A stretch of 64,000 nucleotides of DNA, taken from contig CAXUBM010000001.1 in the NCBI GenBank assembly GCA_964249235.1, forward strand, positions 11 to 64,010. Direction: 5' to 3'. Position numbers and translations under genes: made by a program. Positions 1-64,000 of the stretch are shown piece by piece. The first letter of the stretch is position 1; every line of letters begins with the position of its first letter. Source of the stretch: an uncultured Acetobacteraceae bacterium (GTDB taxonomy: Bacteria; Pseudomonadota; Alphaproteobacteria; Acetobacterales; Acetobacteraceae). The notes beneath the pieces are model-generated. The model did not search any database, was not told the origin of the DNA, and saw nothing but the letters and a program-made list of their open reading frames with translations.

Positions 1-16
1 CCCCCTTTTTTTTTTT

Positions 17-45
17 AATGATACGGCGACCACCGAGATCTACAC
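17..45. other. Illumina P5 flow-cell adapter (library/assembly artefact)
   Basis: Exact 29-nt AATGATACGGCGACCACCGAGATCTACAC, directly after a C5T11 homopolymer at the window start. Confidence 0.9.
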
Positions 46-415
46 CGCAGATCACGAACATCTCTCGTCTTTGTGCAGCAGCTTCTCGAAAACTGATGCA
101 CAAACCGTGCAGCAGACGATGACGGCGCACAATGCTTCCTCAGAGTAATTTTAGTTTCAGTTGTAGCCAACTCCGGTCGCGAAGAGCCACCAAAGCAGAC
201 TATCGATAATCTCCGCTTCGCTGGCCGGCAAACCGTGGAGGACTCCCGCACTGAACGATTTCGTCCGTAGCCGGAGCGTGGTAATCGTGACATCACAATG
301 AAACGATATTTCCAAAGTATGGTGCTCTCGAGCACCGGAACTTTTGACTCACACGGAGATAGCTGATCGACGTGCCGAGGGTTGAAGGTTATCAGCACAA
401 GAGGATACAACCCGC

Positions 416-700
416 ATGTTCCGGGTAAACAGAGTCAGGTCGGCTCTCTTGCCGATCGTTGCAGTCTCTCTGATGAGCTTTGGCTCGTCCACGGCGTTCG
501 GAGCGTCGTCCACGCAATCCGTACTGCTCGCGATGGATCCCAACATAGTCCTCGCTTACGGCGGTTGTGGACCTTACGGACATCGCGGCCCCGGCGGCTA
601 TTGCCGTCCCGGCGGTCGCCTGGGCGGCTACGTTCCTGGCCTCTCCTGCCCGCGCGGTTTTCACATTGGTCGTTACGGGCATCACTGTTGGCCGAACTGA
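416..700 (+). CDS. small secreted Gly/Cys-rich protein (GCG...CRP...CWPN type)
   Basis: 94 aa. Signal-peptide-like N-terminus (LLPIVAVSLMSFGSSTAFG/A). Mature part reads GGCGPYGHRGPGGYCRPGG...GHHCWPN. GAGGA lies ~10 nt upstream of the ATG. Confidence 0.5.
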   Translation: MFRVNRVRSALLPIVAVSLMSFGSSTAFGASSTQSVLLAMDPNIVLAYGGCGPYGHRGPGGYCRPGGRLGGYVPGLSCPRGFHIGRYGHHCWPN

Positions 701-832
701 TCGGACTGGCGAGGGTAGGGCTCCTAGAAGGTGGTTCGGAGTCTTACTGGACGCCGTCACCGGTAGCAGCTCACGCGCCTGTCTTACCAATCTCAGTTCC
801 CTCTAGCGTCTCTACGGAGAAGTGTCCCGCTT

Positions 833-1726
833 ATGGCCAATACCACGACGCACCGTATCGTAGATGATATCGCAGTTACCGTTCGCGCCCCCGCCGACAC
901 CTCGGAGAGTCCGATTATCATCCTGTGCCACGGGTTCTGTGGCATACAGGAGGTAATCCTACCCGATTTTGCGGACCGATTCGTCGCTGCAGGCTACACC
1001 GTGATCACCTTTGACTATCGCGGTTTTGGCTCAAGCTTCGGCGAACGTGGACGGTTGGCACCAGCAATGCAGATCCAGGACATCGTCTCCGTGATCGGGT
1101 GGGCGAAGGCGGAGTATGGTTGCGAGCAGGGGCGGATCGGCCTTTGGGGAACTTCGCTTGGCGGCTGCCATGTCATCGCGGCTGCCGCAAACAATCCAGA
1201 TATCGGTTGCGTCATCGCCCAGCTGCCGTTCGCCGACGGTGAGGAGCTCGTCCTCGGCACGTTGTCACTCGCGGAGAGGGCAGACTTCACCGCGACGTTG
1301 AAGAAGATGGAAGAAAAGCGTTCCTCTACTGGTAAGGAGCTGTTCGTCGGCATCACGCGCGTGCTCTCGGACGACGAGTCAAAGGCGTTCTTTGAGGCGA
1401 CTAAGGAGCAATTCCCGGCGATAGACGTGAAGATCCCTTTCCTTACCGTCCTGGAGACCATAAATTACAAACCCAAGTCATTCGCGGCCGCGGTGTCGTG
1501 TCCGGTCTTGGTGGTGGTGGCCGGGAAGGACACTGTAAACTCACCCGAGCAGGGCGTTGCACTCTACGAAGCAATCGGAGCGAGTCGGAAGTCTCTGCAT
1601 ATCGAGCAAGGAGCGCGCCACTACGACATCTACTCCGGCGTTCATTTCGAGATGATAGTCGCTCGTGAGACCGAATGGTTCCACGAGCATATCGGGGCTG
1701 GGATCGTCTCTCCACGTTCTGAGTAA
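833..1726 (+). CDS. alpha/beta hydrolase
   Basis: 297 aa. HGFCG motif, nucleophile elbow GTSLGG and a C-terminal His region (GARHYD). Confidence 0.8.
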   Translation: MANTTTHRIVDDIAVTVRAPADTSESPIIILCHGFCGIQEVILPDFADRFVAAGYTVITFDYRGFGSSFGERGRLAPAMQIQDIVSVIGWAKAEYGCEQGRIGLWGTSLGGCHVIAAAANNPDIGCVIAQLPFADGEELVLGTLSLAERADFTATLKKMEEKRSSTGKELFVGITRVLSDDESKAFFEATKEQFPAIDVKIPFLTVLETINYKPKSFAAAVSCPVLVVVAGKDTVNSPEQGVALYEAIGASRKSLHIEQGARHYDIYSGVHFEMIVARETEWFHEHIGAGIVSPRSE

Positions 1727-1739
1727 CTCGCAATGTGCA

Positions 1740-2224
1740 CGAACGCAGGATTGCACCTACGGACAGGTCGCCGAGACGGAGCGTCGAGGCGCGCGCTTGC
1801 AGATCGACGAGAACGCGCGAGCGGAACGTCGCATCGTGTGCACGCCGACGCTCTCCGACGATCTTGATTCGATGCACCGGGCAACCTGTGTGGCTGCCAC
1901 TGTGGCAGCCTCATCCGCTGTGAGTCATGCCTCGCAGCAGAGCTAAGCAGGCTTACTTTGCCAAGGCGGCGACACCGGGATGGATACCGGCTTGCTCGCA
2001 GGGCAAAGTGGAGCACCAGTCTCAGGATGAGCACCGGCTCGATCGTAAGGTCCGGATACACCGGCTTTCCGCCGGGCGTAGTCCGACGCGGTGCCTGCCA
2101 CTCTGCCAATATCGGCCTCGTCGAGTCGCAAGGTCAGATCGCCTCGCCGACGTAGCTCCGCCTCAGACTCGGGCCAATTCGTGACGACAACGCGCCTTTG
2201 GGATGCGGTGACGTCGGGCGGCAT
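1740..2224 (-). pseudogene. IS5-family transposase remnant (frameshifted, 3'-truncated)
   Basis: Transposase-like N-terminus VVVTNWPESEAELRRRGDLTLRLDEA. It continues in other frames as GGKPVYPDLTIEPVLILRLVLHFALR and IKIVGE... No intact ORF. Confidence 0.5.
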
Positions 2225-2322
2225 GGTGCTTGGACGGCATCCGGGGCCTCAGGCTATTGCCGGGCCTTTGTGCACCAGAGCCAGGGGTCTGGACTTGCTG
2301 TAGGCCAGTCGCGCGTTCTCGC

Positions 2323-3660
2323 TCACCCGATCGACGATCGAAACCGTGCGATCTCCTCCGGCCGGTTGATGAGCGCGACACATGCCGCTTCGAGCTCATC
2401 GAGTGTCTTGGCCTTCACCATCGCGCGGCGAATCAGTAGCGGCGCAATCGGCCCAAGGATCTGCGCGAGCGCCCTGGTATAAGCGATCTCGTCATCGGCG
2501 GTGATGCTGCGCGGCAATGATGCCGAGGATGGCGAGCCTTTCGACCTCAGCGCGCGAAGCGCACCGTCGGCGGCGACAATCCCGAGGAGGCCCTTGCGCA
2601 GATCCTCCCGTTCCTCTCCCGCCGGAACGAATTCGGCAATCAGCTGGCAGAGCTCTTCGGGAGAGCTCGCCTTGCTCATCGTCCGACGAAGATGGTGCCT
2701 AGCCACCGGTCCGACGTAAAAGGCGAGTCGCCGCTCGATGGTCGCGATCGATTTCGGCTCAAGCGCGCCGAGCTCGCTCGCCCCTTCGGTCATGCGGCGT
2801 GCCGAAGGCATCACGATCGTGGCGTCCACCTCGGCGCCGGAGAATGCGAGACGCAGCGCGTCCGCCATGGCGCGGGCATTGCCGAAGCGGTCGTCGGCGC
2901 GCTTGGCAAGTGCCATCTCGACGACCCCCACGAGTGCCGCCGGCAGATCGGGCCTTAGTTCGCGCAACTTTGTCGGCGTGTCGTGGAGCACCCTGTGCGT
3001 AGTGGCGACATAGTTTTCGGCAGCGAACGCACGCTGGCCGGACAGAGCCTCGTAGAGGACGCAGCCGAGCGAGAACAGGTCGGAGCGGGCGTCGATGGCG
3101 CCGCCAAGGCACTGCTCTGGAGACATGTAGCAAGGCGTGCCGACCAGCACCGAGCTCATGGTCGCGTCCGAGGCGAGCGCGCGGGAGATGCCGAAATCGG
3201 TGACCTTGGTTTCGGATTCCGCACTCAGCAGGATGTTGGCCGGTTTGATGTCACGGTGAACGATGCCGAAATCATGCGCATAGGCGAGGGCGCCGAGGAC
3301 CTGCAGCATCGTGCGTTCGACCGTCGGCAGGTCGAGAGACGTGCCGCGGCTGATGTGGCGGCCGAGATGCACACCGTCGACATATTCGAGCACCAGGAAC
3401 GGGCTACCCTCGTGGACGGAGAAGTCGTAGATGCCGACGATGTTCGGATGGATGCAGCGACCGACCATCTTGGCTTCGTTGCGGAACCGGGCGATATAGT
3501 GGGCGCGGTCGTCGCCGTCGAGTAGATCGGTGCGGACGAGCTTGATCGCTACAGTGCGATCGATGTCTGGATCGTGAGCCTTGAAGACCACGCCCATCGC
3601 ACCGCGGCCGAGAAGTCCTTCGACACGAAATTTGCCGATATGATCGGGGCTACCCGCCAT
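2323..3660 (-). CDS. Hanks-type Ser/Thr protein kinase, soluble, T6SS-associated
   Basis: 445 aa. Motifs GRGAMGVV, AIK, HRDIKPANILL, DFG and SPE. No hydrophobic TM stretch. The C-terminus holds two ~55-aa repeats. Last gene of the tssA-tssG operon. Confidence 0.9.
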   Translation of the reverse strand: MAGSPDHIGKFRVEGLLGRGAMGVVFKAHDPDIDRTVAIKLVRTDLLDGDDRAHYIARFRNEAKMVGRCIHPNIVGIYDFSVHEGSPFLVLEYVDGVHLGRHISRGTSLDLPTVERTMLQVLGALAYAHDFGIVHRDIKPANILLSAESETKVTDFGISRALASDATMSSVLVGTPCYMSPEQCLGGAIDARSDLFSLGCVLYEALSGQRAFAAENYVATTHRVLHDTPTKLRELRPDLPAALVGVVEMALAKRADDRFGNARAMADALRLAFSGAEVDATIVMPSARRMTEGASELGALEPKSIATIERRLAFYVGPVARHHLRRTMSKASSPEELCQLIAEFVPAGEEREDLRKGLLGIVAADGALRALRSKGSPSSASLPRSITADDEIAYTRALAQILGPIAPLLIRRAMVKAKTLDELEAACVALINRPEEIARFRSSIG

Positions 3661-3669
3661 CGCGCGTCG

Positions 3670-4539
3670 CTACTCCTCCAGCAGACGGAAGGCGGCGACG
3701 AGACTGCGTCGCATCCGATTGAAGGACAGCGCCAGGGAGCCGATCTCGTCGTTCGAGCGACCACTGAATTCGGGAACGTCAAGGTTGCCGAGACTGACCT
3801 CGTCAGCGGTCCTGGAGATGGAGCGAACGGGCGCGATGATAAAGACGTGAAGCATCAAGTTCAGTAACACCAGCATAACCGCAAACACCACTGCGAGCGC
3901 GACCATAGTTCTGTAGAGGCTGCTCCGCGCGCGCGCAAACGCCACGTGTTCGGGCACTGAGACGATCTCGGCGCCGACGATCGCGCCCGGCTTCCAGCCG
4001 AAGCCGTTGGCGCTCCCGTAGGCGTCGATCATCGAGAGCGGCGCTGCCAGCGGAGTGGAGTGGCAGGCCAGGCATTGGGTGCCGACCCTGACCGGCTCGG
4101 ACAGTGACAGGACGCCGCCCGCCTCGGTGCGTCGCTCGGTCACCAGAGAGGGCAGGCTCGGCCTTGCCTTGAAGGATTCGATGATCGCGGTCTCCCAAGG
4201 CTCCGGCCGATCCGATGGATTGGTTGGGTTCTCGGCCGGCTGGCGGAACGTGTAGTCAGGACGCTCCTTCGACACCGCATTGAACGTCTGCTGTGCCGCG
4301 AAGAATGGGACCGCTTGCGGGATGAACTGCACCTTCATCGGCCGCGCGAGCAGCGGCGAGATCTGGACATCGGTGTAGTGGATCGTGGCGTTCACTTCGT
4401 CCATCATGATCCCCGCCTCAGACAGGACTGCGCGCTTAGCCGTGATCTGGCTCAGCGAGTCGACGAAGATCGTTGCCAAAACCAGACCGATGCCTAACGC
4501 CGCGATCATCACCAGGTTGAACTTGATCTTGAGTGTCAT
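3670..4539 (-). CDS. two-TM sensor-like protein: periplasmic DUF3365/Tll0287-like haem-c domain plus cytoplasmic HAMP, no output domain
   Basis: Start re-set to MTLKIKF (ATG at 4539). TM1 is LVMIAALGIGLVLATIFV. CxxCH site is CLACH. TM2 is MVALAVVFAVMLVLLNLMLHVFII. HAMP-like stretch is APVRSI...NDEIGSLALSFNRM. Confidence 0.8.
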   Translation of the reverse strand: MTLKIKFNLVMIAALGIGLVLATIFVDSLSQITAKRAVLSEAGIMMDEVNATIHYTDVQISPLLARPMKVQFIPQAVPFFAAQQTFNAVSKERPDYTFRQPAENPTNPSDRPEPWETAIIESFKARPSLPSLVTERRTEAGGVLSLSEPVRVGTQCLACHSTPLAAPLSMIDAYGSANGFGWKPGAIVGAEIVSVPEHVAFARARSSLYRTMVALAVVFAVMLVLLNLMLHVFIIAPVRSISRTADEVSLGNLDVPEFSGRSNDEIGSLALSFNRMRRSLVAAFRLLEE

Positions 4540-4549
4540 AAAAACGCCC

Positions 4550-5701
4550 TCAAGGATTGAGCAATCGCACGATCTCGATCTGACCGAGCACGCCGCTGGG
4601 CGGTTCTCCGAGCGACGCTTGGAAATGGCGGATCGCCGCGGTGGTCGCCGCGTCCATCTCACCGTTGGCCGGGCCGGCATAAAGGCCGCGCCGCGCCAGC
4701 GCGGCCTGAATGCGTGCGAGCCTCGGGTTGGGGGGGGCGGCCACTGACGGCCGGCTTTCGCCGTGCTGACGGGCGTGGACCGGCCACGTGGAACTTGCCT
4801 TCTTCCGCGCTTGCGTTGGGCTGGTCGGCCGTGCGGCTTGCGTCGTGGTCGGATTTTGCGCCGATGCGTGGCCGTCGGTCGAATTGTTGGCGCCCGACGC
4901 TGCTGGCTCGGCCGGCATCAACGGCGGCATGGGCGGCGGTGCGGCCGGAACAATCCGGTTTCGGATCGACGCGACCGGCTCCGTCACGTGTTCGGACGGG
5001 ACCGCCGACGGTTCTGGCGCGGGGAGGAACACGGTCGAAGCCCGGTTGCTCAGGCCCGGTCGCGAGGACAAGGCGGCGACGGTTGACGACCAGTCGGCGA
5101 TCGGGACGGACGGATCAGCCAATCCACGTCCAAGTGCGGCCGGTTTCCCGTCGGATGCGCTGATCGACAGCGCGAGATGCAGACCGGCGGGCAGGCGCTG
5201 ATCGGATCGCTGAATGCGTGCGCCGGGGACAGGGGAGAAATCGGCGTAGAGCGCGCCGGTCGAGCCGCCGATCGCGTTCAGCATAGCCTGGAGCACGACC
5301 CCCTGTGTTTCTGGGTCGACCGGACGGTCGACATCGATGTCGGTCGGCAGGACGAAGATGCGGCCGCCGACCGCGATCGCGTCCGAACAGACATAGACCA
5401 GCGTTGCGCCGTTCCTGTCGGACAGATTGGCCGCAAACGTGTCGAGCCCGGCGCGGAGTTCGATTCCGGTCGGGTCGAGCAGCGTCGTCACCAACCAGCC
5501 CTGCCCGCGAAGCCGCTCGCCGACCCTGCCGGCAGCCTCGACACAGGAGCTGTCGTGCGGGCGGCCCTGATAAGCGCTGTCCCCGATGACCATTGCGCTG
5601 CCTGCCTGCGCCGCTGCCGCGGCGCGCAGCGCGGTCGGCACGGCAAGGAGCCCGAGCATGACGGACAGCGCCACCGTGCGACCGGATCTCACGACAGGCA
5701 C
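4550..5701 (-). CDS. periplasmic caspase-like (degenerate) protein with C-terminal peptidoglycan-binding domain
   Basis: 383 aa. Signal peptide, then a caspase-family opening MVIGDSAYQG. Long P/A/S/T-rich linker. C-terminal PG_binding_1-like stretch RIQAALARRGLYAGPANGEMDAATTAAIRHFQ. Confidence 0.7.
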   Translation of the reverse strand: MPVVRSGRTVALSVMLGLLAVPTALRAAAAAQAGSAMVIGDSAYQGRPHDSSCVEAAGRVGERLRGQGWLVTTLLDPTGIELRAGLDTFAANLSDRNGATLVYVCSDAIAVGGRIFVLPTDIDVDRPVDPETQGVVLQAMLNAIGGSTGALYADFSPVPGARIQRSDQRLPAGLHLALSISASDGKPAALGRGLADPSVPIADWSSTVAALSSRPGLSNRASTVFLPAPEPSAVPSEHVTEPVASIRNRIVPAAPPPMPPLMPAEPAASGANNSTDGHASAQNPTTTQAARPTSPTQARKKASSTWPVHARQHGESRPSVAAPPNPRLARIQAALARRGLYAGPANGEMDAATTAAIRHFQASLGEPPSGVLGQIEIVRLLNP

Positions 5702-6750
5702 CCGCTCGGGCAGATGTCGCGCGCGTCAAATAAGGCGTCTGCCGCATCCTCTTGCCTCGCGCTGGTCGGCAGCCACATGTTCCAGCCGAGGCTCGGCGCC
5801 GCGGCGCTCCGGAGGGCCGGCTTCGGCACCTCCTCGGCGGCAAGAATAGGGTTGACCGCGAAGCCGATCTGCTCGTCGAGAAAGGCGCGAACAAAAGCGA
5901 CGATGCGGTCGAGCAAGTGCCGTCCGGGCAGCATCGCCTCGAACGCGGCGCGGGGCCGCGGGCCGACACTACGCACGACGCGGGAGTGGATGGCCCCGGG
6001 GCGCGCGCCGGCGGCGGTGTCGACGCCGAGCCGGTTGAACTGCCCGGGCTCGATGCCGCTGGGCAGCGCGCTCATCTGATCAGGATCGAGTTCGAGCCAC
6101 GCACCGCAGAACTGCTCGACCTGCACCTCGCGTCCGAGCCAGTCCGAAAGGATCGCTTGGAGCCGGTCGGCCGAACGCGGCTCGGTCGCGAACGCGCCGG
6201 CATAGAACAGCAGCGGATCGGGACCGATCGCAACGCGTGCGGCGGACTCGCGCGAGCCGTAGCCGGCAAGTGCGAGTATCGCGTCCCGCATGCCAAAGCG
6301 GCGGCCGCCGGGCCCGGCGAGCGCGTCAGCATTAGCGGCTTGGTGCGGCCGGTACTTGATTGCTGCATCGGCGAACTGCGCGATGGGGCGCTGTGCCAGC
6401 AGGTCGAGAAAATCGCCCAGCCCGCCGGCCCGGCCGCGCCGCTCGCCGATTGCGTGCTCGCTATAAACGCGTGGCAGGGTGCCGGCCGGACCGACCAGGC
6501 CAAGCAGGCCAACGGTGGCGTGGAAGCCGTCGCTGTCGGGTGCGACGGACAGCACGTCCGAGGCGACGAAGGCCAGCCCGGTCGGGGCGACGAAGCGGAT
6601 CGCGTCGCCCGGATCCCCCTTGCCGGCCAGGCGCATCATCACTGCGATTGCCGCATCGAAGGAGAAGCGCGACGGCTCGGCAAGGAGCGTCTCGCGCAAG
6701 GAGCAAGGCGGCGACCGTTGCGCAGCGAAGGTCTCGGGACGCGCGCTCAC
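5689..6750 (-). CDS. tssG: type VI secretion baseplate protein TssG (ImpH)
   Basis: Start re-set to the GTG that overlaps the tssF TGA (GTGA). TssG-like stretch LLAEPSRFSFDAAIAVMMRL...LGLVGPAGTLPRVYSE. Confidence 0.85.
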   Translation of the reverse strand: MSARPETFAAQRSPPCSLRETLLAEPSRFSFDAAIAVMMRLAGKGDPGDAIRFVAPTGLAFVASDVLSVAPDSDGFHATVGLLGLVGPAGTLPRVYSEHAIGERRGRAGGLGDFLDLLAQRPIAQFADAAIKYRPHQAANADALAGPGGRRFGMRDAILALAGYGSRESAARVAIGPDPLLFYAGAFATEPRSADRLQAILSDWLGREVQVEQFCGAWLELDPDQMSALPSGIEPGQFNRLGVDTAAGARPGAIHSRVVRSVGPRPRAAFEAMLPGRHLLDRIVAFVRAFLDEQIGFAVNPILAAEEVPKPALRSAAAPSLGWNMWLPTSARQEDAADALFDARDICPSGCLS

Positions 6751-8567
6751 AACAGCACGCGTGCGCCGGCACGCGCCGGAAAGCGGGCGACGTGTCCAGA
6801 GCGTCCGCGCAGCGTCGCCGCCGTGCGGACGTACGCGTTGATTGTGACGTGCAGTGCCAGGAAGCGCTCCAGCACCGAGGCGAGCAAGAAAAGTCCGCCG
6901 CTCTCCCAAGTGACGGCATCGAACTCGATTGCTACGTCGATGCCGCGGCAGAAGGCGCCCGGCCGGGCCCCGGGCACGCGGGCGGTGGATTGATTGGAGC
7001 GGACATCGAGCAGTCCGTCGATCGCGGCCCGCGTCTCGACGCTGTCGCGAACGTCGTAGAGGCGCAGGACCTCGCGCAGGCCGCCGGCACCGGTCTCGCC
7101 CGCGACGATCGACGCACGGCCGAGCGAAAGGTGCGAGATCAATCGCCAACTGCGGCGCTCGCGCAGCGACGGCCGCCAGGATGGCGTCGGCGCGGTCAGG
7201 CAGCGGATCGTGTCGACCGAGCCGATGCCGTCGGCGAGGTGGAGTGCCGGTTGGCCGCCGCCGAACGGAAGCTGCGACGGCAGATCGCGGTTGGAGCAGA
7301 TTGCGTCGATCGACAGGACAGCGTCGGCCGGTCGGTCGGCCGAGAAAAGCGGGTCAAAGGGTGCCAGGAAGACGTCCGTTCCAGCCGCCGAGCCCGCGCT
7401 GTCGCGACGCACGGCGGTGAACATGCCGGCGGCGTCGGCGCCGGCGTGGTCGGCCGGATGGCGGTAGAACGGCCGCCACGGCCGCATCGAGCCGTCGTCG
7501 CGCATCTCGCGCACGCGGTCGATGCTCCAGACTTCGTAGGAATGCGCCCGACGATTGTCGGGCACGACCTGGTACTCGGTCTTCCGGTGATCCAGGCGGA
7601 TCGGCTCGCACTGGTGGGAGAAAAGGTTGACAATCGGCGTGCAGCCGATCGCGAGACAGTCAGGCTGCAGTCGCCGTTCGAGTTCGGGCGCGGCCACGTC
7701 GAAGTAGACGAAGATCTCAAGCCGGTTGCCCTCACAGATCATCGTGCGCGCGTCGAGACCGGTCAGGTCGACGAACAGGAACTTCTCTGGCAGGGCGAAA
7801 TACTCGGTCAGCAACCTGAAGCCGGAGAATGAGCGCGCCGGCCACGGATATAGCGCCTCTTCCGGCGCGAAGCCGGCTGGCTGGACGCAGGCGGCGGGAA
7901 GCGGCGTTGGCCGGTCGTCGTTTGGGCCGTCGGCGACTGCGACGCCGATCGTGTGCGCACACAGGAGCTCGTGCAGGCGCAGGCTCTGCTCACCGGGACC
8001 GCGCAGGAACACGCGTAACTCGCCGAGCCCGAGCTCGGCAAAGGTCGCGTTCGGGTCGGCCAGCTGCAGGACGATGCGCAGGCTGCTTCGCGCGCCCGAC
8101 GCGGCTGGGTGGACCGGTGCGACCAGCGGCAAGCCGGTCAGCCTGACGCTCTGGATTGACGCCGGCCATAGCTTGGTGGTGTAGGCGGTCTGGAAACGGC
8201 ACGGCTCGCCGCGGACCGGATCGGTCCTGAGCGCGGTGCCGGCGGGCACCACGATCGGCACGCGCATGTCGGGCTTGCAGGTGAACTGCGCGATCGCCGC
8301 CGACGGCACCGGCGCCAGGTAGTGCGGGTAGAGCACGCCGAGCATGGCGTCAGTCAGTTCGGGGAACTCGTCGTCCAGCCGCTGCTGGGCGCGGGCGGAC
8401 AGAAAGGCGACACCCTCGAGCAGCCGCTCAACATGCGGGTCGTCGACGGTCTCGGGGGTGAGCCGCAGCCGTCCCGCGATCTTCGGGTGAGTTTCGGCGA
8501 ACTGGCCGGCGAGGCGGCGCAGCGCGTCGAGCTCGCTGTTGTAGTGCGTCAGCAGCCGATCGGACAC
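6747..8567 (-). CDS. tssF: type VI secretion baseplate protein TssF (ImpG)
   Basis: 606 aa. N-terminus MSDRLLTHYNSELDALRRLAGQFAETHPKIAGRL is typical of TssF. Confidence 0.9.
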   Translation of the reverse strand: MSDRLLTHYNSELDALRRLAGQFAETHPKIAGRLRLTPETVDDPHVERLLEGVAFLSARAQQRLDDEFPELTDAMLGVLYPHYLAPVPSAAIAQFTCKPDMRVPIVVPAGTALRTDPVRGEPCRFQTAYTTKLWPASIQSVRLTGLPLVAPVHPAASGARSSLRIVLQLADPNATFAELGLGELRVFLRGPGEQSLRLHELLCAHTIGVAVADGPNDDRPTPLPAACVQPAGFAPEEALYPWPARSFSGFRLLTEYFALPEKFLFVDLTGLDARTMICEGNRLEIFVYFDVAAPELERRLQPDCLAIGCTPIVNLFSHQCEPIRLDHRKTEYQVVPDNRRAHSYEVWSIDRVREMRDDGSMRPWRPFYRHPADHAGADAAGMFTAVRRDSAGSAAGTDVFLAPFDPLFSADRPADAVLSIDAICSNRDLPSQLPFGGGQPALHLADGIGSVDTIRCLTAPTPSWRPSLRERRSWRLISHLSLGRASIVAGETGAGGLREVLRLYDVRDSVETRAAIDGLLDVRSNQSTARVPGARPGAFCRGIDVAIEFDAVTWESGGLFLLASVLERFLALHVTINAYVRTAATLRGRSGHVARFPARAGARVLL

Positions 8568-8569
8568 GC

Positions 8570-18679: not shown

Positions 18680-19228
18680 ATGGACAGTGATCCCGGTCGC
18701 CGGACGGCAGACTTTGCAGCCAAGGCCGCATCTCCGACCGCGATGACCAGCTACCAGGGTCTCTCTACAAAGGTGATCGACTCGCTTTCCTGGTCGAAAC
18801 ACAACGACAAGCTGTCGAGCTACATGTGCTGGGACGCGATGCTGGCGTGCGCCTGGTATGCGAACGGCATTGCCAGCCAAGCCGTGGAGACCGCGCTCCA
18901 GGCCGACAAGAGCGATTTCGGGATCGTCAATAGCCAAAGTGCGGGCAGGGTCTTTGACAACCAATCGGTCGATATAACGAGCTTGCAGCAGTTGGTCGGC
19001 GAGATTGCGCCGGGTTCCTTCATTGGGTTCTTCAGAGGTGACACTCTGATTCATGCGATGATCTATATCGAGAGAGCCCGCGGGGCGGGGACGAAGAACG
19101 GCTGTATCTTTTCAGACTGCAAGCCGAACTGGTGCGAACTCGATCTGACGCGGATCTTCAGGACCGACGGGAAGAACCATCCGGACGTGACGATGAAAGC
19201 CAGATCGGTGGTCGGACAAAAGATCTGA
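18680..19228 (+). CDS. hypothetical Cys/His hydrolase-like protein (NlpC/P60- or papain-like signature); candidate effector
   Basis: 182 aa. Candidate nucleophile in SYMCWDAM (C50). PGSFIGFFRGDTLIHAMIYI resembles the NlpC/P60 'pGDlvff...HvgiYiG' His motif (H125). An alternative start lies at 18743. Confidence 0.5.
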   Translation: MDSDPGRRTADFAAKAASPTAMTSYQGLSTKVIDSLSWSKHNDKLSSYMCWDAMLACAWYANGIASQAVETALQADKSDFGIVNSQSAGRVFDNQSVDITSLQQLVGEIAPGSFIGFFRGDTLIHAMIYIERARGAGTKNGCIFSDCKPNWCELDLTRIFRTDGKNHPDVTMKARSVVGQKI

Positions 19229-19254
19229 GAAGCCAGAGGCTCTGTCCCTGGACG

Positions 19255-19350
19255 CCGCCCAGGGGCGAGCCCTTGGCATCTCTCACTTCAAGAATGGATC
19301 CTGAGAGCGACTGCCCTGAGCGGTGTCCAGAGGCAGAGCCCCTGGCCTCG
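19255..19350. repeat. REP-like GC-rich hairpin element (two imperfect hairpins)
   Basis: CCAGGGGC-GA-GCCCTTGG at 19259-19276 and CCAGAGG-CAGAG-CCCCTGG at 19327-19345. The segment GCGGTGTCCAGAGGCAGAGCCCCTGGCCT resembles the element at 62958-62983. Confidence 0.45.
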
Positions 19351-20059
19351 CATTCAGCGTCGCCACGAGAGCGGTGACGTTGTCGCGCGCCTTGTGCCGG
19401 ATCGCCGCCTCGACCAGCTGGCGTGCAGGGTCGTCGCCGCCCATCAGCGCGACCACGTCGCCGTGCGGCAGCGAGCGCGTCAAGCCGTCGCTGCATAACA
19501 GGAACCGGTCGCCCGGCTCGACGGTGCCGATCACCTTGTCGACCAGGGCGCCCGCCCCGCCCACACCGATCGCGCGGGTGATCACGTTGGCATGGGCGTG
19601 ACGCTCCGCCTGCGCCTCGGTCAGCGTTCCCGAGCGGACCATCTCGCCGACCAGGCTGTGATCGGACGTCAGTTGATGCAAGCCGCCATGACGCAGTACG
19701 TAGGCCCGTGAGTCGCCGGCCCACAGGCAGGCCACGAAGCCATGGTGAAGCAACAGGACGACGACGGTTGTCGCCGCCGAATCCGTTCCACGCGCCGCGG
19801 CGTCGGCGAGCAGGCTCGCCTGCGCCTCCTCGAGACGGGTCCTGACCGCAGCCAGGCGCTCCGGCAGAGCCAGTTCGTGCGGAATAGTGTCGAGCAAGCG
19901 CACGACCTCGGCAGAGGCGACACCGCCGCCCGCTTTGCCACCGACGCCATCAGCGACCGCGAACAGACCGATGTCGGGCCGGCACAGAAAGGCGTCCTGA
20001 TTGATGGGCCGCACGCATCCCGCATGGGAGGCGGCCCAGTGGCGGACGGGCTCGCTCAC
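19283..20059 (-). CDS. pppA: PP2C-family Ser/Thr phosphatase PppA
   Basis: Start re-set to the GTG that overlaps the tagF TGA (GTGA). 258 aa. Contains RPINQDAF, FAVADGVGG and DNVTALV. Confidence 0.85.
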   Translation of the reverse strand: MSEPVRHWAASHAGCVRPINQDAFLCRPDIGLFAVADGVGGKAGGGVASAEVVRLLDTIPHELALPERLAAVRTRLEEAQASLLADAAARGTDSAATTVVVLLLHHGFVACLWAGDSRAYVLRHGGLHQLTSDHSLVGEMVRSGTLTEAQAERHAHANVITRAIGVGGAGALVDKVIGTVEPGDRFLLCSDGLTRSLPHGDVVALMGGDDPARQLVEAAIRHKARDNVTALVATLNARPGALPLDTAQGSRSQDPFLK

Positions 20060-20550
20060 TGCCGCTTCAGTGCCGCCGCGTCCGGCAGCGCCTCGCCGGT
20101 GAACGCGACGCCGCCGTTCCGCCACCACCGAACCCGTGCACCCACGCGGGCAGAACCGGCGGCCGCTGGCGGTGGCAAGGCCTGCAGGCGTTCCGCCAAC
20201 TCGGCGGGGGCCAGACCGGTCCGGATCGCGTCCAGTCCGACCCGTTCGGCCGCGTCGAGGAACGTCTCCACCGCTTCTGCCGCCTCCGCCGCGACCAGCA
20301 ACGGAAACGGCCGGCCGACCCGGTCCGCGCTGGGCAGCCAGACGCCGGCCAGCACCCCGCGTCCGCACACGCCGGCGGCGAGCGCGAAGTGCCAGACGCC
20401 GACATCCGGCAGGCAGACCAGCGATAGGACGGGCTGCACCCACTCGTCCCAGCTGGTCACAAGCCGGCGCGACAGGCCGGCACGGACGAAGTCGCCGCGC
20501 GACGGGAGCTTGCCGTAAAAGCCGACGCGAACCGGTGCCTGCCCAGTCAT
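20056..20550 (-). CDS. tagF: T6SS-associated protein TagF (DUF2094 family)
   Basis: 164 aa. VGFYGKLPSRGDFV is the hallmark TagF N-terminus. ATGA overlap with the tssM stop. Confidence 0.85.
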   Translation of the reverse strand: MTGQAPVRVGFYGKLPSRGDFVRAGLSRRLVTSWDEWVQPVLSLVCLPDVGVWHFALAAGVCGRGVLAGVWLPSADRVGRPFPLLVAAEAAEAVETFLDAAERVGLDAIRTGLAPAELAERLQALPPPAAAGSARVGARVRWWRNGGVAFTGEALPDAAALKRQ

Positions 20551-23500
20551 CGGATGACCGGGCAGCGGAAGCCGGACAGGAGGTCGTGGCCGAACGGGTT
20601 GTGCGACGAGCCCGGCTCGAGGATGAAGTCGGCCTGACGGCCGTCCGATTCAAAGGTCAGGTCAAAGCGGCGTTCGCCGGCCGGACGCAGCCGGCCGTCC
20701 GCCAGCAGATGGAACAGGGCCCATGGGCCGCTCGCCCGCAAGACGGCGCCGGCGTCGCCGTCGAAGACGACCGAGGCGGTGCTGGGCCCGTCGCCGCCAG
20801 GCCAGCTGAAGGACACCGGTTCGGTGGAATCGGTGGCGATCGAAGCGGCGCCAAGTGTGAGCTTGGCTTTCGGTCCGGGCGCAGGCCGCGGCGTCAGGGA
20901 GAACCGAACCTGGGGCTCACCTGCCGGAAAGAAGGCGTCGCGCACGGCTGCCGCCTGCTGGAAGCTCGCGACCGCCGACGCGCCGACCGGGGCGTCCACA
21001 CCACCGAGCCGGTGCAGCCGCCAGACGGCGTCCGACATGTCGACAAATGGCTTGACCTGAGACTGGAAAAAGCTGTCCAGAACGCCGCCGGGCGCGAAGA
21101 GCCGGGTGAAGTCGTCGATCGGCGCGTCCTGGCCGGAGGAGCGGGCGAACGGGAACTTGCCGTCCACGACGCTTCCGCACAGCGCCTGCGGCGCTTCGGC
21201 GCCGCCACCGGCCGCAGCCCCGGCAAAGGCGGCGGAGGCGGTCTGCCGGGCAGCGGTGCCGAGGGCGGCATTGCCGACGGCGGCGATCTGACGCAGCCAG
21301 CTCGAGACCGGCGGCGGCTGCCGCCTCGCCTCGGCGTCGAGCAGCGCCACGGGGTCGCCACTGCCCTGCAGGGTCGCGGGCAAGGTGATCGATCCGGGCG
21401 AGGCGGCGGCGAGCTCGGCCTCGAGGCCGTCGATCAGGCGCAACACGTTGTCGAGCGGCGCCGCGCCGCCAGTGCCGACCAGATCGAGCAACGGCCGGTA
21501 GTGCGCCTCGTAACCGGCGGCGGGGTCGGTGGCGGCGGTCTGCGCGTTCGCGGGGGCGACGAAGAGGGCGGCCAGCGTGTCGGTCGCATGCGCTGAGCCG
21601 GTGGCCGGTTTCGCGGCGGATCCGGGATTGAGCCGCAGCGCACGCACAATCCCGGTCAGCAGATCGCGCGCTGGTGATTGCGGCGAGGACAGGACGTAAA
21701 GTTCTTGCATCGCCGTCTCCCGGCCACCGCCGAACGGCGCGAGGGCGAGATCGGTGAAGAGGGCGTCCCAATGCGCCTCGGCGTCGGCGCTCCAGAGCCC
21801 GACGACTGATCGTTCGAGGGCGGTCACGGCGGGACCTTCGGTGGGGATCCGCTCGTCGCGACCGAGAACCCAGCTTTCGCCGGCAATGGCCTGCGTGGTG
21901 GCGGGAAGATCGTGCAGCAGCACATCGTAGCCGGTGGCGGTGTAGAAACCGGGCACCCCGTCGTTCAACGTTTTGCCCGAGAGCCGCGTGAAGAGGCGGA
22001 CGCCCGCGTCCCCCAGGGCCGACGCGGGCGTCCAATCGCCGAGCGACTGCGCATCCGAGCCGGTCTGCACCCGGTCGTAGACGCGCTGGGCGAGCGAGAC
22101 ACGGCTGAAGGTGGCACGCGCCGCCTGGACCAGGGCGCCGTCGAGTGAAACCGGTGGCAGCGGCTCGGCGAGCAGCCGGTCGAGATGGGCGCGCAGACGG
22201 GTGCGCAGCGGCGCGTTGAGCGCGCCCGGATAGCGCGCGTTCCAGTCGTCAGTCATCCAGGCACGGATCAGGTCGGGGTCCATCGGCCCGGCCCCGCCGA
22301 GGGTCAGGTAGACCCGGGTCGCCTGGTAGAGGAAATCGGCGTCGCCGAAGCGTCCGCGCATCTGCTGCTCGAGGCGGTGGATCAGACGTGGCAGCAGGAT
22401 GCGCTGCAAGGCGTGGCTGTAGACGAGCCGGTCGCTCTGGGCGATTTTGTCGTGTTGGGAGAGACCCAACGGGGCCGCACGCCGAGGCGAGGCCTGCGGC
22501 AGGTCGGCGGCCGCGTTCAGCACCGGCGCAACGCGGGAGAGATCATCGTCGTCCACCGGATCGAGCCTCGTGCCGGCGACAACCTGTCCGTAGGCGGCGA
22601 GCGCCTCGTCGGCGTGCTCAATCGCGACCCGGTTGGCCGCATCGTCGCGCCACAGCAGGAGGCTGACGGCGAGCGTCGCGACGCCGACCGCCGAAAAGCC
22701 GGCGGCGCGGCGCAGGCGTCTACGTCGCGCCAGGCCGGGCCGGTGCGAGACCAGCAGGGCTTCGCCGAGGACGACGTCGCGCAGGAGGCGCTTGATGAAG
22801 AAGCTGCGGCCGGTCACCGGGCGCAGCGCGGGGACGTGCTTCTGATCGAGGCCGAACGAGCGGGCGAGCGCGCCGGTGAGGCGGTCGATCGGCGTTCCCG
22901 CCTGAGTCGCCGAGGTGAGATAGATGCCGCGCAGGAACGGCGCCGGATCGAGACGGCCGCCGGCGAAGCAGGCGTGCAGGAACTCGTCGATCGGCCGCTG
23001 CAGGCTCGCCACTTGCAGCGGGAAGCTGCCGATCAGGGCGCGTCGATCGGCGGCGCGTTCCGCCTGCAGCCGCTCGACGAGACGCCCGTCGAGCCGCACG
23101 AGGAGCAGGCCGAATTCGCGGCCAAACGACTCGACGCCCTCTTGGAGCGGCAGGGTCATGCCCCAGACCTGGGCACGTCCTTCTTCGTCGAGATCGTCGA
23201 AAAAGGCATCGAAGCCGCGCAGCTGGTCGGCTTTGCTGAGCACCACGTAGACAGGCACCCGCGACCGGAGCCGTTCGGTGATCTCGTCGATCCGCAACCG
23301 CACCGACCGGGCGTGCAACGCGCGTTCCGCTGGCTCCGCAGCCGCCAACTCGACCAGCGACAGCACGACGATCACGCCGTTGAGCGGCTGTCGCGGACGT
23401 GTCCGTCGCAACAGGTCAAGGAAGCCCTGCCAGCCGGCACGATCGACTGCAGCGTCCGAATCCTGGGTCGTGTAGCGGCCGGCGGTGTCGATCAGCACCG

Positions 23501-24017
23501 CTTCGTCGGCGAACCACCAGTCGCACAGGCGCGTGCCGCCCAACCCGCTCACGGAGGGAGCCTCGTCATCACGCGCGAGCGGGAAATGCAGGCCGGAGTT
23601 GAGCAAAGCGGTGGTCTTGCCGGCACCCGGCGGCCCGATCAGTACGAACCAGGGTTGCTCGTAGAGATGGCGTCGTCCGCCGCGGCGAAGACGCGCTAGC
23701 GACTGCTTCATCCGTTCGCGCAGGCGGGCGACCTCCTCGGTCGCGTCGGCCTGGGTCTCCTTACCGTCGCGGGCGCCGCCGGTCATCGCCTCGGCCAGCA
23801 TGCCCTCGCGTCGCCGTCGGCGGCGGGCAAGGATCGCGTTGGCGGCGATACAGACCAGCAGGAGCAGCGCAATGGCAGCGATCCTGGGCAGCGGCGGTCT
23901 GAGTGCCGGGACCAGCGGGAACAGATACCAGATCAGCATGCTTGCGATCGCCCATCCGCCGAGACTCTGCGTCCAGCGGCTGGTGAGCGTCATCATGACG
24001 AAGGGTAGCCGGTCCAT
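20547..24017 (-). CDS. tssM: T6SS membrane complex protein TssM (ImpL/IcmF)
   Basis: 1156 aa. N-terminal TM segments, Walker A GPPGAGKT and IcmF-like length. ATGA overlap with the tssL stop. Confidence 0.95.
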   Translation of the reverse strand: MDRLPFVMMTLTSRWTQSLGGWAIASMLIWYLFPLVPALRPPLPRIAAIALLLLVCIAANAILARRRRRREGMLAEAMTGGARDGKETQADATEEVARLRERMKQSLARLRRGGRRHLYEQPWFVLIGPPGAGKTTALLNSGLHFPLARDDEAPSVSGLGGTRLCDWWFADEAVLIDTAGRYTTQDSDAAVDRAGWQGFLDLLRRTRPRQPLNGVIVVLSLVELAAAEPAERALHARSVRLRIDEITERLRSRVPVYVVLSKADQLRGFDAFFDDLDEEGRAQVWGMTLPLQEGVESFGREFGLLLVRLDGRLVERLQAERAADRRALIGSFPLQVASLQRPIDEFLHACFAGGRLDPAPFLRGIYLTSATQAGTPIDRLTGALARSFGLDQKHVPALRPVTGRSFFIKRLLRDVVLGEALLVSHRPGLARRRRLRRAAGFSAVGVATLAVSLLLWRDDAANRVAIEHADEALAAYGQVVAGTRLDPVDDDDLSRVAPVLNAAADLPQASPRRAAPLGLSQHDKIAQSDRLVYSHALQRILLPRLIHRLEQQMRGRFGDADFLYQATRVYLTLGGAGPMDPDLIRAWMTDDWNARYPGALNAPLRTRLRAHLDRLLAEPLPPVSLDGALVQAARATFSRVSLAQRVYDRVQTGSDAQSLGDWTPASALGDAGVRLFTRLSGKTLNDGVPGFYTATGYDVLLHDLPATTQAIAGESWVLGRDERIPTEGPAVTALERSVVGLWSADAEAHWDALFTDLALAPFGGGRETAMQELYVLSSPQSPARDLLTGIVRALRLNPGSAAKPATGSAHATDTLAALFVAPANAQTAATDPAAGYEAHYRPLLDLVGTGGAAPLDNVLRLIDGLEAELAAASPGSITLPATLQGSGDPVALLDAEARRQPPPVSSWLRQIAAVGNAALGTAARQTASAAFAGAAAGGGAEAPQALCGSVVDGKFPFARSSGQDAPIDDFTRLFAPGGVLDSFFQSQVKPFVDMSDAVWRLHRLGGVDAPVGASAVASFQQAAAVRDAFFPAGEPQVRFSLTPRPAPGPKAKLTLGAASIATDSTEPVSFSWPGGDGPSTASVVFDGDAGAVLRASGPWALFHLLADGRLRPAGERRFDLTFESDGRQADFILEPGSSHNPFGHDLLSGFRCPVIR

Positions 24018-25339
24018 CAGCGCGTCCCCTGCTGGCCGACGACGATCTCGATCCGTCGGTTCTGCTGCCGCCCGTCGGGCGTCGCGTTTGAGGCAATCGG
24101 CTCGGCGTCGGCGAGCCCCTCGGCGGTGATCCGGGACGGATCGACGGTTTGCGAGAGCACGGCGGCGGCGGCCTTCGCCCGGCCCAACGAGAGCTCGTAG
24201 TTGGACGGAAACGCCACCGTGTGGATCGGCTGATTATCGGTGTAGCCGACCACCCGGACCGGGCCCGGGTTGGAGCGGAGTGCTGCGGCCACGCGCGACA
24301 GCGTCGGCAGCAGGAGCGTCTCGATCGTCGCACTTCCCGACTGGAACATGCCCGCGCTCTCGATCCGCACGATAGGAACCGACCGGGTCCCGACGATGCT
24401 CACGAGGCCGGCCCTGACTTCGGGCTGTAGAAAGCCGGCCAGCGTGTCGCCCCTACCTTGCGGCTGCGGCGTCATTGGTAGGGGTTTCGGCGGATCGATG
24501 CGGACGATGACCGGCATTGCGCGCGGCGGCGCCGACAGGCCGGCTTCGAACGTGCGGTCGGACTGCGCATTCAGTCCGAGCGAAATCAGCGCATAGGCGA
24601 ACCCGAGCAGACCGGTGGCGAGCAACGCGGCGAGCCAGACCGGCAGCTCGGCCCGCGGTGCGCGATACGGCGCCGAGACGCCCTGCCAGTGCGGGGATAG
24701 CGCAGGCTCAGCGGCGCCGCGCTGTCGCAAGATGACCAGGTAGGTTTCCTCGCGCAGCCGGTCGAGATCGGCCGGTCCACGCGGCGAAAGCCGGTAGCGG
24801 CCCTGCATGCCCAGTGACATGCAGAAGTACATCAGCTCGATCACCGGCAGGAACGCACCGGCGTTGCCGCACAGACGCGTCAGCAGGTCGAAGAAGCGAG
24901 CGCCGCTTCGCACCTCGCCGTGGAAAGTCGACACCAGCGACGCGTCCGCCCAAGGACCGCGGCTGCCCCAGGGCGTGTTCTGGACCACGTCGTCGAGACT
25001 CGCGCACAGGACGTAGTGGCTGGTTCTTATCTGTTCGAGCGGCAGCCTGGCATCGCGCAGCGCCTGCTCGTAGCGCCGAACCTCCACCACGACGTTCTCG
25101 CGCAACTTCGCGGGATCGGGGATGCTCATCACGTTGCGCAGGCTGCACATGAGCGACAGCAGCGGGGCGGCCCCGGCCACGATCGGCGATCCGCTCGCGG
25201 TCGGCAGGTCGACGAATCCGGAGCGGTCCTCGGTCGACGGCTCCTGGCTTTGAAGCGCCGCGATGGTTGCAGCCGCCGGCCGTGGCATGATCACCGTGCG
25301 ATCGTCATCGTCGGGTTCGGCGAAAGGATTGTCGCTCAT
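24017..25339 (-). CDS. tssL: T6SS membrane complex protein TssL (ImpK/DotU) with C-terminal OmpA/MotB peptidoglycan-binding domain
   Basis: Start re-set to MSDNPFAEPDDDDRTV (ATG at 25339). DotU-like core, one TM (LPVWLAALLATGLLGFAYALISL). OmpA-like stretch VVGYTDNQP...NRRIEIVV. Confidence 0.9.
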   Translation of the reverse strand: MSDNPFAEPDDDDRTVIMPRPAAATIAALQSQEPSTEDRSGFVDLPTASGSPIVAGAAPLLSLMCSLRNVMSIPDPAKLRENVVVEVRRYEQALRDARLPLEQIRTSHYVLCASLDDVVQNTPWGSRGPWADASLVSTFHGEVRSGARFFDLLTRLCGNAGAFLPVIELMYFCMSLGMQGRYRLSPRGPADLDRLREETYLVILRQRGAAEPALSPHWQGVSAPYRAPRAELPVWLAALLATGLLGFAYALISLGLNAQSDRTFEAGLSAPPRAMPVIVRIDPPKPLPMTPQPQGRGDTLAGFLQPEVRAGLVSIVGTRSVPIVRIESAGMFQSGSATIETLLLPTLSRVAAALRSNPGPVRVVGYTDNQPIHTVAFPSNYELSLGRAKAAAAVLSQTVDPSRITAEGLADAEPIASNATPDGRQQNRRIEIVVGQQGTR

Positions 25340-25349
25340 GCGCGGCGCC

Positions 25350-26675
25350 TCATGCCCGGATCGCCCAAAGCTCGAGCTCCAGGTTTGGGAGGTCGCCGGA
25401 GACGTGGATGGCGAAGCCCCCGGAGTTCTGCATCTGCGGCCAGTGCGCGGAATTGCGGTCCAGCTCGAAATACTGCGCACCCGGTATGAATGGCATCTGT
25501 CTCGGCGCGACCGGCAGCGGCCGCAGCTCGATGCCAGGCAGCGCCACGTTCACCAACTCCCTGATATGTTCGACCGCGCCGATCTTGGCAGTGCCCGGGA
25601 AGACGCGCCGCAGGGTCTCCGATGGTATGTCGGCCTTCGCCACCAGCACGACGCTGGTGCCGGACAGGAGGGTCCGGTCCAGGATCGGGCCCACGCGAAC
25701 GCCGTGCCGCCGTTCCTGCAAGGGGATCTGGATCGCGGTCTGTTCCAGTACCGCTGACAGCGACTTGCGTATCTCCTCCATCACCGGCGTAAAGCATCGC
25801 TGCAGGTCGTCGTGGCGATAGGATGGGAACCGGCCGGGCCGGCGCTTCGGATCGGTGAAGGTGGCGAGTTCGCCTGCCACTTGAAGCAGGATCCGGAACA
25901 GCGATTCCGGGTGGATCGCGCCCGCGTCGGCCAGGTGGGCGAGCAGCGTCTGCCAGCCATTGAGCGACTGCAGAAGCAGGAAGTCGGCGACCTCAGTATT
26001 GCTCTTGGTGCCCACCGCGGTCAGGCGCGCGGCGATCGCCTCGCCGCGCTGGTTGAGCATGCCGGAAAGCTCGACGATCAGGCCGGCAAGCCGCGGCGTC
26101 GCGACGCAGGCGAGAACCGGTGGGATCCAGCGATCGTCGAGGATGACCCGGTGATCGGAACCCATCTCGACGATGCGGGCGACGGGCAGACAGAGATAGC
26201 CTTCGCGATCGTCGGTCTCGAGCAGGAAGCGGAGCCGAAGCTGGCCGATCTGGAGCTGCGCCGGCTCGCTCGCCCCCGAATGGGTGTCGAACGCCTCGAA
26301 ACCTTGCGGCTCGTAGCGGCCGTCGCGGCCGGCGCTGCTGATCTCGGCCGAGCCCGGCTGCTGGAGGCGCACGGCGAGATGGACCAGCACGTCGCGCGCC
26401 GTCTCCGGCACCTGCAGCGGCGGCGGCAGCGGCGCTTCGTCGGGAGCCGAAAACGGCGTTCCGTCGTCGAACACGCCGCCCGTCGAACTCAGCGCAAAGC
26501 GGCCGGTGGCGAGGAGGTCGCGCGCGACGGCAATGTCGGTGAAGCCCCACGGGAATGGCCGCAGCGCCCGCGTGCTGGCGCGCAACTGTGCTGTCGTCCA
26601 GCGATCCTGCTGCTGGAAATGCTGCGCCCTGAGGAACATGCCTTCCTGCCAGGCAACGCGATTGTGCCAAGTCAA
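25350..26675 (-). CDS. tssK: T6SS baseplate protein TssK (ImpJ)
   Basis: 441 aa. N-terminus VAWQEGMFLRAQHFQQQDRW is typical of TssK. TTG start forms a TTGA overlap with the fha stop. Confidence 0.9.
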   Translation of the reverse strand: MTWHNRVAWQEGMFLRAQHFQQQDRWTTAQLRASTRALRPFPWGFTDIAVARDLLATGRFALSSTGGVFDDGTPFSAPDEAPLPPPLQVPETARDVLVHLAVRLQQPGSAEISSAGRDGRYEPQGFEAFDTHSGASEPAQLQIGQLRLRFLLETDDREGYLCLPVARIVEMGSDHRVILDDRWIPPVLACVATPRLAGLIVELSGMLNQRGEAIAARLTAVGTKSNTEVADFLLLQSLNGWQTLLAHLADAGAIHPESLFRILLQVAGELATFTDPKRRPGRFPSYRHDDLQRCFTPVMEEIRKSLSAVLEQTAIQIPLQERRHGVRVGPILDRTLLSGTSVVLVAKADIPSETLRRVFPGTAKIGAVEHIRELVNVALPGIELRPLPVAPRQMPFIPGAQYFELDRNSAHWPQMQNSGGFAIHVSGDLPNLELELWAIRA

Positions 26676-27952
26676 GAACGATCCTCCCGATCGTGCTTCG
26701 CGGCGTCTTGCGCGGCGATCTCGGCCATGGCGGCCTCATAGGCGCGCACGAAGGACTTGCCGAATACGCTGTCGAAATCGTCCGTCAGCGCCCGCATGAT
26801 ACGGGCGTGACGGGACTTGTAGGCCGCCCAGGAGGCGCGGTCGCGCCGACCGGAGAGACGGTCGATGAGAGTGCGAGTGCTCGCGTCGGACAGACGCGCA
26901 GGGTCGAGCTCGCCGAGCACGTCGCGCACCGCGTGCTGCATGGCCGACGCGACCGCGAGCTCGTGCAGCCGCATGTCGCGCAACGCTTCGGCGATCGCCT
27001 GCTCGGGGGTCATGCGGCCCTTGCGTCCGATCCCGACTAGGGCGGCGAGCGCGCTGTCGTCGTCGGCAGAGAATTTGAGCGGATTGTTGCCGATCGCGCG
27101 GATCACCGTCTGCTCGATCCGGAACTCACCCTTGATCGCGGCGCGCGCGATCATCATCCGGCGCAGGCCGCCGACCATGGCGCGGAACGCGGCGCCTAGC
27201 TCGCGCAGGATTGTATCGGGATCACCGGACGCAACGTTGCTGATTCCGGCACCCACCGCGAACGAAGCGAGCGAGGCAGCGCTGTTCGGCGGCGCGGCCA
27301 CGGCTTCGGGAGGGATCAACAGCGCGATCGATTCCGATAGAGGCGGCGGGTCGCGACGCAGGACCATGGATCGGTCCCAATCGTCCGGGATCGTCTCGAG
27401 ACTCGGCCGCGGTGGGCGGAAATGTTCCCGCAGGTCAGAGGCGTGGTCGGGGACCGCATCACCGTAAGGGCTGCTGTCATCGACGAGCGGGTCGAAATCG
27501 GCCGGCAGTCCGACTGGCGGGATAGCGGCCTGAACCGGGCCGGCATCCAGGAACGGAAAGGGATCGCCGGTCAAACGGCTGTCCGCCGGGGCGGACGGAT
27601 GGCCGAAGCCGGAAGGCGCAGCTGTCTCACCGGACGCGGGATCTACGTCCAGATCTGCCTCGAACTCATAGGCGCCGATGGCGAGACGGTCGCCGGCGCG
27701 GAGCACTCGCGGGACGCCGGGCTCGAGACAAGCGCCGTTGAGGAAGGTGCCGTTGCTGCTGATGTCGGTGACCAGCCACTGGCCATCCACGGCGGCGATC
27801 TCGCAGTGACGCTTGGACAGCAGACGGGCCGGATCGGGCAGTGTCCAGTCGCTTCCGTCGCCACGCCCGATGCTGAATCGCGCATGCGACACTTCGCGTG
27901 TCTCGGCAACGACGCCGGTCGGGCAGCTTTGCATGCGCAGCAGGAGGGTCAC
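26672..27952 (-). CDS. tagH: T6SS FHA-domain protein (Fha/TagH, ImpI)
   Basis: Start re-set to the GTG at 27952 (GTGA overlap with the upstream gene). FHA core FSIGRGDGSDWTLPDP...SKRHCEI...DISSNGTFLNG. TagH-like C-terminal half. Confidence 0.85.
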   Translation of the reverse strand: MTLLLRMQSCPTGVVAETREVSHARFSIGRGDGSDWTLPDPARLLSKRHCEIAAVDGQWLVTDISSNGTFLNGACLEPGVPRVLRAGDRLAIGAYEFEADLDVDPASGETAAPSGFGHPSAPADSRLTGDPFPFLDAGPVQAAIPPVGLPADFDPLVDDSSPYGDAVPDHASDLREHFRPPRPSLETIPDDWDRSMVLRRDPPPLSESIALLIPPEAVAAPPNSAASLASFAVGAGISNVASGDPDTILRELGAAFRAMVGGLRRMMIARAAIKGEFRIEQTVIRAIGNNPLKFSADDDSALAALVGIGRKGRMTPEQAIAEALRDMRLHELAVASAMQHAVRDVLGELDPARLSDASTRTLIDRLSGRRDRASWAAYKSRHARIMRALTDDFDSVFGKSFVRAYEAAMAEIAAQDAAKHDREDRS

Positions 27953-28578
27953 GCAATCCGCTCCAGTCCAGTTGTGCGTTCGGGCGCCAGCCGGCCGGAA
28001 CCGCCGGCGGCGATTTCTCGACCGCTGGCGAGGAAGCGGAGAAGGCGAGCGCGGGTGCGCTCCTTGCCGTCGTCGCCGGCGGCGCGCCGAATCGCGACCT
28101 CGATCCGGCGGTTGGCGCTCAGGCTCGCTTCGTTGGCGAGCTGAGCCGCATGCGCCGCCTTGGCGGCCATCGCGACCGCCGTAACTGGCTTGGCCGCCTT
28201 GAAGGCGGCGAGCGCCTGCGCGCGCGTGTTGGCATCCGGCTTGCGCACCCAGCCCTCTGCGGCGGCCAGCGCACGCTGCTGCTCCGCGGGCAAGGTATTG
28301 GCGCCGACGTGCCGAACGCACATGCAGGCCCACCAAACCGCTTCGCGTTCGGGGAGTGCGAAGCTCATCAGCGACGATGCCGCTGCGAGGAAGTCGTTTT
28401 GTTCGAGAACATCGAGCAGCTCGGCCGATGTTAAATTCCTGGTAGACAAATGGACATTGCCCGGCGTCAGGATTCGATGGATGCGCAACGCCACCGGCCG
28501 GAAGTTGCGCAGCTTGTTCCTGCAGCCGCCGCTCGGGTGAGCGGCGCGGCTTGCCGCGACGGGACGATCGGAACTCAT
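27949..28578 (-). CDS. conserved-looking hypothetical protein, translationally coupled between vgrG and fha
   Basis: Start re-set to the ATG at 28578 (ATGA overlap with the vgrG stop). 209 aa, Ala-rich and helical-looking (LPEREAVWWACMCVRH..., AAFKAAKPVTAVAMAAKAAHAAQLA). No family recognised. Confidence 0.6.
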   Translation of the reverse strand: MSSDRPVAASRAAHPSGGCRNKLRNFRPVALRIHRILTPGNVHLSTRNLTSAELLDVLEQNDFLAAASSLMSFALPEREAVWWACMCVRHVGANTLPAEQQRALAAAEGWVRKPDANTRAQALAAFKAAKPVTAVAMAAKAAHAAQLANEASLSANRRIEVAIRRAAGDDGKERTRARLLRFLASGREIAAGGSGRLAPERTTGLERIA

Positions 28579-30539
28579 ATCGGGAACGGGTCGCAGACGA
28601 TCGGCTCCTGATCGAGGGACTCGATCGTGACCGCGCCGACTGCGGCGATGTTGATGTCGAGGCAAGCGTTGATCGCCGTTTCCGCTCCCGCACTCAGCGT
28701 GGCGGCCGCGCCCGCCTGGATGTCGACGGCACCGATCGCGGAAAGCTCCAGCGCGCCGCCCGCAGAGATGGAGGCGAGGGCGTCGGTGGTGACGGTCAGT
28801 TCGGGCGTATTGATCGTGATCGAGCCCGGCGTCATCTCCAGGGTCGTGTCGCCGACCTTGAGGCTGATGCTGGTGGTGGCGGTCAGGCTGATGGCGCCGG
28901 CATCGGCGGCAATGCTGATATCACCCGTGGTGCTCGTGAGCGAATCGTCACATTCGGTGGTTACCGTGCGGTCGTTGCCGATCGTCGAGGCCTGGTCGTT
29001 CTCGACCTCGATTTTATGATTCCGCTGGGCGTGCAGAAGCACTACTTCCTGGCCGCGTCGATCGTCGAACGACAGCTCGTTGTAGTCCTGCGTGCCACCG
29101 AGAGAGGTGGAGCGACTGCGAAAGCCCTGTTTGGTCTGCTGCGACGGCACCGGAAAGGGTGGCATCCATTCCTGGTTATAGAAACAGCCGACGACGACCG
29201 GATTATCGGGATCGCCGTTCATGAAGGAAAGCCCGATCTCCGTCCCGACCCGCGGCAGGTGCTGCCATCCCCAGCTCTTGCCAGACCAGGCATGAAGGAT
29301 CCGAACCCAGATCGCCATGCTTGCAACGCTGTCGTTGCGATAATCAAACAGAGGCCGCACCTTGATGCGTGCGAGCGGATCAGCGTGGATCTCCTCGCCC
29401 GGCTCGCCGAGCACGATGGCGGAGAAGATGCCGGTCATCGCAGGCCGGGCGATCGAGAGATCGTCGCGCCACTCGACCGTTTGCTGGAAGCAGGTGAACT
29501 CGCAGTCGAACGAAGGCGGCTCGGTGCCCGCGATCCAGGTCTCGTCCGACGCGGTGTGGCGCACGGCTTGGACGACGTGCTCGACGTTCTCGGCGCCCGT
29601 CGATGGGTCCTCGGCCAGGCTGAAGCGGAAGCCGGGGCAAAGGTTGGGATTGTATCCGTGACCGCAGCGCAGCGACGCCGACGCTTCGGCCGCTTCCATG
29701 CGGAACCGCGCGCGATCGGCGGCGACCGGCATCTCCGGCGTGTTAGCCGGCCACTGGAACAGCTTGCGCGTCGAGGCGCCGGCAGTGGACAGGGTAGTCG
29801 TCTGCTCGCCGACGACCGGCGTTTCTGGCTTGGTCGGGTCGTAATCCTGCAGGCGGACCGCGCCGAAGGCGGTGCCGAGCGAGGTCCGCCACGCATCAAA
29901 GATATCGACATTGTTGCCGGCATAGATCACCCGGTGCAGGGGTGCCGTCATGGTCCTGAATGCCTGGTTCGCGTTGGTTACGACCAGAGTGTGACCGGAC
30001 CTGCTGTGCTCGAAGAAGTAGAAGTAGCCGGACTCCTGCATCAGCCGATGGGAAAAGGCGAGGTTGGTTTCGTTGAATTGAGTGGTATATTCGCGAACCG
30101 GCTTGTCGCCGAAGATGCGGAAGTCGACGGACGTCACGTTCTGTTCCGCGAAGAGAAGCTGCAGGATCTCCACGGCCGTACGCCGCTGGAAGATACGGCA
30201 GTCGACCGTCTGATCGAGGAACCATAAGCGTGGCACCACGGACAGGTGGTATTCGAAGCGCGCCCGCTGAGCGAAGCCGACGGCATCCATTCTGCGTACG
30301 ATGCCGTTGAAGATGCGATCGGTCCCTTGGGCGCGTCGGACGGTCACTGTGACAGGCTGGTAGAGAAGCTCGTCGGGGCTGATCGCCCGATCGGTCGAGA
30401 CGACGGTCAGCGCGATCTCGAAGGGTGCGCTGAGGCGCTCGACTGCGACGAGTGAGATCGCGTGCAGCGATGCGTCCTGGAACGGTATCCTATCGTCACC
30501 GAGTGGCGAGGTAAGGAGAAGAAGCGGCGTGAACTCCAT
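28575..30539 (-). CDS. vgrG: T6SS spike protein VgrG (TssI), no C-terminal effector extension
   Basis: Start re-set to MEFTPLLLLTSPLGDD (ATG at 30539). 654 aa. gp27/gp5-like core with a beta-helical repeat tail (ISLTATTSISLKVGDTTLEMTPGSITINTP). Confidence 0.9.
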   Translation of the reverse strand: MEFTPLLLLTSPLGDDRIPFQDASLHAISLVAVERLSAPFEIALTVVSTDRAISPDELLYQPVTVTVRRAQGTDRIFNGIVRRMDAVGFAQRARFEYHLSVVPRLWFLDQTVDCRIFQRRTAVEILQLLFAEQNVTSVDFRIFGDKPVREYTTQFNETNLAFSHRLMQESGYFYFFEHSRSGHTLVVTNANQAFRTMTAPLHRVIYAGNNVDIFDAWRTSLGTAFGAVRLQDYDPTKPETPVVGEQTTTLSTAGASTRKLFQWPANTPEMPVAADRARFRMEAAEASASLRCGHGYNPNLCPGFRFSLAEDPSTGAENVEHVVQAVRHTASDETWIAGTEPPSFDCEFTCFQQTVEWRDDLSIARPAMTGIFSAIVLGEPGEEIHADPLARIKVRPLFDYRNDSVASMAIWVRILHAWSGKSWGWQHLPRVGTEIGLSFMNGDPDNPVVVGCFYNQEWMPPFPVPSQQTKQGFRSRSTSLGGTQDYNELSFDDRRGQEVVLLHAQRNHKIEVENDQASTIGNDRTVTTECDDSLTSTTGDISIAADAGAISLTATTSISLKVGDTTLEMTPGSITINTPELTVTTDALASISAGGALELSAIGAVDIQAGAAATLSAGAETAINACLDINIAAVGAVTIESLDQEPIVCDPFPI

Positions 30540-30579
30540 CAGCTTGCGTCCGGTTCCGCTGGCATCGGCGCCTCGGACA

Positions 30580-30969
30580 TCATTGCTGCCCGGCTCCTGC
30601 GGCGGTAGGCAGGCCGGCGCCATTGCTCACGCGGCGGCAGGCATAGGTCTGAATGCTCTCGATCGACGTCAACACGGCGCTGTCGAGGCCGAGTTTCCAG
30701 GCGTACGCCGCGTTGGCGAACAGCGAGTCGTTGGTTCCCGCGACGGGTTCAAGCATCTGGACCTGGCCAGTTCCGAAGTTGAGTGCGAGCCGGCCCGATG
30801 TCAGATCGCGGTGGATCGCGACAAACTTCGAGGCTGTGCTCGGGTCCGCCGGCGCAAGGCAGTCGTAGAAGCCGTTGTCGCGCGTCGCCGGTCCACCGCC
30901 GGCTGCTTCATCGCCACAGCCGCCAAGGGCCATGACCGCCAACAGAGCCGTTGCCTTGGCACGCATCAT
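30580..30969 (-). CDS. small lipoprotein, first gene of the vgrG-pppA block
   Basis: ~129 aa. Signal peptide with lipobox MMRAKATALLAVMALGG/C. No recognisable family. Confidence 0.6.
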   Translation of the reverse strand: MMRAKATALLAVMALGGCGDEAAGGGPATRDNGFYDCLAPADPSTASKFVAIHRDLTSGRLALNFGTGQVQMLEPVAGTNDSLFANAAYAWKLGLDSAVLTSIESIQTYACRRVSNGAGLPTAAGAGQQ

Positions 30970-31139
30970 CAGGAATTCCACTGTCTACCGAATCGGTCCG
31001 GATTGATGAGGGGGAATTTAGGGGTCCGCAGCTACAGCCGAGTTTCAGCACGAGTACGGTGCGCTACATCTGTAGCTTGACCGTCGTCGACAACGACCAA
31101 GTGAGCTGGGCAGGAGGGTTTTGTCGAGAGCGGGCATTC

Positions 31140-31510
31140 GTCGGGACAAACAGCCGGCTCGAGAGGATGAGATCCGACTTATCAAGCGAGATGTTGCAGA
31201 GACACGTGACCGCCGGCAAGCAGTGGGGCCGGACAGTCAGTCTTGGGAACCGATCTCGAGGCGGACACGCGACTTCAGCGAGGCGGTTCTGTCCGCCCGC
31301 GCGTGAGCCGGGCTGCCAACGAACCGGCGATGCCTCGGGCACACGAAGTGCTGCTGCACCGAAGCTTTGCCCGAGCCAGCCAACGCTGGGGCGTCGATTG
31401 CGAACTATCGGGCGCGTCTTCGGCTCGTCCTTCTTCATGCGGACATCGGAGGGACTGCAATCCTGCTGCCGAACTACTCGCCAGATCTGAACCCGATCGA
31501 GCAGGAACTC
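31140..31510 (+). pseudogene. IS630-family transposase remnant (C-terminal part, multiple frameshifts)
   Basis: LLPNYSPDLNPIEQ is the IS630/Tc1 DDE 'YSPDLNPIE' signature. Weaker upstream similarity in other frames (VTAGKQWGRTVSL, QPTL). No intact ORF. Confidence 0.45.
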
Positions 31511-31718
31511 AGGATATGCAGCAACCTAAATTCATCTCGCTCCAGCCGTGGCTCGTCGCGCGCGGTCTCGTCGGTCGGCTTTCGTGCGGCCGCGTGCCCG
31601 GCCCGCCGTTGCCCTGTGGGATAGTTGTGTGGGAGAGCCGGAGATGATCGTTGCCCTGGGCGGACGAGAGCCGATCGCCAGTTCAGGAGTGCGTGCTATT
31701 CGACAAGATCGAGGAGGG

Positions 31719-32663
31719 TCATCGGTCACCCCGCTCAACGTCAGCGCGGCGGCGGAACACGTCGAACTCGGACGCCGTTGCGAACGAGGTTTGCGTTCCA
31801 GCACGCGTGACCGAAAATGCCGCATAGGCCGTCGCCATCCGTAGGGCCTCCTCCGGGCTACTTCCTCGCGCTTCGTAGAAAGCAAATGCCCCAATGAAAG
31901 CGTCACCGGCGCCGGTCGTATCCTCGACGGGCACCGGAATGGCTGGGACGTGTACAGTTCGGTCCTTGGTGACGAGGAGAGCACCCTCGCTGCCCATCGT
32001 GACGATGATCCGACGCATGCCTCGCCCCAGCAGGGTTTGGGCCGCAGCCTCGGCCTGGTCAGGTGTCTCCACCGGCTGGCCGGCCAGGATCGCGAGTTCT
32101 GTCTGGTTTGGGACGAAGTAGTCGACCGTCGCGATCCGCTCGAGGGCGAGCTCGCTGGTCGCCGGGGCCGGGTTCAGCACCACGCGGCGGTCATGCCGAT
32201 CGGCCCAATCGATGGTCGCATAGACGGTCTCGAGCGGGATTTCGAGCTGCAGCAGGATCAGGTCGCAACCGAGAAGCACGGCAGAAGCGGCTTCGACATC
32301 GGCCGGCATGAGGTGCGCGTTCGCACCTTTGATGATCAAGATGGCGTTCTCGCCATTCGACGCGACGAAGATCGGGGCAACGCCCGTCGTCGCACCCGCG
32401 ACCACCCGGACATGAGTGGTGTCGATCCCATCCTTCTGCAGGCTCCGGATCGTCTCCTCGCCGAAGGCATCGTCGCCGACCCGAGCCACCATGGCGACGG
32501 CGGCGCCAAGCCTGGCGGCGGCCACCGCCTGGTTCGCGCCCTTTCCACCGCGCCCGATCTCGAAACGCGGTGCTTCGAGCGTCTCGCCGGGACGCGGGAA
32601 CCGATCGCCGTAGGTGATCAGGTCGGTCATGTTGCTGCCGACCACGCCGATGCGTCCGGACAT
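31719..32663 (-). CDS. rbsK: ribokinase
   Basis: Start re-set to MSGRIGVVGSNMTD (ATGA overlap with the deoC stop). Contains GGKGANQAVAAARLG and DTTGAGDAFIGAF. Confidence 0.85.
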   Translation of the reverse strand: MSGRIGVVGSNMTDLITYGDRFPRPGETLEAPRFEIGRGGKGANQAVAAARLGAAVAMVARVGDDAFGEETIRSLQKDGIDTTHVRVVAGATTGVAPIFVASNGENAILIIKGANAHLMPADVEAASAVLLGCDLILLQLEIPLETVYATIDWADRHDRRVVLNPAPATSELALERIATVDYFVPNQTELAILAGQPVETPDQAEAAAQTLLGRGMRRIIVTMGSEGALLVTKDRTVHVPAIPVPVEDTTGAGDAFIGAFAFYEARGSSPEEALRMATAYAAFSVTRAGTQTSFATASEFDVFRRRADVERGDR

Positions 32664-33358
32664 CAGTAGTTCTCCGCGTTCGCCTTGTCCGCCCCGATGA
32701 TCGCCAGCCCAGACGACGTGCCGATGCGAGTGGCCCCCGCCGCGATCATCGCCTCGGCGGCCTCCCTTGTCCGCACGCCACCGGATGCCTTCACACCCAT
32801 CGCCGCTCCGACCTCTCGCCGCATCAAGGCCACGTCCTCGACCGTCGCTCCGCCGCCACCAAAGCCTGTCGAAGTCTTGACGAAGTCGGCGCCGACGTCG
32901 CGGGCGATACTGCACGCTGCGCGTTTCTCCTCCTCTGTCAGCATGGATGTCTCGATGATGACCTTGAGCACCGCGCCCCGGGTCGCCTCTCGCACCGCCC
33001 CAATATCCTCCTGGAGCCGGCCGTACCGCCCGGCCTTCAGGCTCGCGATCGCGATGACCATGTCGATCTCGTCGGCACCGTCGGCGATGGCTCCTGCCGC
33101 CTCGTAGGCTTTTGTCGCCGGCGTCGTCGCCCCGAACGGAAAGCCGATGACGGAGCAGGTCCGAACCTCGCTGCCTGCAAGCCGCCCCGCCACGAAGGCC
33201 ACGTGAACCGGGTTGACGCAGACGGAGCGGAAGCCGTGCGCCCGCGCCTGATCGCAGAACACCCCCACTTCCTGCTCCGTCGCGTCGGGCTTGAGGATCG
33301 TGTGATCGATCATGGCGGCCAGCGCCGCGACATCGACTGCCGATGCTGAACCGTTCAC
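32663..33358 (-). CDS. deoC: deoxyribose-phosphate aldolase
   Basis: Start re-set to the GTG at 33358 (GTGA overlap). Contains IDHTILKPDAT, VCVNP, VIGFPFG, LKVIIET and FVKTSTGF. Confidence 0.85.
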   Translation of the reverse strand: MNGSASAVDVAALAAMIDHTILKPDATEQEVGVFCDQARAHGFRSVCVNPVHVAFVAGRLAGSEVRTCSVIGFPFGATTPATKAYEAAGAIADGADEIDMVIAIASLKAGRYGRLQEDIGAVREATRGAVLKVIIETSMLTEEEKRAACSIARDVGADFVKTSTGFGGGGATVEDVALMRREVGAAMGVKASGGVRTREAAEAMIAAGATRIGTSSGLAIIGADKANAENY

Positions 33359-33765
33359 GAGCTGCCCTCCCCTGCCTGCGTGTCGAGTTCGGCCGGGTCG
33401 TAATAGACGTGAACTTCCAGGAACCGGTCGCCGCTGATGCGGATGACGTTGGCCCCCTTGAGCCGGAACACGACGCCGTTCTGATCCCGGAACACCGAGC
33501 GCCACTCAAAGGCGCCCTGATCGCCGTTCTCGATGGCGCCGACGATGTCGACTTCGAGGAACGGATATTGGTCGACGCTCTGCTGATAGAATCGGCGGAT
33601 CTGCTCGTGACCGACGAGGCGGCCAAGACCCGGGACGAGGAGTTCGGCCTTCTCGTCATAGCAAGCGAGAACCGCGTCCACGTCACGCGTGCATTCGATC
33701 CTCCAGTAGTTCTCCACCACGTTTCTCGGCGTCATTTGAACACATTCCCCCATCGTCAGGCACAT
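33355..33765 (-). CDS. SnoaL-like/NTF2-fold protein
   Basis: ~136 aa. NVVENYWRIECTRDVDAVLACYDEKAEL is SnoaL-like. The start overlaps the stop of the upstream binding-protein gene. Confidence 0.6.
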   Translation of the reverse strand: MCLTMGECVQMTPRNVVENYWRIECTRDVDAVLACYDEKAELLVPGLGRLVGHEQIRRFYQQSVDQYPFLEVDIVGAIENGDQGAFEWRSVFRDQNGVVFRLKGANVIRISGDRFLEVHVYYDPAELDTQAGEGSS

Positions 33766-34751
33766 CAACCCTTGTAGCCGCCGATATATTGGCCGATCGC
33801 CTCGATCGATGAAGGCTCGCCGACATTCTTGGATGTCACCAGCGTGTAGGGAACCGGCGTGTCCTTTGGCAGAGATTGGCCACCATCAGAGAGCAGCGTG
33901 TGCAGGGCATCGACCGCCTTTTCTCCCATCAGCACGGGGCTTTGCAGGACGGACGCCTTGATGACACCCGACTTGATGTAGTTGATCTCACCTAGGTCAG
34001 CGTCAAAGCCGACAACAACGACTTTGTCCTGCATGTGCATGCGTTCAACTGCCTCCGCGACACCCAGCGCGGAGCGATCGTTCGCGCCGAAGATCACGTT
34101 GATCTTCGGATCGCGCTCGAGCAGCGTTGTCGTCTCCTGCAGCGCCGTCTGCGGAACACCGTTGCTCAGCTCCAAGCCGGCGAACTTCATGCCGGGATGG
34201 TTCGCCATCGCCGCGCGGAAACCGTCATTGCGTTGCCGGCCAGAGGTCGTGCTCAGGTTGTAGTCGATGATCGCATAGTCCCCGGTGCCGTGAACCGCGT
34301 TCGCAGCGTAATCTGCGGCCGCGCCAGCTGCTTTCTCGTTCGGCACGGCGATGAACGTGGCGGCGTCCATCGGCGTGAGCGTCGAATCGGTGGCTATGAC
34401 ATAGATCTTTGCTGCCATCGCCTTCCGCACGGGCGGCAGCAGCGCCGTCGGGCTGGACGGGACGAGGATAATGCCCGCCACGCCACGAGTGATCGCCGTG
34501 TCGGTCATGTTGATTTGCGCGCTGACGTCGGAGATGGCGAAGGGCGCGCGGAACAGGGTGACATAGCCGTACTTAGCCGCTTCCTGCTTGATCCCGTCAT
34601 ATTCCCGCAGGAAATAAGGCGTCGTACTCTCGGAAGGGATGAACTCGATCGTCTGATGAGGGGCCGACCAGGCGGGGCCGCAGACGGCCGATCCGGCCAC
34701 AAACGCGACCGCGGCGACATGGTGGCCGAACGATGAACGTGGGTGAGACAT
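33765..34751 (-). CDS. sugar ABC transporter substrate-binding protein (CUT2, RbsB-like)
   Basis: 328 aa with a signal peptide. Periplasmic-binding-protein type I pattern. Operon context with a permease and an ATPase. Confidence 0.85.
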   Translation of the reverse strand: MSHPRSSFGHHVAAVAFVAGSAVCGPAWSAPHQTIEFIPSESTTPYFLREYDGIKQEAAKYGYVTLFRAPFAISDVSAQINMTDTAITRGVAGIILVPSSPTALLPPVRKAMAAKIYVIATDSTLTPMDAATFIAVPNEKAAGAAADYAANAVHGTGDYAIIDYNLSTTSGRQRNDGFRAAMANHPGMKFAGLELSNGVPQTALQETTTLLERDPKINVIFGANDRSALGVAEAVERMHMQDKVVVVGFDADLGEINYIKSGVIKASVLQSPVLMGEKAVDALHTLLSDGGQSLPKDTPVPYTLVTSKNVGEPSSIEAIGQYIGGYKG

Positions 34752-34791
34752 GAGCGTTTCCCTTTTGCTTGTTGGCGTGAAGGCGGCTTCG

Positions 34792-35769
34792 TCACACGGC
34801 GACTCGCTTTCTGAAGGAATCGGCGTAGACAGCTCCGATCACCACGCAGCCGAGGATAACGGTCTGCGCATAATTAGACATGCCGACGAGGTCGGTTCCG
34901 TTCGCGAGGATACCGATGAGCAGCACACCAAGCATGGAGGCCCAGACCGTGCCCTGGCCGCCGAACAGGCTGCCGCCGCCGATGACGACGGCAGCGATCG
35001 AGTCGAGCTCGTAATTCTGACCGGCCGTGGGCAGGGCCGAGTTCACGTAGGCAGTCAGCAACACGCCGCCGATCGCGGCCAGGACACCCGACATGGCATA
35101 GACCAGGATAGTATTTCGCTGGACCGAGAGGCCGGACAGCGCGGCGGCGCGCCGGTTGCTGCCGATCGCATAGACGCTGCGCCCGAAGCGCGTGCGGCCG
35201 AGGACGATCTGGGCGATAACAGCGAGCGCAAGGCTGACGAGGATGATGTTCGGAAAAACGCCGAATGCGCCCGTTCCGAAACTGTTGAACGCGGGCGGCA
35301 GCTCATAGATCGGCTGGCCACCCGTGATGAGCAACGCGGCCCCGCTTGCGATGCTCAACGTGCCGAGCGTCACGATGAAGGCCGGAACTTTGGTATAGGC
35401 GGTGAGCAATCCGTTCACCAGCCCGACCAGCAGTCCAACCAGCAGGGCGACGATGATCCCGAGAAGGATGCCGCCGGCGCCGCCGCTGCCCATCGCGCCC
35501 GCACCGAGTATGCCGGTCAGCCCGATCACGGCGCCTTGTGAGAGATCGATGCCGGCGGTGATGATCACGAACGTCTGTCCGATCGCCAGCACCGCGATCA
35601 CGGCGACGGATTGAAGCAGGGTCAGAATGTTGTTGCTGCTGATGAAGTTCGGTGCGGCGAGAGCGAACCCGACGATCAGCACCAGAAGCACGGCCGCTAC
35701 GAGGGATGAGTTCAGCAAGGCGATCAAGCCGCCGCGGACTCCGGCGCGTTTCAGATTGACTGTGTTCAT
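34792..35769 (-). CDS. sugar ABC transporter permease (RbsC-like)
   Basis: 325 aa and polytopic. GIDLSQGAVIGL is the typical BPD_transp_2 motif. Confidence 0.9.
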   Translation of the reverse strand: MNTVNLKRAGVRGGLIALLNSSLVAAVLLVLIVGFALAAPNFISSNNILTLLQSVAVIAVLAIGQTFVIITAGIDLSQGAVIGLTGILGAGAMGSGGAGGILLGIIVALLVGLLVGLVNGLLTAYTKVPAFIVTLGTLSIASGAALLITGGQPIYELPPAFNSFGTGAFGVFPNIILVSLALAVIAQIVLGRTRFGRSVYAIGSNRRAAALSGLSVQRNTILVYAMSGVLAAIGGVLLTAYVNSALPTAGQNYELDSIAAVVIGGGSLFGGQGTVWASMLGVLLIGILANGTDLVGMSNYAQTVILGCVVIGAVYADSFRKRVAV

Positions 35770-37289
35770 GTGAGCTCCTGCCGGCGGATCGTCTCGCCTG
35801 CACTGCCGAGGGTGGTCCTGAGCAGATCGTGTTCGGTCGCCTCGCCCTTCTCGTAGCGGGCCACCAGTCGCCCTTCTCGGAACGCGATGATGCGATCGGC
35901 AGTCCCGAGCAGCTCGGGATTGTAGTTTGAGATCAGAACGATGGAGTGCCCGCTGTCGGCCAAGCCGCCGATCAGCCGGTAGATCTCAGCCTTGGAGCCA
36001 ACATCGACCCCCTTGGTCGGATTGTTGAGCACGAGACACGGGCGATCGTGAAGAAACCACCGTCCGAGAACGACTTTCTGCTGGTTGCCACCCGACAAGG
36101 CGCGGGCCGGCAGCCGCGGCGACGAAGGTCTCACGTCCATGTGAGCGATTTCTCGCCGAACCAGTTCCTGCTCGTGCGCGAGGTCGAGAAACCCGCCACG
36201 CCGGACGATACTGCTGCCGGATGCGGCAAGCAGTGGAAGGGTCATGTTGGTCGAAATCGAGAGATCCTGAAGGAGGGCGTCGGTACGACGATCTTCGGGA
36301 ACGAAGGCGATGCCGGCGCGCAGCGCGTCCAAGGGCCTCCTTGGCGCCAGCGCGCGGCCGCCGATGGTCATCGTGCCAGCCGTCAGGCGGCGAAGGCCGC
36401 CAAGCATTTCGCCCAGCTGCGAGCTGCCCGATCCGACGGCGCCCGCGACGCCCAGCACCTCGCCGGCTCGGATCTCGAGATCGAGCGCCTCAATCCCATC
36501 GCAGGCTACCTTGGATAGGCGGACCAGCACGTCGTGTCGCGCACGCCCAGCGCGTCGAGGATAGAACTCGGTCAGCGTGCGACCGAGCATGGCACTCAGG
36601 ACGCGGTCGCGGTCCGTGTCGGCCATATCGGTGTCGAGCGTGACGTTGCCGTCCCGCAAGACGGTGATGCGATCGGCCACTTCGAAAACTTCCTCCAGAT
36701 AGTGCGATACGAAGACGACTGTGTAGCCCGAGTCGCGAAGCCGCCGCATTGTCGCGAGAACCGGGACCACCTCCCTCTGTGTCAAGGACGCGGTCGGCTC
36801 ATCGAACAGGACGATCCGCGGCGAGCGACTCAGGCATTTCAGGATCTCGACGACCTGCTGCTCGGCGACCGTGAGGTCGGCGACGGGCCTGGCGAGATCG
36901 ATCGGTGGGAAACCCAGGTCGTCGAGCAGGGCCAGGGCGTCCTGGCGAAGTTTGCGCGCCTGCAACAAGCCGAACCGCTGCGGCTCGTGTCCGATCGCGA
37001 TGTTCGAGAAGCCGGACAGATGAGGGAAGAGGCTGAGCTCCTGGAAGATAAGACCGACTCCCGCGCCGGCTGCCTCGACGGGGTTTCCGAACGAGACGGG
37101 GGCTCCGTCGAGGACAATAGAGCCGGAGGTCGGCGGCTGGGCGCCACCAAGGACCTTCAACAGCGTGCTCTTTCCAGAGCCGTTCTCGCCGGCGAGCGCG
37201 TGGATGGTGCCGGGGCGGACGTCCACATTGATGCCGTTCAGCGCGACGACCGAACCGAACCGAACGGTGAGGTCGCGGACGCCGATCAT
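35766..37289 (-). CDS. sugar ABC transporter ATP-binding protein (double ABC domain)
   Basis: 507 aa. Walker A GENGSGKST. Second-domain signature LSGGNQQK. Confidence 0.9.
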   Translation of the reverse strand: MIGVRDLTVRFGSVVALNGINVDVRPGTIHALAGENGSGKSTLLKVLGGAQPPTSGSIVLDGAPVSFGNPVEAAGAGVGLIFQELSLFPHLSGFSNIAIGHEPQRFGLLQARKLRQDALALLDDLGFPPIDLARPVADLTVAEQQVVEILKCLSRSPRIVLFDEPTASLTQREVVPVLATMRRLRDSGYTVVFVSHYLEEVFEVADRITVLRDGNVTLDTDMADTDRDRVLSAMLGRTLTEFYPRRAGRARHDVLVRLSKVACDGIEALDLEIRAGEVLGVAGAVGSGSSQLGEMLGGLRRLTAGTMTIGGRALAPRRPLDALRAGIAFVPEDRRTDALLQDLSISTNMTLPLLAASGSSIVRRGGFLDLAHEQELVRREIAHMDVRPSSPRLPARALSGGNQQKVVLGRWFLHDRPCLVLNNPTKGVDVGSKAEIYRLIGGLADSGHSIVLISNYNPELLGTADRIIAFREGRLVARYEKGEATEHDLLRTTLGSAGETIRRQELT

Positions 37290-38347
37290 CTGGATGTTGC
37301 CTTGTGCAGCCCGGCGCGACGTCCTGATCGCGGCGTGCTGGCAGTCCGTTCAGGCATCGGTCGCGTGCACGAGCCTCTCACGACGAGATGCGTGGGAAGC
37401 ACGATATGCTCTGGCTCGCCGGACCCGTCCTCGGAAAGGCGTCGCAGGAGGAGCCGTGCGGCCACGGCTCCCTGCTCCTCGGATGGACGATCGATCACGG
37501 TCAGGGGCGGCTGCAGGAGAGAGCCGAGATCGACGTCGTCGAAGCCGATCAGCGATACTTCCGTCCCGACCGCGATCCCGAGATGGGCGAGCGCCTTGAG
37601 CGCCCCGACTGTCATGGCATTGTTGGCGCAGAACACGGCCGTTGGCGGCTGACGTAAGGCCATCAGTCGAAGCATGGCCTGGTGACCGCCCGCTTCCTTG
37701 AAGTCGGCAATCTGCTTGTAAGCGTCGGGCATCGTCAGCCCGACGCGAGCAAGTTCCGTCGTGAAGCCATCGTAGCGGGTACGGCCCGGTGTGTTGGCGA
37801 GCGAACCACCAATCAGGGCGATCCGAAGATGGCCTAGTCCGCAAAGATGCTGTGCCGCTGCCCGCGCCCCACCGACATTGTCGACGAGCACGCTGTCAAA
37901 GCTCCTGTCGGTCAGCTCACGATCGACCAGGACGATCGGCATGCCTTGCTTGCGAACCTGCAATGGCGCGCGATCCTGTTCGGCCGCCGGCGCCAGGATG
38001 ATGCCGTCCACCCGGTGTGTCACGTCGTCCAGGACGACATTCTCGATCGCCGTCTGTTCGTCCGTGTTGCAGAGGAACACCCGATACGGCGTCGAGCGGA
38101 AGACCGACTCGACCCCTTTGGTGAGCGAAGCGAAGTAAGGATTGGTGATGTCGGGAACAACCATCGCAATCGCGTAGTTCACGCCCGAGCGAAGGCTGCG
38201 CGCCGCGACCGCGGGACGATAGCCGAGCCGGTCGATCGTCTCGCGGATGGCGCTGGCCGCCCGGACGTTTTCGCCGCGCAGAAAGCGTGAGACAGAAGCC
38301 GTTGAGACGCCGGCCGCCTCTGCCACGTTGACGATGGTGGCGACCAT
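37286..38347 (-). CDS. LacI-family transcriptional regulator
   Basis: N-terminal HTH IVNVAEAAGVSTASVSRFLRG plus a periplasmic-binding-like core. Its stop overlaps the ATPase start (ATGA). Confidence 0.9.
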   Translation of the reverse strand: MVATIVNVAEAAGVSTASVSRFLRGENVRAASAIRETIDRLGYRPAVAARSLRSGVNYAIAMVVPDITNPYFASLTKGVESVFRSTPYRVFLCNTDEQTAIENVVLDDVTHRVDGIILAPAAEQDRAPLQVRKQGMPIVLVDRELTDRSFDSVLVDNVGGARAAAQHLCGLGHLRIALIGGSLANTPGRTRYDGFTTELARVGLTMPDAYKQIADFKEAGGHQAMLRLMALRQPPTAVFCANNAMTVGALKALAHLGIAVGTEVSLIGFDDVDLGSLLQPPLTVIDRPSEEQGAVAARLLLRRLSEDGSGEPEHIVLPTHLVVRGSCTRPMPERTASTPRSGRRAGLHKATSR

Positions 38348-38511
38348 TGCGCCGCTCGCCCCTCCCAGACTGGTATCGTTTTCAGTTGAGCAATCGGTAA
38401 CAGGCAGGGTTCCGGGCCGTCAAACGGAACGACACCGACACCCTGTCACGATCGGTTTATGTTCGACGCTTGGCTCGCGTTTGACGGCCGGCGTTGACGG
38501 CCGAGAAAGGA

Positions 38512-38526
38512 TGTAGTCAGACTACA
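38512..38526. promoter_or_regulatory. 15-bp perfect palindrome TGTAGTC-A-GACTACA (candidate operator)
   Basis: Lies in the divergent lacI / binding-protein intergenic region, 43 nt upstream of the ATG at 38569. A near-identical site occurs at 52207-52221. Confidence 0.4.
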
Positions 38527-38568
38527 CGATCGAAGCTGCGCGAAGCAGCGTACCGGTGGAGAGAAACG

Positions 38569-39537
38569 ATGGCGCGAACTGGCAGAATTGGCTCACTGAT
38601 CGTCGGCTTGGCCTGCGGGGTCGCGGGAGCGGCCCATGCCGAATGCCTCATCGGCATGGCCAACTACACACTGTCGGCCCCCTACTTCGCTGCCCAGGAC
38701 GCCGAGGCGCACAAATACGGCGCGCAGCTCGGCTGCAAGGTGATCTCGGCCAATGGCCAAAACGACATGATGAAGGAGATCTCCGACATCGAGGATATGG
38801 TCGCGCGGCACGTGAACCTGCTGATCGTCAATCCACGTGACCCGGAAGGCCTCATCCCCGCCGTCAATGCCGCGACCGCCGCCGGCGTGAAGGTCGTTGC
38901 CGTCGACAGCACGCTCGACCCGAAAGCCAACTTCATCACCCAGGTGCAGTCGTCCAACCTGAAGAACGGCATGAAGGTCGGACAGTGGATCGCCGAGCAT
39001 ATGCGCGGCACGCCCATGAAGATCGCGCTCATCAGCGGCGACAAGGGTAACCTCGTGGGCCAGGAACGGCGCGATGGTGTGTTCGCCGGCATCATGGAGG
39101 GTCAGCTCACCGGCGAGGGCCATGCCGGCTACGTCGTCGTCGGGCAGGGTTGGGGCGCCTGGACGCAGGAAGGCGGTCTGAGCGCCATGGAAGACCTCCT
39201 GACCGCTCATCCCGATATCAACGTCGTGCTCGGCGAAAACGACAGTATGGTTCTAGGCGCCGCTCGTGCCCTGCAGCAGCACAATCGGGAGAAGGGCGTC
39301 CTGCTCGTCGCTGCCGCCGACGGCCAGAAAGAAGCCCTCAAGATGATCGCCGATGGCGAATATGGGGCGACCGGTCTGAACAATCCCGCCGCCATCATCA
39401 AGACCGCGATCGACATCGGCATGCAGGCCATGAAGGGGACCCTGCCGAAGGATTTTCCGAAGCTCGACTACACCGCGCCGGTGGCGATCACCAAGGCCAA
39501 CGTCGCTCAGTACTACAACCCGAACGCGGTGTTCTGA
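38569..39537 (+). CDS. sugar ABC transporter substrate-binding protein (CUT2)
   Basis: Start re-set to MARTGRIGSLIVGLACGVAGAAHA (signal peptide). RBS GGAGAG upstream. Confidence 0.85.
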   Translation: MARTGRIGSLIVGLACGVAGAAHAECLIGMANYTLSAPYFAAQDAEAHKYGAQLGCKVISANGQNDMMKEISDIEDMVARHVNLLIVNPRDPEGLIPAVNAATAAGVKVVAVDSTLDPKANFITQVQSSNLKNGMKVGQWIAEHMRGTPMKIALISGDKGNLVGQERRDGVFAGIMEGQLTGEGHAGYVVVGQGWGAWTQEGGLSAMEDLLTAHPDINVVLGENDSMVLGAARALQQHNREKGVLLVAAADGQKEALKMIADGEYGATGLNNPAAIIKTAIDIGMQAMKGTLPKDFPKLDYTAPVAITKANVAQYYNPNAVF

Positions 39538-39571
39538 AGCGGCCCGCCGAGGCATCGCTGGGGGAGAGCTG

Positions 39572-41071
39572 ATGACCTGCCTCGTCGAGCTCAAGACGAT
39601 CACCAAGCGCTTCGGTGGGGTCGCCGCCCTCAAGGGCGTCGACTTCACCCTTCAAGCGGGTGAAGTGCATGCGCTCCTCGGCGAGAACGGGGCCGGCAAG
39701 TCGACGCTGATGCGTGTCATGGGCGGCGAGATGGCACGCAACGGCGGCGAAATGCTCCTCGACGGAAAGCCCGTCCATCTCGCCGGTCCGAAACAGGCCG
39801 CCGAGCACGGCATCGCCATCATCCATCAGGAGATGGCGCTCGCCCCCGATCTGTCGGTCGCGGAAAACATCTTTCTCGGCGAGCTGCCGCGGGGCATCTC
39901 CTGGCCGACGCTCAACCGCCGCGCGCGCGCGCTGATCACCCGACTTGGTTTCGCCATCGACCCAAGCGCACTGGTGAGCGAACTCAGCGTCGCGCACCAG
40001 CAGGTGGTCGAGATCGCGAAAGTACTCTCGCGTAACGCACGGATCATCGTCTTCGACGAACCGACCGCGGTTCTCGCCGTCCGGGACGCCGAGCGTCTGC
40101 TCGGCATCATCGACGGGCTGCGGCGCGAAGGTGTCGGCATCGTCTATATCTCACATCGCCTCGACGAGGTGTTCCGGATCGCCGATCGCATGACGATCAT
40201 GAAGGACGGCGGCACCGTGGGCACCGTCACGCCGCGCGACGCCACGATCGATGACGTGATCCGCCTGATGGTCGGCCGCTCGCTCGCCGCCCTGTTCGGT
40301 GAACGGGGCGAGCGCACCATGGGCGAGGACGTTCTGCGGGTCGAAGACCTGTCCGACGGCAAACGCGTACGCGGCGTCGGCTTCGCGGTACGGGCCGGCG
40401 AGATCGTCGGGCTCGGCGGGTTGGTCGGCGCGGGCCGAACCGAGGTCGCTCGCATGATCTTCGGCGCCGACCGCCATCGGTCCGGAAAGATTCTGATCCA
40501 CGGTCGAGACGTGCGAATCGCCAAGCCCCAGGACGCGGTCCGCCACGGCATCGCGCTCGTCCCGGAAGACCGCAAGGCGCAGGGCGTGGTGCTCGACATG
40601 GCGATCCGCGTGAATGCCACGATGGCGAAGCTTGGACCGCTCACCGACTGGGCCGGCTTCATCCGTCGCCGACGCGAGCGTCAGACCGTCGACCGGCTCG
40701 TTGCGGACCTTCGCATTCGCATGTCGACAATGGAGGCGCCGGTCTCGTCCCTGTCCGGCGGCAATCAGCAGAAGGTCGTGCTGTCCAAATGGTTTCTGAT
40801 GGGCGGTGACGTGGTCATCCTTGACGAGCCGACGCGCGGCGTCGATGTCGGCGCGAAGGCGGAAATCTACACGCTTATCCATCGCATGGCGGCGGCCGGC
40901 AAGGCGGTGCTGGTGATCTCGTCGGAGCATCTGGAACTCTTCGGCTTGTGCGACCGGGTTCTGGTGATGGGCGAGGGTGAACTGCGCGGCGAGTTGCAGC
41001 CCGCCGATTACAGCGAAGAGAACCTGCTTTCGCTCGCCATGCGCGGCGAGACCTCCAGGATGGTGAACTGA
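39572..41071 (+). CDS. sugar ABC transporter ATP-binding protein
   Basis: 499 aa. Contains GENGAGKST and LSGGNQQK. Confidence 0.9.
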   Translation: MTCLVELKTITKRFGGVAALKGVDFTLQAGEVHALLGENGAGKSTLMRVMGGEMARNGGEMLLDGKPVHLAGPKQAAEHGIAIIHQEMALAPDLSVAENIFLGELPRGISWPTLNRRARALITRLGFAIDPSALVSELSVAHQQVVEIAKVLSRNARIIVFDEPTAVLAVRDAERLLGIIDGLRREGVGIVYISHRLDEVFRIADRMTIMKDGGTVGTVTPRDATIDDVIRLMVGRSLAALFGERGERTMGEDVLRVEDLSDGKRVRGVGFAVRAGEIVGLGGLVGAGRTEVARMIFGADRHRSGKILIHGRDVRIAKPQDAVRHGIALVPEDRKAQGVVLDMAIRVNATMAKLGPLTDWAGFIRRRRERQTVDRLVADLRIRMSTMEAPVSSLSGGNQQKVVLSKWFLMGGDVVILDEPTRGVDVGAKAEIYTLIHRMAAAGKAVLVISSEHLELFGLCDRVLVMGEGELRGELQPADYSEENLLSLAMRGETSRMVN

Positions 41072-41072
41072 G

Positions 41073-42077
41073 ATGGCTGACGGTTCAATGGCACCGCCGG
41101 TCGGGGCCGATCACGCGTCGGAAACCGGCAGACGTCGCTTCGATCCCGTCGCCGCGTTCCGGCGCTACGGAACCTTCGTCATCTTCGTGCTGATCATGGC
41201 CGGCGCGACCTGGCAATCGTCGGATTTCCTGACGACCGGCAACATGATGAACGTCCTCCGCCAAGTCTCCGGGACCGGTATCATGGCGGTGGGCATGTTG
41301 TTCGTCATCCTGACCGGCGGCATCGACCTTTCGGTGGGCTCGGTTGCCGCCCTTGGCAGCGTGTCGGCGGCCCTGATGTTCCAGCAGCATGGCGTCGTGG
41401 TGTCGCTCGGCACTGCGGTCGCTGCCGGTGCCGCGTGCGGCCTGCTGTCCGGAGTCACGGTGGCCTATCTGCGCCTGCCCCCCTTCGTCATGACGCTCGC
41501 GGTGATGACGATCGCACGCGGGCTGGCGCTCATCCTCTCGGACGGTCAGCCGATCATGCTCGGCGACAACGGCGGCGCTCTGAACATGTTCGCCAACGGC
41601 TTCATCGGCGGCGTCCCCAACCCGGTGCTGCTGATGTTCGCCGTGTTCATCGTCGCCGGCCTCGTCCTTGGGCTCACCCGCTTCGGCCGTTTGGTCAAGG
41701 CGACGGGGTCAAACATCGAGGCGGTGCGCCTGTCGGGCATCGCGGTGCCGCGCTACGTGCTCGCCGTCTACGTCATCGCGGGCGCGCTGGCTGCTGTGGC
41801 CGGCATTATCACGACCGGTCGGTCGGGCGTCGGTTCGGCCACCGTCGGCGTCGGCGCCGAGCTGCAGGTGATCGCCGCGGTCGTGATCGGCGGTGCGAGC
41901 CTGACCGGCGGCCGTGGCGGCGTCGTCAACACGCTGCTCGGCGTGCTGGTGCTCGGCGTGATCGGCAACATCATGAATCTGGCGGGCGTCCCGGGCTACA
42001 GCCAGGATGTCTGCATGGGCGTCATCATCATGCTCGCCGTGCTGCTCCAGCAGGGTTCGCAATGGATGCGCCGTTGA
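41073..42077 (+). CDS. sugar ABC transporter permease
   Basis: 334 aa and polytopic. Contains GGIDLSVGSV. Confidence 0.9.
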   Translation: MADGSMAPPVGADHASETGRRRFDPVAAFRRYGTFVIFVLIMAGATWQSSDFLTTGNMMNVLRQVSGTGIMAVGMLFVILTGGIDLSVGSVAALGSVSAALMFQQHGVVVSLGTAVAAGAACGLLSGVTVAYLRLPPFVMTLAVMTIARGLALILSDGQPIMLGDNGGALNMFANGFIGGVPNPVLLMFAVFIVAGLVLGLTRFGRLVKATGSNIEAVRLSGIAVPRYVLAVYVIAGALAAVAGIITTGRSGVGSATVGVGAELQVIAAVVIGGASLTGGRGGVVNTLLGVLVLGVIGNIMNLAGVPGYSQDVCMGVIIMLAVLLQQGSQWMRR

Positions 42078-42087
42078 CCGATCGGTC

Positions 42088-43605
42088 GTGGTGCCCGTCG
42101 TGACCGAGCCGCTTCTGCTCTCGATCGATGTCGGTACCGGCAGTGTTCGTGCCGCGCTGGTGGACCGGGCGGGCCGGGTGGTCCGCATCGAGGCCGAGGA
42201 GCACGAGCAGATCGTGCCCCATTATGGCTGGTCCGAGCAGCGTCCTGCGTCCTGGTGGGACGGCGTCGTCGCGGTCGTCCGGCGCCTGACCGATGGGCTC
42301 GGTGCCGAGGCGACGCAGGCGATCGAAGCGGTATGCGCTTGCGGCCAGATGCACGCGACCGTTCTGCTCGACGCCGACGGCGCCCTCATCCGGGAAAACG
42401 TCCCGCTCTGGAACGACAAGCGCACGCTGGAACTGGTCGAGCGGTTCGAGCGGAACCATCCGGACCACCGCTACCTCGCCGATTGCGCCAACCCCCCGAC
42501 CCCCGCCTGGCCCGGCTTCAAGCTGCAATGGCTGCGCGACCACGACCCCGAAGCCTACGACCGTACCCGGACGGTGCTGATGCCGAAGGATTACGTGAAC
42601 TACCGGCTCACGGGCGAACGGGCGATGGATCTGACCGATGCGTCGTGCTCGTTCCTGATGAGTCCGCGCACGAACGACTGGTCCGACGCGATGCTCAGCC
42701 GGCTCGGTCTCGACCGCGACAAGCTGACGCAGATCCGCCGGCCGCAAGACATCCTCGGTCACGTCACCCGCGAAGCCGCCGCCCTGACCGGCCTGCCGTC
42801 CGGCTTGCCGGTCCTGGTGGGCGGCGGCGACTATCCGATGGCGCTGCTCGGTTCGGGCGCGCACCGTCCCGGTCTCGGTTCGGACGTCACCGGCACGTCC
42901 TGCATCATCACGCAGATCACCGACGCGCCGACCCTCCACGACGAGATCTCCAACGTCGCCATCGCCGACGGGGTCTGGGGCGCTTTTGTGCTGCTCGACT
43001 CCGGTGGTGATGCCATGCGCTGGGCACGGCGCGCGTTTCACGAGAACGCCGTGAGCTACGACGAGGTGGTGCGCCGCGCGGCCGAGGCGCCGGCCGGTGC
43101 GGACGGGCTTGTCTTTCTGCCCTACCTCGCCGGGGAGCGCCTCGGGGCGCACCGTAACGCGCGCGCGCAGTTCTTCGGGATCACGCCGACGCACGGCGTG
43201 GCCCACCTACATCGCGCGGTGATGGAAGGCGTCGCGTTCTCCGTTGCGCGCCATATGCGGATCATGGAGGCGGCGTCCGGCCATCGGATCGAGCGCGTGA
43301 TCGCGTCGGGCGGTGGTGCCAAAACCCGTCTGTGGCTCGAGATGAAGGCCAGCACCTATGGCCTGCCGATCCTGGTCCCCGAGCAAGCCGAGTGCGGCGT
43401 CGTGGGATGTGCGGCGCTGGCGGCGACCGCGACCGGACGCTTCGCCCGGCTAGACGACGCGGTGGCCGCCTTCGTTAGGCATCGCGAGGAGATCTCGCCG
43501 AGGCCCGACTGGACGGAACGTTACGCGCGCATGCAGCCGGTGTTCGATTCGATTTACCGCAACAGCCAGAGCCAGTACGACCTGCTCGACGCACTCGCGG
43601 TGTAA
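42088..43605 (+). CDS. FGGY-family carbohydrate kinase
   Basis: LLSIDVGTGSVRAAL is an FGGY N-terminal motif, with GGGAK near the C-terminus. The start is uncertain (GTG at 42088, 42091 or 42100), placed after the permease stop at 42077. Confidence 0.8.
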   Translation: MVPVVTEPLLLSIDVGTGSVRAALVDRAGRVVRIEAEEHEQIVPHYGWSEQRPASWWDGVVAVVRRLTDGLGAEATQAIEAVCACGQMHATVLLDADGALIRENVPLWNDKRTLELVERFERNHPDHRYLADCANPPTPAWPGFKLQWLRDHDPEAYDRTRTVLMPKDYVNYRLTGERAMDLTDASCSFLMSPRTNDWSDAMLSRLGLDRDKLTQIRRPQDILGHVTREAAALTGLPSGLPVLVGGGDYPMALLGSGAHRPGLGSDVTGTSCIITQITDAPTLHDEISNVAIADGVWGAFVLLDSGGDAMRWARRAFHENAVSYDEVVRRAAEAPAGADGLVFLPYLAGERLGAHRNARAQFFGITPTHGVAHLHRAVMEGVAFSVARHMRIMEAASGHRIERVIASGGGAKTRLWLEMKASTYGLPILVPEQAECGVVGCAALAATATGRFARLDDAVAAFVRHREEISPRPDWTERYARMQPVFDSIYRNSQSQYDLLDALAV

Positions 43606-43626
43606 GCCATACGGGAGACGACGACC

Positions 43627-44391
43627 ATGGACGACCCACTCGCCACTTTCCGTCCTGACCTCTTCGCGGGGCACCGGGTGCTTGTCTCGGGCGCGAGCAG
43701 CGGCATTGGTCTGGCGATCGCGCACGGCTTCGCGCGCTGCGGCGCGTCCGTGGTCGCGACCGGGACGTCGGAGGCCAAGCTCGCGACGTCGCGCGCCGAA
43801 AGCGGCGACGCCAGTATCGCCTTTGCGAAGCTTGATGTCCGCAACCAGGCCGACGTCGAGGCCTTCGTTGGCGGCATGGAGCGGATCGACGTGCTGGTGA
43901 ACGCGCACGGGGTCGCGCGTCCGGTCGACGAGTTTCGCGACGACGTCTTTCGCGAGGTCATCGAGGTCAACCTGTCCAGCGTCATGCGGCTCGCGACCGC
44001 AGCCCGGCCACAGCTCGCCCGCACGCGCGGATCGATCACCAACATCGCCTCCATGCTCAGCTATCTCGCCGATGCCGCCGTTCCCGCCTACGGCGCCAGC
44101 AAGACGGGCCTGCTCGGTCTGACGCGTGCGCTCGCGCACGCCTGGGGACCCGACGGCATCCGGGTGAACGCGATCTCGCCCGGTTATCACCGCACTGACA
44201 TGACCAAGCCACTGTGGAGCGAGACCCGGAGTTTCGAGGCGATCGAGCGCCACGCCGCCCTGCGGCGTTGGGGCACGGTCGACGATCTCGTCGGAGCGGC
44301 CTTGTTTCTCGCGTCGCCCGCCGCCGCCTTCATCACCGGGGCCGACCTGCCCGTCGATGGCGGTTACGTCGTCGGTGCGGTCACCGGCTGA
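43627..44391 (+). CDS. SDR-family oxidoreductase
   Basis: 254 aa. Contains SGASSGIGLAIA and YGASKTG (YxxxK). Confidence 0.85.
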   Translation: MDDPLATFRPDLFAGHRVLVSGASSGIGLAIAHGFARCGASVVATGTSEAKLATSRAESGDASIAFAKLDVRNQADVEAFVGGMERIDVLVNAHGVARPVDEFRDDVFREVIEVNLSSVMRLATAARPQLARTRGSITNIASMLSYLADAAVPAYGASKTGLLGLTRALAHAWGPDGIRVNAISPGYHRTDMTKPLWSETRSFEAIERHAALRRWGTVDDLVGAALFLASPAAAFITGADLPVDGGYVVGAVTG

Positions 44392-44408
44392 GCCGGCGAC
44401 GCCGATCC

Positions 44409-45050
44409 ATGCCTGTCCTGGATGACCACGCCTCCTTCGAGAAAGCCGCCGCGATGTCCGTTCCCTTTCCCAGACATACGACTGTCAGGCCGGAAACCGG
44501 CGCCCTGCAGGGGGCCACGGGCCGCTACGAGAAGCGCTATTCGGACCTGCGCGGCCTATTCCTCGACGAGGAGGCGCTCGAAGCGACGCTGCAGCGCACC
44601 GGCGATGGGATCGCCTACAGCGTCGAGGACTACAAACCCTCCACCAATCAGGGCGACCTCATCTTCGGGATCAGCACGCTTCAGCCGGGTCGGATCGGCG
44701 ACGAGTTCCTGATGACCCGCGGCCATATCCACCGGCTGAGCGATCGTCCCGAGATCTACTACTGCCAGGCCGGTCACGGCGTGATGCTGATGGAACTCGA
44801 GAACGGCACCGTGGAGACGGCCGAGATGCGGCCGCAGAGCCTCGTCTACGTGGCCCCGCATTGGATCCATCGCAGCATCAATGTCGGTTCGGAGCCGCTG
44901 GTGACCGTCTTCTGCTATCCCGCCGACGCCGGCCAGGACTACGACATCATCGCCCGCGCGGGCGGCATGCGGATGTTGATCGTCGCGGACGGAGACGGAT
45001 GGGCGCAGCGGTTCAACCCGCGTTATCGCCCCCGCACGCGCGTTGCCTAG
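44409..45050 (+). CDS. cupin-type glucose-6-phosphate isomerase family protein
   Basis: Start re-set to the ATG at 44409. Cupin core TRGHIH...PEIYYCQAGHGVMLME...YVAPHWIHRSINVG. Confidence 0.65.
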   Translation: MPVLDDHASFEKAAAMSVPFPRHTTVRPETGALQGATGRYEKRYSDLRGLFLDEEALEATLQRTGDGIAYSVEDYKPSTNQGDLIFGISTLQPGRIGDEFLMTRGHIHRLSDRPEIYYCQAGHGVMLMELENGTVETAEMRPQSLVYVAPHWIHRSINVGSEPLVTVFCYPADAGQDYDIIARAGGMRMLIVADGDGWAQRFNPRYRPRTRVA

Positions 45051-45051
45051 G

Positions 45052-45708
45052 ATGGGCGCCGCGAGCACGATCGAGCGCGCCACCTCGTTCGGCGTGATCC
45101 CGGTGGTCGAGATCGAGGATCCCGCCCTGGCCGACCCGCTTGCCGAAACATTGCTCGAAGCAGGCCTCGGCGTGATCGAGGTCACGTTCCGCACCGTGGC
45201 GGCAGCGGAGATCGTCGCGCGACTGGCCGACCGGTATCCGGACCTGCTGGTCGGCGCCGGGACGGTGCTTGGTCCGCCCGATGTCGACCGCGCCTGCCAC
45301 GCGGGCGCACGGTTCGCGCTGGCACCGGGTCTGAGTGCTGCGACCGTCGCACGGGCAGACACGAGCGGGCTCCCCTTTATTCCCGGCGTGATGACTCCGT
45401 CAGACCTGCAGGCCGGCATCGAACTCGGTCTCTCAACCTTCAAATTCTTCCCAGCCGTCCCTGCCGGCGGCCCTTCCTTCCTGCGCGCGATCGCGGCACC
45501 GTTCCCCATGCACCGGCTGCGTTTCATCCCGACCGGCGGCGTGACCCAGGCCAGCTTGGGCGAGTGGCTCGGCAATCCATTGGTCGCCGCGGTGGGTGGC
45601 ACCTGGATCGCAGACCGCCGCGCGATCGCTGACGGCGCCTGGCACGGCATCGCGGCCTCAGCACGCGCGGCGCTGCAGACCTCGCGGGCCGCTGGACGCA
45701 TCGCGTGA
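45052..45708 (+). CDS. eda: 2-dehydro-3-deoxyphosphogluconate (KDPG)/KHG aldolase
   Basis: Contains VIPVVEI, IEVTFRT, GAGTVL, FKFFPA and IPTGGV. Confidence 0.8.
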   Translation: MGAASTIERATSFGVIPVVEIEDPALADPLAETLLEAGLGVIEVTFRTVAAAEIVARLADRYPDLLVGAGTVLGPPDVDRACHAGARFALAPGLSAATVARADTSGLPFIPGVMTPSDLQAGIELGLSTFKFFPAVPAGGPSFLRAIAAPFPMHRLRFIPTGGVTQASLGEWLGNPLVAAVGGTWIADRRAIADGAWHGIAASARAALQTSRAAGRIA

Positions 45709-46679
45709 CGATGATTTGGGAACCGGCGACGCAACCGACGATCTACTTTATCGGCGTATCGACCACGCAATCCTCGATCATGAAGATCTTTCCGAACTGG
45801 GCAAAGGAGCTCGGGCTCGGCGACTGTGCGATCGTCGGCATCGACTTCGCACTCCACGATCGGCCCGAAGCTTATCGCGAGGCGGTCGAATTCATCAAGA
45901 CCGACCCGCTGTCGCGCGGTGCCCTGGTGACCACGCACAAGATCGACCTGCTGGACGCAAGCGCCGATCTGTTCGATCAGCTCGATGACTTCGCGCGCAC
46001 GCAGAACGAGGTGAGCTGTCTGTCGAAGCGGAATGGGCGACTGATCGGTCATGCCAAGGATCCGATCTCGGCCCGGCTCGCGCTAGAGACGATCATCCCA
46101 CCGCTGCATTGGCGACGGACTCGCGGCGAGGTGCTGGCTATCGGTGCCGGCGGTGCGACCACCGCGATCACCTGGAACCTGATGCGGGCCGAACATGGCG
46201 ACAACCGTCCGCGGCGCCTCATCGTCTGCGACATCGATTCGCAGCGGCTCGACGGGCTGCGCCGGTTTCACGAGGGACTTCGCAGCACGATCCCGGTGGA
46301 TTACGTCGTGACCGGATCCGCGGAGCAGAACGACGCGTTGCAGTCGGCACTTGCGCCCGGCTCGCTGGTGATCAATGCGACCGGCCTCGGCAAGGACCGG
46401 CCGGGTTCGCCGTTGACCGACGCGGCGACCTTCCCAGACGACGGGCTCGTCTGGGAACTCAATTACCGCGGCGATCTCGTCTTCCTGACGCAGGCCGACG
46501 CGCAGGCGGAACGCCGCCGGTTGTCGATCACCGACGGCTGGAACTACTTCCTGCACGGCTGGACGCAGGTCATTGCGGAGGTCTTCGACGTCGCGATCCC
46601 GCCGGCCGGTCCTCGTTTCGACCGGCTGTCGGACTTGGCGGGCGGCTCGCCGCGGCTTCGAGCGGCGGCAAGGCGGTGA
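45705..46679 (+). CDS. shikimate/quinate dehydrogenase-family protein
   Basis: 324 aa. Contains YFIGVSTTQSSIMKIFP, LVTTHK, IGAGGATTAI and INATGLG. GTGA overlap with the eda stop. Confidence 0.7.
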   Translation: MTMIWEPATQPTIYFIGVSTTQSSIMKIFPNWAKELGLGDCAIVGIDFALHDRPEAYREAVEFIKTDPLSRGALVTTHKIDLLDASADLFDQLDDFARTQNEVSCLSKRNGRLIGHAKDPISARLALETIIPPLHWRRTRGEVLAIGAGGATTAITWNLMRAEHGDNRPRRLIVCDIDSQRLDGLRRFHEGLRSTIPVDYVVTGSAEQNDALQSALAPGSLVINATGLGKDRPGSPLTDAATFPDDGLVWELNYRGDLVFLTQADAQAERRRLSITDGWNYFLHGWTQVIAEVFDVAIPPAGPRFDRLSDLAGGSPRLRAAARR

Positions 46680-47608
46680 GCGACCGCATCCTGATCACTC
46701 CCCGTTCGCTGACGCGGCACCCGGATCCGGCCCTCCGACGGCTCGAAGAGGCGGGCTTCGAGCTCGTCTTCAGCAAGCCCGGCGAAACGCCGAGCGAGAC
46801 GGAACTGCTCGAGCTGCTGCCCGGCTGCGTCGGCTGGATCGCCGGGGTCGAACCGGTGTCGGACACAGTGCTTCAGGCCGCGTCCGGCAGTCTACGCGTC
46901 ATCAGCCGGAACGGTACCGGAGTCGACAATCTTCCGCTCGAGACTGCCGCATCCCTAGGAATTGCGGTGCACCGCGCCGACGGCGCGAATGCGCGCGGCG
47001 TCGCCGAACTTGCAATCGCGCTCATCTTGGCCTCGCTGCGCCACATCCCCTCGCAAAGTGCGAGGCTCAAGTGCGGCGACTGGCATCGCCGACTGGGTGC
47101 CGAGATCGGCGGGCGGGTGGTGGGCATTGTCGGCTGCGGCGCGGTGGGTCAGCTCGTCGCGCGGGCCGCCTTGGGCCTCGGCGCGCGGGTGATCGGTTTC
47201 GATCCGTTTCCGAACTCGTTTTTCCAACCCGAAGGTCCGTTCCGCTGGTCGACGTTGGACGAGCTGCTGGACGAGGCGAACGTGGTCAGCCTGCATTGTC
47301 CGCCGCCTCCCGACGGCAGGCCCCTGCTCGCCGCGGAGCGGCTGGCGCGCATGCAGCGGGGCGTGCACATCGTCAACACCGCACGCGCTGGCTTGGTCGA
47401 CGAGGCGGCGCTGCTGGCGGCTTTGAACGCCGACCAGGTTGGCGGCTATGCCACTGACGTCTTCGCCACCGAGCCGCCCGAAGCCTCACCGCTGCTGTCG
47501 CATGAGCGCGTCATCGCGACGCCGCATATCGGCGGCTTCACGTCCGAAAGCGTCACCAACGCGACAGTGGCCGCGGTGGACAACCTCGTCCGAGCCCTTG
47601 CCGGATGA
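46676..47608 (+). CDS. D-isomer-specific 2-hydroxyacid dehydrogenase
   Basis: Start re-set to the GTG at 46676 (GTGA overlap). Contains GIVGCGAVGQ, NTARAGLVDE and TPHIGG. Confidence 0.85.
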   Translation: MSDRILITPRSLTRHPDPALRRLEEAGFELVFSKPGETPSETELLELLPGCVGWIAGVEPVSDTVLQAASGSLRVISRNGTGVDNLPLETAASLGIAVHRADGANARGVAELAIALILASLRHIPSQSARLKCGDWHRRLGAEIGGRVVGIVGCGAVGQLVARAALGLGARVIGFDPFPNSFFQPEGPFRWSTLDELLDEANVVSLHCPPPPDGRPLLAAERLARMQRGVHIVNTARAGLVDEAALLAALNADQVGGYATDVFATEPPEASPLLSHERVIATPHIGGFTSESVTNATVAAVDNLVRALAG

Positions 47609-48450
47609 GACCGCGACCGCAGACGATCGAGCGCGCGCTTGCCGATGAGCTCGGGCGGCCACATCGCGGGCTGTCGCTCTTCTGGCTCGGCCAGGCGGGT
47701 TTTCTCCTCCGGCAGGATGAGCGCGTCATCCTGATCGACGCTTACCTGTCCGACAGCCTGGCGGAGAAGTATCGTGGGCAGCGTTTCGACCACCGCCGGA
47801 TGATGCAGGCACCGATCGCGCCCGATGGACTGCCTCGGGTCGATCTCGTGCTCTGCACGCATCGCCACGGCGATCACATGGATCCGGACACTCTGAAGGC
47901 GCTGGCGGCGCGCCATCCCGGCTGCCGGTTCGTCGTGCCCGCCGCCGAGCTGTCGCATGCGTCCGGGCTCGGATTGCCGGCCGACCGGCTGGTCGCGGCG
48001 GATGCGGGCGTAGCGTTGCAGCCTGTCGAGGGCGTTCTGATCATGCCGGTTCCGGCGGCCCATGAGACCCTGCGTCGCGACGACGCCGGCCGTCATCACT
48101 TCCTCGGCTACGGCGTCTTCGTCGGCGGCATCAGGCTGTATCACAGTGGCGACTGCGTCCCGTATGCGGGTCTCGCCGACCACGTCCGCTCCCTCCGCGC
48201 CACGCTGGCGCTGATGCCAGTCAATGGCCGGGACCAGACACGCGCGGACGCCGGTGTCCCTGGCAACTTCACGCTCGAAGAAGCGGTGGCCCTTTGCCGC
48301 GACACGCAGATCCCTGACCTGATCCCGCATCATTGGGGCATGTTCGCGTTCAACAGCATCGAGGCGAACGCCATCGACGCGCTGGCCAGCGTCAGCGCGC
48401 AACCCAGGATCCTGCGTCCGGCGCTCGATTGCTGCCACCGCGTAGAGTAG
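47605..48450 (+). CDS. MBL-fold metallo-hydrolase
   Basis: 281 aa. HRHGDHMD (HxHxDH). ATGA overlap with the upstream stop. Confidence 0.75.
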   Translation: MRPRPQTIERALADELGRPHRGLSLFWLGQAGFLLRQDERVILIDAYLSDSLAEKYRGQRFDHRRMMQAPIAPDGLPRVDLVLCTHRHGDHMDPDTLKALAARHPGCRFVVPAAELSHASGLGLPADRLVAADAGVALQPVEGVLIMPVPAAHETLRRDDAGRHHFLGYGVFVGGIRLYHSGDCVPYAGLADHVRSLRATLALMPVNGRDQTRADAGVPGNFTLEEAVALCRDTQIPDLIPHHWGMFAFNSIEANAIDALASVSAQPRILRPALDCCHRVE

Positions 48451-48460
48451 AGCAGACCGC

Positions 48461-49399
48461 GTGGTCGAACGATCTCCCAAGCCTCTCCCGTCCGCGCCGC
48501 GCAAGCCGGCGCACTCGTCGGCCGGACGCAACGTCCTCGAGCACATCCTGCTCAGCCTGCCACAGCTCCGGCCGTCCGAGCGCAGGGTCGGCGAAGCGGT
48601 GCTATCCGACCCGGCCGGTTCGATCGGCGCGAGCATGTCGGGTGCGGCACGCGGCGCCGGTGTGAGCGAGCCCACCGTCATGCGTTTCTGCACCGCGCTC
48701 GGTTTCGAGAGCTACCAGGATTTCAAGCTGCGCCTCGCCCAAAGCGTGGCACTCGGCATGCCGGCGACCCAGTCCGTTCTCGACATGACCGACACGCCGC
48801 AGACGCTGACCGACAAGGTCTTCGACTACACGATGAACAGCCTCGATTGGGCGCGCAAGCAGATCGATCATGAGGCGGTCGCGGTCGCGATCAACATGCT
48901 CGTCGAGGCCAGGCGGATCGAATTCTTCGGCTTCGGCGCCTCCTGGATCGTGGCCGCGGACGCGCAGCAGAAGTTTCCCCTCTTCGGCGTGCCCTGCATG
49001 GTTCATCTCGACGACCATCAGCAGTTCATCGCCGCCTCGATGATGCAGGCAGGCGACGTCGCGGTCGCCATTTCCAACACCGGCCAGACGACCGGATTGC
49101 TCGAGATCGCGGAAGCGGCGCGGGTGGCGGGTGGCAAGGTCATCGCGCTGTCCGGCAATCGCGACGGCGCGCTCGCGCGTCATTGCGACCTGATGCTGCT
49201 GATCGAGACGCTCGAAAACACCGACGTCTACACGCCGACCATCTCGCGTCTGGCCGCGCTGACGGTGATCGACGTGCTCGCGGTCGGCGTGGCGATGCGA
49301 CGCGGCGCGGCTCATCAGCAGCGTATTTCCGAGATGAAGAAGCGTCTCGCCGCCATGCGGAGTGGGCGAGCCCCGACGGGGCCGACGCGCCCGTCCTGA
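48461..49399 (+). CDS. MurR/RpiR-family transcriptional regulator
   Basis: HTH_6-like stretch LSDPAGSIGASMSGAARGAGVSEPTVMRFC plus a SIS domain (FFGFGASWIVA...AISNTGQT). The start codon is uncertain. Confidence 0.85.
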   Translation: MVERSPKPLPSAPRKPAHSSAGRNVLEHILLSLPQLRPSERRVGEAVLSDPAGSIGASMSGAARGAGVSEPTVMRFCTALGFESYQDFKLRLAQSVALGMPATQSVLDMTDTPQTLTDKVFDYTMNSLDWARKQIDHEAVAVAINMLVEARRIEFFGFGASWIVAADAQQKFPLFGVPCMVHLDDHQQFIAASMMQAGDVAVAISNTGQTTGLLEIAEAARVAGGKVIALSGNRDGALARHCDLMLLIETLENTDVYTPTISRLAALTVIDVLAVGVAMRRGAAHQQRISEMKKRLAAMRSGRAPTGPTRPS

Positions 49400-49416
49400 G
49401 GCGACCGCGCCGGCGA

Positions 49417-50958
49417 CTAGGTCAAGCCCGTCTCGGTCGGTCTCGACTGATCCGGATCGCGCGCGTGGCTCAGCGCATGCAGCGTCGGTGACAGGATCGC
49501 CGTCGTCTCGCGATAGCGCTCAAGCGCCTCGCGGTAGCGCCCGTGGGCGGCGAGATCGGGCTCGACGTGCCGGCCGGGCTGCGCCGCCGCCGCCGCCGCC
49601 ACACGCAGGTCGGAAAACAGCCCTAAGGCCGTGGCGGCCGCGGCGGCCGTGCCGACGATGGTGAGGTTTTCCTCGGCGGCCAACTGAACCGGCAAGCCGA
49701 TCGCGTCGACGGTCGCCCGCAGCCAGAGCTCGTTCTTCCGGAAACCCCCGGAAGAGACGACCAGATCGACCGGGACCCCCAGCGAGACGGCCTGTGCGAC
49801 GACGTTGGCCGATGCCAGCGCGACGCTCTCCACCGCGCTTCGGTAGATCGCCGGCCGGTCGTGATCGAGCGACAAACCCATCAGCGCGCCACGCAGGTGC
49901 GGATCGCGATAAGGCGTCCGATTGCCCATGAAGTAATCGAGCATCAGCAGGCCGGTGCCGCCGACCGGATGGGCCGCCGAGGCAGCGATCAGGTCGCGTT
50001 CACCCGCCTCGTCGAGCTGAAAGATTTTCCGGCTCAGCCAGGACAGGACTGAGCCTGCCGAGACCTGGCCACCCTCTACCATCCACAGCCCATCGATGAG
50101 AGCGTTCGGGTAAGGTCCCCAGAAGCCGGGAACCGGTCGTTCGGCCGCCAAGTGGAACAGGTGAACCACCGAGGTGCCCCCGATCATCAGCAACTTGCCC
50201 GGATCGATCGTATCGGCGCCGAGGATCCCGATATGCGCGTCGATGCCGCCCTGGGCGAGCACCGGTCGTCCGCGCAAACCGAGTTGCGATGCGGCCTCCT
50301 GCGAAACCCGCCCGATCGGCGCACCCACCGGTAGGATCCATCCGGGCAGGCGGTCGACCAGCCCGGGTACGCCGAACTCGTCATAGATCTCGGCGACGAA
50401 GCACGACCGTCCGCCGTCGTAGTTCCATTTGCAGGTGGCGTTCATCCGCGACCCGACCCAGTCACCTGACAGCTGGAAGTTAATCCAGTCCAGACACTCG
50501 CAGATGATCGCCGCCTCGGCGTAGATCGACGGTTCGTGCGCGGCCAGCCACATTGCTTTCGGCACCAGCCATTCCGCCGCATCGCCGCCGCCACTGTGCG
50601 CGAGCACCGGATGGCTGCTCCGGGCGGTGCGGGCCGCCTCCTTGCTTGCCCGACAATCCATCCAGAGCAAGGCGGGGCGCAGCGGCCTGCCGTCGCGGCG
50701 GCAGGCAACCACGGTCGACGCGGTGGTCGCAGCCGCGACGGCCGCGACGTCTGGGTATCCGGCCTTCTCGATCGTGCGTCGCGTCGCCCAGCAGAGAGCT
50801 CTCCACCAATCGTCGGGCTTCTGTTCAGCCCAGCCCGGGTGCGGGTGCGTGGTCGGATAGAGCGCCTCGTCCATGGCGATGATCGAGCGCTTGTCCGGAT
50901 CGAACAAACCGACGCGGACGCCACCGGTGCCGAAATCGAGACCGAGGAGAAGGCTCAC
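49417..50958 (-). CDS. FGGY-family carbohydrate kinase (ribulokinase/xylulokinase-like)
   Basis: 513 aa. Contains LLGLDFGTGGVRVGL and SSGGFRKNELW. Confidence 0.85.
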   Translation of the reverse strand: MSLLLGLDFGTGGVRVGLFDPDKRSIIAMDEALYPTTHPHPGWAEQKPDDWWRALCWATRRTIEKAGYPDVAAVAAATTASTVVACRRDGRPLRPALLWMDCRASKEAARTARSSHPVLAHSGGGDAAEWLVPKAMWLAAHEPSIYAEAAIICECLDWINFQLSGDWVGSRMNATCKWNYDGGRSCFVAEIYDEFGVPGLVDRLPGWILPVGAPIGRVSQEAASQLGLRGRPVLAQGGIDAHIGILGADTIDPGKLLMIGGTSVVHLFHLAAERPVPGFWGPYPNALIDGLWMVEGGQVSAGSVLSWLSRKIFQLDEAGERDLIAASAAHPVGGTGLLMLDYFMGNRTPYRDPHLRGALMGLSLDHDRPAIYRSAVESVALASANVVAQAVSLGVPVDLVVSSGGFRKNELWLRATVDAIGLPVQLAAEENLTIVGTAAAAATALGLFSDLRVAAAAAAQPGRHVEPDLAAHGRYREALERYRETTAILSPTLHALSHARDPDQSRPTETGLT

Positions 50959-50965
50959 GTCCGAC

Positions 50966-51982
50966 TCAGGGCTGCACCATGACCTTGGAGATGAATTCGT
51001 TCCTTTGCTTGAACTTGAGGATCGTGTCCGACAGCGCCTCCAACCCCGGCTCGTGCGTGATCATGAATTCCCAAGCGAGTTCGCCTGAGCCGAGCTTCTC
51101 GAGCGTGGTCGTCCATTGCCGGCCAGGAAAGGGCGCGCCGAACGAGTTCCAGGCGCCGTGAAGGGTGATCTCCTGCCGAAGCATATGGCTGAACGTCGCG
51201 AGCTCCAGCGAGAGATCCGCTGTCGGGATCCCGATGAAAACGACGTGGCCGCCAGGCGCCGCGAGGCGGACGGCCAGGTTGACGGTCGCCGGAACGCCCG
51301 CGGCCTCGACGAGAAGATCGCAGGCCGGCACGTCCGGGGTCGGATGATGGCTGAGAAAGGTGTGGGTGGCCCCCGCGATGCGTGCCTGCTCGAGTTTCTG
51401 CTCGGAGACGTCGACGGCGACGATGGCTGACGCCCCCATCAGCCGCATCCACTGAATGGCGAAGAGACCGATCGGGCCACACCCGACAACACCGCCGGTT
51501 TGACCGACCGTCAGCGGCGCTTTCCAGACCGCGTGCAGCGCGATCGACGCCGGATCGGTCATCGCGGCCGCGCGGGGGTCGATCCCGCGCGGCGCCTTGA
51601 GGAGGTTGCCGCGCGGCACGGCCACATACTCGGTGTAGGCGCCGTCTCGGCGGCTGCCAAAATAATCGTAGTGCAGGCAGCGAGAAAAATTGCCGGTCAG
51701 ACACTGCGTGCATCGACGACATGGAATCAGGGGTGCGACCGCGACCAGCTCGCCCATCGCATAGTCCTCGACCTCAGCACCGAGCTCGACGATGTGGCCC
51801 GAGAACTCGTGGCCGCAGATGATCGGCATTCGGTGCGCACCCTTGGTGAGCAATCGCGGAATATCGGACCCGCAGACGCCGCACGCGGCGACTTTGACCA
51901 AAACCTCGTCCCGCTCGACGGCCGGCTTGGGCACGAACTCAATACGAAGATCACCCGGTTGGTGCATGACCATCGCACGCAT
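50966..51982 (-). CDS. zinc-dependent alcohol/polyol dehydrogenase (MDR family)
   Basis: 338 aa. Contains CGVCGSD, GHEFSG and GCGPIGL. Confidence 0.9.
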   Translation of the reverse strand: MRAMVMHQPGDLRIEFVPKPAVERDEVLVKVAACGVCGSDIPRLLTKGAHRMPIICGHEFSGHIVELGAEVEDYAMGELVAVAPLIPCRRCTQCLTGNFSRCLHYDYFGSRRDGAYTEYVAVPRGNLLKAPRGIDPRAAAMTDPASIALHAVWKAPLTVGQTGGVVGCGPIGLFAIQWMRLMGASAIVAVDVSEQKLEQARIAGATHTFLSHHPTPDVPACDLLVEAAGVPATVNLAVRLAAPGGHVVFIGIPTADLSLELATFSHMLRQEITLHGAWNSFGAPFPGRQWTTTLEKLGSGELAWEFMITHEPGLEALSDTILKFKQRNEFISKVMVQP

Positions 51983-52206
51983 TATCGCAGCCTCCTATCT
52001 TGCCAACTGAGTATCCTATGGGCCGCATCCTGTTCGCTCATACTTCGGACCCCTAGGCACGTTGGGCGAAATAAGGAATTCGAGTAACGATGCACGTGGC
52101 CGCGTCCCAGTCCAGGGACCGCTTCCTTCGTCAAAACAAGGTCGAACGAGTCATCTCACTGAACTCTGCGCGACCCTCTGCACCGTTCGGCCTCCACGCA
52201 CGCGTT

Positions 52207-52221
52207 TGTAGTTTGACTACA
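52207..52221. promoter_or_regulatory. 15-bp palindrome TGTAGT-TTG-ACTACA (candidate operator)
   Basis: Lies in the 570-bp divergent region between the dehydrogenase and amidohydrolase operons. Same half-sites as 38512-38526, and both are followed by CG. Confidence 0.4.
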
Positions 52222-52554
52222 CGTGTCGTCCAGCGTCAACGCCGAGGGACGCTGCCGCGTTTGTGCCCTAGGTGCTCAGTCCCACCGTTTGGTGGAGCGG
52301 GTTTGAGGTGAATCGCTCTGGCTCGTTTTGTCAGGCCCGGCGGCGGACGGCTTCGAATAGCGTCAGCAATTCTTCACCGTGTGGACGCCGCCCACGCCGC
52401 CGGTGCGACGGAACCCGCCGCTCCGAAGGGCTGAGCGCCCGCGCCCGACGGCGGGGCCGGGTTGGCGTTGGCGAGCCGGCCGACTTTCGTCTAGTCTCGT
52501 CGCAGAAACGGTTTGGAAGCCGGCGCTCGGTCCGAGAGGAGGACGTTGTCTGCC

Positions 52555-53832
52555 ATGAGTGCGTTCCTGTTGCGCGCGACGATCTGGGACGGCGTTGCGG
52601 ACGAGGCCTATCGGGGCGAAGTCCTGATCGAGGGAAACCGGATCAGGACGGTCGCGAGGGCCCCCGACCGGATCGGCGTCGAGAACGCGTCGGAAGTGTT
52701 GGACGCGGGCGACCTCTTCCTGATGCCGGGTCTGGTGGAAGGCCATTGCCACCTCTCCTTCGTGGGCGTGTCGGCCAACAAGGAACTGGGCGAGATCCCG
52801 GTGGAGGAGCACTTGCTCCGGACCTGCCGCAACGCCACCCTGCTGCTCGATCACGGCTTCACCAGCGCCTACTCGGCCGCGTCCGCCAAGCTGCGTCTCG
52901 ACGTTGTGGTCAAGGACGAGATCGAGAACGGCCACCTCGCCGGACCACGCTACCGGACTGCAGGCCCCGAGATCACCGTGACCGGCGGCCTCGGCGACGA
53001 GAACCGCCAGGGTATCGCCGCCGAAAGCTTCGGCATGGTCGCTGATGGCGCGGACGCGATCCGCCGGGCGGTGCGGCTGTGCATTCGCGAAGGCGTCGAG
53101 AACATCAAGATCAACATCTCCGGCGACGAGTTCACCAGCCACGTCCGCGCCGAAGCCGTTTCCATGACCGCGGGCGAGGTCGCCGCCGCGGTGGAGGTCG
53201 CGCACGAATGGGGCCGGCGGGTGTCCTGCCATTCACGCGCCGCGGGCGCGGTCAAGCGCGCGGTGCGCAGCGGCGTGGATTGCATCTACCATTGCGATTT
53301 CGCCGACGACGAGGCGATCGACATGCTCGTCGACGCGCGCGACCGCATCTTCGTCGGACCCGCCTTCGGCCTCGTCCACAACGCGGTCTTCGAAGGCGAT
53401 CGCGTCGGGATGAGCCGCGAGACGATCGAGCGGATGGGCCTGCCGCGCAAGCTGGAGGCGACCTGCCGCGTCTATGAGCGGTTGCGCGCTTCCGGCCTGC
53501 GGGTGGTGATCGGCGGCGACTACGGCTTCACCCTGACGCCCATGGGGCAGAACGCCCGCGACATCGGCCATTTCGTGCGCTTCTTCGGCTACACGCCGGC
53601 CGAGGCGCTCCGGTGCGCGACTGCGGTGGGCGGCGCCCTGATGGGCTACCCGGGCGAGCTCGGCGTGATCAGGCCGGGGGCGCTCGCCGATCTGCTGCTC
53701 GTCGACGGCAACCCGCTCCTCGACCAGTCGGTGCTGGTCGGGCCAGACCGGCTGGTGATGATCATGAAGGACGGCCGGATGCATCGCGATCCGCGGCCGG
53801 TCCTGGCCCGGCGCCGGCGGGTCGCGGCCTGA
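52555..53832 (+). CDS. amidohydrolase-family protein
   Basis: Start re-set to MSAFLLRATIWDG (RBS GAGAGGAGGA). Metal-binding HxH in LVEGHCHLSF. Confidence 0.8.
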   Translation: MSAFLLRATIWDGVADEAYRGEVLIEGNRIRTVARAPDRIGVENASEVLDAGDLFLMPGLVEGHCHLSFVGVSANKELGEIPVEEHLLRTCRNATLLLDHGFTSAYSAASAKLRLDVVVKDEIENGHLAGPRYRTAGPEITVTGGLGDENRQGIAAESFGMVADGADAIRRAVRLCIREGVENIKINISGDEFTSHVRAEAVSMTAGEVAAAVEVAHEWGRRVSCHSRAAGAVKRAVRSGVDCIYHCDFADDEAIDMLVDARDRIFVGPAFGLVHNAVFEGDRVGMSRETIERMGLPRKLEATCRVYERLRASGLRVVIGGDYGFTLTPMGQNARDIGHFVRFFGYTPAEALRCATAVGGALMGYPGELGVIRPGALADLLLVDGNPLLDQSVLVGPDRLVMIMKDGRMHRDPRPVLARRRRVAA

Positions 53833-53836
53833 CGCG

Positions 53837-55339
53837 ATGGCGGGCGTTCCCGCGCTGTCAATGCGCGGCATTTCGAAGTCCTTCCCCGGCGTTCGGGCGC
53901 TCCAGTCCGTCGATTTCGACGTCGCCGCCGGCGAAGTGCACGCGATCTGCGGCGAGAACGGCGCCGGCAAGTCCACGCTGATCAAGATCCTCGGCGGCAT
54001 CGAGGCGCCCGACGAGGGCACGATCCTGATCGGCGGTCGCGAGGTGCGGTTCAGGCATCCGGTCGAGGCCTGCCGCGCCGGCATCGGCATCATCCACCAG
54101 GAGCTCAGCATCCTCCCCGACCGGACGGTGGCCGAGAACATCCATCTCGGCCGCGAAGCCCGCAGGCGAGGCTTCCTCGACCGTCGGGCGATGCGTACGC
54201 AGGCTGCGGCGCTGCTCGCTCGGCTCGGTTCGAACGTGTCCCCGGACGCGAGCGCGGGTTCGCTGTCGGTCGCCGAGCAGCAGATCGTCGAGATCGCCAA
54301 GGCGCTGGCGCACGAGCCGTCCATCCTGGTGATGGACGAGCCGACGGCCGCGCTGGACGGCAAGGATGCTGCCCGCTTGCTTGGCCTGATCGGCTCGTTG
54401 CGGGCCGAAGGGGTCGCGATCGTCTATGTCTCACACCGGATGGCAGAGATCGAGCAGGTCGCCGGGCGGGTGACGGTGCTCAAGGACGGCCGGCGCGTCG
54501 CGGCGGAGCCGATCGGGGCCATGCCGGCCAGACGCATCGTCCATCTGATGGTCGGGCGCGAGCTGTCCGACTTCTTTCCGCCCCGGCGCGCGACCGCGGG
54601 AGCCGAGCTCCTGGCGATCGAGGGCGGCGGCAACGCGCGTCTGCACGATATCACGCTCCTTGTCCGGCGCGGAGAGATCGTGGGCGTCGCGGGCCTCGAA
54701 GGATCGGGCAAGTCGGCGCTGGCGCGCGCCATTCTCGGCGACGAGCCCTTCACCCGCGGCACGATGCGCCTGGACGGCACGAGGATCGCGCCTGCCAGGG
54801 CGAGGCGCGGCATCGCGGCCGGAATCGGCTACCTGCCCGATGACCGCAAGCGCGACGGCCTCGTCCTCGGCCAATCGGTGCGCGACAACGCGGCGCTGAC
54901 GGTGCGTGCCTTCCTGCAGCCCCTGCGCGCCCGGGGGGCGGGCGGAACCTCCGACGGGGCGCTCGACGCGCGGTTGCGCGCGCTCGAGGTCCGGGCGGGG
55001 AGTTTCGGCGGCGAGGTCGGCACCCTGTCCGGCGGCAACCAGCAGAAGGTGATCATCGCCCGCTGGCTGGCCCGCGATCCGGCGCTCCTGGTCTTCGCCG
55101 AGCCGACGCGGGGCATCGACGTCGCCGCCAAGACCGCGATCTACCGGACCATGCGGGCGCTTGCCGACGAGGGCCGCGGCATCCTGATGATCTCCTCGGA
55201 TCTGCCGGAGATCGTGGGCGTCAGCGACAGGATCCTGGTGATGCGCGAGGGCGGGCTTGCGGGCGCCCTGCCGGGCGGCGCCGGCGAGGACGAGGTGATG
55301 GCGCTCGCGGTCGGCGTCAGGGAGCCTGAGCCCGCGTGA
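53837..55339 (+). CDS. sugar ABC transporter ATP-binding protein
   Basis: 500 aa. Contains GENGAGKST and LSGGNQQK. Confidence 0.9.
   Translation: MAGVPALSMRGISKSFPGVRALQSVDFDVAAGEVHAICGENGAGKSTLIKILGGIEAPDEGTILIGGREVRFRHPVEACRAGIGIIHQELSILPDRTVAENIHLGREARRRGFLDRRAMRTQAAALLARLGSNVSPDASAGSLSVAEQQIVEIAKALAHEPSILVMDEPTAALDGKDAARLLGLIGSLRAEGVAIVYVSHRMAEIEQVAGRVTVLKDGRRVAAEPIGAMPARRIVHLMVGRELSDFFPPRRATAGAELLAIEGGGNARLHDITLLVRRGEIVGVAGLEGSGKSALARAILGDEPFTRGTMRLDGTRIAPARARRGIAAGIGYLPDDRKRDGLVLGQSVRDNAALTVRAFLQPLRARGAGGTSDGALDARLRALEVRAGSFGGEVGTLSGGNQQKVIIARWLARDPALLVFAEPTRGIDVAAKTAIYRTMRALADEGRGILMISSDLPEIVGVSDRILVMREGGLAGALPGGAGEDEVMALAVGVREPEPA

Positions 55340-64000: not shown

Follow-up and report, generated by a model that had tools for sequence, protein, structure and literature searches.

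A Cache_haem-HAMP receptor and its soluble kinase encoded directly after tssG, a probable PpkA substitute in a T6SS cluster

In the stretch of DNA analysed here (64 kb, called the window), three genes directly after tssG encode a secreted pseudo-paracaspase with a wall-binding domain (gene i), a Cache_haem-HAMP (CHH) receptor (gene ii) and a soluble Hanks-type Ser/Thr kinase (gene iii). With a rough probability of 0.6, we regard the CHH receptor-kinase complex as a receptor-tethered PpkA substitute that feeds the T6SS threonine-phosphorylation pathway, with gene i as a probable accessory. The trio is translationally coupled to tssG, and its gene iii provides the one Hanks kinase in a cluster where Fha/TagH, TagF and PP2C are encoded too, so it most likely replaces the membrane-spanning PpkA. 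The receptor-kinase pair itself is already known, but its link to T6SS was not found described in the literature.

Results

Organization of the trio and of the T6SS cluster

All features lie on the minus strand. The core genes of the tssA-tssG operon end with tssG (5689..6750; Pfam T6SS_TssG, E 2e-63; junction sequence), whose TGA stop at 5691-5689 falls inside gene i (4550..5701, a 383-aa ORF with a GTG start), which gives an overlap of 13 nt, or of 4 nt (GTGA) if the second possible GTG start at 5692 is used, as picked by the public gene caller (380-aa product). Gene ii (3670..4539, 289 aa) follows after a gap of 10 nt (4540-4549) and gene iii (2323..3660, 445-aa ORF) after a further 9 nt (3661-3669), so the tight linkage to tssG in the original prediction was recovered. 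The start of gene ii is an internal ATG; the listed ORF extends to 4680, yet the homologues all begin MTLK or MSLR. Shine-Dalgarno-like GAGGG and GGAGGAG are located in the ends of the preceding genes at the trio junctions, and we found neither promoter-like sites within the trio nor terminator-like sites on its coding strand.

The cluster resembles the Agrobacterium-type layout (tssA-B-C-C'-tagJ-E-F-G; fha-K-L-M-tagF-pppA). Fha, PP2C and TagF had been said to be all present, and Pfam, tblastn and the ORFs agree: fha/tagH, a presumed phosphothreonine reader with an FHA domain and T6SS_FHA_C, is at 26672..27952 (Pfam; start approximate), tagF (164 aa, beginning MTGQAPVRVGFYGKLPSRGDF) is at 20056..20550 (ORF; tblastn with the TagF-PP2C protein from locus L021), and a pppA-like PP2C phosphatase gene, in another frame than tagF, is at 19283..20047 (Pfam PP2C_2, E 2.1e-14; start approximate). 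The window cluster thus holds a Hanks kinase, TagH/Fha, PP2C and TagF together, as does the T6SS threonine-phosphorylation pathway (PpkA-Fha-PppA plus TagF), and differs from known cases in having tagF and pppA as two distinct genes. The single Hanks kinase in the 64 kb is gene iii. The tssL gene (24017..25339; DotU plus OmpA-like domain by Pfam and translation) has a probable N-terminus, MSDNPFAEPDDDDRTVIMP, which is similar to the TssL phosphopeptide of A. tumefaciens, DNPSSWQDLPpTVVEI (PMC3953482), with a comparable DNP...TV[IV] stretch; pThr14 is the phosphorylated residue in A. tumefaciens, and T15 would be the candidate phosphothreonine here.

Receptor and kinase of the CHH family

Gene ii was identified by its ORF, Pfam and homologues. 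Its product has a periplasmic Cache_haem domain (DUF3365/Tll0287-like, residues 33-196, 3952..4443; Pfam PF11845, E 4.7e-32), in which alignment placed a CLACH haem-c attachment motif (C156, C159 and H160; 4060..4074), and a cytoplasmic HAMP domain (residues 234-281, 3697..3840; Pfam, E 1.5e-11), after which the protein terminates within 8 residues. Two hydrophobic segments exceed the threshold (windows 2-33 and 206-242), so the description of a two-TM protein whose cytoplasmic part is only a HAMP domain holds. The HAMP domain matches Af1503 HAMP structures and, by column counts, carries a near-invariant VS[LM]G motif (S249 and G251) at the AS1/connector junction. The best 120 receptor homologues are all about 290 aa long with the same two Pfam domains, and CxxCH is invariant in the receptor alignment and found in 77-78 of the 82 species homologues. 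C156 and C159 are the sole cysteines of the product, and this lack of a third Cys together with the invariant CxxCH fits the sensor-type cluster and not the Cys/His redox type.

In gene iii, the catalytic domain (residues 12-261, 2878..3627; Pfam Pkinase, E 1.1e-50) gave a confident AlphaFold2 model, with the GxGxxG, VAIK, HRD, DFG and SPE motifs all intact. AlphaFold2 and motif search further delimited two C-terminal helical bundles of the putative HAMP-docking type (DUF8082), bundle 1 at residues 296-373 (2542..2775, containing YVGPVARHHLRRTMS) and bundle 2 at residues 388-444 (2329..2499, containing ILGPIAPLLIRRAMV), both with pLDDT of about 90-97 and with low-confidence linkers between. 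They bear YVGPVARHHLRR and ILGPIAPLLIRR, which match the published HAMP-docking helices IGPLARFLVRKSLN (the counterpart for bundle 1) and IGPIARIVVSRALR (for bundle 2). The duplicated C-terminal module noted earlier is therefore real, being visible in an internal alignment, in two GP[VI]A helices and in the AlphaFold2 bundles. All close kinase homologues bear DUF8082, an assignment from precomputed annotations; the Pfam copy used here gave no DUF8082 call. Gene iii has no hydrophobic segment, as its highest 19-residue Kyte-Doolittle mean was 1.41 against a threshold of 1.6, and the kinase accordingly lacks a TM or periplasmic domain, as had been proposed.

Both proteins look like members of the CHH receptor-kinase family studied in Pseudomonas azotoformans, from which their haem c and NO binding and their docking would follow by homology. 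The P. azotoformans receptors are built alike, with CxxCH in a DUF3365/Cache_haem domain on the periplasmic side, two TM helices and, at the C-terminus, a HAMP that no output domain follows. The adjacent gene likewise encodes a soluble PknB-like kinase, whose two pseudo-symmetric C-terminal bundles bear [ILV]GP[ILV]A...R recognition helices, and in some cases a PP2C phosphatase is linked as well. A May 2026 preprint reported that the HAMP, which has no output domain, is the docking site for both C-terminal bundles of the operon-linked kinase, with nanomolar binding and a cryo-EM structure of the contact, and that NO on haem enhances phosphorylation of the receptor's own HAMP at Thr256 (bioRxiv 10.64898/2026.05.25.727664); the Cache_haem domain was defined in 10.64898/2026.02.01.703092. 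The conserved HAMP position of the window receptor is Ser249. Given this biochemistry and cryo-EM, the view that the arrangement is undescribed is out of date for the receptor-kinase pair. For the T6SS link no description was found; the two CHH preprints call the downstream consequences unknown and mention neither T6SS, FHA proteins nor an upstream periplasmic partner. The window version differs from that of P. azotoformans in its probable origin from an alphaproteobacterial lineage (receptor identity to gammaproteobacterial relatives is about 44-46%), in its fusion to a T6SS operon and in the preceding pseudo-paracaspase/PG-binding gene.

The ligand of the window receptor may still be something other than NO. 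The haem could report periplasmic redox, oxygen or another ligand, or it could be structural, with a stimulus such as envelope damage arriving through the wall-bound partner. The preprint authors do not exclude another haem ligand (bioRxiv 10.64898/2026.05.25.727664), a di-haem peroxidase (L090) and NapC/NirT cytochromes occur among the neighbour genes of relatives, and the known inputs of T6SS threonine phosphorylation sense envelope damage or cell contact. We nevertheless hold this reading to be possible but rather doubtful, since the homologue binds NO tightly, auto-oxidises rather than forming a stable O2 complex and reacts far less to redox change alone, and the window receptor shares with the NO-binding type the lack of a Cys axial ligand.

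T6SS linkage across relatives

We surveyed 82 species loci, among which 43 full-flank loci have at least 8 kb on both sides. The kinase lies immediately downstream of the receptor in 66 of the 82 and in 37 of the 43; in most of the remaining loci it is nearby, or the locus is cut by contig ends. At least two T6SS genes occur within 10 kb in 15 of the 43 full-flank loci, from many lineages, which supports the expected conservation beside T6SS genes, and named or annotated records add six more T6SS-linked loci: one each on plasmids of Paraburkholderia, Skermanella and Caballeronia, and the others in Rhodovastum, on a 4.3 Mb contig and on a JGI contig. The linkage is scattered across the receptor tree in varied gene orders: the order tssM-tagF(-PP2C)-CHH-kinase occurs in L021, L024 and Skermanella, and in L091, near where ppkA would stand, the DUF8082 kinase comes after tagF-PP2C with one unannotated gene between. 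None of 18 T6SS-linked loci has a second kinase. Rhizobiales had been taken as the general setting, and this was not confirmed, because the closest relatives belong to the Acetobacteraceae, to Rhodospirillales-like genomes and to a few Rhizobium strains. A kinase with a TM segment and a trio not conserved beside T6SS genes had been named beforehand as findings that would speak against the proposal, and we saw neither.

The remaining 28 full-flank loci, about two thirds, have no T6SS gene within 10 kb, which means that the module is a general signalling cassette and that T6SS control is not intrinsic to it. So the window trio could also be an autonomous cassette that merely shares the tssG transcript and has another output, for example receptor autophosphorylation feeding an FHA-cyclase or a target encoded elsewhere. 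FHA readers do recur beside the module outside T6SS loci (among the neighbour proteins of 24 non-T6SS loci, Pfam detected FHA in 6 and Guanylate_cyc in 7, and five FHA/cyclase neighbour proteins scanned singly were FHA-cyclase fusions), a plasmid of Rhodovulum sp. P5 carries, next to an IS6 element and away from any T6SS, a trio whose upstream gene is known by its PG-binding domain alone, and the sole substrate demonstrated in the preprint is the receptor itself, with no activation towards an external substrate reported (bioRxiv 10.64898/2026.05.25.727664). But the start of gene i overlaps the tssG stop with no promoter-like site after it in the trio, the cluster has Fha, PP2C and TagF yet no other kinase, and linkage to T6SS turns up in many lineages unrelated to each other and in a range of gene orders (the ppkA slot among them), far above the approximately 1% expected for a random gene within 10 kb of a T6SS cluster (a rough estimate, not computed). 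We therefore consider an autonomous cassette unlikely in the window.

Gene i as a probable periplasmic accessory

The N-terminus of gene i (about residues 1-27, 5621..5701) resembles a signal peptide by hydropathy and sequence, with a basic n-region, an ALRA/AAA motif and no lipobox Cys, and it contains the single hydrophobic segment (residues 9-30). A caspase-like (paracaspase-like) domain (residues ~34-215, 5057..5602; profile matches) and a P/A/S/T-rich linker precede the C-terminal PG_binding_1 domain (residues 327-374, 4580..4723; Pfam, E 2.3e-9), which agrees with the wall-binding end predicted for the protein and is common to bacterial Peptidase_C14 plus PG_binding_1 proteins. For the window protein alone Peptidase_C14 gave E 0.009, under the Pfam cut-off, but orthologues reach 1.4e-25, and a profile of 21 orthologues matched the MALT1 paracaspase domain with E 1.6e-14, as well as the peptidoglycan-binding domains of SltB3 and SleB. 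Unlike in MALT1-type paracaspases, both catalytic residues are replaced throughout the family (AGHG of MALT1 aligns with CGY in the family and CSD in the window at the His site, and DMC with DLA and ADF at the Cys site), and two other cysteines, C53 and C105, are conserved instead, which supports the pseudo-caspase reading. The AlphaFold2 model of gene i had a pLDDT of 36.

In 21 loci, mostly alphaproteobacterial and some of them T6SS-free, an orthologue immediately precedes the receptor gene; in other lineages this place is taken by unrelated secreted proteins (FecR-like or of an unnamed family) or by nothing. Gene i probably serves the receptor as an accessory in the periplasm, in a position comparable to that of TagR or RtkS, the periplasmic T6SS kinase activators, which are likewise secreted and encoded with the kinase system; it might act on the periplasmic sensor domain, although the analogy is positional only and gene i has no sequence relationship to either. 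The proposed split of envelope sensing over three polypeptides is supported for the haem/HAMP receptor and the soluble kinase, which are a functional pair in homologues and whose defining motifs the window proteins carry, and co-occurrence in the 21 loci suggests gene i as a possible third part of the sensor. That gene i is instead a structural or wall-remodelling T6SS accessory like TagL, TagN, TagP or TagX, with genes ii and iii as the whole signalling unit, would suit its PG_binding_1 domain directly after tssG, the absence of a noticed TssJ-like gene in the cluster and the frequency of peptidoglycan-binding accessories in T6SS clusters (review PMC13584744), but we find it improbable, because at least 11 of the 21 loci show no T6SS gene in the available sequence (several on short contigs, four with full flanks: L006, L012, L020 and L039), a similar PG-binding-protein trio on the Rhodovulum plasmid is likewise without T6SS, the family member in L091 keeps with the receptor and not with the T6SS core genes, wall binding is already provided by the OmpA-like domain of TssL, and loss of the catalytic residues rules out cleavage of peptidoglycan peptides by a caspase-like protease activity.

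Discussion

We propose that the receptor would be a dimeric inner-membrane protein with covalent haem c at CLACH in its periplasmic Cache domain, and that the soluble kinase would dock via its two C-terminal helical bundles onto the cytoplasmic HAMP four-helix bundle. Binding of a periplasmic haem ligand (NO in the characterised homologue) may shift the HAMP conformation and thereby change the kinase output. Targets of the kinase would then be Fha, the N-terminus of TssL or both; the phosphothreonine would be recognised by the FHA domain, with PP2C and TagF as opposing factors. Gene i would encode a paracaspase-like, catalytically inactive protein that is secreted and anchored to peptidoglycan. 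T6SS is suggested as the output by the gene context.

In contrast to PpkA, the window kinase has no TM segment or periplasmic domain, and sensing would pass to a distinct protein, the haem receptor to which the kinase would bind. No TagQRST-like genes, as in P. aeruginosa H1, were noticed among the annotated ORFs of the cluster, and compared with the TagQRST and Serratia RtkS inputs the signal here would be a haem ligand, not membrane damage. From the fusion of a haem receptor-kinase to a T6SS operon, T6SS firing would seem to be governed by a gas or haem-ligand signal in the periplasm.

Organization of the three genes next to tssG

Three minus-strand genes lie at 2323-5701, directly after tssG of a type VI secretion system (T6SS) cluster. 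Gene i (4550-5701, 383 aa) starts at a GTG inside tssG, and the junction sequence placed the tssG stop TGA at 5691-5689 (minus strand); a public gene caller used an alternative minus-strand GTG at 5692, which gives a GTGA overlap with this stop. Gene ii, the receptor, occupies 3670-4539 (289 aa); its mechanical open reading frame (ORF) reaches 4680, and the start was set by the homologues, all of which open at an MTLK/MSLR methionine. Gene iii, the kinase, occupies 2323-3660 (445 aa). The gaps are 10 nt between genes i and ii and 9 nt between genes ii and iii, with Shine-Dalgarno-like sequences within the ends of the preceding genes, and a simple scan of the trio turned up nothing promoter-like, nor anything terminator-like on its coding strand. 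Because the ORF positions, the tssG stop and the gaps agree, the coordinates and junctions of the original prediction were right, and its PG_binding_1, Tll0287-like/DUF3365, HAMP and Pkinase domains were all matched by Pfam.

An alpha/beta-hydrolase gene (Hydrolase_4/Peptidase_S15; 833-1726, plus strand) is convergent to the kinase. It is separated from the kinase end by a non-coding gap of about 600 nt and delimits the T6SS cluster on this side, and the same hydrolase neighbour was found in an ENA contig (L085).

The receptor and the kinase

Pfam analysis of gene ii gave a Tll0287-like/DUF3365 domain (PF11845) at residues 33-196 (E 4.7e-32) and a HAMP domain at residues 234-281 of 289 (E 1.5e-11), which is the last domain and is followed by no enzymatic output. 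Kyte-Doolittle analysis showed two hydrophobic segments (windows 2-33 and 206-242) flanking the sensor domain. Together with the CLACH motif, these results bore out the description of gene ii as a haem-c/HAMP protein with two transmembrane (TM) segments and no output. The CxxCH haem-c motif (CLACH in the window) was invariant in the family alignment and present in 77-78 of the 82 species homologues, and its two cysteines are the only ones in the window receptor. The homologues are about 290 aa long, the best 120 of 3402 protein-search matches share the same two domains, and a survey of 185,579 species genomes showed relatives in at least 584, spanning Alpha-, Beta- and Gammaproteobacteria, Acidobacteriota and Methylomirabilis.

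Gene iii matched Pkinase (E 1.1e-50) and kept all catalytic motifs, including VAIK, HRD and DFG. Its maximum 19-residue Kyte-Doolittle mean was 1.41, with no TM segment, and its C-terminus is DUF8082, a domain also present on the kinase homologues in precomputed Pfam annotations; the kinase was soluble as proposed, with neither a TM nor a periplasmic domain. The AlphaFold2 model, built from an alignment of 42 homologues, was confident (mean pLDDT 86). After the kinase domain it placed two helical bundles, at 296-373 and 388-444, the first preceded by a disordered linker (280-294) and the second by a short one. The bundles carry YVGPVARHHLRRTMS and ILGPIAPLLIRRAMV, with GP[ILV]A-type motifs near residues 315 and 401, and each has a GP[ILV]A recognition helix, which confirmed the duplicated C-terminal module. 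An insensitive tblastn search of the kinase C-terminus against plasmids, looking for rhizobial ppkA with DUF8082, gave two weak matches.

Comparison with the Cache_haem-HAMP system

The pair was recently named the Cache_haem-HAMP (CHH) receptor and its partner kinase (Deshpande et al., May 2026; bioRxiv 10.64898/2026.05.25.727664). In P. azotoformans, the soluble kinase encoded in the same operon is bound at nanomolar affinity by the HAMP domain, which has no output domain after it; the contact is made through two pseudo-symmetric C-terminal helical bundles of the kinase with the cryo-EM docking helices IGPLARFLVRKSLN and IGPIARIVVSRALR, and HAMP Thr256 is phosphorylated more strongly when NO occupies the periplasmic haem c (10.64898/2026.05.25.727664). 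A companion preprint defines the Cache_haem domain, the HAMP-linked type of which binds NO tightly, and reports Cys/His ligation for the stand-alone Tll0287-like type (10.64898/2026.02.01.703092). [quoted passage not shown] The window pair is a member of this known, very recently described system. Thus the predicted signalling from HAMP to a soluble kinase through a duplicated module, under control of a gas or small ligand, was right in kind, but it had already been described in P. azotoformans.

By analogy, the window receptor may carry covalent haem c and bind NO tightly, as demonstrated in the P. azotoformans homologue only, and kinase-HAMP binding and HAMP threonine phosphorylation are likewise predicted for the window pair. 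The VS[LM]G motif of the receptor is near-invariant, and Ser249, which stands at the conserved AS1/connector position in the window, is a candidate counterpart of the published Thr256. PDB sequence searches, of a set outside which the CHH-kinase cryo-EM complex falls, returned only generic HAMP structures for the receptor and nothing significant for DUF8082 with the kinase C-terminus.

For the neighbourhood survey, 82 loci with flanks of at most 10 kb were fetched and searched with the window's proteins, and 43 of them had at least 8 kb on each side of the receptor (full-flank loci). The neighbour statistics were taken from tblastn and Pfam matches and not from gene counts, because the simple ORF caller picks some antisense ORFs at high GC. 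In 66 of the 82 loci (37 of the 43 full-flank loci) the gene directly after the receptor was the kinase, and most of the remaining loci were cut contigs or had the kinase a few kb off.

Gene i and other genes upstream of the receptor

Gene i has a signal-peptide-like N-terminus by hydropathy and a PG_binding_1 domain (E 2.3e-9). Its putative caspase-like fold was below the Pfam cut-off for the window protein alone (Peptidase_C14, E 0.009), but the orthologues reached E 1.4e-25 for Peptidase_C14, and a profile of 21 orthologues matched the MALT1 paracaspase domain (E 1.6e-14). In this alignment the MALT1 catalytic His (AGHG) corresponds to Tyr in the family (CGY) and to Asp in the window (CSD), the catalytic Cys (DMC) corresponds to a small or hydrophobic residue of the Ala/Val/Phe type, and two other cysteines, C53 and C105, are conserved. 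The His-Cys dyad of the Peptidase_C14 proteases is therefore absent, and since both catalytic positions are replaced, the term pseudo-caspase is justified for the whole family. The reading of gene i as a wall-binding pseudo-caspase was supported, its caspase-like fold being putative. The protein search gave only two gene i homologues, probably due to the low-complexity linker; the AlphaFold2 model from this two-homologue alignment had a mean pLDDT of 36 and was not used.

In 21 loci, most of them alphaproteobacterial, the gene just before the receptor was a gene i orthologue. Roughly half of these loci were T6SS-linked, and the rest, several of them short contigs, had no T6SS gene in the sequence available. 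In 19 other loci (numbered within L022-L082, for example L051:9040-9978), mostly from Betaproteobacteria and Acidobacteriota, a FecR-like secreted protein of about 300 aa takes this place; a FecR-like upstream protein also lies at L086:11126-11998. Ten loci, among them several gammaproteobacterial ones (for example L037:9029-9946), had a third, unnamed secreted family upstream. From these counts, a variable periplasmic partner upstream of the receptor is a common feature, which argues against the alternative that gene i is a structural accessory of the T6SS. Envelope sensing divided over three polypeptides, as first proposed, is supported by this recurring secreted partner, but the support falls short of proof; on this basis gene i may be a wall-anchored modulator of the receptor.

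The T6SS cluster in the window

The Agrobacterium-like T6SS cluster extends over about 2323-30623. One minus-strand block contains vgrG, fha, tssK, tssL (with an OmpA-like domain), tssM, tagF and PP2C; a plus-strand block contains clpV, an HExxH protein gene, hcp and one further gene; and another minus-strand block contains tssA, tssB, tssC, a second tssC, tagJ/impE, tssE, tssF, tssG and the trio. No Hanks kinase other than that of gene iii was detected anywhere in the 64 kb, and Fha, PP2C and TagF all accompany gene iii in the cluster, as had been noted. These are components of the T6SS threonine-phosphorylation pathway (TPP), in which PpkA is the kinase, Fha the reader and PppA (PP2C) the phosphatase. 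However, canonical PpkA spans the membrane and has a periplasmic domain, whereas the window kinase has no TM segment and ends in DUF8082.

The tagF gene (20056-20550, minus strand) and the PP2C phosphatase gene (about 19283-20047, minus strand) are in different reading frames and are separate genes, in contrast to the TagF-PppA fusion in A. tumefaciens. The N-terminus of the long 456-aa ORF listed in this region is Arg-rich and spurious. The probable TssL N-terminus, MSDNPFAEPDDDDRTVIMP (25283-25339, minus strand), resembles the A. tumefaciens TssL phosphopeptide DNPSSWQDLPpTVVEI (PMC3953482), and because of this resemblance TssL Thr15 is a candidate kinase target.

Two adjacent tssC (VipB) paralogues occupy 9848-12889 on the minus strand, at 11399-12889 and 9848-11386, the latter being the more divergent; this duplication was also seen in all close relatives examined (L001, L002, L089 and L090). 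After clpV lie the gene of a 197-aa HELIH (HExxH) protein (17432-18025), hcp (18092-18610) and the gene of an uncharacterised 182-aa protein (18680-19228), all on the plus strand. Possible roles for the two proteins beside hcp are those of an effector and of an immunity or adaptor protein. A 228-aa minus-strand ORF at 18368-19054 was spurious, the region encoding hcp and two plus-strand genes.

T6SS linkage across loci

Of the 43 full-flank loci, 15 had at least two T6SS genes no more than 10 kb from the receptor, as did 18 of the 82 loci overall; for a random gene, such proximity would be expected in roughly 1% of genomes, which is a rough estimate and not a computed value. A second kinase was found in none of the 18 T6SS-linked loci. 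The window's own clade (including Aliidongia, Inquilinus, the Rhizobium strains BK313 and P32RR-XVIII, Acetobacteraceae MAGs, Rhodovastum atsumiense and the L090 contig) was uniformly T6SS-linked with the order tssG-(gene i)-receptor-kinase, so conservation of the trio beside T6SS genes in relatives was confirmed.

T6SS linkage also recurred in other parts of the receptor tree in other gene orders. These were fha-tssK-tssL-tssM-tagF/PP2C-receptor-kinase in Methylococcaceae (L021) and Limibaculum (L024), tagF-receptor-kinase-clpV on a Skermanella plasmid, receptor-kinase divergent from tssB on Paraburkholderia aromaticivorans pBN1, and FecR-receptor-kinase-PP2C convergent with tagF-tssM-tssL-tssK-tagH on a Caballeronia plasmid. 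In a JGI contig (L091:1-10873), the DUF8082 kinase follows tssM-tagF-PP2C and one unannotated gene, near the ppkA slot, and the gene i/receptor pair lies 1.6 kb beyond it, which means that receptor and kinase are split and both halves stay at the T6SS cluster.

At L090:12277-16518, on a 4.3 Mb contig from the window's metagenome sample, genes for a response regulator, a CCP_MauG di-haem peroxidase and a DAHL-domain histidine kinase come after tssG and the trio, ahead of vgrG-fha-tssK. In two Rhizobium genomes (L002:7339-8829 and L005), a gene for a 496-aa methyltransferase with Methyltransf and MethyTransf_Reg domains is inserted between tssG and the trio.

Loci without T6SS genes

In loci without T6SS, a recurrent neighbour was a gene that joins an FHA domain to an adenylate/guanylate cyclase domain, in some cases with GAF, and sometimes accompanied by PP2C. 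Three of these genes were scanned individually (L051:7742-8935, L055:7970-8893 and L027:13770-15347), and those of L064, L076, L035 and L079 were assigned as members of the same BLAST clusters. The FHA-cyclase genes lay on the upstream side in the loci scanned, and a Pfam scan downstream of the kinase in Burkholderiales loci gave unrelated metabolic genes only. The common theme is a phosphothreonine reader adjoining the CHH-kinase module, and these loci suggest cyclic-nucleotide signalling read through FHA as a second recurrent output.

In three Burkholderiales MAGs, a NapC/NirT-type tetrahaem cytochrome lies upstream of FecR-receptor-kinase (L068:7048-9016, L075:7001-9005 and L082:6703-7368), with a VWA_CoxE gene next in the first two, and this neighbour may be a link to nitrogen-oxide respiration. 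On Rhodovulum sp. P5 plasmid pRGUI01 (L087:7942-11212), a PG-binding protein-receptor-kinase trio stands by itself beside an IS6 transposase, and the surrounding 9 kb contain no T6SS gene; the likeness of its upstream gene to gene i rests on its annotation as a peptidoglycan-binding-domain protein. The position beside the transposase suggests that the trio moves as a cassette.

Discussion

The assembly of the T6SS is triggered by a Ser/Thr kinase, and the upstream signal is known in few species. Among the known TPP inputs, TagQRST of P. aeruginosa responds to envelope damage, and Serratia has RtkS. The T6SS reviews of 2023 and 2026 list membrane PpkA with TagQRST, RtkS or an unknown activator as inputs, and the 2023 review gives the activator of the A. 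tumefaciens kinase as "an unknown protein". Neither CHH preprint mentions T6SS, type VI or FHA (10.64898/2026.05.25.727664; 10.64898/2026.02.01.703092), and the CHH authors state that the downstream consequences of the receptor-kinase system are still unknown (10.64898/2026.05.25.727664). We found no description of a haem-c/HAMP (Cache_haem, DUF3365) or nitric-oxide input to T6SS or PpkA in the literature searched, a search outside which most subscription journals fell. The original prediction was thus confirmed in its observation of the trio and partly supported in its interpretation, which was right in kind for the receptor-kinase pair but not for the novelty of the pair; what is undescribed in the literature searched is the recruitment of the pair as the kinase input of the T6SS TPP, together with its pseudo-paracaspase partner.

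In the mechanism we propose, a haem ligand would bind in the periplasm and change the HAMP conformation of the dimeric receptor, and the output of the kinase docked on HAMP by its two bundles would change in turn; both the ligand step and the docking are taken from the homologue only. By the canonical pathway and the gene content of this cluster, the kinase would phosphorylate Fha and/or TssL, the FHA domain would read the phosphothreonine so that T6SS assembly proceeds, and PP2C and TagF would oppose the assembly signal. The full reading, that a haem-c gas sensor for NO or a related ligand switches T6SS assembly on at the post-translational level through a HAMP-tethered kinase, with the peptidoglycan-bound pseudo-paracaspase as a wall-reporting third subunit, is tentative, and we give it a probability of roughly 0.35.

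If true, the TPP of the T6SS would gain a new class of input, and CHH receptor-kinase systems would be assigned a physiological output for the first time. The recurrence of the CHH-kinase as the sole kinase of T6SS clusters with Fha, TagF and PP2C leads to the hypothesis that firing is gated by NO or another haem ligand. Since denitrifying neighbours, plants and animal hosts all produce NO, such gating would couple interbacterial attack to a cue with chemical meaning. In the loci without T6SS, the FHA-cyclase neighbours suggest a shared logic, in which a receptor-tethered kinase makes phosphothreonine for an FHA reader. The locus therefore connects two gaps, the upstream signal of the T6SS kinase and the downstream output of the CHH system.
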